Made by a program: the position numbers and the translations under genes
The notes under the pieces: model-generated
What the model was told of the DNA's origin: nothing
Seen by the model: only the letters and a program-made list of their open reading frames with translations
Database searches by the model: none
Part shown: positions 1 through 64,000 of the stretch, in pieces
How positions within the stretch are numbered: the first letter of the stretch is position 1
Layout of the letters: each line of letters starts with the position of its first letter
Source of the DNA: Desulfomonilia bacterium
GTDB taxonomy: Bacteria; Desulfobacterota; Desulfomonilia; UBA1062
Assembly (NCBI GenBank): GCA_050014195.1
Contig: JBEKDT010000013.1
Coordinates: 85,025-149,024 of the forward strand
Reading direction: 5' to 3'
DNA length: 64,000 nucleotides

Positions 1-1
1 G

Positions 2-319
2 GAATTTCTCTATGTTGACGACCTCGCAGAAGCCTTAGTGTATCTCATGAGTAGATGTGATGCCTCGACTATAGGAGAGTTTGTGAACATAGGCGTAGGC
101 AAAGATATGACAATAATGGAACTTGCTGTGCTCGTTAAAGGTATTGTTGGATATCAAGGAGATATACAGTGGGATACATCCAAACCCGATGGAACACCCC
201 AAAAGTTACTCGATGTAACAAGGATTGAGGGACTGGGATGGAAAGCCAGGATCGGTCTTAAAGAGGGCATTCAAAATACCTATAATTGGTATTTAGGGAA
301 GATGAACAGCTCAAGGTGA
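2..319 (+). CDS. fcl: GDP-L-fucose synthase, C-terminal part (5' end outside window)
   Basis: Frame from nt 2 reads EFLYVDDLAEA...VNIGVGKDMTI...WDTSKPDGTPQKLLDV, the typical Fcl/WcaG C-terminus. Confidence 0.88.
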   Translation, partial: EFLYVDDLAEALVYLMSRCDASTIGEFVNIGVGKDMTIMELAVLVKGIVGYQGDIQWDTSKPDGTPQKLLDVTRIEGLGWKARIGLKEGIQNTYNWYLGKMNSSR

Positions 320-325
320 TATAAA

Positions 326-1777
326 ATGAAATCAAGAGATGAAACCTTTGCAAAATTGAATGCCGCCCTGAAATACCAAAAGAAGAGACAGACCCACTGG
401 GACAATATCGCCCGAAAGAAAGACCATTGGCAGTCTATAGGTGCCTATTACCATTCAAGGTTAAGCCATATCTATACCCACTTGGTCTCGCCTGGCCAAA
501 AGGTGCTTGAGCTGGGCTGCGGCACAGGTGAATTGCTGGCTTCACTCAAACCATCCTTGGGTGTTGGTGTCGATCTTTCTGGTGAGATGGTGAAGCGTGC
601 AGCCACGAAATTTCCTGATTTGCGTTTTATCCAGGCTGATTCCCATGATTTGGTATTGAATGAAACTTTTGATATTATTATTTTATCAGACATTTTGAAT
701 GAGCTCTGGGATGTCCAGAGTGTATTCGAGAGACTTCAGAGTGTGTCGGACTCGAGGACACGCATTATAATTAACAGCTATAGCCAAGTATGGCAGCTTC
801 CCTTGGCATTCGGTCAAATATTTGGTCTATCCACACCGCTTTTGACCCAGAATTGGCTTACCGTAGATGACATTGAGAATATGCTTGGTCTAACGGGGTT
901 TGAGGTGATAAGGCACTGGCCTGAGATTCTCTGGCCATTCAATACTCCGATTGTTTCAGAAATATTTAACAAATATGTTGTAAGATTGTGGCCGTTTTTT
1001 TACCTTGCACTCACCAATTTCATTATTGCACGGAAGCGGCAAGTTCCTTCTGAAAAGGAAAGCCTTGTCTCCGTGATCATACCCGCCCGAAATGAGGCGG
1101 GTAATATCGAGGAGATCATCCGACGTACACCTGAGATGGGTAGGGAAACCGAATTGGTCTTTGTAGAAGGCAATTCCAGAGACCACACCTATGAAGCAAT
1201 CGAGAGGGCCATCGCTCACCATCCTGAGAAAAAAATCAAACTTTTTAAGCAAAAGGGCAAGGGGAAGGGTGATGCCGTTCGTCTAGGCTTTCAGAATGCA
1301 TCGGGGGATATCTTTATGATCCTTGATGCTGATATGACTGTACCACCTGAAGATCTCCCTAGGTTCTATAATGCCATTATCTCAGGTGAAGGGGAATTCA
1401 TCAACGGAGTAAGACTGATCTATCCCATGGAAAAACAGGCCATGCGTTATTTGAACCTTGTGGGAAACAAATTCTTCTCCATGGCCTTTTCCTGGTTGCT
1501 TGGCCAGCCCATCAAAGACACCTTATGCGGAACGAAGGTGCTCAGAAAACAGGACTATGAGAAGATAGTACGAAATAGGTCTTACTTTGGTGACTTCGAT
1601 CCTTTCGGTGACTTCGACCTCCTTTTTGGTGCAGCCAAACAGAATCTGAAGATAGTCGAGATGCCTATCCGCTATGCAGAGAGGATGTACGGTACGACGA
1701 ATATTGATCGTTGGCGACACGGCTTAGTCCTTCTCAGGATGGTGTTGTTTGCATTAAAACGTATCAAATTCTTATGA
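326..1777 (+). CDS. Bifunctional class I SAM methyltransferase / GT2 glycosyltransferase
   Basis: N-terminal VLELGCGTG SAM motif; C-terminal GT2 with VSVIIPARNE, ILDAD (DxD) and DTLCGTK. Confidence 0.85.
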   Translation: MKSRDETFAKLNAALKYQKKRQTHWDNIARKKDHWQSIGAYYHSRLSHIYTHLVSPGQKVLELGCGTGELLASLKPSLGVGVDLSGEMVKRAATKFPDLRFIQADSHDLVLNETFDIIILSDILNELWDVQSVFERLQSVSDSRTRIIINSYSQVWQLPLAFGQIFGLSTPLLTQNWLTVDDIENMLGLTGFEVIRHWPEILWPFNTPIVSEIFNKYVVRLWPFFYLALTNFIIARKRQVPSEKESLVSVIIPARNEAGNIEEIIRRTPEMGRETELVFVEGNSRDHTYEAIERAIAHHPEKKIKLFKQKGKGKGDAVRLGFQNASGDIFMILDADMTVPPEDLPRFYNAIISGEGEFINGVRLIYPMEKQAMRYLNLVGNKFFSMAFSWLLGQPIKDTLCGTKVLRKQDYEKIVRNRSYFGDFDPFGDFDLLFGAAKQNLKIVEMPIRYAERMYGTTNIDRWRHGLVLLRMVLFALKRIKFL

Positions 1778-1871
1778 GCCGAGTAAACATACTCATGGTA
1801 GGTAATAAGCTCACACGCCGATACACTTCTGAGCATTTATATAAATTTTTTTAAGGGAAAAGAACTGATAG

Positions 1872-3887
1872 ATGAACTTACTTCATAGCCTTAAGGACAG
1901 GAATGTTCCGGCATCAGTCATACCAATCTTGATTGTTCTGCTCATTATTGTCAGCATCCTATTCGTATATGCACAGGTCGGAAGCCATGAATTTATTAAT
2001 TTTGATGATCAATTGTATGTAACGGACAATCCTATAGTAAAAGCCGGTGTTACTTGGAATGGTATTAAATGGGCATTCAGTTTTTCTGATAGAACATATT
2101 GGCATCCGCTCACATGGCTTTCCCATATGGTGGACTGTGAGTTGTTCGGCCTTAACCCTGGAAAGCATCATCTCGTGAATGTTTTCTTGCATATCATCAA
2201 CAGTATTTTGTTGTTTTTGGTTTTTATGATGATGACAGGAACTCTTTGGAGGAGTGCTTTTGTAGCTTTTTTATTTGCTTTGCATCCTATCAATGTAGAT
2301 TCTGTGGCTTGGATTGCCGAAAGAAAAAATCTATTAAGCACATTATTCTGCATGTTAACCATAATGGCATATATCTATTACTCACGCAGACCTTCTTTTT
2401 ATAAATATATTCTCATTCTATTTGTTTTCACGCTTGGACTTCTTTCAAAACCCATGCTTATCTCTATTCCTTTTGTTCTCATATTACTTGATTTTTGGCC
2501 GCTTAAAAGAATTAATTTTGATTCTTTGTTGACCAGAGAACAAATATCAATAGGAATCAGCAATGGAAGACGAGCCCAAAGAACACAAGCGCTCAAATTG
2601 ATAATTGAAAAAATTCCACTTCTCATTCTATCTCTTGTAATTATCGGTACATCTATCATCTCATTTCAGCACCATAGTGATGTTATTTCATCAAACTTAA
2701 TAAGTACAAAGTTACGTGTGGCTAATGCCATGGTTTCTTATGTTAACTATATGGGTAAACTGATTTGGCCGAGAAACTTGACAATATACTATCCATATCC
2801 AGCCAGTCTGCCCATGTGGGAAGTGATTGGAGCCAGTGTTTTTATTTGTACTGTGACTATTCTGGCGGGCCTTTATGCAAAAAAATTACCATACCTAATC
2901 GTTGGGTGGCTCTGGTACCTAGGAACTTTGGTGCCTGTGAGTGGGTTGATCCAGGTGGGGCTCTGGCCTGCCATGGCTGAGCGATGGGTTTACATCCCTG
3001 CAATTGGATTATTTATGCTGGTAGCATGGTTGATTCCCGACTTGGTTTCAGAGTTCAGGTTTAAAAAACTTGTCTTGAGTACACTGGCTGTTATGGTGAT
3101 CTGTATACTAATGATCTTAACATGGAGGCAAACCGGATATTGGAAAAATGATTTTATATTGTTTTCCCATGCACTACAGGTCAATGAAAGAAACAGTATT
3201 GCATACAGTAATTTGGGCGATTATTACTTAAATATCAATAGGCCTGGAGAAGCGATAGAATATTACGATAAATCTATAAAAATAAATCCATATGACCCTC
3301 TCGTTCAGAACAACTTTGCAATAGCCTTGCTCAAAGAAGGGCGTTATGAAGAATCTATTAAATACTTTAAAAAAGCTATCTTGAGTTATCCCAGAGATCC
3401 GCAATTATATAGTGGTCTCGGGATTGCATCTGCTCATCAGAATAGAAATACAGAGGCAATAGAATATTTTTCGAAATCCTTAGATATTGACCCCGGCAAT
3501 GCTGAAGTACATTTTGAGCTTGCTTATATTCTCAGTGAAGAGAGAAGATTTGATGAAGCCATAATTAATTTTAAAAAAGTCCTTTCTATAAATTCTTCTC
3601 ATGTTGGATCATTGTTTGGGCTATCAGCCGCATATAGCCAAAAAAAGGACTATAATGCATCGATGACTTTATTAAAGAAACTTCTTGATATTCAACCTGA
3701 TAACCCCAATGTTTATTATAACATAGCCTGTATCTATGCTAAACAGAACAAGGCAGATGAATCTGTTAGTTGGTTGAATAAAGCTGTTCAGAAGGGATTC
3801 AACAAATGGAACCTTATGAAATCGGATAGTGATCTGGATAATATTCGGGGGAACAGGGAATATTTTGATATTATTAAGGGAAAATGA
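1872..3887 (+). CDS. TMTC-like multi-pass membrane glycosyltransferase (GT-C) with C-terminal TPR repeats
   Basis: NFDD acidic loop after TM1, YWHPLTWLSH, HPINVDSVAWIAERK, AERWVY, about 11 TM segments, then about 7 TPRs. Confidence 0.8.
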   Translation: MNLLHSLKDRNVPASVIPILIVLLIIVSILFVYAQVGSHEFINFDDQLYVTDNPIVKAGVTWNGIKWAFSFSDRTYWHPLTWLSHMVDCELFGLNPGKHHLVNVFLHIINSILLFLVFMMMTGTLWRSAFVAFLFALHPINVDSVAWIAERKNLLSTLFCMLTIMAYIYYSRRPSFYKYILILFVFTLGLLSKPMLISIPFVLILLDFWPLKRINFDSLLTREQISIGISNGRRAQRTQALKLIIEKIPLLILSLVIIGTSIISFQHHSDVISSNLISTKLRVANAMVSYVNYMGKLIWPRNLTIYYPYPASLPMWEVIGASVFICTVTILAGLYAKKLPYLIVGWLWYLGTLVPVSGLIQVGLWPAMAERWVYIPAIGLFMLVAWLIPDLVSEFRFKKLVLSTLAVMVICILMILTWRQTGYWKNDFILFSHALQVNERNSIAYSNLGDYYLNINRPGEAIEYYDKSIKINPYDPLVQNNFAIALLKEGRYEESIKYFKKAILSYPRDPQLYSGLGIASAHQNRNTEAIEYFSKSLDIDPGNAEVHFELAYILSEERRFDEAIINFKKVLSINSSHVGSLFGLSAAYSQKKDYNASMTLLKKLLDIQPDNPNVYYNIACIYAKQNKADESVSWLNKAVQKGFNKWNLMKSDSDLDNIRGNREYFDIIKGK

Positions 3888-4087
3888 ATATATATTACAA
3901 TATAGCATGTGTTTATGCGAAGCAAAATATGGTTACTGAATCAGTGTCATGGTTAGGCAAGGCGATTCAAATGGGATTCAGCAATTACGATTTGATAAAG
4001 ACAGACCCTGATCTTGCTCATATCAGAGATACCGAACTCATGAATAATATTTTGAAATCTGTTAATGCCAAGAGTATAATAAAATAG
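3884..4087 (+). CDS. Stand-alone copy of the terminal TPR/capping module of the upstream protein (small CDS or gene remnant)
   Basis: NIYYNIACVYAKQN...ESVSWL.KA...GF....L.K.D.DL..IR aligns with the last ~60 aa of 1872..3887; ATGA overlap with its stop. Confidence 0.6.
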   Translation: MNIYYNIACVYAKQNMVTESVSWLGKAIQMGFSNYDLIKTDPDLAHIRDTELMNNILKSVNAKSIIK

Positions 4088-4186
4088 TAAGCAGAGAATA
4101 ATTTTCTTATTGATGTTCTATTAAAAGGTTTGAATGGAATTAACCGATTAGAAGGATGAGAGCCATTTAAAACTGCAGGTGGAATA

Positions 4187-5134
4187 ATGAATGTCACAAT
4201 AGTCGTACCTGTCTACAACAGCAGTACCATACTTCCCGATCTCGTAGTACGGCTGAATCCTGTCCTAGCAGCCAACTATGAAACATATGAGCTTATTCTT
4301 GTGAATGATGGGAGTAGGGATGAAAGCTGGAATGTTATATGCTCTTTGGTTTCCCAGCATTCTTGGATCCGGGGAGTAAATCTCATGAGGAACTATGGAC
4401 AGCACAATGCTATTCTCTGCGGCATCCGTTTGGCTCAATTTGAAGCCATCGTGACCATGGATGATGACCTTCAGCATCCGCCCGAAGAGATTCCTCGGCT
4501 CACAAATAAGCTGAGCGAAGGATATGATGTCGTTTACGGAACGCCCATAGAACAGAAGCATGGATTATGGAGGGACATGGCCTCCATCATCACGAAGGCA
4601 TCACTGCAAGCCGCTATCGGGGCTGAAACGGCAAGAATGGTAAGCGCGTTCAGGGTATTTCGAACACAAGTCAGAAAAGCCTTTGAAGATTATCGTGGGT
4701 CTTTTGTTTCATTGGATGTTTTGCTCACCTGGGGCACGACGCACTTTACTGCTGTTCCGGTCAGACATGACCAAAGAAAGAAGGGGATCTCAAACTATAC
4801 TATCTGGAAATTGATTAACCATGCCGTGAACATGATGACCGGATTCAGCCCTGTGCCGCTTCAGCTTGCAAGCATTATAGGGTTCCTGTTCACAATCTTT
4901 GGATTTGTAATACTCGTATATGTAGTAGGGAATTATTTTATTCATGGAGGCAGTGTACCGGGATTCTCCTTCCTGGCATGCATGATAGCCATATTCTCCG
5001 GGGTTCAGCTCCTGATGCTTGGCATCTTCGGCGAGTACCTTGCCCGTGTCCATTTCCGCACCATGGATCGGCCCAGCAGCATCATCCGAGAAATCAGAGA
5101 GCCGCGATCTAACGTTGAAGAAGACCGTATATGA
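4187..5134 (+). CDS. GT2 polyprenyl-phosphate glycosyltransferase (ArnC/GtrB-like)
   Basis: IVVPVYN, VNDGSRD, RNYGQHNA, TMDDDLQHPPEEI, two C-terminal TM helices ending GEYLAR. Confidence 0.88.
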   Translation: MNVTIVVPVYNSSTILPDLVVRLNPVLAANYETYELILVNDGSRDESWNVICSLVSQHSWIRGVNLMRNYGQHNAILCGIRLAQFEAIVTMDDDLQHPPEEIPRLTNKLSEGYDVVYGTPIEQKHGLWRDMASIITKASLQAAIGAETARMVSAFRVFRTQVRKAFEDYRGSFVSLDVLLTWGTTHFTAVPVRHDQRKKGISNYTIWKLINHAVNMMTGFSPVPLQLASIIGFLFTIFGFVILVYVVGNYFIHGGSVPGFSFLACMIAIFSGVQLLMLGIFGEYLARVHFRTMDRPSSIIREIREPRSNVEEDRI

Positions 5135-5901
5135 GTAAAGAACAAAACCCGATCTCGCTCTCAGTCCTTGATGAAGAACGTTTCGGTATAAGGATTGCTA
5201 AGGCTCCACTGGTGAAGATCGAGGCCATCCCCCATATGCTGGATTTTTGCAAAGCGAATCAGGTGGAACTCCTTATTTCCCGCTGCTCCACAGAAGACCT
5301 GAAAGCAGCCCAGGAAATGGAGAGATTAGGTTTCTCTCTCATGGACACGCTCATATATTTTATCCGCGACCTTAATATAAAACCGATTTCCAATGAAGAT
5401 CCAGAAGTTCATGTGAGGAATTTTGAACAGGGTGAAGAACATTCAGTCAAGTCCATAGCCAGAGAATCCTTCCATGGCTATCTCAGCCATTATCATGCAG
5501 ACAGCAGGCTCGATAAAAAGAAATGTGATGAAGTCTATACTGACTGGGCTTACAGGTCTTGTGTCTCTACAATGGTAGCCGATCAAGTACTTGTTGCAGA
5601 GAAAAATGGAGAGATAATCGGTTTTGGAACCATGCGTATGAACAACGCGATAGAAGGGGAAGGCCTTCTCTTCGGGGTTGTCCCTTCATTACAGAGGCAA
5701 GGTGTTTATCGGTCAATTATAGTGAAATGCTTGCAATGGTGTACTGTAAGAAAACTTCATGTCATGACTATCTCAACACAGATCACTAATTTGGCTAGTC
5801 AGAAGGTATGGATCCGCCTTGGATTCGAGCCGAACCATTCATACTATACTTTTCACAAGTGGTTTTCTGAGCTTGAAAACAGAGACTTTAAGAGGTCATG
5901 A
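5131..5901 (+). CDS. GNAT N-acetyltransferase, WecD (TDP-fucosamine acetyltransferase)-like
   Basis: GVVPSLQRQGV acetyl-CoA loop, STQITNLASQKVWIRLGF; same operon as a WecE-like aminotransferase. Confidence 0.72.
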   Translation: MSKEQNPISLSVLDEERFGIRIAKAPLVKIEAIPHMLDFCKANQVELLISRCSTEDLKAAQEMERLGFSLMDTLIYFIRDLNIKPISNEDPEVHVRNFEQGEEHSVKSIARESFHGYLSHYHADSRLDKKKCDEVYTDWAYRSCVSTMVADQVLVAEKNGEIIGFGTMRMNNAIEGEGLLFGVVPSLQRQGVYRSIIVKCLQWCTVRKLHVMTISTQITNLASQKVWIRLGFEPNHSYYTFHKWFSELENRDFKRS

Positions 5902-6779
5902 GAGTCTGTACCTTCTGTGGGCAGCGATTTGCATCGAATGACTGGCAGTGCCCCCGGTGTGGATGGGCACCTTTAATTCGCAAGGGGTTCATTTCTTTTC
6001 TTAATGAAGATCCACTATCCGGAGAGTCCTTTGATTCAGAATATTTTGCCAGGTTACACCATCTAGAAAAGGAAAATTTCTGGTTTCAGCACCGCACAAG
6101 GCTCATTATCAGGGCTATCGAGGAGTACTTCCCCTATAGTAAGAAAATTCTTGAGATCGGATGTGGTACAGGTCTTGTCCTCTCCGAGGTCGGACGAAGT
6201 TTCTCGGATGTGTCCCTGTCAGGAAGCGATTTATTTGTGGAAGGGCTCCATTTTGCTAAGTCAAGGATGCCGGATGCTGCCTTCTACCAGATGGATGCTT
6301 GCTGCATGCCCTTTGAAGATGAATTTGACCTTATCTTGGCACTGGATGTACTCGAACATATTGAAGACGATTCCAGGGCGATAAATGAGTTATGCAGATC
6401 GCTTAAATATGGTGGAGGGTTGATCATAACTGTTCCCCAGCACCAGTGGCTCTGGTCGATTCAGGATGAGAAGGCTTATCATAAAAGAAGATATGCCAGG
6501 AAAGAGTTAATGGATAAGTTGGTAAAAAACGGATTCCAGGTTATTTATGCAACTTCCTTTATTACACTATTGCTTCCAGTATTGGTCTTTTCAAGGATTT
6601 ATGGCAGGATTATTACAAGAACCCAGTATGAGTATGACCCAATGAGGGAATTAAAGATTGCTTATTCACTCAATAGGATTCTTTGTATCATATCCAAGAC
6701 TGAAGAACTTTTATTGAGAGCTGGTATTTCTTTTCCTGCTGGGGGGTCGCTGCTCTGCATTGGGAGAAAAGGACGTTGA
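5898..6779 (+). CDS. Class I SAM-dependent methyltransferase with N-terminal Cys-rich knuckle
   Basis: CTFC...CPRC, ILEIGCGTG, DVLEHIEDD, HKRRY. Confidence 0.82.
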   Translation: MRVCTFCGQRFASNDWQCPRCGWAPLIRKGFISFLNEDPLSGESFDSEYFARLHHLEKENFWFQHRTRLIIRAIEEYFPYSKKILEIGCGTGLVLSEVGRSFSDVSLSGSDLFVEGLHFAKSRMPDAAFYQMDACCMPFEDEFDLILALDVLEHIEDDSRAINELCRSLKYGGGLIITVPQHQWLWSIQDEKAYHKRRYARKELMDKLVKNGFQVIYATSFITLLLPVLVFSRIYGRIITRTQYEYDPMRELKIAYSLNRILCIISKTEELLLRAGISFPAGGSLLCIGRKGR

Positions 6780-6780
6780 T

Positions 6781-7929
6781 ATGGGAGATGAAAGGATAAG
6801 GATACCGTTTAACAAACCCTTCATTGCAGGCAAGGAGCTCTACAACATCGCCCAGGCAGTGCTCAAGGGACACCTTGCCGGAGATGGGCACTTTACAAAA
6901 CTCTGTCATACTTGGCTAGAAGAAAAGCTTGGCACAAGGAAAGCCCTGCTTACCCATTCTTGTACAGCAGCCCTTGAGATGTGCGCGATCCTGTGTGACA
7001 TCACCCCGGGTGATGAGATCATAGTGCCATCATTCACTTTTGTTTCAACGGTCAATGCCTTTGTGCTCAGGGGAGGTGTACCGGTATTCGTAGATATAAG
7101 GTCCGATACCCTGAACATAGATGAAAAGAGGATTGATGACGCAATCACCAGGAAAACCAAGGTGATCGTTCCTGTACATTACGCAGGTGTCCCTTGTGCC
7201 ATGGATGAGATAATGCGCCTGGCCGAAAAACATAATCTGCTCGTTGTGGAAGATGCTGCACAGGCCCTGCTTTCTACCTACAAGGGAAAGTGTCTGGGTG
7301 CAATAGGGCATTTGGGTGCATTGAGTTTTCACGAAACAAAGAACATTATCAGCGGAGAGGGTGGGGCGCTGCTGGTGAACGATGATCGATTCATAAAACG
7401 TTCTGAGATCATCAGGGAAAAAGGCACTGACAGGGCACAGTTTTTCAGGGGGGAGATCGACAAATACAGTTGGGTGGACATTGGCTCCTCATATCTTCCC
7501 AGTGAACTTATTGGCGCATTCCTCTATGCACAGATGGAACAGGCTGAGCAAATTATAGCCAAACGCCGAGGTATTTTCGATCTGTATTATTCTTTGCTAA
7601 GACCCCTTGAAGAGAAGGAACTTATCCGACTTCCATATATAACAACCAGTGATTGCTCATGTAACGGGCACATATTCTATATCATCATGAATTCTCTTGG
7701 AGACCGCACTAAACTTATAAAATATTTGAAGAAGAATGACATATTATCAGTCTTTCACTATGTGCCCTTACATTCATCTCCTGCCGGAATTAAATATGGC
7801 AGAATTGCTGGGAGTATGGATGTTACGAATGACATCAGCGAAAGATTGCTCAGGTTGCCAATTTATTATGAGATGGAAGATGTTGATGTCATATATGTTG
7901 TTGATAGGGTTAAGAACTTTTTTAGCTGA
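6781..7929 (+). CDS. rffA: dTDP-4-amino-4,6-dideoxygalactose transaminase (DegT/DnrJ family)
   Basis: IPFNKP, LLTHSCTAALEM, EDAAQA, SFHETKN (PLP Lys), FFRGEIDKYSWVDIGSSY; ATG at 6781 preferred over TTG at 6760. Confidence 0.9.
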   Translation: MGDERIRIPFNKPFIAGKELYNIAQAVLKGHLAGDGHFTKLCHTWLEEKLGTRKALLTHSCTAALEMCAILCDITPGDEIIVPSFTFVSTVNAFVLRGGVPVFVDIRSDTLNIDEKRIDDAITRKTKVIVPVHYAGVPCAMDEIMRLAEKHNLLVVEDAAQALLSTYKGKCLGAIGHLGALSFHETKNIISGEGGALLVNDDRFIKRSEIIREKGTDRAQFFRGEIDKYSWVDIGSSYLPSELIGAFLYAQMEQAEQIIAKRRGIFDLYYSLLRPLEEKELIRLPYITTSDCSCNGHIFYIIMNSLGDRTKLIKYLKKNDILSVFHYVPLHSSPAGIKYGRIAGSMDVTNDISERLLRLPIYYEMEDVDVIYVVDRVKNFFS

Positions 7930-7955
7930 ATGGTCAAATTTTAATAGAATATATA

Positions 7956-10718
7956 ATGGTGGGATCACCAAGTACTAGTATTAGTGAGAAGAATTTATGT
8001 TATGAGGGGATATGCTTGGACAATAGCCATAGTAGCAAAGAAATGAATAATTCTAATTCTATCTTACCCAAGCCCTTCATTTTCTATTTCATTATCATTA
8101 TTCTTCCTTTTCTAATGTTTTTTTGGATGATACCTTTTATTGGCAACATTACTTTAGGTAATGATTATACTCTTTACCCAACTGCACATCAAATGGAGCT
8201 TATGTTCTCCATAAAGACTGGATCTTTTCCTCTTTACATTCCTGGCTTCGCAGGTGGTCAATCTTCTTCAGCACTAACTCTAGGGCAAATATTTCATCCC
8301 ATATCCTGGATCTCTGCGCATATGCCTGGATATTGGGATGGGAAAGCCTTGGAATGGAATACTCTTTTCCGATTGCTCTCTCTCGGTTTAACCCAATTAT
8401 TGTTATTTGAATTTTTACGGAGATTGAAATTTAATAACCTTGTCTCTTTTTTACTTTCCTTTGTGACAGTTTATAATCTTCGAATGCTCGATTTATTTCG
8501 TTATGGAGCATCACTTGAAAGTTGGACAGGGCATCTGCTTCTTTGTACTGCAATCGGATTATATTATCTTAACCAGAAGGGCGGTTGGAAAGAACCTTTA
8601 TTTATCATCGGATCAACGTACTGGCTTGTCTGTAGTGGTCATCCACAAATGATGTATTACGGTTTGCTCGGTGCCGGTCTTTTTGCTTTAATAATACCAT
8701 ATTTTGTGTCGATTTTCTTGCCGGAAAAAGGTGTTGAGATAAAAAATCTGATCAGATTTTGGGGGAAGACGGCCCTTTTTTGTTGTGCAGGGATTGTACT
8801 ATCATCTGCATACATAGTTCCCTTTTATTTTGACTTTATGACAACTTCAGCAAGGATTGGAAAGAGTTATGAATGGGCCAATATGTATTATACTGACACA
8901 TTTATAGGAACAATAAACAATTTTTTCCAGCCCCTCAGGACTACAGTGGACGGGAATTTCGGTGGAACATCATTATTCATCATTCCTGCACTAATACCTT
9001 TATTATTATTTCTTCGTGTAAGAGTTCCACGTGTCATTTGGGCAACATGGATATTAGTCCTTTTTGCATTTTTACATATGCAGGGTGATAGAACACCGGT
9101 TCATTATATTGTTTGGAAATGCTTGCCCTTAGCTTCTTCATTTAGGGTTGCAGGTAGGATCGCAATGATCATCCCTATATTGTTAATGTTAATGCTTGCT
9201 TGGTTATTTCGATCAAATTCTCCTGCATCAACATCAATAAATAAAAAATTAAAAGTTAATCCTGTAATGATCTTAGCTTGCATAGGTATGCTATTAATCA
9301 CAGTGTACAACTTAATCCCAAACTCTATTACTTCGAATACACATGAGTTCTGTCCGGCAAATATACATCTAATTCCAAACAGTATAATGATACTTTACAT
9401 TATATTGGGGATGCTTGCTCTCCTAACATTTTGTATACATAATATCTTTAGTAACAAAAAATACATTACAGAATTTATATTGTGCATAATTACTTGCATA
9501 CAGGTTATGATACTTTTGGGATGTGGTACATGGATGGAATACAAGAAGGATACTCCCAATTTCCAGTCGATGACCTTTCAAAAAATTAAGGGGCTTGATT
9601 ACCAAGGTAAAACAGGGGTGGGATTAAATCAAGCCATCATTATGAAGCAAGTAGAACGATCATATCTGGAACCCTTTCTTGGGAAGTTTTATTCTCAGCA
9701 TATTAATGCTCAAAGCAATGAAGATGCCTATTCAATAATGGAAAGAGGTCGTACTCCAGATCAAGTTGTTTTAGAAGGATATAACCCTAAGAATAATAAA
9801 CTAGAAAATAGGCAATTAGCTGAGAAAACTTCAGGCCATGTGAAATTGATTTATAGTTCTTTTAACCGGTTGATCTTTGAAGTCTCTTCCTTAAAACCTG
9901 GCTTTTTAGGCCTTTCCTACCCATACAATGGGCATTGGAGAGCAATACTTAAGAAGCAGTATGTTCCAGTTTATAGGGCTAATGGTGCTTCACATGCTGT
10001 ATATGTACCTGCTGGTACCAATCTTGTTGAATTCAGATATTGGAGCACTGCTGCTTTTGTTGGAATAGTTTTAAGCTGTTCTATGATTATCATTATTGGA
10101 TTTATTTTCATGCATAGATTTTCAACAAAAAATGTAGGATATGTATTCACAATTTTATCCCTTATTTTTAGTATAAGTATTTTTATTATTTGGTATTATA
10201 GCTTGTATACAGGCAAAAACCTTAATACGGTTTATACATGGGAATCTTCTCCTGAAACTTATAATAATCTTGCTTATAGTAAGAGGACTGAAATGTCGTC
10301 TTCAACACTAATACCTGATTCTTTACTCAATGATCCAGGTACAGCTTATCTAAAACAATATCCATATCTGTATACTAGTGGCAAAGCTGTCGATGGTGAT
10401 CGATCTCCAAAATCTGGTTTTATTACAGCTTTAGTAAACCAACCATGGTGGAGGGTAGATCTAAATCGTGTAGAGAATATTGGTTCTATCGTTATTTATG
10501 AATCTCTTATAGGCGATAACTGGAATGTACGTCCGTTGATGTTGGCATATTCAAATGATAAAATCACATGGGGAGTAATGAAATTTTCTAATTCTGGGCC
10601 AAAAATTTGGCTTCATTTTAATAAACCTATAACTGCTCGATATGTTGAGATAATGTCTTCTGGATATTGTAAGCTCTCCTTTGATGAAGTAGAGATTTAT
10701 CCCCTAATTGAAAGATAA
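7956..10718 (+). CDS. YfhO-like multi-pass membrane protein (putative GT-C) with C-terminal F5/8 type C (discoidin)-like domain
   Basis: Many TM helices, SGHPQ, YNGHWRA...VYRANGASHAVYVPAGTNLVEFRY (YfhO-type), then KAVDGD...PWWRVDL...ARYVEI...EVEIY. Confidence 0.68.
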   Translation: MVGSPSTSISEKNLCYEGICLDNSHSSKEMNNSNSILPKPFIFYFIIIILPFLMFFWMIPFIGNITLGNDYTLYPTAHQMELMFSIKTGSFPLYIPGFAGGQSSSALTLGQIFHPISWISAHMPGYWDGKALEWNTLFRLLSLGLTQLLLFEFLRRLKFNNLVSFLLSFVTVYNLRMLDLFRYGASLESWTGHLLLCTAIGLYYLNQKGGWKEPLFIIGSTYWLVCSGHPQMMYYGLLGAGLFALIIPYFVSIFLPEKGVEIKNLIRFWGKTALFCCAGIVLSSAYIVPFYFDFMTTSARIGKSYEWANMYYTDTFIGTINNFFQPLRTTVDGNFGGTSLFIIPALIPLLLFLRVRVPRVIWATWILVLFAFLHMQGDRTPVHYIVWKCLPLASSFRVAGRIAMIIPILLMLMLAWLFRSNSPASTSINKKLKVNPVMILACIGMLLITVYNLIPNSITSNTHEFCPANIHLIPNSIMILYIILGMLALLTFCIHNIFSNKKYITEFILCIITCIQVMILLGCGTWMEYKKDTPNFQSMTFQKIKGLDYQGKTGVGLNQAIIMKQVERSYLEPFLGKFYSQHINAQSNEDAYSIMERGRTPDQVVLEGYNPKNNKLENRQLAEKTSGHVKLIYSSFNRLIFEVSSLKPGFLGLSYPYNGHWRAILKKQYVPVYRANGASHAVYVPAGTNLVEFRYWSTAAFVGIVLSCSMIIIIGFIFMHRFSTKNVGYVFTILSLIFSISIFIIWYYSLYTGKNLNTVYTWESSPETYNNLAYSKRTEMSSSTLIPDSLLNDPGTAYLKQYPYLYTSGKAVDGDRSPKSGFITALVNQPWWRVDLNRVENIGSIVIYESLIGDNWNVRPLMLAYSNDKITWGVMKFSNSGPKIWLHFNKPITARYVEIMSSGYCKLSFDEVEIYPLIER

Positions 10719-10780
10719 AAATGATATGGGATTCATCATAATCTAGCATGAAACTCAGGCCATCACCTATCAAGTAATAA

Positions 10781-11515
10781 TTGTTTTATGAAGCTAAGGA
10801 TGCAGAGATGCCAGGTTCCTATCTGAAAGATAAGAAAATGTTATTTCACGATGAGCTGGGATCGAAAAAAATTTGGGATGATTTTGCAAACAACTATGAG
10901 ACAGTTCGAAGGTTGCATCTAGTCTTTGGAACATTTATTAACCCATCTGATTTGAATGGGAGTCTTTTCCTTGATGCAGGAAGTGGAGGTGGTCACTTCT
11001 CCCAAAAAGCAGAAGAATATGGAGCTAAGGTCATTTCTTTTGATATTGGATTGAATCTTCTTAAACAGGTGAGAAATAGATGTTCAAGTAAAAAGGTTTC
11101 TGGCAGTGTACTGCAATTACCTTTTAAAGAGGACATCTTTGATGTGGTTCTTTCAACTGAGGTTATTGAACACACACCTTCCCCTGTCAGTGCTATTCGA
11201 GAAATGTGCTCTGTTGTAAAACCTGGTGGCCTCCTTATTATAACCGTACCATGTCGATTATGGAATTTTGTTGTAAGGGCAGCATCATATTTCAGATTGC
11301 GTCCTTATCGGGGGTATGAGAATTTTCTTTGGCCTAATGAAATAAAAAAAGTAATCGAAGAAGAGGGCTTCCATATTGAAACGTTAAGGGGTTTTAATTT
11401 CTGTCCAATTTTTACTAATAAACTTGATAGGCTGTTTATGTTTTTTGATAATCTCTATGGATTAAGATGGCCTCATTTAATGGTTAACATTGCTGTAAGA
11501 GCAAGAAAGAGATAG
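10781..11515 (+). CDS. Class I SAM-dependent methyltransferase
   Basis: FLDAGSGGG, FDVVLSTEVIEH, KPGG; start codon uncertain. Confidence 0.82.
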   Translation: MFYEAKDAEMPGSYLKDKKMLFHDELGSKKIWDDFANNYETVRRLHLVFGTFINPSDLNGSLFLDAGSGGGHFSQKAEEYGAKVISFDIGLNLLKQVRNRCSSKKVSGSVLQLPFKEDIFDVVLSTEVIEHTPSPVSAIREMCSVVKPGGLLIITVPCRLWNFVVRAASYFRLRPYRGYENFLWPNEIKKVIEEEGFHIETLRGFNFCPIFTNKLDRLFMFFDNLYGLRWPHLMVNIAVRARKR

Positions 11516-11573
11516 TTATAATATAAGCCAGCAGATTAATGAATATGTATTTTGTTCTGGAAGGAGTTTATAG

Positions 11574-12488
11574 TTGATATCAATTATAATACCGGCATTT
11601 AACGAATCTGAAAATATTGAAATAATAGCTAACAGGGTTTCCCATGAACTTAAGGCCTATGAGCCTTTCGAGATAATTTTTATTGATGATGGGAGCACTG
11701 ATGCAACATTAGAGAAAATTAAGGCACTCTCTGCATTGAATAACAATATTAAGTACATATCCTTTTCCAGAAATTTTGGTCACCAGAAGGCTTTAATGGC
11801 AGGGATTGAGCATGCCAGTGGAGATTGTGTCATTAGTATGGATGCAGATATGCAGCACCCTCCAGAGATCATCAAGAACATGCTCGATAAATGGAAAGAA
11901 GGATATGATATTGTCTATAGTGTTAGACGGGATACAACTGAGACTGGTCTTTTAAAAAAGATAACATCTGGTTGTTTTTATAAATTGGTAAATAAGATAT
12001 GTGAGATAGACATCCCCTTAGGTTCAGCTGACTTTAGACTTCTTGATAGAAAGGTTGTACTCGAACTAAGAAAATTTAAAGAGAATTGGTTATTTTTACG
12101 AGGTATTATTGCCTGGTTAGGATTCAAGCAGATAGGGATTGAATATGTCGTACAAAAAAGGCATGCAGGAAAGTCAAAATATTCCTTTAGAAAGATGCTA
12201 AGTCTCTCAATCCAGGGTATAACCTCTTTCAGTATTATGCCACTAAGAATTGCGGCATTTTTAGGTATTCTGTTTTCAATAGGTTCCTTCATATATATAA
12301 TGTATGCACTATATGCAAAGCTCATTTTAGGCATTGCCATTGTTGGATGGACCTCAGTCTTGATATCAGTGTTATTCTTAGGAGGAATTCAATTGATTTT
12401 TTTAGGCATATTAGGAGAATATCTAGGTAAAATGTTCATTGAAACTAAAAATAGACCAAATTATATAATAAATGAAAAAAAAGTATGA
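11574..12488 (+). CDS. GT2 polyprenyl-phosphate glycosyltransferase (GtrB-like)
   Basis: TTG start after AAGGAG; IIIPAFNE, DDGSTD, SRNFGHQ, MDADMQHPP, DFRLLDRKVV, two C-terminal TMs. Confidence 0.9.
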   Translation: MISIIIPAFNESENIEIIANRVSHELKAYEPFEIIFIDDGSTDATLEKIKALSALNNNIKYISFSRNFGHQKALMAGIEHASGDCVISMDADMQHPPEIIKNMLDKWKEGYDIVYSVRRDTTETGLLKKITSGCFYKLVNKICEIDIPLGSADFRLLDRKVVLELRKFKENWLFLRGIIAWLGFKQIGIEYVVQKRHAGKSKYSFRKMLSLSIQGITSFSIMPLRIAAFLGILFSIGSFIYIMYALYAKLILGIAIVGWTSVLISVLFLGGIQLIFLGILGEYLGKMFIETKNRPNYIINEKKV

Positions 12489-12659
12489 TAACAAAGCTGC
12501 TAAGAAGTCTATCAATCTTGTAGTTGTACATTACCGAATCTCACACACCCAGGCATATTGCGGCAATTGTGGTTCTAAATGGGTATTTGAATATAGAAGA
12601 AAGAATGAAATGAATTTTAGTAAGGAGTAGCCCAGACCTTGGTTCTTACAGTTACGATA

Positions 12660-12920
12660 GGCTCCTTATCATTCCATCCGCAGTCATGTTATTCAGTTCA
12701 AGCTTTCGCTTTCCTATCACAAGGGAAAAAATGAAGCGATTGAACAATTTAACGTTGTTTGGAGTATAAACCCAGGGAATATACAGGTCCAGAAAATTTA
12801 TCCCTGTTATTATTAATTCATTGGTTTTATCATTACAGGGACTACTGTTTTGATTCTGATTCTCATATACTTGGATCAGGGAAGACTGGTGATGAAGCGA
12901 GCATCCAGGGAATCTGATGA
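12660..12920 (+). pseudogene. Degraded TPR-coding remnant
   Basis: From 12721 reads KGKNEAIEQFNVVWSINPGN; nearby frames give AFLSQG and LIYLDQGRL, all TPR-like, broken by frameshifts and stops. Confidence 0.4.
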
Positions 12921-13023
12921 ATATGTCACTTAATCAACTCCACCGCGACCCTAAATAATGGTATTTGATGCTCACACGTGATAGTATAATCTTTTCAATC
13001 GCATCAAGGATGGATGTTACTAG

Positions 13024-15285
13024 GTGAAAAAAAGCAATAACAGCGAGAAGCATAGTAGACTTGAAAATATTTCCCAAATGAAGCTAACAAGGTTTTTGTT
13101 TGTCCATAGCGAGATCTTTGTTCTCCTTTTTCTGATTAGTACGATATTCACCCTCTATTGGCAAGTCCTTGGCTTCCCATTCACTTACATGGACGATCCA
13201 ACCTATGTGATCAAGAACACTCACGTACAAAAGGGGATATCCTTGGACAGTATTGCCTGGGCCTTCAGCTTCAAACATGGAGAAAATTTAAACTGGCACC
13301 CGCTTACCTGGATCAGCCACATGTTGGATTACCAACTTTTTGGATTGAACCCCGGAATGCACCACATAAGCAATGTATTCTATCATACCTTAAACACCAT
13401 ACTGTTATTTCTTTCATTAAGATGGATGACTAACTCGGTATGGAAGAGCGCATTCGTAGCTGCTCTCTTTGCCTTGCATCCTGTCAATGTAGATTCAGTT
13501 GTATGGATCGCAGAGCGGAAAAATCTTTTGAGCACCACATTCTGGATGCTCACGATTATCTCTTACTTTTATTATACCAGGAAGCCTAATACTATCTCGT
13601 ATCTTCTCATCATCTTTACATTTTGTCTTGGTATGCTTGCAAAAACAATGTTGATGACCCTGCCATTTGTTCTCTTGCTGCTGGACTACTGGCCGCTCGG
13701 TAGGCTGAAACCTCCTCGATCAGGCAAGGATAATCAACAATGGGCTTCTTTTTTCCATGATGCCGCCCGTCTTTTTATCGAGAAGATTCCTCTGATAATC
13801 TTAACACTTACATTTATATATGCAACCATGTTATCACTCAAGTACTCTGCGCAGATTAGTGCCAATCAAAATTTCCCTATGCATCTCAAGATCCAGAATG
13901 CAATAGTCTCCTACTTGATATACATGGGGAAAATGGTCTGGCCGAAGGACCTATGCATTTTCTATCCATTCCCAGAATTTATACCGTTGTGGAAGCCGAT
14001 AGTATCAATAGTGGCTCTTTTGTTCATAACGGCCATGGCTCTGCTAAAAAGTCGGAAATATCCCTATCTCATTGTTGGCTGGCTTTGGTTTCTTGGTGCG
14101 CTCGTGCCGGTACTCGGGATTATACAGGCAGGCCTCTGGCCTGCTATAGGTGAGCGTTGGGCATATGTCCCTTATATAGGTTTGTTCGTTATTATTGCGT
14201 GGGGGATCCCTGATCTTTTTTCACATATTCCTCAGAAAAAGATCATCTTCACTGGGGCTGTCATTGTGGTATTAACCTTGCTCACATTGCGGACATTGTT
14301 TCAAATAGGATATTGGAAGGATGATGTTACCCTTTTTTCTCATTGTATTAAAATCAATCCAGATAATAATGTTGCCCAAACTAATCTTGGAAATATCTAT
14401 GCTTTTCAAGGTAAATCCGAAGAGGCTTTTCATCATTTTCATGAAGCACTGAGAATACACCCCAATGATGTCTTTGCCTTGGATGGTCTAGCGCGCCTCT
14501 ACAATAAGATGGGACAATATGATAAATCGATTCAATTTTATAAAGAGGAAATAGGGTATCATCCGAAAGATGTTAACTTATATTTTAACTCGAATTTTGA
14601 TCTTGGAACTGTATATGCTGCCAAAGGAGATCTTGAAAAGGCTATCAAACAATTTTCTTATGTGATTAGTCTGAATCCAGATTATGCACTGGCATATTAC
14701 AACCTTGGAATTATCTCTGTACAGAGGCAAGATATGAGTAAAGCAACGGAATACTTCTCATTGGCACTTAAGCTAAATAATGAAGACAAAGACTCACATT
14801 GTTCTCTGGGTGCGGTCCTGATGAAACAGGGAAGGATCGATGATGCTATAAATCAATTTAATGAGGCCTTGAGGATTGACCCTCATTTTAAGGAGGCTAG
14901 AAATTACTTAGCATCGGCGGGACTTATCAAGAAAAAGGTGGATGAGAATATTGTAAAGCTTGAACAGGATAAAGTGAGAGAGCCCAACAATCCTGATGTA
15001 TTACAAAAATTGGCTGTACTCTATGCAAAGAAAGGTGAAAATTCAAAAGCCCTAGATAACTTAAAGAGATTGGTTGAGATCCAACCCGCAAATCCAAATG
15101 GATATTATAATATTGCATGCGTATATGCAAAAGAGGGTAATGTAAACCTTTCTATAGAATGGTTAAAAAAATCTCTTGATAAAGGATTTAAGGATTGGAA
15201 TCTGTTGAAGACAGATAAGGACCTTGATAACATTAGAACATCACATTTCTATAAAGATTTAATTCAAAAAATTTCAGACAAATGA
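13024..15285 (+). CDS. TMTC-like multi-pass membrane glycosyltransferase (GT-C) with TPR repeats, paralog of 1872..3887
   Basis: YMDD loop, NWHPLTWISH, HPVNVDSVVWIAERK, GERWAY, TPR array, same YYNIAC capping module. Confidence 0.8.
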   Translation: MKKSNNSEKHSRLENISQMKLTRFLFVHSEIFVLLFLISTIFTLYWQVLGFPFTYMDDPTYVIKNTHVQKGISLDSIAWAFSFKHGENLNWHPLTWISHMLDYQLFGLNPGMHHISNVFYHTLNTILLFLSLRWMTNSVWKSAFVAALFALHPVNVDSVVWIAERKNLLSTTFWMLTIISYFYYTRKPNTISYLLIIFTFCLGMLAKTMLMTLPFVLLLLDYWPLGRLKPPRSGKDNQQWASFFHDAARLFIEKIPLIILTLTFIYATMLSLKYSAQISANQNFPMHLKIQNAIVSYLIYMGKMVWPKDLCIFYPFPEFIPLWKPIVSIVALLFITAMALLKSRKYPYLIVGWLWFLGALVPVLGIIQAGLWPAIGERWAYVPYIGLFVIIAWGIPDLFSHIPQKKIIFTGAVIVVLTLLTLRTLFQIGYWKDDVTLFSHCIKINPDNNVAQTNLGNIYAFQGKSEEAFHHFHEALRIHPNDVFALDGLARLYNKMGQYDKSIQFYKEEIGYHPKDVNLYFNSNFDLGTVYAAKGDLEKAIKQFSYVISLNPDYALAYYNLGIISVQRQDMSKATEYFSLALKLNNEDKDSHCSLGAVLMKQGRIDDAINQFNEALRIDPHFKEARNYLASAGLIKKKVDENIVKLEQDKVREPNNPDVLQKLAVLYAKKGENSKALDNLKRLVEIQPANPNGYYNIACVYAKEGNVNLSIEWLKKSLDKGFKDWNLLKTDKDLDNIRTSHFYKDLIQKISDK

Positions 15286-15652
15286 TTATATATAGTGACT
15301 ATTGAACTTACTTAAATATGTGTATTTCTCAAGATGCCGGGATTCTTGTTCTTGCTTCTCGATATATGCTCTAACAGTATCCTTATCCTTACTAAAAGTG
15401 GGCACATATTACCCCTGTAATCTTACCAGGCTCACAGAATTCCATTGCAATAGTTTTTCTCAATCTGATAAGATAAAATTATTGTTATGAAATATAAAAA
15501 ATGACAAATTACTAGATACAGTATGACAAAGAGAATTATTATTTCAATGCATTATGTGTAATGTCCGGAATAATATCTAGTAATATATTATAATCGTTGT
15601 ATAAGATAATTTTTTATACTGCTTCGAAAAGTCATATATGTAAAGGAGTGAT

Positions 15653-16111
15653 ATGAAAATATTAAAAATTATAATAGCCGGACTATCCCTTATTCTAATA
15701 ATTTATGCCTGTAGCAGTGGGCATAACACAACAGGTGGTGTAGGTTGGTACCCTATACTCACAGATGTTCATATGTTTAATGTCAATGATTCTACTAATC
15801 CAGTTGAGGAATCTACATTTGGGGTTGGTGATCATGTAAGCTTTGATATTGATGCTGAAGATGATGATCTGAATATGAAAACCTTTTGGGTGACTGAAGT
15901 TTCATTAACCACTACTGAAACGACCACACTTGTTAGTGGCCCAATCGCTGTTGCATTACCTGGACAAAACGGCCAGCAGATCGTGTCGTGGACTAATATT
16001 GACCCGATAACAATATTAAAGCCAACTGGGAAATTTAGAATGGATTTTCAGATAGAGGATGCGACAGGCAATAAATCATATGTAGTATCAATAACTTATA
16101 CAGTAAAGTGA
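15653..16111 (+). CDS. Hypothetical lipoprotein, beta-rich (Ig-like), Thr-rich
   Basis: AAGGAG RBS; signal peptide ending IYAC; beta-strand pattern. Confidence 0.62.
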   Translation: MKILKIIIAGLSLILIIYACSSGHNTTGGVGWYPILTDVHMFNVNDSTNPVEESTFGVGDHVSFDIDAEDDDLNMKTFWVTEVSLTTTETTTLVSGPIAVALPGQNGQQIVSWTNIDPITILKPTGKFRMDFQIEDATGNKSYVVSITYTVK

Positions 16112-16196
16112 ACTAAGCCTATCTTTATATTTTTGAAGCATTTAAGATGTTAAAGAATTGATATAAAAGGAAAAGAGAGGAGTTTGAGTAAGAACC

Positions 16197-16577
16197 ATGA
16201 AAAATCTTTGCAACATTTTGTGGAAGAGATTTTCCATTACGATTGTGATCTTGTTATTAGGTCTGGTTATCATATTTTCAGGATGTGGTGGCGGAGAGTT
16301 TTCAGGTTATAACTTCACCATATCCGGTGCAGTGAGTGGCGCGATCACACAAGGTGTTACCATAGCATTAACTGATGAAAGTGAACAGCAAGAAGGCGTT
16401 GCGGTAACTGATTCTAATGGAAACTATACCTTTAGTAACCTTTCGAACGGGTCATATATTGTCACACCATCTTTTTCCGGTTACACATTCAATCCAACCT
16501 ATCAAGTAGTTAAAATCAGCAGTGCAACGGTTACTAACATTGACTTTACATCCGTAGAAAATACGCAGGGGGAGTAG
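16197..16577 (+). CDS. Lipoprotein with carboxypeptidase-regulatory-like (prealbumin-fold) domain
   Basis: FSGC lipobox; TISGAV...TDSNGNYTFSNLSNGSYIVTPS motif. Confidence 0.7.
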   Translation: MKNLCNILWKRFSITIVILLLGLVIIFSGCGGGEFSGYNFTISGAVSGAITQGVTIALTDESEQQEGVAVTDSNGNYTFSNLSNGSYIVTPSFSGYTFNPTYQVVKISSATVTNIDFTSVENTQGE

Positions 16578-16849
16578 TGACCGTAACTGTGAGAGGCAAT
16601 AGAGCCAACAGAGTGTGACCATAGCACTGAGCGGTGCACAAGACCTAAACTATGCTAATGTCATAATCTCTGTTATTTAATCACGGTAATGATGAGACAG
16701 AACACTAGATAAATTCGGCCCTGCAATAAAGTGGACTTGTAAACTTTTTCACATTGACACTATACTCCTTAATACCCATTTTTTGATAGAGTATATCAAG
16801 CGGTATATATCCTTGGTGAATTTAATCAATACTAAAGGGGGTATCTGCA

Positions 16850-17842
16850 ATGCAGAAGGCATTAGTAACCGGGGCTGCCGGGTTCATTGGTTCGCATGTA
16901 GTCAGGGAGTTGCTTTCGGAGAATGTGGAGGTGAGGTGCCTGATCCGACCCGGCGAATCCACGAGAAATCTGGATGAACTTGACGTGGAGTTACTTACAG
17001 GAGACATACTTGATATTGCGGCGGTAGAGAAGGCCCTTGACGGGATAGACACGGTTTTTCACCTGGCTGCCGTCTATTCAATTTGGATGCGTGACTGGAG
17101 CAGGATCTATGAGGTGAATATCCAGGGTGCCCGCAACGTTCTATGGGCAAGCCTGAAAAAGGAAATAGAGAAGATAGTTTTCACAAGCTCCATAGCCGCC
17201 ATCGGTATAGCACCCGGAAAGGCCTTAAGTACTGAAGATACACTATTTAACCAATACACGCTGGGGAATCATTACGTTCTCACCAAGTACCTCTCACAGC
17301 AGGAGGCCATTGGTTTTACAAAAAGAGGGCTTGATCTTGTGATTGTAAACCCGTGCTTCCCTTTTGGGCCAATGGATCTGGTCCCTACACCCACAGGGCA
17401 GATCATCGTGGATGTGCTCAAAGGCATAAACCGATTTTTCTTCAACGGCGGGATTAATATCGTTGATGTCCGTGATGTAGCAAAGGGGCATGTACTTGCT
17501 GCAAAGAAGGGAAGGGCAGGGAACCTGTATATCCTGGGTAACAGAAATATCCCTATGAAGGATTTCTTCAGGCTGGTCTGCCGTGAGGCCGGTTTTGATG
17601 GCCGTATGCTTCTCAAGTTGCCCATACCGGCGATGAAGGTAGGTACTGCTGTTCTTAAGATGTGGTCCGACTATGTGAGCCACAAGCCTCCCATGTCAAC
17701 GCCTGCTGAGATCGCTTACGCCTCACAGTACCTCTATTTCGACAACACAAAGGCGGTTACCGAACTCGGCCTAACCTTCAAACCTGTGGAGAATTCGTTA
17801 CAAGATTCCATCAATTGGTTCAGAGAAAACAGGTATGTCTAA
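16850..17842 (+). CDS. NAD-dependent epimerase/dehydratase (dihydroflavonol reductase/HpnA-like extended SDR)
   Basis: LVTGAAGFIG, VFHLAA, TSS, YVLTK (YxxxK), PTPTG, VDVRDVAKGH. Confidence 0.88.
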   Translation: MQKALVTGAAGFIGSHVVRELLSENVEVRCLIRPGESTRNLDELDVELLTGDILDIAAVEKALDGIDTVFHLAAVYSIWMRDWSRIYEVNIQGARNVLWASLKKEIEKIVFTSSIAAIGIAPGKALSTEDTLFNQYTLGNHYVLTKYLSQQEAIGFTKRGLDLVIVNPCFPFGPMDLVPTPTGQIIVDVLKGINRFFFNGGINIVDVRDVAKGHVLAAKKGRAGNLYILGNRNIPMKDFFRLVCREAGFDGRMLLKLPIPAMKVGTAVLKMWSDYVSHKPPMSTPAEIAYASQYLYFDNTKAVTELGLTFKPVENSLQDSINWFRENRYV

Positions 17843-19345
17843 ATGACTTGGGAGGAAAATGCACGAATGGACAGGAAAGATCTGAACAATAAACTCGACA
17901 AGATGTTCTATCCATCCTCGGTTGCAGTGGTAGGGGCGTCCGAAGTGCCGGTAAAGTGGGGAAACCTCATCCTCACGTCCATACTGGGATGGGAATACAA
18001 AGGGAAGGTATTTCCAGTGAACCCGAAGAAGGAACAAATCCTGGGTATAAAATGCTACCCGAGCCTGACTGCAATACCGGAAAATGTCGACCTTGCAGTG
18101 CTCGTCATTCCCGCACCTTACATACCTTCAACCATGAGAGAATGTGTAGCCAAAGGCATCTCGGCCGTTGTGATCATCTCTTCCGGGTTCAGGGAGATGG
18201 GAGAAGAAGGGGCGCAACTTGAAAAGGAGATTATTGAGATAGCCCGGCAAGGTGGGCTTGTATTCATAGGTCCGAACACTATGGGTATAGCATCGGCGCA
18301 TCACTTTTTCGAGGCCTTGCCGACATCCACAGCGGCGAAACCGGGAGGCCTTGCCGTCATATCTCAGAGCGGCAACTTGGGTCTTCAAATCATAAAATGG
18401 ATCGCGCAGAAAGGCATAGGGCTTTCCCTGTATGCCGGCACCGGAAACGAGGCTATGCTGCACGCGAGCGACCTCCTTGTGTATATGGGCGAACGCGACG
18501 AGGTTAAGGCCATTGCCATGTACATGGAAGGTATTACAGACGGCAGGGAGTTCATGGAGATCGCGCATGAAGTATCGAAAAAAAAACCGGTTGTTGCCCT
18601 GAAGGCCGGCAGATCGCAGGCAGGATCAAGGGCCGCCCAGTCTCACACCGGATCTATGGCGGGTTCATATGCAACGTATAAGGCTATGTTCACCCAGGCA
18701 GGAGTCATCCAGGTAAACACCCCTTTGGAGTTGCTGAATGTATCTGCCGCCATGACCGTTCTGCCCATACCGCGATCCAACCGGACCGCCATCATGACCA
18801 TGGGCGGTGGGTGGGGTATCATCGCCGCAGATGAATGTGAAGATAAAGGCCTTGTCCTGCCTCAGCTCACCCCTGCCATCATCAAGGATTTCGATGCACG
18901 ACTCCCGCAATACTGGAACAGGAGGAACCCCGTGGATGTGGTAGGTGAGGGGGACCCCGAACTGTATCTCCATGTGATACAGACACTTGCCGAATGGCAC
19001 GAGGTGGATGCCGTGGTCGCTTTGGGCATAGTCGGAAGGTCACGCTATGTGGAAGACTTTATTGCATGCCAGGAACGGTTTGACGGCAAGCTTTACACAA
19101 AGGAGCTCAAGCTTTCCGTGCTCAAGGCCCAGATCCAGGCAGAAGACCGCGTTATATCAGGTATCGGCAGGATACAAAAGGAGACGGGCAAGCCAATACT
19201 CGTGGTAGCGCTTACCGAGGAGGGATTGGCCCTGAAGCAGACCGGCTTTGGCCCTGTGGTCACTCTCTCCACACCCGAGGATGCAGTGGACATCATTGCT
19301 CACATGGCGCACTACGGCATGTTCCTCGAAGGGTCTATGGCGTGA
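17843..19345 (+). CDS. ADP-forming acyl-CoA synthetase alpha subunit (CoA-binding, no ATP-grasp part)
   Basis: VAVVGAS, IGPNTMG, ISQSGN, AAQSHTGSMAG (phospho-His), NPVD; start may be ATG 17867. Confidence 0.85.
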   Translation: MTWEENARMDRKDLNNKLDKMFYPSSVAVVGASEVPVKWGNLILTSILGWEYKGKVFPVNPKKEQILGIKCYPSLTAIPENVDLAVLVIPAPYIPSTMRECVAKGISAVVIISSGFREMGEEGAQLEKEIIEIARQGGLVFIGPNTMGIASAHHFFEALPTSTAAKPGGLAVISQSGNLGLQIIKWIAQKGIGLSLYAGTGNEAMLHASDLLVYMGERDEVKAIAMYMEGITDGREFMEIAHEVSKKKPVVALKAGRSQAGSRAAQSHTGSMAGSYATYKAMFTQAGVIQVNTPLELLNVSAAMTVLPIPRSNRTAIMTMGGGWGIIAADECEDKGLVLPQLTPAIIKDFDARLPQYWNRRNPVDVVGEGDPELYLHVIQTLAEWHEVDAVVALGIVGRSRYVEDFIACQERFDGKLYTKELKLSVLKAQIQAEDRVISGIGRIQKETGKPILVVALTEEGLALKQTGFGPVVTLSTPEDAVDIIAHMAHYGMFLEGSMA

Positions 19346-19352
19346 AGTAGCT

Positions 19353-19748
19353 TTATTCTTTTACTATGACCCCCACGATATAACCCGCCAACACCATCTT
19401 GATGAGGGTGCTGAGAAACCAGATATGGGCAATGAAGGCAGTAATGGGCATTGCTGCATAGCTGCCATAGCCCATGGCGAACCCTGCTCCGAGCCCGTAG
19501 AGGGCTCCGTATTCCACTGCAACAGATCTACTCTTTTCATGAATCAGAAATGCGTAGATTGCAGTGAAAATGCATGAGCTTACGGCTGTGACAAGATAGA
19601 TAAGCCATGGGCTCATCTCCTCCATAGGCCTCCAGAGCTGGGAAGTCTCGGAATAGGCACCTGTGAGGATGAATCCATGCACTATAAAGTCAATGATGGC
19701 CCAAATAATAAAGATAATGACGGTTGCAATGACGGATTTCCTAAGCAT
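19353..19748 (-). CDS. Small four-TM membrane protein of unknown function
   Basis: GGAGG RBS before ATG 19748; four hydrophobic helices. Confidence 0.65.
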   Translation of the reverse strand: MLRKSVIATVIIFIIWAIIDFIVHGFILTGAYSETSQLWRPMEEMSPWLIYLVTAVSSCIFTAIYAFLIHEKSRSVAVEYGALYGLGAGFAMGYGSYAAMPITAFIAHIWFLSTLIKMVLAGYIVGVIVKE

Positions 19749-19813
19749 AATCCCACCTCCTTTAGAAGACAATTCTATCTTATACAGTACTCGATTATAC
19801 CATTTGCTGACTA

Positions 19814-20413
19814 TTACGCTAAATTTTTCAGTTGATCCATTTGGAGTTTCATCCGGCTGATGCAATATTCAAGCTTGATGGAAAGAGCCTTTGCAAAGAT
19901 CTCATGGCCGCGCTCATTGGGCAGGCGGGCGTCATTCTGGATAAATTCAGAGTTGGCAAGTCCCCGATCAAAAAGATAGCCAGCCCAGTAGGTGTGTACA
20001 GCCACCATTTCACAATCAAGATCAATACTGACTTCTCTTATCGTGCGGTAGTATATGTTCACGGCATCCATTTCGTAAGGGTCGTCAAAGGTGTGGGATG
20101 TGGGTAATACAATTACCGGGTTGAACTGCTCCCTGGCAGATCTGGCCATCCTCACCAGGTTTTCCTTGAACTCAGAGCGGTAAACCGGGAAGAATGCATC
20201 GTCAACACCGAAGTGAATCAGGAGGATCTGCGGTGCAAACGGTGCAATGTCATCCTGGAAGGTCCATATGCCGTCAAAGGAATTATCTTGAGGTCTGGTG
20301 CGGTTGATGAGCTCCACCCCTTGAGAAGTACAGAATTCCTTCAGGATGTCTACATAACCCCTGGCTACACCGACACCTGCTGCGATGCTCCCCCCTCGAA
20401 CGAGCAGCTTCAT
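19814..20413 (-). CDS. SGNH/GDSL hydrolase-fold protein with atypical catalytic motifs
   Basis: GGSIAAG (block I), HFGVDD (block III), DARLPNERGH (block V). Confidence 0.72.
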   Translation of the reverse strand: MKLLVRGGSIAAGVGVARGYVDILKEFCTSQGVELINRTRPQDNSFDGIWTFQDDIAPFAPQILLIHFGVDDAFFPVYRSEFKENLVRMARSAREQFNPVIVLPTSHTFDDPYEMDAVNIYYRTIREVSIDLDCEMVAVHTYWAGYLFDRGLANSEFIQNDARLPNERGHEIFAKALSIKLEYCISRMKLQMDQLKNLA

Positions 20414-21291
20414 TTTAATGTATCATCGAGAGGTATCTTTGACTCGCAGGGCACATCTGTCTGGCACAACCCGCAGCTGTAACCGTCAAAACCATAGGTT
20501 GTCTTGATATACGGTATTGCTTTGCCAAAGACATATTCCAGGCATTTATTTTTGTCATGCCCGGCATCACTGATGGCCCCGGCCGGACAGCGGGAGATGC
20601 ATTTTTTGCAGGTACCTTTTGAGAAGAAGAGGCAATAGTCTGTGTGAGAGCTATAAGGTCTCGGTGTAGGTGGAATCTGTATGTGTGATACTACGGATCC
20701 TAAGCGCATGGCCTTGCCCACAGGGGTAATGAGCCCGTCACACAGGCCGAAGGTCCCCAGGCCAGATACATATGCAACATGCCGCTCCGACCAGTTTGAT
20801 GAAAACCCGTGTTGAGGAGAATTCTGCCATGAAAAACCGGTATGGAGTGTGGGTGCTATAGTTTCATAACCCATTGATTGAAGTGCCGTTACAACATGTT
20901 TTTTCAGATTGTTGTTGATCTCTTCACCAAAGGTGCGTGTGCGTGCCCAGCGGTGGGAAGGGAAGGAGGTCTCCCGGCGGTTGTCGGCCTTTGTCGCCTC
21001 TGTTTGGGGGAGAACCCAGCTGATCACGGTGAGATCTCCGGGAGAAGCATTTACATCAGGGAATGCCTGTAAGAATATTTCTTTTGGGGTCCAATGGAAG
21101 GGTCCCACGGTCTCCTTAAGAGAATTCCACAGAGGATCGCCGCCTCTTGAAAAACCTACAAGAGGATCTGCCCATGCCCGTTCGCCTTGGTCCTGCCAGA
21201 GTGTGTTCCGGCTAGGCTCGTCAAGAAACGATCTGATCATAGCATTTATCTGATGAGATAGATCAAAATGTTCACCAGGGCTCATGCGCAC
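20410..21291 (-). CDS. 4Fe-4S protein of the epoxyqueuosine reductase (QueG)-like family
   Basis: WSERHVAYVSGLGTFG, CKKCISRCP, CGLCQTDVPC. Confidence 0.72.
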   Translation of the reverse strand: MRMSPGEHFDLSHQINAMIRSFLDEPSRNTLWQDQGERAWADPLVGFSRGGDPLWNSLKETVGPFHWTPKEIFLQAFPDVNASPGDLTVISWVLPQTEATKADNRRETSFPSHRWARTRTFGEEINNNLKKHVVTALQSMGYETIAPTLHTGFSWQNSPQHGFSSNWSERHVAYVSGLGTFGLCDGLITPVGKAMRLGSVVSHIQIPPTPRPYSSHTDYCLFFSKGTCKKCISRCPAGAISDAGHDKNKCLEYVFGKAIPYIKTTYGFDGYSCGLCQTDVPCESKIPLDDTLK

Positions 21292-21397
21292 CTCCCTGCA
21301 CTTGTTTTGCCATCATCTAAGGCTAAAGCAAACTGATGCTTGAATCAATATAAACTTTTTAATCGAAGAGAGTTTATGAAAATATAATTGAGATTCC

Positions 21398-22033
21398 TTA
21401 AGGGTAAAGACCAATTCCGGTGCAACGATACTGTTTTGGAGTAGAGCCGGTCATCTTTTTGAAGATCCTGTTGAAGCTCGCCTTGGAATTGAATCCGGAA
21501 GCAAAGGCGATATCCAGGATAGTACTTTCCGGGTCGCTGATGAGCATGGTCTTGGCAAAGCCTACCCGGAAGGTATTCACGAGGTCGTGGAAGGTGGTAT
21601 TGAGGTAAATGTTCAAAAACCTTGAGAGGTTGTGCGGTTCAACTCCAAGCTCATGGGCCAAGGCTGCCAGCGTTAACTCATCTCTCAAGAAGATTTGCTC
21701 ATCCTGGAGTTTACTTTTAAGCCGCACTTCAAGATCTTTCCGGTTAATGGCTGAGGGCATGTTGGGCTGTCTTTTCCTGATGTGATGCCGGGGTCGCGGT
21801 CGTGATTGGTTATCGCCCTTTCCATAGTGCAACTGCAAAAGAAGCTTATGCCGTCTAACCATATCCGTGGCGACATTGCTCAGTGCGACCTCTTCTGCAA
21901 GTTGAATCCATTCCTCGTCCAACTCCGGGAGGTCACTTGCGCAGATAGTTGTTTCTTCAGTCAGCGGGGTAGTAACTCGCTTGCTGCATTCATGCCGGTT
22001 TTTCTTCGTGCTTAATACCATCAATATCCTCAC
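21398..22033 (-). CDS. AraC-family transcriptional regulator
   Basis: LTLAALAHELGVEPHNLS and ILDIAFASGFNSKASFNRIFKKMTGSTPKQYR double HTH. Confidence 0.82.
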   Translation of the reverse strand: MRILMVLSTKKNRHECSKRVTTPLTEETTICASDLPELDEEWIQLAEEVALSNVATDMVRRHKLLLQLHYGKGDNQSRPRPRHHIRKRQPNMPSAINRKDLEVRLKSKLQDEQIFLRDELTLAALAHELGVEPHNLSRFLNIYLNTTFHDLVNTFRVGFAKTMLISDPESTILDIAFASGFNSKASFNRIFKKMTGSTPKQYRCTGIGLYP

Positions 22034-22387
22034 TGGAGAATAATATTACAAGCATCCTGACAGGAGATTGTCCAGAGTTCATTACATGGGAAAATATAGT
22101 ACATAAATCTTTTCAAGAGTACAAGCCGCAGTGTCACGTAAAAGATGAAAGGCCCTGTATGGCTTAAGAAAACTATACTGGCAATGCTTAGATAAATTGC
22201 CTTTGGTTGTACATGATGTTTATGAATTTCATTAGAACTGTTGTGCCTAATCTTATTGATAAATAATCATTTAATCTGATCATTCGGTAATGACTGATCT
22301 TCTTATGCCATAGGAAATATAAGACATATTATGCCGATATAAATATGCTAAAATATGTTTAACCCTTGGTTTATGAGAAAAATAATC

Positions 22388-22417
22388 TTGACAGTATTCA
22401 GGTGCCTATTGTATCTT
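22388..22417 (+). promoter_or_regulatory. Putative sigma70 promoter of the etf operon
   Basis: TTGACA-18 nt-TATCTT in an AT-rich intergenic region. Confidence 0.45.
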
Positions 22418-22595
22418 TTGCCGGTGATGAATGATGATTCACTCATGTTCGGGCAAATTAACAACTCGATCTGAAAGGCTTTCCATGGTAGCTATGGAGT
22501 ACAGGCTTTTATCCGGGGTTGATCCGGTCGATGAGGTGAAGCTGATCATAAACGCAATCCCGTACCGGGGCGAAACAATAAAGGAAGGGTAACCA

Positions 22596-23414
22596 ATGCT
22601 CGTTATCGCATGTATCAAACAGGTGCCTGACACAACACAGGTTAAGATCGATCCGGTGACCAACACACTTGTCCGCGAAGGGATTCCTTTCATCATGAAC
22701 CCCTTTGACACGCATGCCCTGGAGGAGTCGCTCCGTCTGAAAGACAAATACGGTGTGCGGGTCGCAGCTATCTCCATGGGGCCTCCTAATGCGGAGATGA
22801 CACTGCGCAAGGCCCTGGCACTGGGAGTTGATGAGGTAATCCTTCTGTCGGACCGTGCCTTTGGAGGCGCAGACACCCTTGCCACAAGCATGGTCCTTGC
22901 CGAGGCGGTCAAAAAGCTGGCCGAGAAGGACAAGGAAGGGCTTGCGCTGGTGATCTGCGGGAAACAGACCATTGACGGCGACACCGCCCAGGTGGGTCCC
23001 GGCATAGCAATCCGCAACGGGTATGTCCCGCTGACCCTTGTAGACCGCATCGTTGATCTTGATCTCAAGAACAAGAAGATCAAGGTAAGCAGAAAGCTCG
23101 AAGGCCGCCATGAGATAGTCGAAGCCAAGATGCCTGCCCTGCTGACCGTGGTCAGGGAGATCAACAAGCCCCGCTACCCGTCAGTACCCATGCGTCTTGA
23201 GGCCCAGGACATGAGTGTCGCCCTATGGGACAACAAGGTCATGAACCTCGATGTACAGCAGATAGGTCTTAAGGGTTCACCCACTGCGGTACGAAGGATC
23301 TTTTCTCCAGAGCGCGAAAAAGGTGAGATCGTGGGCGACGGTACCAACGACCCGACCGGAACTGCAAAGCAGTTGGTGGAAAAGCTGGTCCAGAGGGAAT
23401 TGCTTGCCCTGTAA
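22596..23414 (+). CDS. etfB: Electron transfer flavoprotein beta subunit
   Basis: CIKQVPDT, MNPFD, DRAFGGADTLATS, GKQTIDGDTAQVGP, GLKGSPT. Confidence 0.95.
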   Translation: MLVIACIKQVPDTTQVKIDPVTNTLVREGIPFIMNPFDTHALEESLRLKDKYGVRVAAISMGPPNAEMTLRKALALGVDEVILLSDRAFGGADTLATSMVLAEAVKKLAEKDKEGLALVICGKQTIDGDTAQVGPGIAIRNGYVPLTLVDRIVDLDLKNKKIKVSRKLEGRHEIVEAKMPALLTVVREINKPRYPSVPMRLEAQDMSVALWDNKVMNLDVQQIGLKGSPTAVRRIFSPEREKGEIVGDGTNDPTGTAKQLVEKLVQRELLAL

Positions 23415-23459
23415 GGCTATAGACACCTTACTCTATTAAAATAAGAGAGATAAAAGCAG

Positions 23460-24803
23460 ATGGAAAAACCGAAAAAAGTCAAAAAGCCGCGTGGTAAGGC
23501 ATCTCTCATCCCCAACAAGTGTATCGCCTGCGGGGCGCGTTGCCAGAGCTCCTGCCCTGCAGAAGCGATCGAGATGAGCGAAAAGGGTGAGCCGATCATC
23601 CTAACGGATAAGTGCATCGGCTGCCAGAAATGTGTCAAGATATGCCCGGCAGAAGCCCTTGAAATGTTCTTTACTCCCGAAGAGCTGGAGATTTTGAAGC
23701 AGCTCTCACAGGAAAAGGCTGCAGGTGCCCCGGCAGAGGAGGAAGAAGACTCTGAAGAGGCCAAGCTGAAGAAGTTCCTGGCCCAGTACCGGTCGGTATG
23801 GGTCTTTGTCGAGCAGACCGACTGTATACCTGCCAAAGTTTCCTGGGAGCTTTTAGGTGTGGGCGCACAACTGGCTTCTGCACTGAAGGTGGATCTCTGC
23901 GCAGTCGTTCTTGGCCACAATGTTGAAAAACTGTGCCATGAAGCATTCACCTACGGCGCAACCAAGGCATACCTGATCGATGAAGAAATCCTGCACAATT
24001 ACCGGACCGCTCCTTACCTTGAGTCCTTCTGTTCACTGGTGCAAAAGTATAAGCCCGAGGTCGTGCTCATGGGCGCCACCGGTCTGGGCAGAGATTTAGC
24101 CGGAGCTGTTGCGACACGGCTTCGAACAGGCTTGACGGCCGACTGCACGGGTCTGGGCATTGATGAAAAAAGGCAGCTGCTGCAGACGCGTCCCGCCTTC
24201 GGCGGAAACATCATGGCAACCATATTCTGCGAGCAGAGACGCCCGCAGATGGCTTCTGTCCGCCCTCACGTAATGCCCATGCCGACCAAAAACGAGAACG
24301 CCACAGGCGAGATCATTCGCGAGAAGATTGCGATGAAGGAACAGGATGTCCTCACCAAGGTGCTTGAAGTCATCAACGATGCCGGCCACATGGACAGCGT
24401 TGATATAGGCGGTGCCGAGTTCATCGTTTCCGGCGGCAGAGGCATGATGTCAAAGGAAAACTTCAAGATCCTGCAGGATCTGGCGGAAGAGCTGGGCGGA
24501 GTAGTTGCATGCTCCAGAAGTGCGGTCGATGCAGGATGGATGCCGGTGGAGCGCCAGGTAGGGCAGACCGGAAAGACCGTGCGGCCCAAGATCTACATCG
24601 CATGCGGCATCAGCGGTGCCATCCAGCACCTGGTAGGCATGCAGGACTCTGATCTTGTCATTGCCATCAACCGTGACCGCGAGGCCCCGATCTTCGAGGT
24701 GGCGACATTCGGCATCGTCGGCGATCTTTTCAGTATCGTGCCTGCGATCACTGAGCATATTCGGCAGACAAAGGCCACCAGAGGGACACCAAAGGTCTGT
24801 TAG
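23460..24803 (+). CDS. etfA: Electron transfer flavoprotein alpha subunit with N-terminal 2[4Fe-4S] ferredoxin domain
   Basis: CIACGARCQSSCP and CIGCQKCVKICP, then GLTADCT, RPAFGG, QVGQTGKTV, GISGAIQH. Confidence 0.93.
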   Translation: MEKPKKVKKPRGKASLIPNKCIACGARCQSSCPAEAIEMSEKGEPIILTDKCIGCQKCVKICPAEALEMFFTPEELEILKQLSQEKAAGAPAEEEEDSEEAKLKKFLAQYRSVWVFVEQTDCIPAKVSWELLGVGAQLASALKVDLCAVVLGHNVEKLCHEAFTYGATKAYLIDEEILHNYRTAPYLESFCSLVQKYKPEVVLMGATGLGRDLAGAVATRLRTGLTADCTGLGIDEKRQLLQTRPAFGGNIMATIFCEQRRPQMASVRPHVMPMPTKNENATGEIIREKIAMKEQDVLTKVLEVINDAGHMDSVDIGGAEFIVSGGRGMMSKENFKILQDLAEELGGVVACSRSAVDAGWMPVERQVGQTGKTVRPKIYIACGISGAIQHLVGMQDSDLVIAINRDREAPIFEVATFGIVGDLFSIVPAITEHIRQTKATRGTPKVC

Positions 24804-24834
24804 ACGTTATAACTAAGAGAAAAGGATAATTTTC

Positions 24835-26793
24835 ATGATACCGAATCCGATTGTTTTTGCCATTGTGTTTGTAGGGGCCGTCCTTCTGTTTGTGTGGAGC
24901 TGTTTCCGCCGCTTCGGACTGGTAACCATCGGTAAGCCGGAAAACCGGTTCAATAACGTAGCAGCCAGGATTCGAGATACCTTCCTCTATGCCTTTGCCC
25001 AGAAAAGGGTCTTGCAGAAGCCTTTCGGCATAAACCATTTCGTCCTGTTCTGGTCGTTCATGGTCCTTCTGCTCGCCAATACCGAGTTTGTGTTGAAAGG
25101 GCTGCATCCGGCCATCACCTTCAAGGTGCTGCCGGCGCTCATCTATAATCCGCTCTATTTTCTCTTCGATCTCGTCTCGCTCTTTGCCCTTCTCTGCGTC
25201 ATCATCGCCGGCATCAGGCGCGTGGTCGCACCGCCGTATCCCGAGGCGATCACTTTGGATGCATATATCATCCTCTCTATGATAGCAGGCCTTATGATCG
25301 CCTACTTCAACCTGCACGGAGTGGAGAGAGTTGCCCTCGGGGAGCAGCTTAACATGCCCATCTCCGCAGCAGTTGGGTCAATATTCTATAGCGGAATTAC
25401 ACCCGAGAAGGCCGAGTCTTTAAAAGAGATCTGGTGGTGGCTCCATGCACTCATATTCCTCTTCTTCCTGAACTATCTTCCCTACAGCAAGCACATGCAT
25501 ATTCTTTCCTCAATCCCGAGCTGCTATTTCAGGAGGTTTGAAAAGGCAAATACCTTGCCGTTGGAAACCTTTGTGAAGGGCAACAAATTCGGCGTTGATA
25601 CCATTGATAAATTTACCTGGAAAGACCTTTTTGATTCCTATGCCTGCACCGAATGCGGCCGTTGCCAGCTGGCGTGCCCGGCTGCGAACACCGGCAAGCC
25701 GCTGAACCCGAGGCAGGTCATTCATGACCTTAAAATCAACGTCCTGACCAACGGACCGGCTATAAAGGCCGGCCAGAAACCTACACTGCCGCTCATCGGC
25801 AGCAACGGCGAAGGCAGCATCACCGAAGATCAGATCTGGTCCTGCACCACCTGCGGTGCATGCATGGAAGTCTGCCCGGTCTTCATCGAGCAGATGCCCA
25901 AACTCCTCCAACTTAGGCGCTACCTTGTGGAGATGAAGGCACACTTCCCCGAAGAGCTCCTCAACCTCTTTGAGAACATGGAGCAGAGGAGCAACCCATG
26001 GGGTATCGCACCGACCGAGAGGACCAAATGGTGCTCGCAGCTCAATGTGAAGGCCTTCGATGCCTCTACCGAATACCTCCTGTACGTGGGATGTGCAGGT
26101 GCCTTTGACTCCAGGAACAAGCAGGTCACTTTGGCCCTTGCAAGTGTTCTCGATGCAGCCGGAGTCTCTTGGGGCATCCTGGGCAAGGAAGAGTTATGCT
26201 GCGGCGACAGCGTGCGCAGGCTCGGCAATGAGTTTGTATTCGACAAGATGGCAAAAGACAATGTCAAGATTTTCAAGGAAAAGGGTGTGAAGAAGATCAT
26301 CACCCTGTGCCCCCATTGCTTCTCCACCCTGAAGAACGATTACAGGCAATATGGTTTTGATGGCGAGGTCATCCATCATGCCGACCTCATCGATCAACTG
26401 ATAAAGCAGGGCAAGTTGAAGCTCAAGAAGTCCGTTAATCTGGGCAAGGTCGTATTCCATGACTCATGCTATCTTGGGCGGCATAACAACATCTACGAAT
26501 CGCCCCGGAGTGTTATCAGCAAGGCAACGGGAAAGAGCCCTGAAGAATTGGATCGGACCCGTAGGCAGTCCTTCTGCTGCGGCGCAGGAGGCGGAAGGAT
26601 GTGGATGGAGGAGCACCTGGGCACGCGTATCAACCTGGAGCGCGTAACCGAGGCCCTCACAAAGAACCCGGACACCGTGTGCGTGACCTGCCCATACTGC
26701 ATGACCATGTTCGAAGACGGTCTGAAGGACAAGAATGCAGACAAGGTCCTGGTCAAGGATATAGCCGAGGTTGTTGCGGAAGGGCTGAGATAA
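24835..26793 (+). CDS. Membrane-bound Fe-S oxidoreductase (cytochrome b-like TM part, 2 Fe-S motifs, 2 CCG domains); putative ETF:menaquinone oxidoreductase
   Basis: N-terminal TMs with conserved His (NH, WLH, SKHMH), CTECGRCQLACP, CTTCGACMEVCP, CCGD, HDSCYLGR, CCGAGGG; follows etfBA. Confidence 0.85.
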   Translation: MIPNPIVFAIVFVGAVLLFVWSCFRRFGLVTIGKPENRFNNVAARIRDTFLYAFAQKRVLQKPFGINHFVLFWSFMVLLLANTEFVLKGLHPAITFKVLPALIYNPLYFLFDLVSLFALLCVIIAGIRRVVAPPYPEAITLDAYIILSMIAGLMIAYFNLHGVERVALGEQLNMPISAAVGSIFYSGITPEKAESLKEIWWWLHALIFLFFLNYLPYSKHMHILSSIPSCYFRRFEKANTLPLETFVKGNKFGVDTIDKFTWKDLFDSYACTECGRCQLACPAANTGKPLNPRQVIHDLKINVLTNGPAIKAGQKPTLPLIGSNGEGSITEDQIWSCTTCGACMEVCPVFIEQMPKLLQLRRYLVEMKAHFPEELLNLFENMEQRSNPWGIAPTERTKWCSQLNVKAFDASTEYLLYVGCAGAFDSRNKQVTLALASVLDAAGVSWGILGKEELCCGDSVRRLGNEFVFDKMAKDNVKIFKEKGVKKIITLCPHCFSTLKNDYRQYGFDGEVIHHADLIDQLIKQGKLKLKKSVNLGKVVFHDSCYLGRHNNIYESPRSVISKATGKSPEELDRTRRQSFCCGAGGGRMWMEEHLGTRINLERVTEALTKNPDTVCVTCPYCMTMFEDGLKDKNADKVLVKDIAEVVAEGLR

Positions 26794-26822
26794 AAAACGA
26801 ATTTTCTTATGTGCAAGGTTCG

Positions 26823-26858
26823 ACAGCCCCCGGATATTCCGGGGGCTGTTTTATTTTT
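26823..26858 (+). terminator. Rho-independent terminator of the etf operon
   Basis: ACAGCCCCCGGA-TAT-TCCGGGGGCTGT perfect 12-bp stem followed by a T-rich tract. Confidence 0.88.
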
Positions 26859-26897
26859 ATATGAACTTCTCAACTATCAAAGGGTGGCCTTGCAGGG

Positions 26898-27461
26898 TCA
26901 GACAGAGTAGTGCCTGCCGTTTGACTCGTAGATGAGGAGATGGGCAAAGGCCGCCACCACCAGGCCGTGCATGATCTTTTGCTTGCGGATCATCTGATAG
27001 ATCTCTTCCTTTTTGACGAGCTCCACCCTGATCGCTTCGGTGGGATCCAGCATCTGGTTTGAGCCCAGGATGCAGTTCCTGGCCAGGAATGAATAGCACT
27101 TGTTTGTCTGGAGTGCGGGGTTAGGCTCGACCGTTCCGATGTGCACAACATCGGTGCTGATATAGCCGGTCTCTTCCGTCATCTCACGAACAGCCGCCTC
27201 CATGGGGGTCGTGTCCTCCTCGGAGATGAGTCCGCCCGGTATCTCGATGGTGTCTCTCCTGATGCCGTGACGGTACTGGCGGATGGTGACCACGTGGCCG
27301 TCTTCCGTGATAGGGATGATGTTCACCCAGTCGCCGAGCTCGAATACCGTGAAGTCCTTGATGATGTCATTGGGCAGGAAGTGATACTTGTCCTGGCGGA
27401 CATTGACAAGCCGGTTCTTGAACACGGTCTTGGAATAGAGGTAATTCCAATCCTTCTTCAT
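26898..27461 (-). CDS. NUDIX hydrolase (ADP-ribose pyrophosphatase-like)
   Basis: RQYRHG, EIPGG...AAVREMTEETG Nudix box; ATG 27461 chosen as start. Confidence 0.88.
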   Translation of the reverse strand: MKKDWNYLYSKTVFKNRLVNVRQDKYHFLPNDIIKDFTVFELGDWVNIIPITEDGHVVTIRQYRHGIRRDTIEIPGGLISEEDTTPMEAAVREMTEETGYISTDVVHIGTVEPNPALQTNKCYSFLARNCILGSNQMLDPTEAIRVELVKKEEIYQMIRKQKIMHGLVVAAFAHLLIYESNGRHYSV

Positions 27462-27544
27462 GGCTGTTCCCCTTAAGACCCACAGGATACTACCACGGAA
27501 TATCGAGTTTTTCCAGGAGCTGTTTATCTTCGAAAATATCAATA

Positions 27545-28162
27545 TCACCGTAAAGATGGAGGGGAGCATGATGAGTTCTTTCCAATATTAGCGTTCCAAT
27601 CAATGAGTGCCGCGATATTCGCCCAAGAACTTACTGCATGAAAGGGGTGGGGCTGCCGGTTCCATGGCTGGGTGTAGATAATCGGGACGATTCCGACCTC
27701 CTGGAGCAAAAAGCAGGTGTCGAGCCGGTCGTCGATGAAGTATTTTACATTATTGTCTTTCAGGATCTCGATCTTCGCCGTGTTCACCCCGGTCGCCTCG
27801 ATGTGCAGGCACTTTGGGCCGACCTGAGGGATGTGCCTTTCGAACCATAACTCGATGGGTTCGGCAACAGGCCGCGCAGTCACCACGAGCAGGGGTGAAA
27901 AGGCTGTCATGCGGGTTAACACCTCACCGGCCCCTTCATTCGGCATAAGATCTATCTCATGAGGTTCGTTGGTGAGGATATCGATGATCTCAAGGGCATG
28001 TTTCTCTTCCATGTTGACGACGTTGAGAAAATGGTAATCCGTGATGTCGTCATAGTTGATGTCGTAGTTGTAGTTTTCCTTGGCAAGCCGGACAAAGAGC
28101 CTGAATGTGTCGGCCACTACGCCGTCGAAGTCAAAGGCGATTTCCTCGGGGTGGATGTTCAT
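27545..28162 (-). CDS. HAD-family 5'(3')-nucleotidase-like protein
   Basis: FDFDGVVAD, VTAR, FIDD, QPWN motifs. Confidence 0.8.
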   Translation of the reverse strand: MNIHPEEIAFDFDGVVADTFRLFVRLAKENYNYDINYDDITDYHFLNVVNMEEKHALEIIDILTNEPHEIDLMPNEGAGEVLTRMTAFSPLLVVTARPVAEPIELWFERHIPQVGPKCLHIEATGVNTAKIEILKDNNVKYFIDDRLDTCFLLQEVGIVPIIYTQPWNRQPHPFHAVSSWANIAALIDWNANIGKNSSCSPPSLR

Positions 28163-28363
28163 GCCAATACCTCTTCTCAATTGATGTCAAGATTGTGTAC
28201 CATAGACCATTGTGGGTTGCAAATATACACCCTAAACAAGGTATAAAGCATAATAATAAAGAACACGGTAATCCCCCGCCATAAGAGCCCCGGCAGGGCA
28301 TGTTCATGGTGAAAAATCAGTTGACAAGAACAGGAGATACAGGCTATCGAAAACACCTGATAA

Positions 28364-28438
28364 AGGCACGTAGCTCAGGGGGAGAGCACCACCTTGACGC
28401 GGTGGGGGTCCAGGGTTCAAATCCCTGCGTGCCTACCA
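28364..28438 (+). tRNA. tRNA-Val (anticodon GAC)
   Basis: Acceptor AGGCACG/CGTGCCT plus ACCA, D arm TAGCTCAGGGGGAGAGC, anticodon stem CCACC-TTGACGC-GGTGG, T arm CAGGG-TTCAAAT-CCCTG. Confidence 0.97.
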
Positions 28439-28458
28439 CTTTTTTGTCTGGAGATGTT

Positions 28459-30345
28459 ATGCCCGAAATCACCGTTATTGTGGACGGCAAGGCCATACCT
28501 ACCGGCGCATTGACTATTAGGGATGTTATTAAAGACAAGCGCGTGATTGCAGCACGTGTGGGAGGGATTTTGGTTGATCTCTCCACATTGCTGGCTGACG
28601 GCCTTACGATAGAGACGATATCTGCCGATTCCCCTGCGGGTGTAGGACTCCTGCGGCATTCCACCGCACATGTCATGGCGGAGGCTGTGAAGCTCCTCTT
28701 CCCGGATGCCAGGCCCACCATAGGTCCTTCTACCGAGGATGGATTCTACTATGATTTTGACCGTGAAGCGCCATTTTCCTCGGAAGATCTTGCCAAGATA
28801 GAAGAGAAGATGGGTGAGCTCGTCAAACAGGACACTGCCTTCATCCGCAGGGAACTGCCCAAAAATAAAGCGAGGGCCTTCTTTGAAGAAAAGGGTGAGC
28901 CCTACAAGGTGGAGATCATTGACGACCTAGGCGACGACGTGAACACAGTCTCACTCTACGAGCAGGGGACCTTTACCGACCTGTGCAGGGGCCCGCATGT
29001 GCCCTCCACCGGTTTTCTCAAGGCCTTCAAGCTCTTGTCCGTTGCAGGTGCTTACTGGAGGGGCGACGAGCGCAAGAAGATGCTCCAGCGGATCTACGGC
29101 ACGGCCTTCGGGTCAAAAAAAGACCTCGACCAATACATCACCTTCCTGGAAGAAGCCCGCAAGCGCGACCACCGCAAGCTCGGCAAGGAGCTCGAGCTGT
29201 TCATGTTCTCCGATGATGTGGGTCCGGGCATGGTCATCTATATGCCCAAGGGCGGCAGGCTTAGGAGCCTGCTGGAAGATTTCGAAAAGAGGATCCACTT
29301 CAAGAGAGGCTATGACATCGTCTATGGCCCGAGCATCCTGAGGGGCAAGATGTGGGAGACCTCCGGCCACATGGACAACTACAAGGAGAATATGTATTTC
29401 ACTGAAGTCGATGAACAGCTCTACGGCATCAAGCCCATGAACTGTCTGTCCCATATTATGATATACAAGTCCAAGGTGAGGAGCTACCGCGACCTGCCGT
29501 TGCGCTATTTCGAACTGGGCAATGTCACCAGGCACGAAAAATCAGGCGTTATCCATGGACTGCTCCGCACGCGTCAGTTCACCCAGGACGACGCCCACAT
29601 CTTCTGCAGGCCGGACCAGCTCATTGACGAGATCACAGCAATCATAGACATGGTAGAAGAGGTGATGGCCGTTTTCGGTTTTGAATACACCATGGAGATC
29701 AGCACCAGGCCTGAGAAATCCATCGGGAGCGACCAGGACTGGGATATGGCCACCAAGGCCCTGATCGACTCTTTGAATAAGAAAGGCCTTGCGTACGACA
29801 TCAATGAGGGCGACGGCGCCTTTTACGGCCCCAAGATCGATGTCAAGATCAAGGATGCCATCGGCCGGCAATGGCAGTGCGCCACCATCCAGTGCGACTT
29901 CTCCCTGCCCATGCGTTTTGATACACACTACATAGGCTCGGATGGCGAGAAACACCGGCCCGTCATGCTCCACCGGGTCATCCTTGGCTCAATCGAGCGT
30001 TTCATCGGCGTGCTCATCGAGCACTTCGCAGGCGCATTCCCGGTCTGGCTTTCGCCCGTGCAGGCCGTTGTCATGAACATCACCGATGCCCAGGCCGATT
30101 ATGCAAGCAAGGTGGCGGATGTCTTAAGAGACAAGGAGATCAGGACAGAGCTCGATCTCCGCAACGAAAAGATCGGCTTCAAGATCCGTGAAGCACGGGT
30201 TCAGAAGACCCCTTACATGGTAATCGTGGGCGACCGCGAGAAGGCAGACGGTACCGTGAACATCCGGGATCGCTCAGGCGAGCAGAAGACATTTGCGCTT
30301 GATGAGTTCATCGCCTTGGTAAAGTCCTTTGATCCTGTGATCTAA
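28459..30345 (+). CDS. thrS: Threonine--tRNA ligase
   Basis: [45 protein letters not shown]; true start lies after the tRNA (GGAG RBS, ATG 28459), not at 28300. Confidence 0.97.
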
Positions 30346-30350
30346 ACGTG

Positions 30351-30379
30351 TTGACAACAAATACATGCTAGGTTAGAAA
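30351..30379 (+). promoter_or_regulatory. Putative sigma70 promoter for infC-rpmI-rplT
   Basis: TTGACA-17 nt-TAGAAA just after the thrS stop. Confidence 0.4.
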
Positions 30380-30409
30380 AGCGCTTAAACGAATTTATAG
30401 GAGGGTCGC

Positions 30410-30946
30410 ATCGCTAGAAACGGCTTTTTCAGACCGAACGAGAAGGACAGGATAAGGGTTAACGAGCGAATCGTTGCGGAGAGTGTCAGGGTTATTTCTT
30501 CTGATGGTGAGCAACTGGGTATCATGACCGTACCTGCGGCCCTTCAATCTGCTCTGGATCAGGAGATGGATCTTGTCGAGGTTGCCCCCAATGCAACCCC
30601 TCCCGTATGCCGTATCATGGAGTACGGCAAATTTAAATACGAGCAGTCCAAGCGAGAGGCCCTTGCCAGGAAGAAACAGACAGTCATCGTCATCAAGGAG
30701 ATAAAGTTCAGGCCCAAGACCGATGAGCATGACTACCAGTTCAAGCTCAAACACATCATGCGGTTCCTGGATGAAAAGAACAAGGTAAAGGTCGTAATGC
30801 GGTTCAGGGGCAGGGAGATCATACACATGGACAAAGGACTCGAGATGCTTATCCGGGTCCGCGACGATGTCGCAGAAATGGCCGTTGTCGAGACAGAGCC
30901 CCGGGCGGAAGGCCGGACCATGGTGATGATGCTGGCCCCGAAGTAG
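30410..30946 (+). CDS. infC: Translation initiation factor IF-3 with non-canonical ATC start
   Basis: Frame stays open upstream of ATG 30524 and encodes RVNERI..VRVISSDGEQLGI; GGAGG at 30400 precedes ATC at 30410; DLVEVAPNATPPVC, KEIKFRP, FRGRE. Confidence 0.93.
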   Translation: MARNGFFRPNEKDRIRVNERIVAESVRVISSDGEQLGIMTVPAALQSALDQEMDLVEVAPNATPPVCRIMEYGKFKYEQSKREALARKKQTVIVIKEIKFRPKTDEHDYQFKLKHIMRFLDEKNKVKVVMRFRGREIIHMDKGLEMLIRVRDDVAEMAVVETEPRAEGRTMVMMLAPK

Positions 30947-30959
30947 ATATGAGGAGTGA

Positions 30960-31157
30960 ATGATGAAACTAAAGACAAATCGGAGTGCAGCGAAGCGGTT
31001 CAAAGCGACCGGCACCGGAAAGGTGAAGAGGAACAAGGCATATTCCAGGCACCTCCTTTCCTGTAAGACAACCAAGCAAAAGAGGAACTTCAGGAAGTCC
31101 GGGCTTGTGGATTCCGCGAATCTGGCCGGCGTTAGGCAGCAGCTGCCGTATCTCTAA
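30960..31157 (+). CDS. rpmI: 50S ribosomal protein L35
   Basis: KLKTNRSAAKRFKATGTGK...RHLL; synteny. Confidence 0.96.
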   Translation: MMKLKTNRSAAKRFKATGTGKVKRNKAYSRHLLSCKTTKQKRNFRKSGLVDSANLAGVRQQLPYL

Positions 31158-31171
31158 GAGGTGTAAGGATC

Positions 31172-31519
31172 ATGCGAGTAAAACGTGGTGTAGTAGGAAA
31201 AAGAAAGAGAGTAAGGGTTCACAAGCTTACCAAGGGCTATTACGGCGGGAGAAGAAACCTCGTCCGGGCTGCCCAGGAATCGCTCAACAGAGGACTTGCC
31301 TTTGCTTACCGTGACAGGCGCCAGCGCAAGAGGGAATTCAGGCGCCTGTGGATTGCCAGGATCAGTGCGGCCCTCAAGCAGCGGGGTTTTACGTATTCCC
31401 GCTTCATACATGCCTTAAAGAATGCCAGTATCGAGCTTGACAGGAAGGTCCTTGCGGATCTTGCCGTCACCGATCCCAAGGGGTTCACCCAAATCCTGGA
31501 TTCAGTTTCTCAGGCATAG
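31172..31519 (+). CDS. rplT: 50S ribosomal protein L20
   Basis: MRVKRG, AYRDRRQRKREFRRLWIARI, LDRKVLADLA. Confidence 0.97.
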   Translation: MRVKRGVVGKRKRVRVHKLTKGYYGGRRNLVRAAQESLNRGLAFAYRDRRQRKREFRRLWIARISAALKQRGFTYSRFIHALKNASIELDRKVLADLAVTDPKGFTQILDSVSQA

Positions 31520-32524
31520 ATGGACAGTCAGCTTGAAGAACTTCAAAAGGCGTTTGTAAAGGACCTGGAACATATCAATAAGCCTGAAGAGATCGAGCCC
31601 TTAAGGATCCAGTACCTGGGCCGCAAGGGGAGGCTTACGGCAATCTTGCGTCAAATGGGGTCCCTTGATGCAGTCGAACGTCCCCGTATCGGCGCCCTGT
31701 CGAACCAGCTTAAGGTCTTCATGGAGCAGTCCCTTGATGAAATGGCCCAATCCTTTGCTACAGAGAAGACAGTGCAGGGCATAGATGTAACTCTGCCCGG
31801 CCGCATCCTCAAGAAGGGCTCCATACACGTCATTAACCGGGTTATCGCCGAGATGGAGGGCCTCTTCCGCAACCTCGGCTTTTCAATCGCATCCGGCCCC
31901 GAGGTGGAAGACGACTACCACAATTTCGAGGCCCTGAACCTGCCTGAAAACCACCCCACAAGGGATATGCAGGACACCTTCTATTTCAGCAAGGGCGTGC
32001 TGCTCAGGACCCACACCTCACCCGTTCAGATCAGGGTCATGGAGTCACAGAGACTGCCGGTGCGCATCATTGCCCCGGGCAAGGCATACCGGTGCGACTT
32101 CGACGTCAGCCACAGCCCCATGTTTCACCAGGTGGAAGGTCTCTGGGTGGAGGAGGGCATCACCTTTGCACACTTAAAGGGCGTGCTCTACGAGTTCATC
32201 CACACCTTTTTCGGACCGGATATACCGCTGAGGTTCCGGGCATCGTTCTTCCCGTTCACAGAGCCGTCCGCCGAGGTGGACATGGGCTGCATCATCTGCA
32301 AGGGCAAGGGCTGCAGGGTTTGCAAGAATACCGGCTGGCTCGAGATTTTAGGCAGCGGCATGGTAGACCCGGCAGTCTACGGTTTCGTGGGTATCGACCC
32401 GGAGAAGGTCACCGGCTTCGCCTTCGGCATGGGAGTCGAGCGCGTTGCCATGCTCAAGTACGGCATCGATGACATCCGGCTCTTCTATGACTCCGATTTA
32501 AGGTTTTTAAACCAGTTCGCTTAA
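31520..32524 (+). CDS. pheS: Phenylalanine--tRNA ligase alpha subunit
   Basis: NFEALN, MQDTFY, LRTHTSPVQ, FPFTEPSAE, GFAFGMGVER. Confidence 0.98.
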   Translation: MDSQLEELQKAFVKDLEHINKPEEIEPLRIQYLGRKGRLTAILRQMGSLDAVERPRIGALSNQLKVFMEQSLDEMAQSFATEKTVQGIDVTLPGRILKKGSIHVINRVIAEMEGLFRNLGFSIASGPEVEDDYHNFEALNLPENHPTRDMQDTFYFSKGVLLRTHTSPVQIRVMESQRLPVRIIAPGKAYRCDFDVSHSPMFHQVEGLWVEEGITFAHLKGVLYEFIHTFFGPDIPLRFRASFFPFTEPSAEVDMGCIICKGKGCRVCKNTGWLEILGSGMVDPAVYGFVGIDPEKVTGFAFGMGVERVAMLKYGIDDIRLFYDSDLRFLNQFA

Positions 32525-32535
32525 AAGGGCAAGAC

Positions 32536-34890
32536 ATGAAGATAAGCTACAACTGGATTAAAGAATTCGTCGACCTCGATGTGGATGTGCAGAGCGCAGC
32601 CTCCGCTCTCACCTTGAGCGGCACCGAGGTGGAAGACATCACGCATCAGAGCGTCCCCAAGGAGGTCATCTGCGCCCGTGTTCTCGATGCAAAGAAACAC
32701 CCTAATGCGGACAAACTCTTTGTATGCACGGTGGATATCGGCAAGGAAACCCTCCAGGTAGTCTGCGGCGCCCCGAACACGAGGGCTGGTATGATGAGCG
32801 CATTTGCTCCGGTGGGCTGCGACTTAGGCTCGGGCATGCTTGTGAAAAAGGCCAAGATCAGGGGCGAAGAGTCCTTCGGCGTGCTGCTCTCAGAGCGGGA
32901 GCTAGGCCTTACCGAAGACCATACCGGCATTATGGAATTCGACATCGATACAAAGCCCGGAGATGTACTTGCCGATGCCTTGGGCCTGGAAGACTGGGTC
33001 CTGGAGGTGAATGTCACACCCAACAGGGGTGACTGCCTCTCGGTGATCGGCATTGCCCGCGAGCTTGCAGCGCTCTTCGGAAAGAAGCTGAAGGAGCCTG
33101 TTTTTGCCATCAAGGAAGAAGATACACCCATAGAATCGGTCCTGAGTGTGGAGATCCTCTCCCCAGAAGGATGCCCGCGGTACACGGCACGGTACATGGA
33201 CGGCATTGCCATACGGAAGAGCCCCTTTGCCATGCGCAGGCGGCTGTTCCAGTCAGGGGTGAGGGCCATCAGCAACGTGGTGGACATCACGAACTATGTC
33301 ATGCTGGAGTACGGCCAGCCTCTTCATGCCTTTGATTCCACCTTCGTCGCAGGCGGCGGCATCGTTGTGCGCAAGGCCAGAGACGGAGAGACCTTCACTA
33401 CCCTGGACTCGGTTGAAAGGACCCTACGCGCCGAAGACCTCCTCATCTGCGACAAGCAAAAACCCGTGGCCCTGGCAGGGGTGATGGGCGGAGAAAACTC
33501 CGAGGTCCTTGATACCACTACAGGCGTTATCCTCGAGAGTGCCTTCTTCGACCCCAAAGGCATCCGGCGCACCTCCAAGGGCTTGGGCCTTTCCACCGAG
33601 GCTTCCTACCGTTTCGAACGGGGTATTGATCCTTCCATCCAAGCGGATGCTGCCAACCGGGCAGCCTGGCTCATGGCCCGGTATGCAGATGCAAAGGTCT
33701 TCAAGGGCGTCATCGATGTGAATTACTTCTCATATGAAAAACGGGAAGTGAATCTTAGAAAGTCCTACCTGCTCAAGGTGCTCGGACTCCGTGAGATCAA
33801 GGCAGAAGATGTTGAACGTATCTTCACAGGCCTTGGCTGCGAAGTGAGGGGTGGTGATGATCTCTGGATAATCGCGGTTCCGGTGTTCAGGCACGACCTT
33901 GTACGCGAGATCGACCTTGTGGAGGAGTTTGTCAGGGTCTACGGTATGGACAAGGTGGAGCCCGAACTTCCCACGTTCAAGCCCGGAAAGGCTGTCTCCG
34001 GGGAGAATGGAATTCAGGGGCTCAGGCTCAGTCTGGCTGCCTTTGGGTTCACCGAGGTTGTAACCTATTCATTCATTGCCCCGAAATGGAAGGCAATCTT
34101 TACGCAGGAAACCCTGGATCTCTTGAACCCCATTTCGGATGAGATGAGGGTCATGCGCATGTCACTTTTGCCCGGGCTTGCAGGCGCAATCGAGCGCAAC
34201 AGGAAGCTTGCCGTCCGAGACATTTCCCTATTCGAAATCGGCAAGTGCTTCTTCCCCTGCGCAGGACAGAAGCTGCCCAATGAATATAACAGGATCGGCA
34301 TCGCCATGACCGGCCAGCGTTTTGATGCACATTGGTCGGAAAAGGGCAGGGCGGTTGATTTCTACGACATCAAAGGGGTTGCGGAAAAGCTGCTCGAGAC
34401 TGCCCGGCTGAAGCCCTCGAACTACCCCTTCTATAAGGCAGGATACCAGGCGGATGTCTTCAAGGATGACAAATATATCGGCACCATGGGCTGCCTGCAT
34501 GGAGATATCCTCACCATGCTTGACATCGAGGGTGATATTTATGCCCTCGAACTCTCCCTGGAAGCCATCTTGGACAGGAAGTGGCAGGGGCTTAAAGAGA
34601 TCCCCAAATTCCCGTCCACCTGGAGAGACCTCTCCCTGGTTGTAGATAAAACGATTGCCTATATGGATATCGTGAAGGCTATCCAGGCCAGAGGGATAAG
34701 TGAGATCAGGCAGGTTGCCGCAGTAGACCTGTACACGGGTGAGAAGCTGCCTGTGGGTAAGAAGGGCATCACTGTCCGCATCACTTATCAGTCTGAGGCC
34801 CGAACCCTGGAAGATGCGATGATCAATGAATGGCAAGACAAGATCATAACATCACTCCAGGGGGACTTCGGGATAACATTAAGGCAGTGA
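32536..34890 (+). CDS. pheT: Phenylalanine--tRNA ligase beta subunit
   Basis: HPNADKL, VCGAPN, TPNRGDCLS, GQPLHAFD, RFERGID, RDLSLVV. Confidence 0.97.
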   Translation: MKISYNWIKEFVDLDVDVQSAASALTLSGTEVEDITHQSVPKEVICARVLDAKKHPNADKLFVCTVDIGKETLQVVCGAPNTRAGMMSAFAPVGCDLGSGMLVKKAKIRGEESFGVLLSERELGLTEDHTGIMEFDIDTKPGDVLADALGLEDWVLEVNVTPNRGDCLSVIGIARELAALFGKKLKEPVFAIKEEDTPIESVLSVEILSPEGCPRYTARYMDGIAIRKSPFAMRRRLFQSGVRAISNVVDITNYVMLEYGQPLHAFDSTFVAGGGIVVRKARDGETFTTLDSVERTLRAEDLLICDKQKPVALAGVMGGENSEVLDTTTGVILESAFFDPKGIRRTSKGLGLSTEASYRFERGIDPSIQADAANRAAWLMARYADAKVFKGVIDVNYFSYEKREVNLRKSYLLKVLGLREIKAEDVERIFTGLGCEVRGGDDLWIIAVPVFRHDLVREIDLVEEFVRVYGMDKVEPELPTFKPGKAVSGENGIQGLRLSLAAFGFTEVVTYSFIAPKWKAIFTQETLDLLNPISDEMRVMRMSLLPGLAGAIERNRKLAVRDISLFEIGKCFFPCAGQKLPNEYNRIGIAMTGQRFDAHWSEKGRAVDFYDIKGVAEKLLETARLKPSNYPFYKAGYQADVFKDDKYIGTMGCLHGDILTMLDIEGDIYALELSLEAILDRKWQGLKEIPKFPSTWRDLSLVVDKTIAYMDIVKAIQARGISEIRQVAAVDLYTGEKLPVGKKGITVRITYQSEARTLEDAMINEWQDKIITSLQGDFGITLRQ

Positions 34891-35061
34891 CCTCCTCAAG
34901 AAAAACCCCCCGACTATAACGGGATACTTTAATGGCTCATAAATCCGGGGATGGCGGTGTATCACCCTCAACGAATACATAAAGACATTGCTCAGAGTAA
35001 TGATCTAAGAGCCCCCCTTTTTTGTAAAGAGAGGACAGGGGAGATTTTTTCCCCGGACCGG

Positions 35062-35724
35062 ATGTACCGATGGGTACCAACACTGACGGTACTCTTCATA
35101 TTTCTTTTATTACCTGCTTCATCCCGGGCCGAATACCGTATTACCTTCAAAGACAAGACGGTCGAGACTGCATGCTATTGGATCGAGAAATCAAAGGTCC
35201 ACTTGTGTGAGGGGGGAGAGCCGCTGGCCTTGTCTGATGTAAGCGCGATCACTGAAGGGAAATTTTCATCTCTTGAGAACGAGATGCATCAGGATGCTAT
35301 ACGGCGTTTCTGGACCTACATGTCATGGCTGCTGGATAATGAAACTGACCTTATAACAGAAGACAGAGCCGTTATGGAAGGAATAAAAGAGATCGATGAG
35401 CTAAGAGCATCAACCGTGAAAAAGAAAGAGCTTCGCAGTCTGAAGAAAAAATACTCTGACGAAATCAACCGTCTCATAGAACAAGTGACCTTTATACATA
35501 AAGCATATTCAGACATACATACCCCTGACCGCTCCCTCGTGCAGCTATCCGAGACCAAGATACTTCAGATGATCACCTGGACCCAGTCACTCCAGGAGAT
35601 GCAGAGATATATCAACACAGCCGACCCTACTTACCGCGATTACAGCCAGGAGCACATGAAGCAGGTGGGAGACTTCCAAGTCAGTTTTATGAGAACTCTC
35701 AGCAAAGTGATGTGTGATCATTAG
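35062..35724 (+). CDS. Hypothetical secreted helical protein
   Basis: Signal-peptide-like MYRWVPTLTVLFIFLLLPASSRA from ATG 35062 (ORF open from 34951). Confidence 0.55.
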   Translation: MYRWVPTLTVLFIFLLLPASSRAEYRITFKDKTVETACYWIEKSKVHLCEGGEPLALSDVSAITEGKFSSLENEMHQDAIRRFWTYMSWLLDNETDLITEDRAVMEGIKEIDELRASTVKKKELRSLKKKYSDEINRLIEQVTFIHKAYSDIHTPDRSLVQLSETKILQMITWTQSLQEMQRYINTADPTYRDYSQEHMKQVGDFQVSFMRTLSKVMCDH

Positions 35725-35973
35725 AGATTGAAGGGGATACCATACATCAAATTGAAGATAGAAACTTATGCGAATGAAGGTGAGTACGGAATAGCGAAAA
35801 TCTAACAGTTCTCATAAGTGACGCAGAAGGGTAAAAGATTTCCATTAAAGAGAATAAAAATATCCTTTTACTTAATAAATATATTGTGCCGTGAATATTT
35901 GCTTACTCCATAAGTCTCTATTATTATTTGCTGTATTAGGATAAAATGCGCTTCGGCCCGTGTGTAATTCTTA

Positions 35974-35989
35974 AGGCCTGATTTTTGCA
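35974..35989 (+). promoter_or_regulatory. Possible sigma54 (-24/-12) promoter
   Basis: AGGCCTGATTTTTGCA, GG-N10-GC spacing. Confidence 0.4.
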
Positions 35990-36149
35990 AATGAAATTAT
36001 TTTGCAGATGATTGTTTTCTGATTAAATGCCGTATATCGAGGAGATTTTCTCCCCATTCCGGAGATTGCGAGAAACGCATGAGGATCTTCCAAAAGGTGG
36101 TCCTTTCGTTTTCATGTAATGATATGCAGTCTGTATAAAGAGGAATAGA

Positions 36150-36617
36150 ATGGGTAAAAGGGTATTTGTCTTATTATTGACCGCTGCCGGCTCTATACTG
36201 TTTATCAAGGAACCCGCCGTTGCCGCCCCGATATTTCAATTATCGATTGATAATATATCCCATGGAGGCTCTGAGTACTCTCTTCAGGGATCTGACTTTT
36301 CATCATTCTCAAATAAATCCGCAAGGGAATATTTCTCTTTGCCTTTTCCCTTAGCCCAAGGTCGTGATTCTTCCATTGTGACGTCGGGAATGGTTCTTGC
36401 TGCAATGTGGACACTGCCTTCAAATGAGATTGCCACCATACGAAAGGACGGTGAACGGCTGGTAAATTTTTTAATCCCGATATTCTTCGGCAGCTTCCTC
36501 ATCGGCCTTTCAGGTTTCATCAAGAAATCCACAAAGAACCAAACGAGTGTGCAGCATTCCCAAACCCATAGGAAGACAAGGGCATCTTATGAGAATACCT
36601 TGTCGATAGAGACATGA
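36150..36617 (+). CDS. Hypothetical exported protein with C-terminal TM anchor
   Basis: Signal peptide ending AVAAP; late TM FFGSFLIGLSGF followed by KK. Confidence 0.55.
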   Translation: MGKRVFVLLLTAAGSILFIKEPAVAAPIFQLSIDNISHGGSEYSLQGSDFSSFSNKSAREYFSLPFPLAQGRDSSIVTSGMVLAAMWTLPSNEIATIRKDGERLVNFLIPIFFGSFLIGLSGFIKKSTKNQTSVQHSQTHRKTRASYENTLSIET

Positions 36618-36818
36618 TCTTCTCTATCAAGCCGATAAAGCACGGTTGAGATTTCGCACAATCCCTTACGGGGACTATAAATCCTTGCTTTTAAACCAGA
36701 GCTCATAGACCCTTCTCTTTGCATGTTCATTGAGGTATACCTAGCTTTGAAATATCATTGTCAACATGAAGGTTGTTAACAATTGAGCAGCAGAACCAGA
36801 AAGGAAAGGGAGAAATAC

Positions 36819-37592
36819 ATGGAGGAATTTGATCGCCTCATGCAAATATTTGAAAGGCTCAGGGCGCCGGGCGGATGCCCGTGGGATGCAGAGCAGGACC
36901 ACAAAAGCATCTCCCGCAGCATCATCGAGGAGGCCTACGAGCTTTTCGATGCCATACACAAAGAAGATGTGGAACATATGCGGGAAGAACTTGGTGATGT
37001 CCTCCTCCAGGTGGTCTTTCACAGCATCATTGCCAGGGACATGGGCGAGTTCACCATAAACAATGTCATCAATGATTTGGCGGATAAGCTCGTCTCGCGT
37101 CATCCCCATGTGTTCGGGGATGTCCGGCTCGATTCGTCAAAAGAGGTCATCAGAAACTGGGAGAAGCTTAAGAAAAATGAGAAGGGTAAATCAAAGCGTG
37201 TTTCCATTCTCGATGGGATTCCTGACGCCTTGCCGTCACTCCTGGCGGCACGGAAGATCCAGTCCGTTGTTTCCCGTGTGGGGTTCGATTGGCAGGATCC
37301 CCATGGGGTGATTGAGAAGATTCGGGAAGAGACCGGAGAGTTGACGGAAGCCCTCCAATCAGGAAAGCCGGATCAGGTGGAGGAAGAAATCGGCGATCTG
37401 CTCTTTTGCATCGTGAACCTTGCGCGCCTATGCAAGGTGGACTCCGAAGCTGCCTTAAGGAGAACCAACCGCAAGTTTAAAAAGAGATTTCATGCCATCG
37501 AGAAGGAGGCCAGGAAACGCGGAATGGAGGTCGATGAGATGTCACTTGAGGAGATGGATAATGTTTGGGATGCAGCAAAGGGCAAGAGTTGA
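36819..37592 (+). CDS. mazG: Nucleoside triphosphate pyrophosphohydrolase MazG
   Basis: LRAPGGCPWDAEQ, EEAYE, EELGDVLLQV, RHPHVF, GFDW, EEIGDLLF. Confidence 0.95.
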   Translation: MEEFDRLMQIFERLRAPGGCPWDAEQDHKSISRSIIEEAYELFDAIHKEDVEHMREELGDVLLQVVFHSIIARDMGEFTINNVINDLADKLVSRHPHVFGDVRLDSSKEVIRNWEKLKKNEKGKSKRVSILDGIPDALPSLLAARKIQSVVSRVGFDWQDPHGVIEKIREETGELTEALQSGKPDQVEEEIGDLLFCIVNLARLCKVDSEAALRRTNRKFKKRFHAIEKEARKRGMEVDEMSLEEMDNVWDAAKGKS

Positions 37593-37669
37593 AAAGGTTG
37601 TCATTGCTGACATCGAACGTGAAAAGTGATAAGAAGAAACTTAAGTTTTTTAACCCCTGAAAAGGTGCA

Positions 37670-38581
37670 ATGCGTATGTGGAACTTCATGATTGCGCAGC
37701 TTCGAGGGATACTGACGATACTACTCTTTATCCTCGATACCTTCTTAGTGACCATACCATTTTATACGGTAGCCTTATTCAAATGGATTATCCCTGTCCG
37801 GTCATGGAGGATTTTTTGCTCATGGCTCCTGCATCGTATCGCTGATGTTTGGCTTTATTTTCTGAATCTTCCCCAGTCCATGACAAGTAAGACCAGGTGG
37901 GTCATTAAGGGTATGGAGTCCTTGAACCTTACCAAGTCATGCCTGCTCATGGTAAACCACCAGTCTTGGGTTGATATCATGGTACTTGTCAGGCTCTTCT
38001 TCTGGAAGATACCTGATTTCAAATTCTTTGTGAAAAAGGAACTCCTGTGGTTGCCCATTGTCGGTCAGGCTTTCTGGGCAGTAGATTTTCCAATAGTGAA
38101 GCGGTATTCAAAGTCGCTTTTACACAAGAAACCTTATCTTAAAGGCCGGGATCTCGAGATTACGAGAAAGGCATGCGAGAAATTCAAGAATATGCCGGTT
38201 TCCATATTTAATTTTGTGGAAGGAACCCGCTTTCGCGTGGAGAAGCACATGAAACAACATTCGCCTTTCACACACCTCCTGAGACCCAAGGCCGGAGGGA
38301 CAGCCCTTGTTCTCGGCGCCATGGGGGAGAAGGTTCACAGCATTCTGAACGTCACCATTGTATACCCGAAAGGTGTAAGAAACTTCTGGGACTATCTGTG
38401 CGGTAAGGTTGGAGAGATCCGTATCCATGTTGAGCAGCTGCCTGTAACCAAGGATCTGCTGGGTGACTATTTTAATGATCCGCAATACCGCGAGCATTTA
38501 CAGGTATGGCTCAATAACCTTTGGCTGGAAAAAGACAGGCGTATAGATGAAATGCTTCAATGGGAATCCGCAAGCGTATAG
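37670..38581 (+). CDS. PlsC/YihG-family acyltransferase
   Basis: NHQSWVD (HxxxxD), KFFVKKEL, FVEGTRF, LLRPKAGG. Confidence 0.9.
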   Translation: MRMWNFMIAQLRGILTILLFILDTFLVTIPFYTVALFKWIIPVRSWRIFCSWLLHRIADVWLYFLNLPQSMTSKTRWVIKGMESLNLTKSCLLMVNHQSWVDIMVLVRLFFWKIPDFKFFVKKELLWLPIVGQAFWAVDFPIVKRYSKSLLHKKPYLKGRDLEITRKACEKFKNMPVSIFNFVEGTRFRVEKHMKQHSPFTHLLRPKAGGTALVLGAMGEKVHSILNVTIVYPKGVRNFWDYLCGKVGEIRIHVEQLPVTKDLLGDYFNDPQYREHLQVWLNNLWLEKDRRIDEMLQWESASV

Positions 38582-38584
38582 CAG

Positions 38585-40339
38585 TCACATCGGAAGGTTC
38601 ATGAGGAGCCTGAACGTATCGACATTGTAGCCTTTGTGTCCTGATCTCAGGATCCGCACCTTTCCGGGAGGAAGGAGTGGATTGATTTTGATTAAATCCG
38701 TTTTCTTCACTATTACGGCAGCAGGTGTGCCCGGGGTTGTGAGAAACCGGGCTACTTCATGAGGAGAATTGAGGATGGAAAAGTTTCGCCCCAGATAGAA
38801 GGCGAAGATACCGATATATCTGCTCTCATCAGAAGCAAGTCCTATCTGTCTGTTGTCTTGAATTTCTCCCATCACTATGTTTGCGAAGGGCTTTAACGTG
38901 CGTTGATAATCGTATACCGGCATAAGAACAAAGATTATCGGTATCAGAATTGCCACGCAGACTGCAGGGAACGCAAGTAAGCTCCGCACCCGGTTCGATA
39001 GGCTAAAGAGCATCCGGAACTTGACGGACAAAAATATTTCAAGCAGTACGAGCACTACGCACACGGATAATGACACTAATGCAAAAAAAGGACCGGGGAT
39101 TTTGATGATATTTACGCCACCAAAGAAATGGTCGAAGAAAACCGGCGGCATGAAATACATCATTATATAGATCAAGGGAACAAAGAAGAGGATCATAGTC
39201 ATGATCCCTCCCGTGAGACCGATCACCCATTTCTCCACTATGGATAAGGGTCCTTCAGCGGCTTGCTGAAGCCAAACCCCAGCCATAAGGAACAGGATCG
39301 GAAAAAGCGGGATTGCATAGCGGGTATCTTTTGCAGAAGATGCGTGCAGTATCAGGGCCATGCAGACAACGGCAACACGCAGAAATACACTTAAGGGATC
39401 GCTAAGGCCCCGGCCTTTTCTGAACCAGTGGATGAGCCCGGCCACTACAATCAAGGACCAAGGAAGTATGTATTTGGGTATGGCGATGAAATAATAATAA
39501 ATAGGTTCCTTGTGGACAAAATAAGGATCCTGCGGCAGGCCCTTGTCACTCAGTGTAAGGAAACGCCCGAACTGGTTGGCCCAGAAGGCTTCGTTCAGAA
39601 AATCTATCCCGCCTTTTTTATACAGCGCCCAAGCCCAGGGCGACACGGTCAGTATAAAAACAGGAATGAACAAGGCCGGCAGAATGAAGGCAAGTCTCCA
39701 TTCTCTCCGATATAAAAGGAAACACATGACGGTCAGCCAGACAAAACCAGGTCCCAAAAGTCCCTTGGCATAAAATGAGAGAGCCGACACGAAGATAAAG
39801 GCAATCCACAGTGTCCATTTCTTTGATACATAGGCTGACCAGAACAACCAGAGCGAGAACATCACCATGAATGCGATACACATATCGGTGAGAACAACCC
39901 TGGAATACTCCAGATACATGATGGATGTCGCACACATGAAGGCCCCTGCTATACCGGCCCGTTCAAAGCCCAGGCGGCGGCCGAACAGATATGCCAGGAA
40001 TATCGCTCCGAAACCATAAATGGCGGCAGGGAGCCTCACAAGACCTTCGGTAACCCTCCCAGCAAGTGTACAGAAAAGAACTCCGGTCCAATGCAGCAGG
40101 GGCGGTTTCTCAAGATAAGGCGAACCATCGAGTGTGGGTGTCACCCAATTCCCGGTCCGGTACATTTCAGCAATCATGGCGCCTTCTCTAGAATCGTTTG
40201 GAGCCCATAGCGAATGATCAAACACACCGCTGGCGCAGAAAAGCACAAGCAAGATCATGAACACAATTCTTTCGCGGTTAATCAACCCCCGAAGTGTATC
40301 TGTTTGAACACCGTTAGGAAAAATTGCATTTGTCTTCAT
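38585..40339 (-). CDS. ArnT/PMT-like GT-C glycosyltransferase
   Basis: APNDSRE, YLEKPPLLHW, VRLP, AKG, SSAKDTRY; many TMs. Confidence 0.85.
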   Translation of the reverse strand: MKTNAIFPNGVQTDTLRGLINRERIVFMILLVLFCASGVFDHSLWAPNDSREGAMIAEMYRTGNWVTPTLDGSPYLEKPPLLHWTGVLFCTLAGRVTEGLVRLPAAIYGFGAIFLAYLFGRRLGFERAGIAGAFMCATSIMYLEYSRVVLTDMCIAFMVMFSLWLFWSAYVSKKWTLWIAFIFVSALSFYAKGLLGPGFVWLTVMCFLLYRREWRLAFILPALFIPVFILTVSPWAWALYKKGGIDFLNEAFWANQFGRFLTLSDKGLPQDPYFVHKEPIYYYFIAIPKYILPWSLIVVAGLIHWFRKGRGLSDPLSVFLRVAVVCMALILHASSAKDTRYAIPLFPILFLMAGVWLQQAAEGPLSIVEKWVIGLTGGIMTMILFFVPLIYIMMYFMPPVFFDHFFGGVNIIKIPGPFFALVSLSVCVVLVLLEIFLSVKFRMLFSLSNRVRSLLAFPAVCVAILIPIIFVLMPVYDYQRTLKPFANIVMGEIQDNRQIGLASDESRYIGIFAFYLGRNFSILNSPHEVARFLTTPGTPAAVIVKKTDLIKINPLLPPGKVRILRSGHKGYNVDTFRLLMNLPM

Positions 40340-40400
40340 CTTGCATTCTTTAACTTAAAAACGAAAGATTTTGCCAGATGATTTACCCGTCGGATTATCA

Positions 40401-40458
40401 TTGACAGAGATGAGATGATATGAAAAATAAACCAAATGGTTAAAACAAATGGTTGGTT
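40401..40458 (+). promoter_or_regulatory. Promoter with tandem palindromic operator, probably for the adjacent TetR
   Basis: TTGACA at 40401; AACCAAATGGTT (40430-40441) and AAACAAATGGTT (40443-40454). Confidence 0.6.
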
Positions 40459-40487
40459 ATATTATTACGAATATTTTGGAGCTTGAA

Positions 40488-41117
40488 ATGACATATGAAC
40501 AGGATGAGAAAAGAAGCGAAACACGAAAGCGGATCCTGGAGGCGGCAAAGGATGTGTTTGCCGAAAAAGGATTTGCCGGTGCACGTGTGGATGAGATCGC
40601 CCGCAAGGCTTATGTCAACAAGGCCGCACTGTATTATCACATCGGAGATAAGAAGGCCCTTTATGCAGAGGCAATCCACAATGTTATCGGTACTGCGTCG
40701 GAAAGGCTTGCAAAAGACATCGGGGGAGCACGAACACCCCAGGACAAGATAAAGACATACCTCAGGACACTCGCCACCACCTTTGATGAAAACCCACAGT
40801 TACCACGCATGATGATGAGGGAGATGGCTTCCGGAGGACAAAACATTCCAGAGGTCTTCTTCCAGGATCTCTTTTCCATCATTCGTGTCTTGAGCGGGAT
40901 CATAGAAGAAGGGAAATCCCAGGGCGTGTTTATTGACACACCCCCGCTTCTGGTTCACTTCATGGCAATCGGTGCGACGGTAATTTACAAGATTTTTGCC
41001 CCTATCCTTCTAGCAGCACAGCAAGTCCCTGATAATCTGAAAGGGATAGACGAGGATGTATCAGGAAAGATTGCAAATGAAATAGAGAATCTTATTCTGA
41101 ATGCGATTAGGAAGTGA
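40488..41117 (+). CDS. TetR/AcrR-family regulator
   Basis: RILEAAKDVFAEKGFAGARVDEIA...AALYYH HTH; GGAG RBS before ATG 40488. Confidence 0.92.
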   Translation: MTYEQDEKRSETRKRILEAAKDVFAEKGFAGARVDEIARKAYVNKAALYYHIGDKKALYAEAIHNVIGTASERLAKDIGGARTPQDKIKTYLRTLATTFDENPQLPRMMMREMASGGQNIPEVFFQDLFSIIRVLSGIIEEGKSQGVFIDTPPLLVHFMAIGATVIYKIFAPILLAAQQVPDNLKGIDEDVSGKIANEIENLILNAIRK

Positions 41118-41140
41118 CTGGTTACTAACCAGGAGGTAAC

Positions 41141-42151
41141 GTGAAAAAACGCATCGTCATCATAACCTTCATCACATTGCTCCTTGGCGTGAGCGTTCTT
41201 GTGTACTATGCGCAGCAAAGTTCCAAGAATGGGGGGATATACTATTCGGGCACGATCGAGGCCATAGAGTCCAACCTTGCATTTCAGGCTTCAGGACATG
41301 TTATGGTCGTACAGGCCGAGGAGGGCAAAGCCGTCAATAAAGGTCAGGTGCTTGCAGAGCTTGACAACGCAGAGTTCCAGTCAAGACTTGAGCAGGCAAA
41401 TGCCGGCCTGGACAAGGCAATAAAGGCAAAGGAGCAGGTTGAGGAACTTCTTGGTATCTATACCGATACGCTGCCGGAGGATGTCAAACGGGCCGAGGCC
41501 GATGTAGCTGTGGCACGGAACACAATGCTCGATGCACAGAAGAATAATATCAGATTCGAAGATCTGTTTAAGAAAGGCGTTATTGCAGAACAAGAACGGG
41601 ATACCATAAGACTCGGTTTTGAAAATGCGCAATCAAAACTGAATGAATCCGAGGCGGCCCTGAAACAGGCAAAGAGCAACCTCAAAAAGATCGATACGAC
41701 AAAGAAGGATATCGAGTCTGCACAGGCTGCCATCGATCTTGCCAAGGCAACCCTCGACCAGGCGCGGATCCAACTTGGCTACACAAAGCTTATAGCGCCG
41801 TATTCAGGCATAATCACCAGCAGGAATGTTGAGCCCGGTGAGGTGGTAAGCCCCGGCAGGGAGGTTATTACCATGTCGGACCTCTCCAGGGTAGACCTGA
41901 AGATCTTCGTCGATGAGACCGATATCGCCAAGGTTAAGCCCGGAGGCAAGGTAGAGGTGAAGGTCGATACCTTCAAAGACAAGGTATTTACCGGGTGGGT
42001 CTCCTATGTCTCTCCTGACGCCGAATTCACACCTAAAATTATCCAGACGAAAAAGGAACGGGTGAAGCTCGTTTACCTTGTGAAGGTCTCCGTGCTCAAC
42101 CCTGATCATGAGCTGAAGACAGGGATGCCTGCCGATGCCTACCTTAAATAA
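41141..42151 (+). CDS. HlyD-family membrane fusion protein (YbhG-like)
   Basis: N-terminal TM, SGTIEA, coiled coil, AEFTPK, LKTGMPAD. Confidence 0.9.
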   Translation: MKKRIVIITFITLLLGVSVLVYYAQQSSKNGGIYYSGTIEAIESNLAFQASGHVMVVQAEEGKAVNKGQVLAELDNAEFQSRLEQANAGLDKAIKAKEQVEELLGIYTDTLPEDVKRAEADVAVARNTMLDAQKNNIRFEDLFKKGVIAEQERDTIRLGFENAQSKLNESEAALKQAKSNLKKIDTTKKDIESAQAAIDLAKATLDQARIQLGYTKLIAPYSGIITSRNVEPGEVVSPGREVITMSDLSRVDLKIFVDETDIAKVKPGGKVEVKVDTFKDKVFTGWVSYVSPDAEFTPKIIQTKKERVKLVYLVKVSVLNPDHELKTGMPADAYLK

Positions 42152-42899
42152 CGATTTTATCAAGCTGGAAAATGTTTCCATGACCTTTGGGCAGACCCAG
42201 GCTGTCAGGGATGTAAATCTGAGTGTAGCCAAGGGGACCATCTTCGGACTCGTGGGGTCTGACGGGGCCGGCAAGTCGACGCTGCTCAGGATGATCGCCA
42301 CCATGATCAGGCCCGGTTCGGGCACTATTTCCATCGGCGGCAACGACGTTGTGGACCAGCGATGGAAGATCAAACCGCTCATCGGCTACATGCCCCAGCG
42401 CTTCGGACTCTACCAGGACCTGAGTGTGGAAGAGAACATGGACTTTTTCATGGATATCTTCGGTATCAGGGGCAAGGAGAGGGCCAAGAGAAAAGAGAAG
42501 TATCTCGGATTTTCCAATCTGCTCCCCTACCTCGATCGCCTATCGGGTAACCTCTCGGGGGGCATGAAGCAGAAGCTGGGCCTTGCATGCGTCCTCGCAC
42601 ACGAGCCCGAGGCTCTGATACTCGATGAGCCCACCAATGGGGTGGACCCGGTATCGCGCAAGGAATTCTGGGACATTCTCCTGCAGATGAAATCCGAGGG
42701 CATGACCATCATGGTCTCTACCGCATATCTTGATGAAGGTGAGAAATGCGACCTGCTCGGACTCATGCACAAGTCCCACCTCCTTGCCGTTGCAACCCCT
42801 AAGGATATCCGCGCAAGGTTCGCGAACCTGGAAGAGGCCATGATTGCGCGTATCCAGGATGTGGACAAGGAACTCATCCATGACACGTTCAAACGATGA
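42135..42899 (+). CDS. ABC transporter ATP-binding protein
   Basis: GSDGAGKS, LSGGMKQ, ILDEPT. Confidence 0.92.
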   Translation: MPTLNNDFIKLENVSMTFGQTQAVRDVNLSVAKGTIFGLVGSDGAGKSTLLRMIATMIRPGSGTISIGGNDVVDQRWKIKPLIGYMPQRFGLYQDLSVEENMDFFMDIFGIRGKERAKRKEKYLGFSNLLPYLDRLSGNLSGGMKQKLGLACVLAHEPEALILDEPTNGVDPVSRKEFWDILLQMKSEGMTIMVSTAYLDEGEKCDLLGLMHKSHLLAVATPKDIRARFANLEEAMIARIQDVDKELIHDTFKR

Positions 42900-43635
42900 C
42901 GTGATCCTTGTGAAGGACCTTGAGAAGAGGTTCGGCGACTTTGTCGCAGTGAACAGGATTTCCTTCTCGGTGAAGAAAGGAGAGATATTCGGTTTTCTCG
43001 GCTCCAATGGGAGCGGGAAGTCCACTACTATCCGTATGCTCTGCGGTATTATCTCACCTACCTCAGGCCAGGGTTTTGTTGCCGGGCACGACATCATATC
43101 TCAAGCCGAGGATATCAAACGCTCCATCGGTTATATGTCCCAGAAGTTCTCCCTGTATGAAGACCTTACCCCATTTGAGAACATCCGTTTCTACCTGGGG
43201 CTTTACAGTGTTCCGGAGCAGCAATGGAAAGGGCGCATGGAATGGATCCTGGACATGGCCCAGCTTCACGATGTGAAGAACCGCATAACCAGAGACCTTC
43301 CGCAGGGATGGAGGCAGCGGCTTGCTCTGGGATGCGCTTTGCTCCACAAACCGGATATTCTTTTTCTCGACGAGCCGACATCCGGTGTTGACCCCATAAC
43401 CCGGAGGCACTTCTGGGATTTCATCCGGGACCTTGCAACCCAGGGTATAACGGTCTTTGTAACCACACATTACATGGATGAGGCACTGAATTGCGGAAGG
43501 ATCGTGATGATCAACCTGGGCACCATTGTGGCCCAAGGCAGCCCGTCCGAGATCATCGAACAGGTATGCCCCGATGAGCCCGATGCGAACCTCAACGATG
43601 CCTTTATCTCTCTCATGTCAAGGGGCGGGTCATGA
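42880..43635 (+). CDS. ABC transporter ATP-binding protein
   Basis: GSNGSGKS, LPQGWRQR, FLDEPTSG, TTHYMDEA. Confidence 0.92.
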   Translation: MTRSNDDVILVKDLEKRFGDFVAVNRISFSVKKGEIFGFLGSNGSGKSTTIRMLCGIISPTSGQGFVAGHDIISQAEDIKRSIGYMSQKFSLYEDLTPFENIRFYLGLYSVPEQQWKGRMEWILDMAQLHDVKNRITRDLPQGWRQRLALGCALLHKPDILFLDEPTSGVDPITRRHFWDFIRDLATQGITVFVTTHYMDEALNCGRIVMINLGTIVAQGSPSEIIEQVCPDEPDANLNDAFISLMSRGGS

Positions 43636-44765
43636 GCATCAGAAAGATCAAGGCCGTTATGAAAAAGGAATTCTACCACCTCATCAGAGACCCGAGGAGC
43701 CTCATCCTCGCCTTCATCATCCCCTTATGTCTCATCCTGCTGTTCGGCTATGCCTTGAGCCTTGATGTGAACAATGTCGGAACCGTTGTAGTCGATTATG
43801 ATCATAGTGATGTAAGCCGTGACCTCATCATCCACCTGGGTGCCTCGCCATATTTCCATGTGGAGGGCTACGTAAGGGATGCAGCGCAGGTGACGGAATA
43901 CCTTGACCATGGATACACTTCCGTTGGAGTGATCATCCCTCCTGACTTTTCACGGAATCTCAGGTCCGACCGGGAGGCCCCCATCCAGGTCCTGATGGAC
44001 GGCAGCGACCCCAACTTCTCGAATATCACCCGCGGGTATGTCGATGCCTTTATACAGGGGTACAACCAGAAACTCCTTACGCAGTTTCTGAACAGGAACG
44101 GCATGGAGAGCATTAAGCCTCCGGTTGAGGGCCGCATAAGGGTCTGGTTCAACGAGGACTTGGAGAGCAGACAATTCATTATCCCCGGCATCATAGCCGT
44201 CATCATCATGATCGTGGGCGCAATACTCACATCACTTGTGATTGCGAGGGAGTATGAGAACGGAACCATGGAGACAATCAAATCGCTTCCTATAAATGCC
44301 GGTGAGCTGCTCATGGGAAAGGCCATACCTTATTTTTTTATCGCACTCACCGATGTCCTCATATCCGTGTTCCTCGGGCAGATACTCTTCGGCGTGGTTA
44401 TGAAGGCAAGTTTCTGGATCATGATTCTTGCATCGTCTCTCTATATCTTTGTGGCGCTTGCACTCGGACTTCTGATATCCACTGTCACGAAGTCACAGCT
44501 CTTGGCAAACCAGGGCGCCATCCTGATCACCTATCTTCCATCGTTTCTCCTTTCAAACTTCGTTTTCCCTATAACGAACATGCCCAAGGTCCTCCAGTTT
44601 GTCACATACATCGTCCCTGCCACATACTATATTAACATACTAAGCGGCATCTACCTTAAGGACCTTGGATTGACTGATCTCTGGCCAAGCTTTGTGGTTC
44701 TGGTGTTCATGTTCTTACTCCTTACAACGGTTAATATGATTCTGCTCAAGAAGGAGGGTCTGTGA
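43632..44765 (+). CDS. ABC-2 permease (YbhS-like)
   Basis: KEF..LIRD, WFNEDL, PGII, REYENGTME, six TMs. Confidence 0.9.
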   Translation: MSIRKIKAVMKKEFYHLIRDPRSLILAFIIPLCLILLFGYALSLDVNNVGTVVVDYDHSDVSRDLIIHLGASPYFHVEGYVRDAAQVTEYLDHGYTSVGVIIPPDFSRNLRSDREAPIQVLMDGSDPNFSNITRGYVDAFIQGYNQKLLTQFLNRNGMESIKPPVEGRIRVWFNEDLESRQFIIPGIIAVIIMIVGAILTSLVIAREYENGTMETIKSLPINAGELLMGKAIPYFFIALTDVLISVFLGQILFGVVMKASFWIMILASSLYIFVALALGLLISTVTKSQLLANQGAILITYLPSFLLSNFVFPITNMPKVLQFVTYIVPATYYINILSGIYLKDLGLTDLWPSFVVLVFMFLLLTTVNMILLKKEGL

Positions 44766-45883
44766 GCTGGCTGAGAATCAGGGAGCTTGTGCGCAAGGAA
44801 TTCATCGTCCTGTTCAGGGACGAGAGGAACAGGCACGTGCTGGTCGTGGCCCCCATCATCATGCTCCTACTCTTTGGCTATGTCGTCAACTATGACATCA
44901 AGAACATCCGGGTGGCCCTCATCGACCAGGCCCATACAAGCGAGAGCAGGAAGTTCATCGAATCTATCTATGGCAATAAGATTTTCCGGATCACCAGCTA
45001 CCTTCAGGACTCTAAAGAGCTTGAACAACTGCTCCTGATGGGCAAGGTGGACCTCGGCATCAAGATCGCGCCTGACATGGGGAGTCGTATCAGGAAGGGT
45101 GAGACTGCAGCAGTGGAGATCCTGGCGGATGGGAGCATGAGCAACATGGCATCCATCAGGATCGCCTACACCATGCTCATACTCGAAACATTCAATCAGA
45201 ATTTGATCAAAGAGATCAAAGGCCGTGATGTAAATTACGGCCGTATCGATGCCCGGATCAGGACATGGTACAACCCCAACCTTGACAGCCAGCACTTTTT
45301 TATCCCGGGGATCGTGGCCTTTGTGGTCATGCTCATCTCCCTGCTTTTGACATCCATCGCGGTCATCAAGGAGAGAGAACAGGGCACCATGGAGCAGCTT
45401 ATCGTTTCTCCACTGAAGCCCATAGAACTCATCATGGGAAAGACCATCCCCTACATCGTTATCTCTCTGATCCAGATGATCGTTGTCACCATCATCGCCA
45501 AGTTCTGGTTCAGCATCCCCATTGCAGGCAGCCTGGTGCTGCTTTTCTTTGCCACCTGTCTTTTCCTTCTGAGCACACTAGGGGTAGGTCTCTTCATCTC
45601 TACGGTCTCTTCCACCCAGCAGCAGGCCGTGATGACGACATTTTTTTTCATCCTGCCGTTCTTCATGCTCTCCGGATTTGTGTTTCCCATCGCCAACATG
45701 CCCATAGTAGTCCAATGGCTCACCTACCTGAACCCTTTGCGGTATTTTCTCGTGATCATCAGGGGTATCTTTCTGAAGGGTGTGGGGCTCCATGTCCTCT
45801 GGCCGCAGTATCTCGCGCTGGTGATCCTGGGACTTATTCTCTTTGCCGGGGCTATCGGAAGGTTCCACAAACGACTCGACTGA
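44762..45883 (+). CDS. ABC-2 permease (YbhR-like)
   Basis: KEF, WYNPNL, KEREQGTMEQL, LSGFVFPI. Confidence 0.9.
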   Translation: MSWLRIRELVRKEFIVLFRDERNRHVLVVAPIIMLLLFGYVVNYDIKNIRVALIDQAHTSESRKFIESIYGNKIFRITSYLQDSKELEQLLLMGKVDLGIKIAPDMGSRIRKGETAAVEILADGSMSNMASIRIAYTMLILETFNQNLIKEIKGRDVNYGRIDARIRTWYNPNLDSQHFFIPGIVAFVVMLISLLLTSIAVIKEREQGTMEQLIVSPLKPIELIMGKTIPYIVISLIQMIVVTIIAKFWFSIPIAGSLVLLFFATCLFLLSTLGVGLFISTVSSTQQQAVMTTFFFILPFFMLSGFVFPIANMPIVVQWLTYLNPLRYFLVIIRGIFLKGVGLHVLWPQYLALVILGLILFAGAIGRFHKRLD

Positions 45884-46020
45884 TAAATGATGAGTGAGTA
45901 AAGTGAGTATAATCTGCCCAAGAGCAATAAAGTTCTATTTAAAAGGAATAATATTTCACTTACTTATTATATTACATAACGCTCTTCATCCAACTGGCTG
46001 AAACCACAATATATGCCCTA

Positions 46021-46036
46021 TGGTATATAATTTGCA
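46021..46036 (+). promoter_or_regulatory. Putative sigma54 (-24/-12) promoter
   Basis: TGGTATATAATTTGCA matches TGGYAY-N5-TTGCW about 65 nt before the likely start. Confidence 0.55.
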
Positions 46037-46102
46037 TTTAATTCAGTCTGATAAGAACGATAATTTGTTATGTTTTTTTATAGTTGTGACGGAGGCTTTG
46101 TT

Positions 46103-46687
46103 GTGAAGAAGGTCATGACACTTGTTCTAATACTATTATCACCCCTTTCTCTCTGTGCAATGAGATTGCTTTCTGAATCCGATCTATCCAATGTTAACAA
46201 CCCTCTCAGCTTGAGCATCAATCTAAATCAGACACCCGGCATCAACAAGAGCGCAAGAGCTCTCGATGATTCCGGCGGTGTCAGCAACTTCTTACTCAAC
46301 TCCATCGACCCGGTGAGTAATTATGACATCCAATATGAAAACGGCGTCGAGACCATAGAACTCCAAGAAACTCGTAAACACCTCTCCCCCTTATCTTTGA
46401 TATGGGGTAATGGTATGTTTAAAGATCTTCAATTCTATCTGATTGATCCGGTTACCGGAAAAAGTTATACGACAATAATCTCTGGTGAAGACACTCAGAC
46501 AACCTATAGTAATCCTCAGGTTGAAAATACACACACCATGGCATATCCAATTGATTACACAACGAATTTAAATAATTCTTATAGATATATAATAATGGAT
46601 GGTAATATTGAAATGCGTGACACCTATAGAAGTCCAACTACAACCATCATCAACGCTGGGAGCTGGGTAGACATCAAGACTCATTAA
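46103..46687 (+). CDS. Hypothetical secreted protein
   Basis: GGAGG then GTG 46103; signal peptide, then AMRLLSESDLSNV; ends SWVDIKTH. Confidence 0.6.
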   Translation: MKKVMTLVLILLSPLSLCAMRLLSESDLSNVNNPLSLSINLNQTPGINKSARALDDSGGVSNFLLNSIDPVSNYDIQYENGVETIELQETRKHLSPLSLIWGNGMFKDLQFYLIDPVTGKSYTTIISGEDTQTTYSNPQVENTHTMAYPIDYTTNLNNSYRYIIMDGNIEMRDTYRSPTTTIINAGSWVDIKTH

Positions 46688-46811
46688 TGCATGACCTTAT
46701 ATGTATTGATGGCATACAATCTAAAAGACTTAAAAAACAAACCTTTCATGGCCGATAAAGAGGATTGGAATATTTGCGTATCTACCGTGTAATTGCATCA
46801 TATGCATAATA

Positions 46812-46847
46812 TCTTCCGGCATAGGCCGAAATACCTATGTCAGAAGA
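46812..46847. terminator. Hairpin between convergent genes
   Basis: TCTTCCGGCATAGG-8 nt-CCTATGTCAGAAGA imperfect 14-bp stem. Confidence 0.5.
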
Positions 46848-46868
46848 AGTTATGACCCATAAGCTTTT

Positions 46869-47318
46869 CTATTCCCTGACCACCATGACAGGAGACGTTG
46901 CAGCGCGAACAACCTTGTCGGTGACACTCCCGATGAGATGTTTCATGATGCCTTTCCGGCCATGAGATCCGATGATGATCAAGTCTGTCCCCGTCCTAAG
47001 CTGCTCATCCAAGATAACCTCTGCAGGAGCCCCTTTTTTGAGGTCAAAATCGATCTCAACGTGCTTTGATCCCCTTAATGCATCGGCTTCCTGTGTAAGC
47101 CTTTCACTTGATCTCTTCAAACTTTCTTCTTCAAGTCTTGCGACATCCTCACTGTTGAGACAGTAATCTACTGCGCACTGCTGTACTTTCTCGTCAACGA
47201 CATGGAGGAGAATGACCTTTGCGTTATATTTTTCCGCTAAATCCACAGCCTTTTCCAATGCCCTATCCGAGGATTTTGAAAAATCTGTCGGGACAAGTAT
47301 TGTTTTCGGGGTAAACAT
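46869..47318 (-). CDS. Universal stress protein (UspA family)
   Basis: ILVPTDFS, LLHV, DLIIIGSHGRKG...IGSVTDKVVR. Confidence 0.93.
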   Translation of the reverse strand: MFTPKTILVPTDFSKSSDRALEKAVDLAEKYNAKVILLHVVDEKVQQCAVDYCLNSEDVARLEEESLKRSSERLTQEADALRGSKHVEIDFDLKKGAPAEVILDEQLRTGTDLIIIGSHGRKGIMKHLIGSVTDKVVRAATSPVMVVRE

Positions 47319-47601
47319 TGTTACCTTCCTTTCTTTGAGTGGATACCTTCTTTGATATCCACTCCTTTTATAACCCTTTAACCTGTCTCCAACCGTTCCT
47401 ATATCGTATTTATCTTATTTATTTTATGATGTTCCGGCACAATGATTCGATTCATTCAAGAAAGTGTGCCCAACAGCCTCGCCTATTAATAGTAAACGGT
47501 TCAGGTAAGACAAGGGGTATCCCTTATCTTTCTTGCAATTTGGACATTAAGGATTAACATGATTATCACATGTTACCATGATTCGATCAGGAGGAGCAAA
47601 G

Positions 47602-50034
47602 ATGTCAGGCAAGGTACCACTTTCAAGATTACGATGCGTCTGTGATCCCAAGGTGTTCGGATGTATGAACAGCAGAGATGCCAAGCCCCTGCAGTCTATC
47701 CTTGGACAGGTGAGGGCCTTGAAGGCCCTCGAATTCGGGCTCAATATCAGGAACAAGGGCTTTAACATCTATGTATCGGGATATGCCGGTTCCGGAAGAA
47801 AGACCGCCCTGCGGCACTACATCAAAGAGCTCGCCAAAGACCAGCCGACACCTCCTGACTGGTGTTATGTAAACAACTTCAAAGATGCATACCGGCCGGA
47901 TGCCATATCCATGCCCGCCGGCATGGCAAGGGAATTTGCCCGTGACGTGGATGAGTTCGTAAGGGCGGCGCGCAAGGAGATCGTCAAGGCCTTTGAGAGT
48001 GAAGAATATGCCGTCAGAAGAAACAACACGGTCAAAAAGTTCCAGGAGCAGCGCGAAGAGGCCTACAACAAGATCAATGAGGACGCCCATAAAAAGGGTC
48101 TGCTTATCCAGCCTACGCCTATGGGCCTTATTGCAATCCCCATCATAGATGATAAGCCCATTACCGAGGAAGAATTCCGCCAATTGGATAAAAAGACCAG
48201 GGATGCCATCACCAGGAAGCAGGCAAGGCTCCAGGAACAGCTCAAGAAATCCGGCCGCCAGATGTCGGCCCTTGAGAAGAAGACGAATGACATGATCGTA
48301 AAGCTCGACCGGGATGTAGCCTCGTATACGCTAAGCATATTACTGGAAGATATCGAAGAAAAGTACAAAGATATACCCGAGATTCGTACCTTCCTTGGTG
48401 AGATGAAGGACGACATGCTGGAAAACCTGTCATTGTTCCGGGGAGACGATCAAAAGCGGCAGGACCGGCCCGAATTTCCCTTTGCCGCCAATGACGAGCT
48501 CAAGTTTCGGAAATACAAGGTAAACGTATTCGTTGACAATTCCAAGCTCAAGGGTGCGCCCATCGTCATGGAGCTGAACCCCAACTATAACAACCTCTTC
48601 GGACGGATAGAGAAAGAGGCGCTCTTTGGTGCGCTGCTGACTGATTTCACCATGATCAGGGCAGGCTCGGTTCATCAGGCATGCGGGGGCTACCTTATCC
48701 TGCCCGTGGAAGATGTCCTTATAAACGCCTTCTCATGGGAGAGCCTGAAAAGGGCCATCCGCAACCGTGAGATCCGTATTGAGGATGCAGGAGATCGTCT
48801 GGGTTTCATGACCACCAGGAGCATCATGCCCGAACCTATCCCGTGGGATATCAAGGTCATCCTCATCGGCACACCGTATCTTTACTACCGGCTCTATGAG
48901 CTCGATGAGGATTTCCAGGACCTCTTCAAGGTGAAAGCCGACTTCGATACGGTTATGGAACGAAGCGATGAGAATATGAGAAGCTATGTCTCATTCCTCT
49001 GCAACCTCTGCGAGGAGGAAAACCTGCTCCACTTCGACAAGAATGCCATCGCAAAGGTCGTCGAGCACAGTTGCAGGCTTGCATCCGACCAGGAGAAACT
49101 CTCCACGCGTTTCGGTGAGCTCGCCAATGTGATCCGCGAGGCAAGCTTTTATGCATCCAAAGAAAACGCAACCCTAGTTCAGGAAAAGCATGTAAAGCAG
49201 GCTATCGAGGAACGTTTCCTCCGGTCGAACCTCCTCATGGAAAAGGCCAAGGAGATGATCGGCCAGGGTGCCATCAAGATCGATGTGGATGGCGGGAAGG
49301 TCGGGCAGGTGAACGGGCTCTCCGTCATCGACCTGGGAGATATCATGTTCGGAAGACCCAGCAGGATCACCGCCAGCACCGAACCCGGCCGCGACGGTCT
49401 TATAGACATCGAGCGCGAGGCCAAGCTCGGGGGCCCCATCCACACCAAGGGTGTCATGATCCTTTCGGGATATCTGGCCCATACCTATGCACAGGACAAG
49501 CCCATCAGCCTGTCCGCCCGGCTGGTGTTCGAGCAGAGCTACTCCGGGGTGGAGGGCGACTCTGCCTCATCCACAGAGCTCTATGCGCTCTTGTCCGCAC
49601 TGTCAGGCAAGCCTATCAAACAGGGTATCGCTGTAACCGGCTCGGTAAACCAGAAGGGCGAAGTGCAGGCCATCGGCGGTGTTAATGAGAAGATCGAGGG
49701 CTTCTTTGATGTCTGCAAGGTAAAGGGGATCACCGGCAGCCAGGGGGTGATCATACCTGAAAGCAATGTGAGAAACCTCATGCTCAAGGATGAAGTTATC
49801 AAGGCGATAAAGTCGGGAAAGTTCACCATCTGGAGCGTGGAGAACATTGACGACGGCATCGAGATCCTCACCGGCGTAAAGGCCGGCAAGAGACTAAAAA
49901 ATGACAGCTTTGAACGGGGAACGATACATGATCTCGTGGATAAAGAACTTCGAAACCTCAGTGAAACCTGGATGAGCTTTGCAGAGAACCACGGGGAAAA
50001 GGGTGCGGGCAAGAAGAGGGCTAAACGGGCTTAA
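47602..50034 (+). CDS. Lon-like AAA protease, LonC type
   Basis: GQVRA, degenerate Walker A GYAGSGRK, coiled-coil insert, GQVNGL, EGDSAS (catalytic Ser), NEKIEGF (catalytic Lys). Confidence 0.88.
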   Translation: MSGKVPLSRLRCVCDPKVFGCMNSRDAKPLQSILGQVRALKALEFGLNIRNKGFNIYVSGYAGSGRKTALRHYIKELAKDQPTPPDWCYVNNFKDAYRPDAISMPAGMAREFARDVDEFVRAARKEIVKAFESEEYAVRRNNTVKKFQEQREEAYNKINEDAHKKGLLIQPTPMGLIAIPIIDDKPITEEEFRQLDKKTRDAITRKQARLQEQLKKSGRQMSALEKKTNDMIVKLDRDVASYTLSILLEDIEEKYKDIPEIRTFLGEMKDDMLENLSLFRGDDQKRQDRPEFPFAANDELKFRKYKVNVFVDNSKLKGAPIVMELNPNYNNLFGRIEKEALFGALLTDFTMIRAGSVHQACGGYLILPVEDVLINAFSWESLKRAIRNREIRIEDAGDRLGFMTTRSIMPEPIPWDIKVILIGTPYLYYRLYELDEDFQDLFKVKADFDTVMERSDENMRSYVSFLCNLCEEENLLHFDKNAIAKVVEHSCRLASDQEKLSTRFGELANVIREASFYASKENATLVQEKHVKQAIEERFLRSNLLMEKAKEMIGQGAIKIDVDGGKVGQVNGLSVIDLGDIMFGRPSRITASTEPGRDGLIDIEREAKLGGPIHTKGVMILSGYLAHTYAQDKPISLSARLVFEQSYSGVEGDSASSTELYALLSALSGKPIKQGIAVTGSVNQKGEVQAIGGVNEKIEGFFDVCKVKGITGSQGVIIPESNVRNLMLKDEVIKAIKSGKFTIWSVENIDDGIEILTGVKAGKRLKNDSFERGTIHDLVDKELRNLSETWMSFAENHGEKGAGKKRAKRA

Positions 50035-50143
50035 AAAGCCGGAGGGCACAAATAAAAGTAAATAGTGATCAGAAATAACAAGTGAATAGGGGAGAAGCAA
50101 TCATTCATCCCATGACCAGTGTCAATCTATAAGGAGATTACTC

Positions 50144-51418
50144 ATGTATGACTTTCTGCTCACACCTGAAGAACAGGAGATAAGAGACCTTGCAAGGAAG
50201 TTTGTCCGCGAGGAGGTAGAGAGCGAATTCTTAAGGAGGATGGATAGAGATGAGATCATCTACCCCCGCGAGTTTGTGGAAAAACTTGCCCGGTACAACT
50301 TGCGAGGAATCAGATTTCCCAAGAAGTATGGCGGCAGGGAGATGAGCTGGGTCGCCGAGGTGGCTGCTGAGGAAGAGATCGGGTGCTTGGGCATGGCACT
50401 TGGGTGCGCCTTTGTCATGCCTTCCATAGTGGGCGAGGCCCTCAACCGGTTCGGCACTGATGATCAGAAAGAGCGTTATCTCAAGCCCTACCTCAAAGGC
50501 AAGCTCGTTGCAGCCGAGGCATTGACGGAACCCAGGGGCGGCTCCGACTTCTTCGGGGCTACTACCAAGGCTGTTCTCGAAGGGGATCATTTTGTGGTCA
50601 ACGGCCAGAAGCGCTTTGTGGTAGGCGCAGAGGGATCGGACTTCTTTCTTGTCTACTGCAGGACAAACTTCGATCCGGACTCCCATAAGTATGGGCGTAT
50701 CAGCCTCCTTCTCATTGACAATGGTCCCGGGGTGGAGACGGAATATCATTATGGGCTCATGGGCTGCCGCGGGGGCGGTACAGGCAGGCTTGTATTCCGT
50801 AATGTGAAGGTGCCCAGGGAGAACCTCATAGGAGAGCTTAACGGCGGTGCCTTGTGCTTCCACCAGATGATGATCCCCGAGCGTATGACATCGGCGGCAG
50901 GATGCCTCGGCGTGTGGGGAGCCCTTGACATGGCGGTGCGCTATTCCGACAAACGAGCTGCCTTCGGCAAGCTCATTAAGAAGTATCAGGCAGTGAATTT
51001 CATGGTGGCTGACTCCATAACCCAGCTCGATGCCGCCAGGGCTATCACCTACATGGCAGCACGGGCGACGGACAACAATTATCCAAACATGCGCAGGATT
51101 GTGAGCGAGGCCAAGCGGTTCTCCACTGAAGCGGCATGGAATGTGGTGAACAACGCCATGCAGATCATGGGCGGTATCGGCTACACCGATGTCTATCCCC
51201 TTGAGCGTGCGCTCCGCGATGTGCGACTGGCGCTCATCTGGACCGGCACGAGCCAGATCATGAACCTCATGATCCAGCATGAGTACTACGATGAAGTTCT
51301 GATCCAGCCCTACGACCGCAGGCACTTGGAAAAAGACGCCATGCACCCGGATGAGAGCGAGCGATGTTACACGGACGAGGATATGTGGGCCGTACACGAC
51401 GGCAAGGTCGTCAAATAG
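50144..51418 (+). CDS. Acyl-CoA dehydrogenase
   Basis: ALTEPRGGSD, VNGQKRF, RAAFGK, AMQIMGGIGY, IWTGTSQI. Confidence 0.92.
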   Translation: MYDFLLTPEEQEIRDLARKFVREEVESEFLRRMDRDEIIYPREFVEKLARYNLRGIRFPKKYGGREMSWVAEVAAEEEIGCLGMALGCAFVMPSIVGEALNRFGTDDQKERYLKPYLKGKLVAAEALTEPRGGSDFFGATTKAVLEGDHFVVNGQKRFVVGAEGSDFFLVYCRTNFDPDSHKYGRISLLLIDNGPGVETEYHYGLMGCRGGGTGRLVFRNVKVPRENLIGELNGGALCFHQMMIPERMTSAAGCLGVWGALDMAVRYSDKRAAFGKLIKKYQAVNFMVADSITQLDAARAITYMAARATDNNYPNMRRIVSEAKRFSTEAAWNVVNNAMQIMGGIGYTDVYPLERALRDVRLALIWTGTSQIMNLMIQHEYYDEVLIQPYDRRHLEKDAMHPDESERCYTDEDMWAVHDGKVVK

Positions 51419-51447
51419 TTTTATCGGAAAGAAGGGGGAACAATACC

Positions 51448-52014
51448 ATGGATTTCAGGGAGCTGCTGAAGATGAGGCGTGCAGTAAGAGAATTCGAAGA
51501 CAGGCCGGTTCCGGTATCTCTTATCAAGGAGATCATCGACGACTGCATCCAGGCGCCCAATGCCGGGAACGCCCAGCCATGGGCATTCATAATCATCACG
51601 AAGAGCGGTGTTATTAAAAGGATCTCGGATGAGAGCAAGAAGAACATCTTAAAGGAGCTCAATGGGAATCCTCAATCGACCCTGATGAAATATAAGCCCA
51701 TTTTAGAGTCCGCAGAGTTCAATGTGTTCTACAATGCCCCGTGTGTCATCTACATCGCGGGGTCAAAGGAGGTACGATCCGCCACGGTTGACTGCGCACT
51801 GGCAGCCGCCTATTTCATGCTCTCGGCTGCAGACCGGGGGCTCGGTACATGCTGGATCGACCTGGGATCGATGATCAGGGACCCCGTCTTGAAAAAGGAG
51901 ATCGGCCTGGGCGATAGCCATATGATCGTAGCCACGTTGGCACTAGGATACCCTGCCCGGATACCGGAGACGCCCCCGAGGAATGAACCCTTCATCCTTA
52001 AGGTCGTCTCCTAG
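51448..52014 (+). CDS. Nitroreductase-family protein
   Basis: RRAVREF, APNAGNAQPW, GLGTCWI, LALGYP. Confidence 0.9.
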   Translation: MDFRELLKMRRAVREFEDRPVPVSLIKEIIDDCIQAPNAGNAQPWAFIIITKSGVIKRISDESKKNILKELNGNPQSTLMKYKPILESAEFNVFYNAPCVIYIAGSKEVRSATVDCALAAAYFMLSAADRGLGTCWIDLGSMIRDPVLKKEIGLGDSHMIVATLALGYPARIPETPPRNEPFILKVVS

Positions 52015-52997
52015 CGGCTACGTGACTTTCCTGACTTGGTCTTCCTCAACTGCATCGCACGATCTTCGGCTGAGAGCAGGCAGTTGCCGGCGCATTCATC
52101 GTCGCACCTGCCGTCACAGGGCTCCACATGGATGGTCACGTTTGAGTTTGGAAGCCTGTCATAGATCATACGGGTGATGTCGTCTGTAATGCGGTGGGAC
52201 TTTTCTACGCTCATCTGCGGGTCCACCAGCATATGGAATTCAATGAAACGGACGCTTCCCGCCTTCCTGGTTTTCAGCTTATGGTAGCCGTGCACATCGG
52301 GGTGCATGCTCGCAATGAGGTCCCTGATCAAAGTCCTCTCAGCGGTAGGTAATGTGTGATCCAAGAGGTCCCGCGCAGACTCTTTGGTGAGCACCCATGC
52401 AGCATGGATGATGAGCCCGGCAACGGCAATGGCAGCCAGGGAGTCTATCCAGTTGAGAGGAACCCCGGGCATGACCCATTTCCCCAGCCAGATGAGGGAC
52501 AGACCGCCCATAACGCCCGCCGAGGTATAGACATCTGTCCTTAAGTGCCATGCGTCAGCCTTCAGTGCCACGGAATCCGTTTTATTCCCAATTTCCAAGA
52601 GCCTCTCGGAAACGAGTATGTTCACGATACACGAAACAAGCATTACTCCGACACCCCACGAGGCGGCTTCGAGCAGCCGGGGGTGCATCAGTCTTTTTAT
52701 GGCTTCATAGATTATCCAGGCCGCAGCAAGAAAGATAAGCGCTGCCTCCACCGTGCCGGAGATATTCTCGATCTTACCGTGGCCGAATGGGTGATCCTTG
52801 TCTGCGGGTTTGCCTGAATTCTTCACGGAAATATACGCTATCACGGCGGCAATGAGATCGACACCGGAGTGGATGGCTTCGGATATGATGGAGACAGAAC
52901 CGATCATGAAACCGACAATGACCTTCATGATGATTAAAAAACTGTTCGATATGATTGATAACCTTGCAACACGTATCTTTTCTTTCGCTGTTTCCAT
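52011..52997 (-). CDS. Cation diffusion facilitator (CDF) transporter
   Basis: EAIHSGVD, DKDHPFGHGKIE, DAWHLRTD, IHVEPC with Cys-rich tail. Confidence 0.93.
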   Translation of the reverse strand: METAKEKIRVARLSIISNSFLIIMKVIVGFMIGSVSIISEAIHSGVDLIAAVIAYISVKNSGKPADKDHPFGHGKIENISGTVEAALIFLAAAWIIYEAIKRLMHPRLLEAASWGVGVMLVSCIVNILVSERLLEIGNKTDSVALKADAWHLRTDVYTSAGVMGGLSLIWLGKWVMPGVPLNWIDSLAAIAVAGLIIHAAWVLTKESARDLLDHTLPTAERTLIRDLIASMHPDVHGYHKLKTRKAGSVRFIEFHMLVDPQMSVEKSHRITDDITRMIYDRLPNSNVTIHVEPCDGRCDDECAGNCLLSAEDRAMQLRKTKSGKSRSR

Positions 52998-53146
52998 CAG
53001 GCCATCCGGGAAAAGGTATAATTAGTTCAGTGAAGTTATATACCAGATAAAAGTGACTGGTGACTATTAATTTTAATCTCCTTGAATATTCCCCCTGCAT
53101 TTAGTACGCATGTCTTCAAGAGAAGTTTTCGTAGAAGGGGGAATTC

Positions 53147-54481
53147 ATGAAAGGATCAAGAACAACAGTCCAGGTTGTGCTTCTGTTGATTCTTTTTGTG
53201 TCACTGGCAGCTGCAGGTTTCTATTATCTTGAATGGGAGAAGCCGACGATCAGTCTGGATAAATCCTTTGATGCCATTGGAAAGACCAGGGATGTTATTA
53301 TTACGCTTCGTGATAAACGAAGCGGCATCAGGAACTTCAGCATAGCCTTAGTACAGGACAAACATGAATTCGTCATCGCATCGGAAGAGATCCCGTACAA
53401 AGGGACTTATGAGAAGGTTGTTGCGGTGAAGATCGTTCCCAAGGAACTTAAGGTTAAAGATGGGGAGGCGGTCTTCACGGTGAAGGCCACAGACTTCTCT
53501 CCCTTGAGAAATACTTCCGTGCTGCAGGCCAAGGTCATCATAGATTCCACACCTCCCCGCATCGCACTCCTTACACGGGCGCACAATATAAATCCCGGAG
53601 GAACCTGCCTTGCTATCTACCGGGTTACCAAGGCGGTTCAGGTAAGCGGGGTCAAGTGCGGTAATGCCTTTTTCACAGGCTACCTAGTCCGGGACCAAGG
53701 GAATCCGTATTATGTATGCTATTTCGCCGTACCCCGCGATGTGAGCAACAGCACGGTTATGGCTGTCAGTGCAGCCGACAGAGCAGGTAATCAGGCCATA
53801 GTGGGTATTCCGTTCTACATCCGCAGTGTCAGGCCTTTCCGCAAAGACACCGTTACCGTGAGCGATAAGTTCGTACAGCAAAAGGCCGTGGAATTTCAGG
53901 AAGAGGATTCAAAATTATCAGGGAAATCCCCGGAAGAGATCTTTGCATATGTGAACACACAACTCCGTGTGGAAGATGACAAAAAGATACAGACAATATG
54001 CTTAAAAACCGGCAACAAACAGCTCTGGCAGGGCATCTTCCTCAGGTTGAAGAACGGCGCCCCCAAGGCGCTCTTTGGTGATGAGCGCACCTATCTTTAC
54101 CAGGGCAAGTCCATGGGGACCAGCGTTCATCTCGGGATAGACCTTGCATCTACCGCCCAGGCGAATATAGAGGCGGCTAACAGCGGGGTTGTTTTGTATG
54201 CAGGAAACTTGGGTATCTATGGAAACGCCGTCATCATCGACCATGGCCAGGGGATCAGCAGCCAATACGGCCATATGAGCTCCATTTCGGTGAAAGAAGG
54301 CCAGCAGGTCACCAAGGGGCAGATCATCGGCAACACCGGGGCCACCGGCTTTGCAGGAGGCGACCATCTGCATTTCAGCGTGCTTGTCGGCGGGGTCTTT
54401 GTAGATCCTAAAGAATGGTGGGACCCACACTGGATAAAAGACAACGTGGAGTACAAGTTAGAGCTTGCCAAGACGTTGTGA
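53147..54481 (+). CDS. M23-family metallopeptidase
   Basis: HLGID (HxxxD), YGHMS, HLH; N-terminal TM. Confidence 0.92.
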   Translation: MKGSRTTVQVVLLLILFVSLAAAGFYYLEWEKPTISLDKSFDAIGKTRDVIITLRDKRSGIRNFSIALVQDKHEFVIASEEIPYKGTYEKVVAVKIVPKELKVKDGEAVFTVKATDFSPLRNTSVLQAKVIIDSTPPRIALLTRAHNINPGGTCLAIYRVTKAVQVSGVKCGNAFFTGYLVRDQGNPYYVCYFAVPRDVSNSTVMAVSAADRAGNQAIVGIPFYIRSVRPFRKDTVTVSDKFVQQKAVEFQEEDSKLSGKSPEEIFAYVNTQLRVEDDKKIQTICLKTGNKQLWQGIFLRLKNGAPKALFGDERTYLYQGKSMGTSVHLGIDLASTAQANIEAANSGVVLYAGNLGIYGNAVIIDHGQGISSQYGHMSSISVKEGQQVTKGQIIGNTGATGFAGGDHLHFSVLVGGVFVDPKEWWDPHWIKDNVEYKLELAKTL

Positions 54482-54515
54482 ACTTACAGCCATGAGGTAT
54501 CAGCGAGCGATAGCA

Positions 54516-56246
54516 TCAGCAAATACTCGTAACCCCGCAGGTCAGAGTCTGGCATGCCCTGCTCCTGTCACGGTAGATCGTGACCCCCTTACATTTCATC
54601 TCATGGGCAAGCAGCAAGGTCTTCTTGATCTCATCGAGTGATACCTGTGAAGAAAAATTGATGGTCTTGGAAACGGCATTATCCGTATAGGCCTGGAAGG
54701 CAGCCTGGATTGCGACATGCCTGGCAGGCGGGATCCTGGTTGCTGTTGCAAAGAGGGTCTTCAGCTTGCGTGGTATGCGGGAGTCTTCAGGCAGAAAGCC
54801 GTTCTTTTTAAGCTCACTCACCAGTCCCGGCTCAAGGATTCCTTCCTGTTCACCCATGTGCTGAAATAACGGGTCCATCTCCGTCACGCCGATGTTCCCG
54901 GGTATGATCCTCGTGTAGTACAAGGCAAAGAGTGGCTCTATGCCTGATGAGCAGCCTGCAATGATGCTCAAGGAGCCGGTGGGGGCGATGGTAGTGACCG
55001 TGGCATTCCTCATGGGTGCCTTTCCCTGAGCGTCATAGATGCTCCCGGGGAAGTTCGGAAAAGATCCTCTGGCCCGGGCGAGTTCTTGGGATGCATCGTG
55101 GCTATGCCCCTGAATAAACTGCATGAGGCGGCCTGCGAGGCTTACGCTCTCATCGGAATCGTAGGGAATTCCCAGGAGTATGAGGAGGTGAGCAAACCCC
55201 ATGACCCCGAGCCCGATCTTCCGGTTGCCTTTGGCAAGCCTCTTGATCCGGGGAAGGGGGTATCGGTTGACCTCCACAACGTCGTCGAGAAACCGGACTG
55301 CCAGGCGAACCGTCTGCGCAAGCCTGTCCCAGTCGACTTCGATACGGTCTGAACGTTGTCTGACCATCTTTGCAAGGTTGATGGATCCAAGGTTGCAGGC
55401 TTCATATGCAAGAAGCGGTTGCTCCCCGCAGGGGTTTGTGGACTCGATGGAGCCGAGCTGCGGTGTAGGGTTGTGCCTGTTGATCTCATCGAGAAAGAGG
55501 ATGCCCGGTTCACCATTCTCCCAGGAGCTCTTAACAATAAGATCGAAGATCTCCCGCGCCCGGACATCTTTTACCGTAGTGCGGCTGCGTGGATTGATAA
55601 GTGAAAACGCAAGGTCTTTCTTCACTGCATCCATGAAGACATCGGTCACACCCACGGAAAGATTGAAGCTGGTGAGCCGGTTCGGATCGCTCTTGATCGT
55701 GATGAATTCCTCGATGTCGGGGTGATCCACCCTCAGAACACCCATGTTTGCACCGCGCCTGGTACCGCCCTGTTTTATGATGTCGGTGGCCTTATTGAAT
55801 ACATCCATGAAGGAAACCGGTCCGCTTGCAACCCCGCTTGTGCTCAGCACGATGTCGTTTTTGGGTCTTAAATGGCTGAAAGAGAATCCGGTGCCGCCGC
55901 CGCTCTGATGGATAAGAGCGGTGTTCTTCACTGCATCGAAGATGGATTCAAGTGAGTCATCCACCGGCAGAACAAAGCATGCAGCGAGTTGGCCAAGCTC
56001 GCGGCCTGCGTTCATAAGGGTCGGTGAATTGGGCAGGAACTCCAGTTCAGAGAGCAAGCGGTAGAAGTCTTGGGCGGTACCCTCGACAACCTGGCGGCCG
56101 CCAAAGGAGCGCTCAGCCTTTGCCACATGGAGGGCGACCCGCCGGAACATCTCATCCGGGGTCTCGATGACATTACCGAGGCCATCCTTCTTTAGGTAGC
56201 GGGTTCTTAAGATCATCAGTGAGTTTTCGCTAAGCTCTGGCTTCAT
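54516..56246 (-). CDS. nrdJ: Adenosylcobalamin-dependent (class II) ribonucleotide reductase
   Basis: PNSPTLMNAG, AACFV, GGGTG, RRGANM, NPCGEQ, ACNLGS, TIAPTG; AGGAGG RBS before ATG 56246; no nrdB nearby. Confidence 0.88.
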   Translation of the reverse strand: MKPELSENSLMILRTRYLKKDGLGNVIETPDEMFRRVALHVAKAERSFGGRQVVEGTAQDFYRLLSELEFLPNSPTLMNAGRELGQLAACFVLPVDDSLESIFDAVKNTALIHQSGGGTGFSFSHLRPKNDIVLSTSGVASGPVSFMDVFNKATDIIKQGGTRRGANMGVLRVDHPDIEEFITIKSDPNRLTSFNLSVGVTDVFMDAVKKDLAFSLINPRSRTTVKDVRAREIFDLIVKSSWENGEPGILFLDEINRHNPTPQLGSIESTNPCGEQPLLAYEACNLGSINLAKMVRQRSDRIEVDWDRLAQTVRLAVRFLDDVVEVNRYPLPRIKRLAKGNRKIGLGVMGFAHLLILLGIPYDSDESVSLAGRLMQFIQGHSHDASQELARARGSFPNFPGSIYDAQGKAPMRNATVTTIAPTGSLSIIAGCSSGIEPLFALYYTRIIPGNIGVTEMDPLFQHMGEQEGILEPGLVSELKKNGFLPEDSRIPRKLKTLFATATRIPPARHVAIQAAFQAYTDNAVSKTINFSSQVSLDEIKKTLLLAHEMKCKGVTIYRDRSRACQTLTCGVTSIC

Positions 56247-56403
56247 GGAATAAAACACCTCCTTCATGGCTTGAGCCTGACTATTTCTCATAGAAATATA
56301 CCTCATCTCGGGAAATTCAAGGGAGCTGTCTGAAAGCATATCTTTAAGTTCCTGCTTGTCAGAAGAGGGTAGGGTCACTATATTCATCGAGGGAGGATGC
56401 GAG

Positions 56404-56871
56404 ATGGAAAATCTTATAAAGGGTGATATGGCGCCGGATTTCGCGCTCATGGATCAGAACGGCAACTTGATGAAGTCGTCGGATTTCAGAGGAAAGAAGC
56501 TCCTGCTTTATTTTTACCCCAAGGCACTCACGTCCGGATGCACGGCACAGGCACAGGAGGTGAGCTTGGCGAGGGGAGCACTTGCAGCTCAAGGAATCGA
56601 AGCTGTCGGCATCAGCCCTGATTTGCCTGATGTGCAGAAGAAGTTCGATAACAAACACGAACTCAACTTCCCGCTGTTATCCGATGCGGATCACTCGGTG
56701 TCGGATGCCTACGGTGTGTGGGGGGAGAAGAATATGTATGGCAAGATATTCAACGGTATTATTCGCTCCTCATTCCTCATTGACGAAAACGGCCGTATCA
56801 TGCAGGCCTGGTACAAGGTGAGCCCCAAAGAGACCGTACCCAAGGCCTTGGAGGAGCTCAAAAAGGTGTAG
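56404..56871 (+). CDS. bcp: Peroxiredoxin, BCP/PrxQ family
   Basis: APDF, YFYPKALTSGCT, GISPD, FPLLSD, RSSFLID. Confidence 0.9.
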   Translation: MENLIKGDMAPDFALMDQNGNLMKSSDFRGKKLLLYFYPKALTSGCTAQAQEVSLARGALAAQGIEAVGISPDLPDVQKKFDNKHELNFPLLSDADHSVSDAYGVWGEKNMYGKIFNGIIRSSFLIDENGRIMQAWYKVSPKETVPKALEELKKV

Positions 56872-56952
56872 GGCTGTTCATGTGAAATGGGACATACAAA
56901 ATGGTGAATAGTGATCAGTGACCAGGAAAAAAGTGAATAATGGCTAGTCCTC

Positions 56953-56982
56953 TAGGGTGGGTGGAGCGATGCTTCACCCACC
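56953..56982. repeat. GC-rich hairpin between convergent genes (terminator or REP-like)
   Basis: TAG-GGTGGGTGGAGC-GAT-GCTTCACCCACC. Confidence 0.45.
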
Positions 56983-57045
56983 AAGTTAAGTCAATCTATA
57001 TCAGATTTATCAAATGCCGAGACTCGGCACCCTTAGTTTTTTATG

Positions 57046-57528
57046 CTATTTGCACCCTGCTTCACTGATACCGTATACCCCTGCCCCACAAAATACCTTT
57101 TTACCATCCATTGTCGTTGATTTTACATAGGTGCATTTCGTGTCTATGGCTTTTGTTACCGGATTCATCCAAGAGTAAGCAACCCAGCCCTCACCGTCTT
57201 TCTTAACCTTGCCGATAAACTCTGCATAGAAGTATTTTCCTTTTGGGTCCTGTAAAGTAGTTTGATTCACACCAACAAGTTTTTTTGATATGGGATGCAT
57301 CAGCATGACTCCATCCATGTCGGATACAAACACATAGCCCTCCTCTCCGCAGAACCTGATTTTTTCTAATTCCGGGAAGGCCGCCTTACCCTTTGTTGAG
57401 AGCAGTTTGGCAGCATAATCTACAGCCTTTTGCACTTCTTCCTTGGAGCATGATCCTCCTGCAAACACTTGTGGAATACCCAGAGCCATTGTTACGATGA
57501 CGAGCACTATCAGTTTTGTTGGTTTCAT
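57046..57528 (-). CDS. Stand-alone periplasmic single Cache-domain protein
   Basis: Signal peptide; YVFVSDMDGVMLMHP, DPKGK, GEGWVAYSW, K..YVK, GAGVY. Confidence 0.85.
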   Translation of the reverse strand: MKPTKLIVLVIVTMALGIPQVFAGGSCSKEEVQKAVDYAAKLLSTKGKAAFPELEKIRFCGEEGYVFVSDMDGVMLMHPISKKLVGVNQTTLQDPKGKYFYAEFIGKVKKDGEGWVAYSWMNPVTKAIDTKCTYVKSTTMDGKKVFCGAGVYGISEAGCK

Positions 57529-57642
57529 ATGCCAGGCCCCCTTTGTATTACTATTGTATTCCGGAATAATAACGTACCATTCGTTTTTTACAATAGATGA
57601 ATTTGGTATCGGAGGTTTTTTAATAGAGTCGATGAGTTCATT

Positions 57643-58830
57643 TCAGGCCGTCTCAAGGTATTCAACGGCAACGCCGGCCATCATTTTCACCCCCATCTCG
57701 AGTGAGCGCTCATCAATGGTAAACAAGGGGTTGTGGTGAGGTCGGTTCAAGGCAGGGTCCGTACCGCCTGCACCTGCAAAGAAAAAGCATCCGGGGATTT
57801 CTTTGAGATAGAATGACATATCCTCGCTCGCCATGGAGGGGGGCATCTCTATGACATTTTCACTGCCTGCAATGGCGGATGCTGTCCTCAAGACAAGATC
57901 CGTCATTGTGCCGTCATTGACGGTAACCGGGTACCCGGGTTCATAATCAAGCTCGAACTCTCCTTGGCCGGCCTTGGTTGTTTCTTTAAGAAATCCTTCC
58001 ATGAGCCCCTTGATGGACGAGCGGATGTCTTCATCAAGGGCCCTCACCGTCCCGGTCAGCTCTACCTTGTCTGCAACGATGTTGGGTGCTGCGCCGCCAT
58101 GGATCGTGCCTATGTTGACAATGACCGGGTTTTCAGGCTTGAGGGCCTTTTTAATGTAAGCGCCCATATTCGAAATTACTCCGGCTGCAAGCGCGATCGC
58201 ATCGATGGAGCCGTCCGGCATGGCCGAGTGCCCTCCACGGCCGAGTACCCGGACCGTGAACGTGTCCATGGAGGCCATAAACGGACCCTTGCGGCACGCT
58301 ATGTACCCGTACGGGAACTGGCTGATAAGGTGCAGGCCGAAGGCGGCATCCACATGAGGGTCTTCAAGAACGCCCTCCTTGATCATGAGCCGTGCGCCGC
58401 CGAGGTTTTCCTCTGCGGGCTGGAACACGAACTTGACCCGGCCTTTGAGAGAATCGCGCAGGGTGCTCAAGAGCTTTGCGGTACCCAACAAAATGGCCAC
58501 GTGCCCGTCATGCCCGCATGCATGCATGACACCCGGGTTCACAGAACAATAGTCCACCTTGTTTAATTCCTGTATGGGCAGGGCATCCATGTCTGCCCTC
58601 AGCATGAGAGTCCTGCCGGGCATGGCCCCCTTAAGCAGGCCCACGACACCGGTCCTGGCGATGCCGGTCTTCACCTCGATCCCGAGGCCTCTGAGATATT
58701 CTGCAATGATGGATGATGTCCTTTTTTCTTCGAAGCCCAGCTCAGGGTGCCGGTGAAAATCCCTGCGGAGACGGATCACTTCGTCTCTGAGCCGTGCTGA
58801 TTGAGCGTCCAGTACTGTGTATGACATCAT
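57643..58830 (-). CDS. M20D-family amidohydrolase
   Basis: RRDFHRHPELGFEE, RADMDALP, MHACGHDGH, FQPAEE, GGHSA, SEDM, HHNP. Confidence 0.93.
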   Translation of the reverse strand: MMSYTVLDAQSARLRDEVIRLRRDFHRHPELGFEEKRTSSIIAEYLRGLGIEVKTGIARTGVVGLLKGAMPGRTLMLRADMDALPIQELNKVDYCSVNPGVMHACGHDGHVAILLGTAKLLSTLRDSLKGRVKFVFQPAEENLGGARLMIKEGVLEDPHVDAAFGLHLISQFPYGYIACRKGPFMASMDTFTVRVLGRGGHSAMPDGSIDAIALAAGVISNMGAYIKKALKPENPVIVNIGTIHGGAAPNIVADKVELTGTVRALDEDIRSSIKGLMEGFLKETTKAGQGEFELDYEPGYPVTVNDGTMTDLVLRTASAIAGSENVIEMPPSMASEDMSFYLKEIPGCFFFAGAGGTDPALNRPHHNPLFTIDERSLEMGVKMMAGVAVEYLETA

Positions 58831-58941
58831 GGGAGAAATCTCCTGCGTTCCGATATGCGGGCCTGTAAGGCAGTTCGGTATTATACCTTGAATGGATCCT
58901 TTGGCAAAGGACAAGACGGCATTTCTTGATAACAATAAAAT

Positions 58942-58979
58942 AAAAGATCACGATCCTGACACGGGTCGTGGTCTTTTTT
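58942..58979. terminator. Bidirectional-type terminator hairpin
   Basis: AAAAGATCACGATCC-6 nt-GGGTCGTGGTCTTTT with A/T tracts on both sides. Confidence 0.65.
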
Positions 58980-59202
58980 GCGGCTCATCCAAGCGGGAAG
59001 CCCGCCGGAGAAGGGAACTTAAGTGGTTAAGGGGTCAACGTATCGGCTGCTGATGCCTGGGTAATCGCCCTCAGTAAAAAAATAATCTTTGTCTGCGATT
59101 CCACGCTGCGTTACCTGGTGAGGATATCCGGGTACCACCAACTGTGAAGCCCTTGCTATTTTTTGAATTTACCTCTCCTGCTCAATCCGGTTCACATAAT
59201 TG

Positions 59203-59223
59203 AGTGTTGTGTCCCCGGAATTT
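59203..59223 (+). repeat. ~21-bp repeat, TGTCCCCGGA family (copy A)
   Basis: AGTGTTGTGTCCCCGGAATTT; related copies at 60105, 60159 and 60223. Confidence 0.65.
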
Positions 59224-59229
59224 CCGCCA

Positions 59230-60048
59230 CTACACTTTCTTTTTGACGGCAATGGTGATGTCAACCGTCCCCCCACCAGCAATTGATGTATCCGGTAATG
59301 GTGTTTGGCTTATCACTTTCCCTTCTATTTTCTCATCTGTTGTAGGTTCTTTTAAGACCTTACCCAATTTCAGGGTTGCCTTTTCCAAGATTTCTTTCGC
59401 TTCCTCCTGTGTTTTGTGCATCAGATCAGGAACTTTTATTAATTCAGCAGCCACCTTGAAAATTCTTTTAACCTGGGCATCCAGCCATATAAAGACCTCC
59501 CGGGAGCCGTAACCTGAAAGGACACCAATGGCAAACATAGAGAGTGTTTGCCTTATATCGGGAGCATCTATTTTGAAATCTCCACCGATAATGGCAATAC
59601 CACTCCGGATTAAGGCGAATACGAAAAGTGCCAAGGCTGTTCCGGTCCAGGGGGCAACGATATACTTCCACACAAATCGTCGGCCAAATGCAGATTGTTC
59701 GCTATGCCAACTTAAAATACTCCGGATGCCATTGATGATACCTCCAAGGCCACCACCGATAAAGGTAAATGCAACCAGCCGGAAGAAAGGAGAGCTTAAG
59801 CGTCCAATGTCATAACCGATCCATTTAAACAGAGAGTATTGTCCAATCCAGACGTCAAAAAGTTGCCAAAAAAAGAAGGCAAGCATAAATAGCAGATAGA
59901 GAATGCTTATAATTGCAAAAGTTGTGTCCAAAGTCTTCTCATGGTGCAGTTTGTAGACCTTGCCAGTCAACTCATCGGTTACATATTGATCATGAGACCT
60001 CCTTCTCTCCTGTGTGCTATTGGGGGGGACGGGTTGTTGATTATTCAT
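59230..60048 (-). CDS. Four-TM membrane protein with C-terminal PASTA domain
   Basis: AGGAGG RBS; TM region with GGGLGG...YIVAPWTG; C-terminal VPDLMHKTQEEAKEILEKATL...GKVISQTP...VDITI PASTA pattern. Confidence 0.75.
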   Translation of the reverse strand: MNNQQPVPPNSTQERRRSHDQYVTDELTGKVYKLHHEKTLDTTFAIISILYLLFMLAFFFWQLFDVWIGQYSLFKWIGYDIGRLSSPFFRLVAFTFIGGGLGGIINGIRSILSWHSEQSAFGRRFVWKYIVAPWTGTALALFVFALIRSGIAIIGGDFKIDAPDIRQTLSMFAIGVLSGYGSREVFIWLDAQVKRIFKVAAELIKVPDLMHKTQEEAKEILEKATLKLGKVLKEPTTDEKIEGKVISQTPLPDTSIAGGGTVDITIAVKKKV

Positions 60049-60104
60049 GATAAACCTCCTTTCCAGAATGAGACCGGCTTTTAGCCGGCCTTCCTGTAAA
60101 AGAC

Positions 60105-60243
60105 AAAATCCGAGGACACCTTACTAGCTTCCATAAAGATAGAACTTCGATCAAAAAAAGTATGATGTCCTATAATTTCATGTCTCTTAATTTTTATTTC
60201 TGATTTCCTCTGAAATAAAACCAGTATGGATGTCCCCGGATTT
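60105..60243. repeat. Cluster of three TGTCCCCGGA-family repeats (one inverted, two direct)
   Basis: 60105-60125 reverse complement AGTAAGGTGTCCTCGGATTTT; 60159-60178 AGTATGATGTCCTATAATTT; 60223-60243 AGTATGGATGTCCCCGGATTT. Confidence 0.65.
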
Positions 60244-60445
60244 ACCTAAAATCTTCTATAGCTAAATGGGTTCGATAAAGAGGGTAATAGAAAAAGTACA
60301 AAGCATTATCAGATAGTTCTACTGGTCCAGCTCCATAATAAAAATATCGAAGATTTGGCATCGGGTGAGTACCCCCGATTGATCCACTAATAAGCTATGA
60401 GGCTAGGTATATCAGCAACGGAAAAAGCCAGATTGTCTTCTTCAT
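60242..60445 (-). pseudogene. Decayed/truncated cassette gene
   Basis: Starts 17 nt after the attC; reads MKKTIWLFPLLIYLAS*LISGSIGG...YFFYYPLYR..., with internal TAG at 60395-60397; ends at repeat 60243. Confidence 0.5.
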
Positions 60446-60462
60446 ATTTCTTTCATGATTCG

Positions 60463-60528
60463 GTCCAACGACCAAGCTAAAGGACGCGGCATAAAGCCGC
60501 CGCGTCCCTCTTGAGCGACTCGTTATGC
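60463..60528 (-). mobile_element. Integron attC site (66 bp)
   Basis: Minus strand GCATAAC...GGACGCGGC/GCCGCGTCC inner palindrome...GTTGGAC, 18 nt after the stop of 60547..60954. Confidence 0.88.
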
Positions 60529-60546
60529 TTATTGCTTTTTGTAGGT

Positions 60547-60954
60547 TTAAATACCAATTTCTTTTATTAACGCTGAAGCCGAAGGAAGGAGAGCTGCAAT
60601 GTTACCAGTAGAAGCAGCAACATAAATAGCGCCGCCAAATGCAACGGCTTTTGTAGCTATACTGATTGCATGCTTAATATCTTGTATTTTCTTTGCAGCA
60701 GCCTGCATAGATGATGTGGCATCTTTCAGGACATCTATATCTTGCTCCATTAACTTTACTTTTATCAACACAGATCTTGCATTCAAGTCACTTGCAGTAT
60801 TAAAGAGTGTCCACTGATTATTCTCCAAATCTGAACGCTGTTTCGCGGACAGCTCGTCCCAATGGTCATATCGATAATTTCCTAATATCACTGACAAGGT
60901 ATGAAAAGCTTTAGACAACTCGAATAGTTCTTCAGCAGTAAGTACTCTGTTCAT
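60547..60954 (-). CDS. Hypothetical helical protein, second gene of a two-gene cassette
   Basis: AAGGAG RBS 12 nt after upstream stop; coiled-coil centre, hydrophobic Ala/Gly-rich C-terminus. Confidence 0.75.
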   Translation of the reverse strand: MNRVLTAEELFELSKAFHTLSVILGNYRYDHWDELSAKQRSDLENNQWTLFNTASDLNARSVLIKVKLMEQDIDVLKDATSSMQAAAKKIQDIKHAISIATKAVAFGGAIYVAASTGNIAALLPSASALIKEIGI

Positions 60955-60966
60955 TGCATAATCTCC

Positions 60967-61806
60967 TTATTTAGTTAGAAATGCATCCTGTACCTCTTTG
61001 ATAACAGGCTTTGCTTCTTCAACAAAACTACGAACAAAAGCAGCGACCTCTTTGCCAGTAAGCTTTTCGGCATCTTTCTTAAGCTTTGTATGCGTTGAGC
61101 CGATCTCTCGTATGTTCTTTGCAAGATCCTTAACTGCATTTAGCTTTGCATCGAGTTCTGCTCTGTCTTTCCATTGGGCTTTAGAATACGCTTCCCATTC
61201 AAGCGGCTTTTCAGTGCGTGCAGCTCTTTCAACTCTTTTGTATCCATCTTCCCACGCTGAAATTTCCATTTCAATGGCAGTTGAATAATTTTTTTCGATG
61301 ATGCTAGATAGAGTTTCAGTCACCGTGGTTATCGATGTATCGCTTTCCCTGATAAAATTACCAACTTGCTGTTGCTGGTATGCACTTGTCGCTGCTTTTG
61401 AAATAAGCTTTGCTAAGCTTCCAACAGCATCAACCTTGTTTTCTTCGAGGCCTTTCACCTTTAACCCCTTTATTTCTGTTGTCATTGCATCGATGTCAGT
61501 GTCGTAACTTACAAGTTCATCTGCTGCAAGAGCACCAAGAGCCACTGCATATTCGTCTAACACATTAGACACCGTTAGAATTGCCTTTGATGCCTCCTGC
61601 TCGGTCTTACAATCACTGTGGCTGTTTAATGGCTTAAAGCTATTAGTTCTAGTACATGAGGCATAAAAGTCTTTTGCAACTGGCTTGACACTTTCTATGG
61701 TTGACTGAGAGTATGAAGCATACTTTTGAACAGCCTCCATAGAAGTACAACCAGACATGAATAATATGAGAATGATAGACTGAGTAAGGCAAAAAAATCT
61801 TCTCAT
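60967..61806 (-). CDS. Hypothetical alpha-helical lipoprotein, first gene of a two-gene cassette
   Basis: AGGAG RBS before ATG 61806; MRRFF...LFMSGC lipobox; the ORF-track extension to 62124 crosses an attC. Confidence 0.78.
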   Translation of the reverse strand: MRRFFCLTQSIILILFMSGCTSMEAVQKYASYSQSTIESVKPVAKDFYASCTRTNSFKPLNSHSDCKTEQEASKAILTVSNVLDEYAVALGALAADELVSYDTDIDAMTTEIKGLKVKGLEENKVDAVGSLAKLISKAATSAYQQQQVGNFIRESDTSITTVTETLSSIIEKNYSTAIEMEISAWEDGYKRVERAARTEKPLEWEAYSKAQWKDRAELDAKLNAVKDLAKNIREIGSTHTKLKKDAEKLTGKEVAAFVRSFVEEAKPVIKEVQDAFLTK

Positions 61807-61836
61807 AACTTTGATCTCCTTTCTACTAATGTTCTT

Positions 61837-61925
61837 GCATAACCTAACGATGAGCGGCCCGCGGTCACGGATGCTTGCCGTGAGCTGGCCGCTTCCCGCG
61901 GGTCCGCCCCATCGCCGGGTTGGGC
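61837..61925 (-). mobile_element. Integron attC site (89 bp)
   Basis: Minus strand GCCCAAC...GATGGGGCGGACCCGCGG / CCGCGGGCCGCTCATC...GTTATGC; its R' complements the R'' of the next attC. Confidence 0.85.
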
Positions 61926-62023
61926 GGCGCCTAGCGTTGCAATTGCCCCGAGGCAGAGGTCGAGATAGCCGACAAGATTGTCTCTGAAAGGCGAAGTGAT
62001 TCGCCGTTGCTTCAGACCCGGAT

Positions 62024-62767
62024 TCATTTCTTCTTCGAGATATCGCGGACCGCGAGGTGCCTGCCGCTCTTGAAGAGCTTACGCAGCGGCTCCGGCAAAA
62101 CCGCCAGCAGCACGTCCAGTGCAAAGCCTTTTGCCCGCTTGAAGCCGAGCTCGTCGCTTAGCTGCCACACCGGATCGTCGCCCTTGTATTTTTCGCCGAA
62201 CTTAATGACTGACTCCAGAAACATGGCGACTGAGGTGATGGCGCCATCGTTTTCCATGTGCTCGAAGTTGCAGGCGATCACGGCACCGAAGTCCAGCTCC
62301 TGGCTCATGGTGCTGCGATCGCCACGCGCTGCGAAGAGCAGGATGTCGCTGCCACCCGCGTAGGTCCACGCAGTGCGCTCTTCCATCTCCCTGCGAAGCG
62401 AATCGAAGGCCTCCGGGCTGAAAGACCATTCGTCTTGGTCGTCGAACTTGACGACGGCCTTGCGATCGCGATCGCCGTCTGCGGCCCAGTCTGAGCCGTA
62501 GCCGGCGAAGAAAAAGTCGACGAAGCCGCCCGAGCGAAAGTCGTAGTATGGCAAGTCCCTGATGATCTCGTCGGCGTACTTCGAACCGGGCCGGCAGAAC
62601 ACGATGCCGATCAGCCTAGAGGTGCTCTTGCTCGGTGGCTGGTCGTCGAGACTCCCGGCGCCGAACACCTCCTTCGGCTGTATTCCGACGTCAGCTCCCT
62701 GCGAATAAAGGGCGAGCGACTCGAAGAGTTCTTTGTAGATGGCGTCGATAGAAGGTGGTTTGCGCAC
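62024..62767 (-). CDS. Hypothetical protein (GC-rich gene cassette, 247 aa)
   Basis: GGAGG then GTG at 62767 inside the cassette; strong GC3 codon bias; the ORF-track start at 62938 crosses an attC. Confidence 0.72.
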   Translation of the reverse strand: MRKPPSIDAIYKELFESLALYSQGADVGIQPKEVFGAGSLDDQPPSKSTSRLIGIVFCRPGSKYADEIIRDLPYYDFRSGGFVDFFFAGYGSDWAADGDRDRKAVVKFDDQDEWSFSPEAFDSLRREMEERTAWTYAGGSDILLFAARGDRSTMSQELDFGAVIACNFEHMENDGAITSVAMFLESVIKFGEKYKGDDPVWQLSDELGFKRAKGFALDVLLAVLPEPLRKLFKSGRHLAVRDISKKK

Positions 62768-62842
62768 GGTACCTCCCGAGGTATCGATGGTAAGTCTTCT
62801 CTCGGCGTGCCTATAAGCTGTCTCAGATTGTTGTCTTGCTCC

Positions 62843-62903
62843 GCCCAACGATGTGGTCACCGGCGCGAGGGGAACGAGCGTCCGGTGCACTAAAAAGTTA
62901 TCT
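62843..62903 (-). mobile_element. Integron attC site (61 bp)
   Basis: Minus strand AGATAAC...CACCGGACGCTCG / CGCGCCGGTG...GTTGGGC; the TIR gene stop TAA lies inside R''. Confidence 0.9.
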
Positions 62904-63647
62904 AGTCTTTTTGATTCTGTATCGTGAAATCTTTTCAAGTGTTGCCTTCACGAGTCCTTCATGTCCAGTCTTCTCATAGTCCAAATAGCAAATGGTCGGG
63001 ATAATACCTGGAATCTCGGTATCATCAAGCTTAACGGGAAGGATGTACTCTCTGTTCTCCATGAGCGCCCTCGCTTGGGCCGACCGCCTCTCGTGGTTGG
63101 TCCAAACTTTGATTGCATAATGTCGCGACAAAAAGATCACGCAGTAATGCGCTTTTAGCCGGTATATGGTATCAAACGTATCATAAAGATTCGTTCCCCA
63201 TAGATCGACCTCTTCAAAGTCGGCATAGAAAATGTTGAGACCCTGAGCCTTGATCGCTTCAGCATAGGACTGCACAATAGGCCTGTCTTCCGAAGCAAAG
63301 GATATGGCCAAGTCATATTGCACTTCTTGTGGACGAGACGACGGAACTGCTTCGGTTTTAGCTAAACTAATCTTTTCAACTCCAATTTGTGGCCGTTCTA
63401 AGACGCCGAGCCCATTGCAGGTCGGGCAGATAGTTACAGTCGAGACGAAAACTGCGAGGTCAGCCGATCTGATACTGCCGCGGCCACCGCAAAACTTGCA
63501 TGTCGTCAGCCTTTCCTGAGGTATGTTTAGGTCGAACTCACCAGCCCCCTTGCAGGAGGGACAAGGCTTCCTGTTGCTAACTAAACTTAATGGATCGGCC
63601 GATTGAATCGATCCGCCGCCACCACAGATTTTACACTTGATGATCAA
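62898..63647 (-). CDS. TIR-domain protein with N-terminal 4x CxxCxGxG zinc finger (gene cassette)
   Basis: CKICGGGG, CPSCKGAG, CKFCGGRG, CPTCNGLG; YDLAISFASEDR, LWG, VIFLSRHY, WTNHE, ILPV; GGAAGGA RBS and TTG start. Confidence 0.87.
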   Translation of the reverse strand: MIIKCKICGGGGSIQSADPLSLVSNRKPCPSCKGAGEFDLNIPQERLTTCKFCGGRGSIRSADLAVFVSTVTICPTCNGLGVLERPQIGVEKISLAKTEAVPSSRPQEVQYDLAISFASEDRPIVQSYAEAIKAQGLNIFYADFEEVDLWGTNLYDTFDTIYRLKAHYCVIFLSRHYAIKVWTNHERRSAQARALMENREYILPVKLDDTEIPGIIPTICYLDYEKTGHEGLVKATLEKISRYRIKKTR

Positions 63648-63669
63648 TGCTCATCCTTCCTCGACTTTA

Positions 63670-63728
63670 GGATAACGTAACGATCACCGGCGCGAGGAAC
63701 GATCGTCCAGTGGATTGATTCGTTATGC
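63670..63728 (-). mobile_element. Integron attC site (59 bp)
   Basis: Minus strand GCATAAC...CACTGGACGATCG / CGCGCCGGTG...GTTATCC; core nearly identical to the attC at 62843. Confidence 0.9.
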
Positions 63729-63876
63729 AAATTTTCATAGAACCGTCCCATTCATTCAAAACATTCAAGGCCGACGGGATTGCGCGCGAATGATTTTTTC
63801 GAACGCGCGAATCAGCGCGCGGTGGGCCGAAAGTCTGCAAACGCAGCAAGTAGCTTGGAGCGCTTGCGACAGCAAG

Positions 63877-64000
63877 TGATGTTCCCCAAGAAAAGTGGAC
63901 CACTATTTGTATTACCTTGCCAGTGCTTCATATTCAACAGGGGAACAGTAATTGATCCCCGAGTGTATCCGTTTCCTGTTGTAAAAATGGGTGATATATC
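63877..64000 (-). mobile_element. IS3-family insertion sequence, right end (continues beyond the window)
   Basis: Terminal repeat TGATGTTCCCCAAGAAAAGTGGACCAC at 63877; transposase C-terminus just inside. Confidence 0.85.
63912..63998 (-). CDS. IS3-family transposase OrfB, last 28 aa (partial)
   Basis: YITHFYNRKRIHSGINYCSPVEYEALAR*, matching the YN..R.HS.L.Y.SP.E.E ending of IS3 OrfB; not in the ORF track. Confidence 0.85.
   Translation of the reverse strand, partial: YITHFYNRKRIHSGINYCSPVEYEALAR

Follow-up and report, generated by a model that had tools for sequence, protein, structure and literature searches.

An attC-bounded cassette of a Desulfomonilia bacterium encoding a zinc-finger–TIR protein, a candidate one-protein defence system

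Introduction

Control of a TIR effector by a sensor, either fused to it or supplied as a partner, is a known design, of which Thoeris, SPARTA, TIR-SAVED and TIR-STING are examples. AbTir and BtTir produce isomers of cyclic ADP-ribose (cADPR), and the Glu of the WTNYE motif is catalytic in AbTir. The N-terminal region of these two proteins is a coiled-coil, not a zinc module, and their biological role is debated. Cys4 zinc sites are known as redox switches in Hsp33 and RsrA. Cassette arrays often carry toxin-antitoxin genes, and integron cassettes reportedly encode phage defence, as Kieffer and Getz are both said to have found in 2025.

In the available part of its source (Nature 2026, PMC13017515), RAZR (PD-T7-4), the characterised ring-activated zinc-finger RNase, is described as an N-terminal Cys4 zinc-ribbon sensor with a HEPN effector, activated by assembly around phage rings. 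For sedentary integrons, the accessible part of a review proposes a low-cost biobank model, and toxin-antitoxin systems in cassette arrays are mentioned in the available portions of the integron-defence literature.

The gene described here lies close to the end of contig JBEKDT010000013.1 of a Desulfomonilia bacterium, in a stretch of 64,000 nucleotides that was analysed at its full length (the window). A preliminary description, made from the sequence alone, had presented it as a single-gene integron cassette in which a DnaJ/anti-TRAP-type zinc finger is fused to a TIR domain, and as a candidate one-component immune system without a name. As a whole, that interpretation was partly supported.

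Results

The cassette and its attC array

The coordinates of the features are collected in Table 1. The open reading frame starts with TTG and ends with TAA (62898-62900), which falls within the R'' box of the downstream attC. The start codon lies 22 nt from the upstream attC, and the cassette between the two sites holds this frame alone. The R''/R' boxes, the imperfect hairpins, the single orientation and the matches to covariance model R1 identify it as an integron gene cassette, as had been proposed from the two attC sites and the stop in R''.

Table 1. Features of the locus, with positions counted from the first letter of the window.
Feature	Position	Strand	Basis
Open reading frame, 249 aa: zinc-finger module, linker and TIR domain	62898..63647	-	ORF call and Pfam profiles
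Ribosome-binding-site-like GAGGAAGGA, 6 nt 5' of the TTG start	63654..63662	-	Read from the sequence
Zinc unit 1 (residues 1-40), CKICGGGG ... CPSCKGAG	63528..63647	-	Pfam DnaJ_CXXCXGXG
Zinc unit 2 (residues 45-84), CKFCGGRG ... CPTCNGLG	63396..63515	-	Pfam, best stretch 45-82
Linker (residues 85-108), opening with conserved ERP	63324..63395	-	Low-confidence stretch of the model
TIR domain (residues 109-240)	62928..63323	-	TIR_2, 50.5 bits; Foldseek
Codon of Glu186 in WTNHE (residues 182-186), presumed catalytic Glu	63090-63092	-	Alignment with AbTir WTNYE
Upstream attC, R'' GCATAAC ... R' GTTATCC (gene strand)	63670..63728	-	R1, 34.8 bits, E 1.5e-6
Downstream attC, R'' AGATAAC holding the TAA stop, R' GTTGGGC	62843..62903	-	R1, 32.6 bits, E 5.5e-6, full length
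attC of the next cassette	61837..61925	-	R1, E 0.0017; DNA fold z -2.16
attC after a two-gene unit (60967..61806, 60547..60954)	60463..60528	-	R1, E 0.11; DNA hairpin z -3.63
Multi-copy repeat at the contig end	63875..64000	.	100% identical to the ends of contigs C7, C27 and C5

R1 was built from 11 attC sites, all from other contigs of the same genome, and its alignment has 18 base pairs, 7 of them with compensatory changes. Applied to the whole genome, it gave 51 matches at E ≤ 1, grouped in arrays; these arrays had been brought out by a scan combining a motif with a constrained fold. The upstream attC covers R1 positions 1-58 of 58 and aligns with the downstream one. All four attC sites in the window were matched on the + strand, which is their bottom strand and is consistent with the genes lying on the minus strand. 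The bottom strand was assigned from where two additional bases sit in the 3' arm, a rule that we take over from the attC of aadA7 and assume to apply here.

The two flanking sites differ by indels, and a fixed-length consensus of both matched nothing. An arm-alignment attC detector gave no discrimination. By blastn, the four window sites had no further copies, and a repeat search of the window did not pick up the flanking pair.

The next cassette carries a gene of 247 aa (62024..62767) with no Pfam or PADLOC match, and the hairpin after the two-gene unit was equalled in stability by 0 of 200 shuffles. The genes of the array are unrelated, with G+C from 39 to 60%. Neighbouring frames in the window matched no Pfam or PADLOC family, apart from a PASTA domain in 59230..60048.

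No integron integrase was found in the assembly (best TIGR02249 match 82.7 bits, cut-off 265). The gene giving that match was rejected as IntI, being XerD. None of the 16 Phage_integrase matches in the assembly adjoins an attC array, and an IntI gene with attI beside an array was not found in it. The locus is thus an array of attC sites with no known platform: the attC-bounded cassette of the preliminary description stands, and the integrase implied by its integron title is absent from the assembly. The contig break lies upstream of the first attC at a distance of about 270 nt, and an integrase may be present past it.

The contig end is formed by a repeat with a word depth in metagenome contigs about six times that of its flank. 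In contigs of 4 metagenome runs, all of which stop at the repeat near 63903, no excision joint was seen. The 24 runs containing the stretch include no RNA dataset.

With no promoter inside the cassette and the DNA broken by the repeat about 150 nt upstream, the gene may go unexpressed in this genome. A stored cassette, intact yet silent here whatever the family does elsewhere, would suit the absence of promoter-sized space between the upstream attC and the start codon, the absence from the assembly of an integrase or an attI with its promoter, and the biobank model; we nevertheless give it only a small chance. The frame is intact with all conserved residues present, contigs of four metagenome runs carry an identical sequence, and transcripts begun in the repeat element or farther upstream may read through. 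Silence would concern expression, not the function of the protein, and can coexist with a defence role.

The TIR domain and the protein model

The C-terminal part belongs to Pfam TIR_2 (PF13676; cut-off 28 bits, residues 115-226). When PDB sequences were searched with a profile, WTNHE aligned with WTNYE of AbTir (E 3e-10), and E186 is invariant in 32 sequences; the TIR domain was therefore intact and had kept its Glu, as first described. Foldseek matched the domain to BtTir 7uxr (E 1.5e-6, TM to target 0.72), BtpA, PdTIR and AbTir. The Retron-TIR reverse transcriptase model (NF042941) reached 44.9 bits against 600, through the TIR part alone. PADLOC returned 5 families at E ≤ 1, and candidate PDC-S66 and ThsB1 were matched by the TIR part alone.

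The TIR clade has 1294 cluster representatives at E ≤ 1e-30, the majority alike in the TIR alone. The clade is itself modular: fusion partners in 10 scanned members include TPR, TCAD9 with SIR2_2, radical SAM and tandem TIR.

AF2 modelled the full-length protein with middling confidence (pLDDT 73.9). In this model the linker falls below pLDDT 50 at residues 90-104. R85 and P86 of the linker are nearly invariant in 32 relatives. The mean pairwise identity of the linker is 31%. A homodimer predicted from 2 copies with an alignment scored 0.00, which weighs on neither side.

The zinc module

Four CxxCxGxG motifs occupy the N-terminus: CKICGGGG (residues 5-12), CPSCKGAG (29-36), CKFCGGRG (50-57) and CPTCNGLG (74-81). 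The halves (residues 4-40 and 49-85) are identical at 18 of 37 positions without gaps, and Pfam DnaJ_CXXCXGXG (PF00684) was matched above its cut-off in two stretches (40.0 bits against 32.7), which bears out the two tandem near-repeats noted earlier. All 16 Cys/Gly motif positions are invariant or nearly so in the 32 relatives.

Each half of the model aligned separately to DnaJ-type zinc domains (rmsd 2.4-3.0 Å over 40-47 residues). Unit 1 (model residues 1-40) matched BSD2 (VIA; Z 4.4, rmsd 2.4 Å, 40 aligned), and unit 2 (model residues 42-88) the zinc domain of DnaJA2 (VIA; Z 5.5, rmsd 2.6 Å, 47 aligned). The whole module aligned poorly in Foldseek (rmsd 8-10 Å, E 0.13 or worse), where the N-terminal model had no match at E ≤ 0.001. 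The DnaJ zinc domain 1exk was matched at E 6e-4 in the profile search of PDB sequences. Relatives with other numbers of units exist (six motifs in P0041, five in L133 and a one-unit fusion in P0270), which suggests independent tandem units, not the interleaved hairpin of DnaJ.

The protein has no J domain or DnaJ C-terminal domain, and every DnaJ model stayed far below its cut-off; TIGR02349 gave 34.3 bits against 377.2, with the zinc region alone matched. The idea of a decoy for DnaJ-engaging phage proteins, or of a sensor of unfolded protein, consequently lost ground. An anti-TRAP-like oligomer fared no better: Anti-TRAP (PF15777) reached 26.5 bits against 32 and RtpA (NF058604) 19.6 against 65.

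Outside the motif positions, the mean pairwise identity of the zinc module is 35%, as against 64% for the TIR domain, and indels within the module fall in the loops between motifs. The module is the more variable of the two, which counts for a defence role, yet it is moderately conserved, not hypervariable, and a fixed cellular or structural partner would fit this pattern as well as a phage target.

The zinc module on other effectors

Two relatives carry the zinc module on other effectors. P0269 (377 aa, 8 member sequences, 2 contigs) has the four-motif module and linker of the zinc-finger–TIR protein, 64% identical over 99% of residues 1-95, with Abi_C as its C-terminal fusion (49.4 bits, cut-off 24). 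This part also matches PADLOC AbiJ at 7.9e-9, and by these profile matches the effector is an AbiJ-type HEPN domain. In P0270 (425 aa), one zinc unit is fused to PNP_UDP_1 (56 bits, cut-off 25.1), and the effector part matches PDC-M60C (3.2e-15) and the PADLOC model 'Effector, PN-superfamily' (1.4e-11). The swap is rare: when the 120 best relatives of the Abi_C protein were compared, P0269 alone had a zinc finger. Presence on a TIR domain, an AbiJ-type HEPN domain and, as one unit, PNP_UDP_1 argues that the module may be a portable regulator or sensor serving unrelated defence effectors, and it strengthened the candidacy for a one-component defence system that had been put forward at the outset.

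These fusions also bear on whether the cassette is a selfish toxin of the addiction type, kept since cells that lose or mis-regulate the gene are harmed, or a stress-responsive suicide gene with its zinc-cysteine sites as a redox or metal switch. The other effectors on the same module are classic abortive-infection domains, and the cassette has no room for an antitoxin-sized frame, with 22 nt upstream of the gene and the stop within attC. Sixteen conserved cysteines and glycines do form two zinc sites, of a Cys4 type that may serve as redox switches; we regard a toxin of this kind as quite improbable.

Distribution and neighbourhoods

The 249-aa protein has 622 relatives at E ≤ 1e-3, and both domains are present in 108 of the best 120 of them; the family is populated, yet unnamed. 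Relatives occur in Oligoflexales, Desulfomonilia, Zixibacteria, Chloroflexia and one Methanoperedens archaeon, a sporadic distribution across phyla. The gene was found in none of 14 genomes of the same genus and is accessory and mobile. No full-length copy was present in the 11 matching plasmid records or the 1 matching phage record.

An attC-like hairpin starting at the stop codon exceeded the 5% control level at 10 of 36 loci, the window included, and the 1% level at 7; the other 26 loci had no such hairpin in the same test. R1 matched directly 3' of the gene at 5 of 30 metagenome loci.

When 119 neighbouring frames from 31 homologue loci were compared all against all, just seven groups of two members were formed, hence the gene has no conserved partner. 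The neighbours are mixed: three match AAA_21 and AriA-type models, two are DNA methylases, and housekeeping genes (RuvA, ABC transporters, carboxyl transferase) occur as well. The neighbourhood check proposed for the homologues gave cassette-like ends at a minority of loci and a weak enrichment of defence genes that is a count without a baseline.

A role outside conflict would make the protein a regulator linked to NAD or nucleotides, or a chaperone-like client binder using its DnaJ-type zinc domain on unfolded proteins. The module is a true DnaJ_CXXCXGXG member, each half weakly resembles the zinc domains of DnaJA2, BSD2 and DnaJ (Z 5.5 or below), and some homologues have the housekeeping neighbours named above. 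With the chaperone domains missing, the zinc module shared with AbiJ-type and PNP effector domains, and a cassette-borne gene spread sporadically across phyla and absent from congeners, such a role is very improbable.

The neighbourhoods weigh likewise on a Thoeris-like arrangement, in which the TIR would make a messenger of the cyclic ADP-ribose type and a separate effector elsewhere in the genome would kill. PADLOC ThsB1 matches the TIR part (E 2.4e-7), cADPR isomers are products of AbTir and BtTir, its closest relatives of solved structure, and an Atlas cluster auto-named ThsB/zinc-ribbon has TIR with Zn_Ribbon_1 (score 0.87, a lead only). We still consider this arrangement rather improbable: the cassette has one gene, its homologues have no conserved neighbour, a mobile single-gene unit needing an unlinked receptor would rarely function after transfer, and relatives fuse the same zinc module straight to terminal effectors (HEPN, PNP). 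The ThsA1 model had no match in this genome, and none in control genomes either, so that its absence carries no weight.

Discussion

We slightly favour the reading that the gene is a self-contained, one-protein abortive-infection system, directed against phages or mobile elements, in which the zinc module gates a TIR NADase. The system would be carried by a promoterless integron-type cassette. Its C-terminal TIR would be the effector, cleaving NAD+ once TIR domains are brought together, like AbTir and BtTir. The two tandem Cys4 zinc units at the N-terminus would form the regulatory part and keep the TIR inactive, joined to it through the conserved ERP-led linker. The zinc module would then respond to a cue from the infection, most probably a phage protein or assembly, by driving oligomerisation; NAD+ cleavage and protection against phage would follow from this scheme. 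The RAZR precedent lends support by analogy. On the opposite side, the protein as a whole has no match among named defence models.

A bolder proposal, which we hold possible but doubtful, is that the two-unit CxxCxGxG module and its ERP linker are a new portable infection sensor, able to switch on any attached oligomerisation-dependent effector. It would recognise a phage protein or assembly, and its effectors would be TIR, AbiJ-type HEPN (P0269) and, with a single unit, a PNP nucleosidase (P0270). If so, supramolecular activation of the RAZR kind would extend to a DnaJ-type zinc scaffold and NAD+ depletion, and would have spread between phyla as integron cassettes. The natural swaps between TIR, HEPN and PNP are ready-made chimeras for studying infection sensing by a small zinc scaffold and its signalling to unrelated effectors. 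At about 250 aa, standalone and delimited by attC, the family is easy to synthesise and test. The view of attC arrays as stores of defence genes has until now been tested chiefly in Vibrio and clinical mobile integrons, and the present locus contributes a further case, from uncultured bacteria of wetland and peat.

Comparison with known systems

In line with the unnamed status first given to the architecture, no PADLOC model covers the full length, and neither the zinc-finger–TIR architecture nor a DnaJ-type double zinc module as a TIR gate was found described in the searchable literature. The cassette resembles defence-encoding integron cassettes (Darracq 2025, Kieffer 2025, Getz 2025) as a small promoterless single-gene unit ending in attC, and differs in that no integrase was found at the present locus. 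The Darracq 2025 preprint text contains none of the terms TIR, Thoeris, zinc and NAD; the supplementary tables of the integron-defence papers may list TIR cassettes. Four CxxCxGxG motifs are shared with the DnaJ cysteine-rich domain, BSD2 and anti-TRAP; DnaJ differs by its J domain.

The best PADLOC match was the single-gene candidate PDC-S66 (E 4.8e-16), in which residues 101-205 align with profile positions 139-240 of 282; the first 138 positions are unmatched, so the N-terminal part is different. With Thoeris ThsB, the protein has a TIR_2-type domain in common (ThsB1 match over residues 108-205). Unlike Thoeris, with its ThsB-type TIR and adjoining ThsA, the single-gene cassette has no second gene and no adjoining ThsA-type effector, and the ThsB1 match covers the TIR core alone. 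AbTir and BtTir (PDB 7uwg, 7uxu, 7uxr) are the closest solved TIR structures by both sequence and fold. A SHASEDK-type start is shared with the protein, and identity is only about 26-29%.

As far as the available part of PMC13017515 describes it, RAZR is also one protein with an N-terminal Cys4 zinc domain, an important linker and a C-terminal effector active only as an oligomer, and there too the zinc domain varies more than the rest. PD-T7-4 was absent from the 5 PADLOC families at E ≤ 1, and the effector here is a TIR: RAZR combines a single zinc ribbon with a DUF4145 HEPN RNase, the present protein two tandem CxxCxGxG units with a TIR domain. Between the two stands P0269, which pairs a HEPN-type effector, as in RAZR, with the zinc module of the zinc-finger–TIR protein.

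Cassette boundaries and attC sites

The gene under study (ZnF-TIR) codes for a zinc-finger module, a linker and a TIR domain, and a GAGGAAGGA motif was located 6 nt 5' of its TTG start. The intergenic stretches on either side of the gene were similar to each other, and a sequence search of the whole genome found no repeats of them elsewhere. Scanning the whole genome for AAC...GTT hairpins revealed that classic attC-like sites cluster on other contigs. A covariance model (R1) was built from 11 cleanly aligned genome sites, window excluded, whose consensus hairpin has 18 pairs (7 with compensatory changes) and an unpaired T; it was run on the window without filters. The resulting attC sites are listed in the table. 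All four carry the two extra bases in the + strand's 3' arm. Under the aadA7 attC rule, which we take to hold here, such a position makes + the bottom strand, so that cassette genes are expected on the minus strand, where they are indeed found.

Features of the window, the ZnF-TIR protein, its genome and homologue loci
Feature	Position	Strand	Details
ZnF-TIR gene	62898-63647	-	intact ORF, 249 codons, TTG start
First attC	63670-63728	+	R1 full length, E 1.5e-6
Second attC	62843-62903	+	R1 full length, E 5.5e-6
Third attC	61837-61925	+	R1 full length, E 0.0017
Fourth attC	60463-60528	+	R1 full length, E 0.11
Next cassette	62024-62767	-	247-aa protein, 60% G+C
Two-gene unit before fourth attC	60547-61806	-	279-aa and 135-aa proteins, G+C 39-41%
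PASTA-domain gene	59230-60048	-	272-aa protein
Contig-end repeat	63875-64000
CxxCxGxG motifs (n = 4)	residues 5-12, 29-36, 50-57, 74-81
Disordered linker (AF2)	residues 90-104
TIR_2	residues 115-226		50.5 bits, cut-off 28
R1 arrays, same genome	C1:150.6-165.5 kb; C5:183-184 kb; C7:204-214 kb; C9:4.8-6 kb; C10:179.5-180.3 kb (contig end); C15:13-16 kb; others
Further TIR_2 proteins, same genome	C22:8473-8811; C3:204505-204789		open frames 333 and 297 aa
146-aa ORFs, homologue loci	L015:5528-5965; L122:276-713		mutually related

ZnF-TIR starts 22 nt past the first attC and ends inside the second, whose R'' box (AGATAAC) includes the TAA stop; one cassette thus contains this ORF and nothing else. 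The preliminary description, a single-gene integron cassette, was thus borne out for the flanking attC sites and the one-gene content, but no integron integrase was found in the assembly: the best TIGR02249 match (82.7 bits, cut-off 265) was rejected as IntI, the gene being XerD, and none of the 16 tyrosine recombinase matches in the genome lay beside an array. In the present assembly, the attC array lacks a platform.

G+C content varied widely among the cassette genes (39 to 60%). The product of the next cassette had no Pfam or PADLOC match, and neither protein of the two-gene unit had a family match, the 279-aa one carrying a lipoprotein-like signal sequence ending in cysteine. For the 272-aa protein, membrane segments were predicted, and its C-terminal PASTA domain matched PADLOC PD-T4-6 models; no clear attC followed its gene.

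Across the genome, 51 R1 matches (E ≤ 1) were grouped in arrays, many close to contig ends. The window ends with its contig, and its last ~125 nt recurred unchanged at the ends of contigs C7, C27 and C5. This repeat had about six-fold depth in metagenome contigs and in one run abutted another attC-like sequence. It is possibly an insertion sequence targeting attC arrays, and an integrase may lie beyond it. The arrays look like either a large sedentary integron split by repeats or several integrase-less attC clusters.

Protein domains and predicted structure

The N-terminal part of the protein matched Pfam DnaJ_CXXCXGXG (40.0 bits, cut-off 32.7), and its two halves were identical at 18 of 37 positions without gaps. 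The protein is a member of this family and of TIR_2; the motif positions and both Pfam matches, each exceeding its cut-off, confirmed the initial description of a CxxCxGxG zinc finger joined to a TIR domain.

The full-length AF2 model had a pLDDT of 73.9, and its TIR part matched BtTir (E 1.5e-6), BtpA, PdTIR and AbTir. The N-terminal 100 residues modelled alone (pLDDT 80.9) formed eight short strands, for which all Foldseek matches were weak, led by the DnaJA2 zinc domain (E 0.13). VIA-align matched this model to DnaJA2 (Z 5.5, model 42-88), BSD2 (Z 4.4, model 1-40), anti-TRAP (Z 4.0) and DnaJ or Ydj1 zinc domains, every match spanning one half of the module only. Relatives with six (P0041) or five (L133) motifs, near-identical internal units in two homologues (L121 and L125) and a one-unit fusion (P0270, below) lead us to infer that the module probably consists of independent tandem Cys4 units and not of the interleaved hairpin of DnaJ.

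Conservation and module exchange

A search of 5.8 billion proteins returned 622 relatives (E ≤ 1e-3), and 108 of the best 120 had both Pfam domains at ~250 aa. Their source names were only 'TIR domain', 'hypothetical protein' or 'DnaJ-class molecular chaperone'. In 32 aligned members the zinc-ligand cysteines, the motif glycines and E186 of WTNHE were invariant or nearly so; a selfish toxin under a redox or metal switch is one rival reading of such a protein. Mean pairwise identity was 64% for the TIR, 31% for the linker and 48% for the zinc module (35% once the 16 motif positions are set aside); indels of the module fell in inter-motif loops.

At E ≤ 1e-30, 1294 cluster representatives (of 1.84 billion) were retrieved, nearly all sharing the TIR alone, at either terminus and in proteins of widely varying length. 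Partner domains in 10 scanned representatives included TPR repeats, TCAD9 with SIR2_2, radical SAM and a second TIR. The TIR of ZnF-TIR thus belongs to a large clade in which the domain serves as a module. The same genome encodes two further TIR_2 proteins (table).

When residues 1-95 alone were used as the query, the ZnF-TIR family and four other proteins were recovered. P0269 (377 aa; 8 member sequences, 2 contigs) was 64% identical to ZnF-TIR over its first 100 residues, LERPQIG linker included, followed by Abi_C (49.4 bits, cut-off 24; PADLOC AbiJ, E 7.9e-9). P0270 (425 aa) had one zinc unit and then PNP_UDP_1 (56 bits, cut-off 25.1), which matched PDC-M60C and the PADLOC 'Effector, PN-superfamily' model. 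P0128 and P0155 appear to be truncated versions of the TIR form. The two fusions show that effector domains unrelated to one another, all of them known otherwise from defence systems, can be served by the zinc module and its linker. P0269 was the sole carrier of the zinc module among its best 120 relatives, the others having the ~270-residue Abi_C part behind different N-termini, so this module swap is rare but real.

The relatives of P0269 form a large 'abortive infection family' (~380 aa) with varied N-terminal domains of ~100 residues, and share a sensor-plus-effector layout with the TIR clade.

Distribution and gene neighbourhood

Full-length copies were present in 6 of 80 kept genome loci, from MAGs labelled Oligoflexales, delta proteobacterium, Desulfomonilia, Zixibacteria, Chloroflexia and Candidatus Methanoperedens, and in 30 of 80 kept metagenome loci. 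The gene was found in none of 14 same-genus genomes; 2 of 26 same-family and same-class genomes had weak TIR-only matches. The plasmid and phage collections held no full-length copy. Of the 24 runs listed as containing the stretch, none was an RNA run; that the gene is silent in this host is a rival compatible with the main reading.

R1, which is biased to the attC type of this genome, matched directly 3' of the gene in 5 of 30 metagenome loci (L106, L107, L108, L117 and L125) and just upstream of it in L012 and L108. In a model-free test, an AAC...GTT hairpin that begins at the stop codon was scored against 444 random control positions, with L120 dropped for too little downstream sequence. 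Ten of 36 loci, window counted, lay beyond the 5% control level and seven beyond the 1% level; L106-L108 are closely related and amount to a single lineage. Cassette carriage therefore recurs across the family and is not universal.

Among 119 neighbour ORFs from 31 loci (five near-duplicates omitted), an all-against-all comparison gave seven two-member groups only, and thus no conserved partner gene; a Thoeris-like signal maker is a rival whose effector would be unlinked. Neighbour families were mixed (three AAA_21/AriA-type, two DNA methylases, RuvA, ABC transporters and others), with no baseline. A non-conflict role is a further rival. Directly upstream of two distant homologues lay the 146-aa ORFs of the table.

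Proposed mechanism and comparison with known systems

Full-text literature searching found no paper describing a CxxCxGxG-TIR protein; a TIR cassette may still be listed, undiscussed, in supplements or in Kieffer 2025 or Getz 2025. The text of the Darracq preprint had none of the terms TIR, Thoeris, zinc and NAD, and in a 2026 cassette-recovery preprint 'TIR' occurred once and 'DnaJ' was absent.

In the characterised protein RAZR, specificity is set by an N-terminal Cys4 zinc ribbon, which binds ring proteins of phages; a linker is required for assembly, and the HEPN effector is active in the oligomer only (PMC13017515; also a review). By this analogy and from the protein anatomy, the double zinc module of ZnF-TIR would keep the TIR apart or inactive and would assemble on meeting an infection cue; assembly would bring TIR domains together, leading to NAD+ cleavage and a stop to the infected cell. 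On balance we lean towards such gating. The analysis establishes the domains, the conserved residues, the one-gene unit and the module swaps; activity, trigger and protection are all putative.

On membership tests, identity as DnaJ, anti-TRAP, a Thoeris system, retron-TIR or RAZR was rejected. The protein scored under the Pfam Anti-TRAP cut-off (26.5, cut-off 32), and the NCBIfam DnaJ and retron-TIR models matched pieces only, far under their cut-offs. The Atlas lists other small zinc-ribbon-TIR and DUF5679-TIR clusters (leads only), so a small zinc domain ahead of a TIR is a general theme and not unique. The best solved relative by sequence profile was AbTir (E 3e-10), whose WTNYE aligned to the WTNHE of ZnF-TIR.
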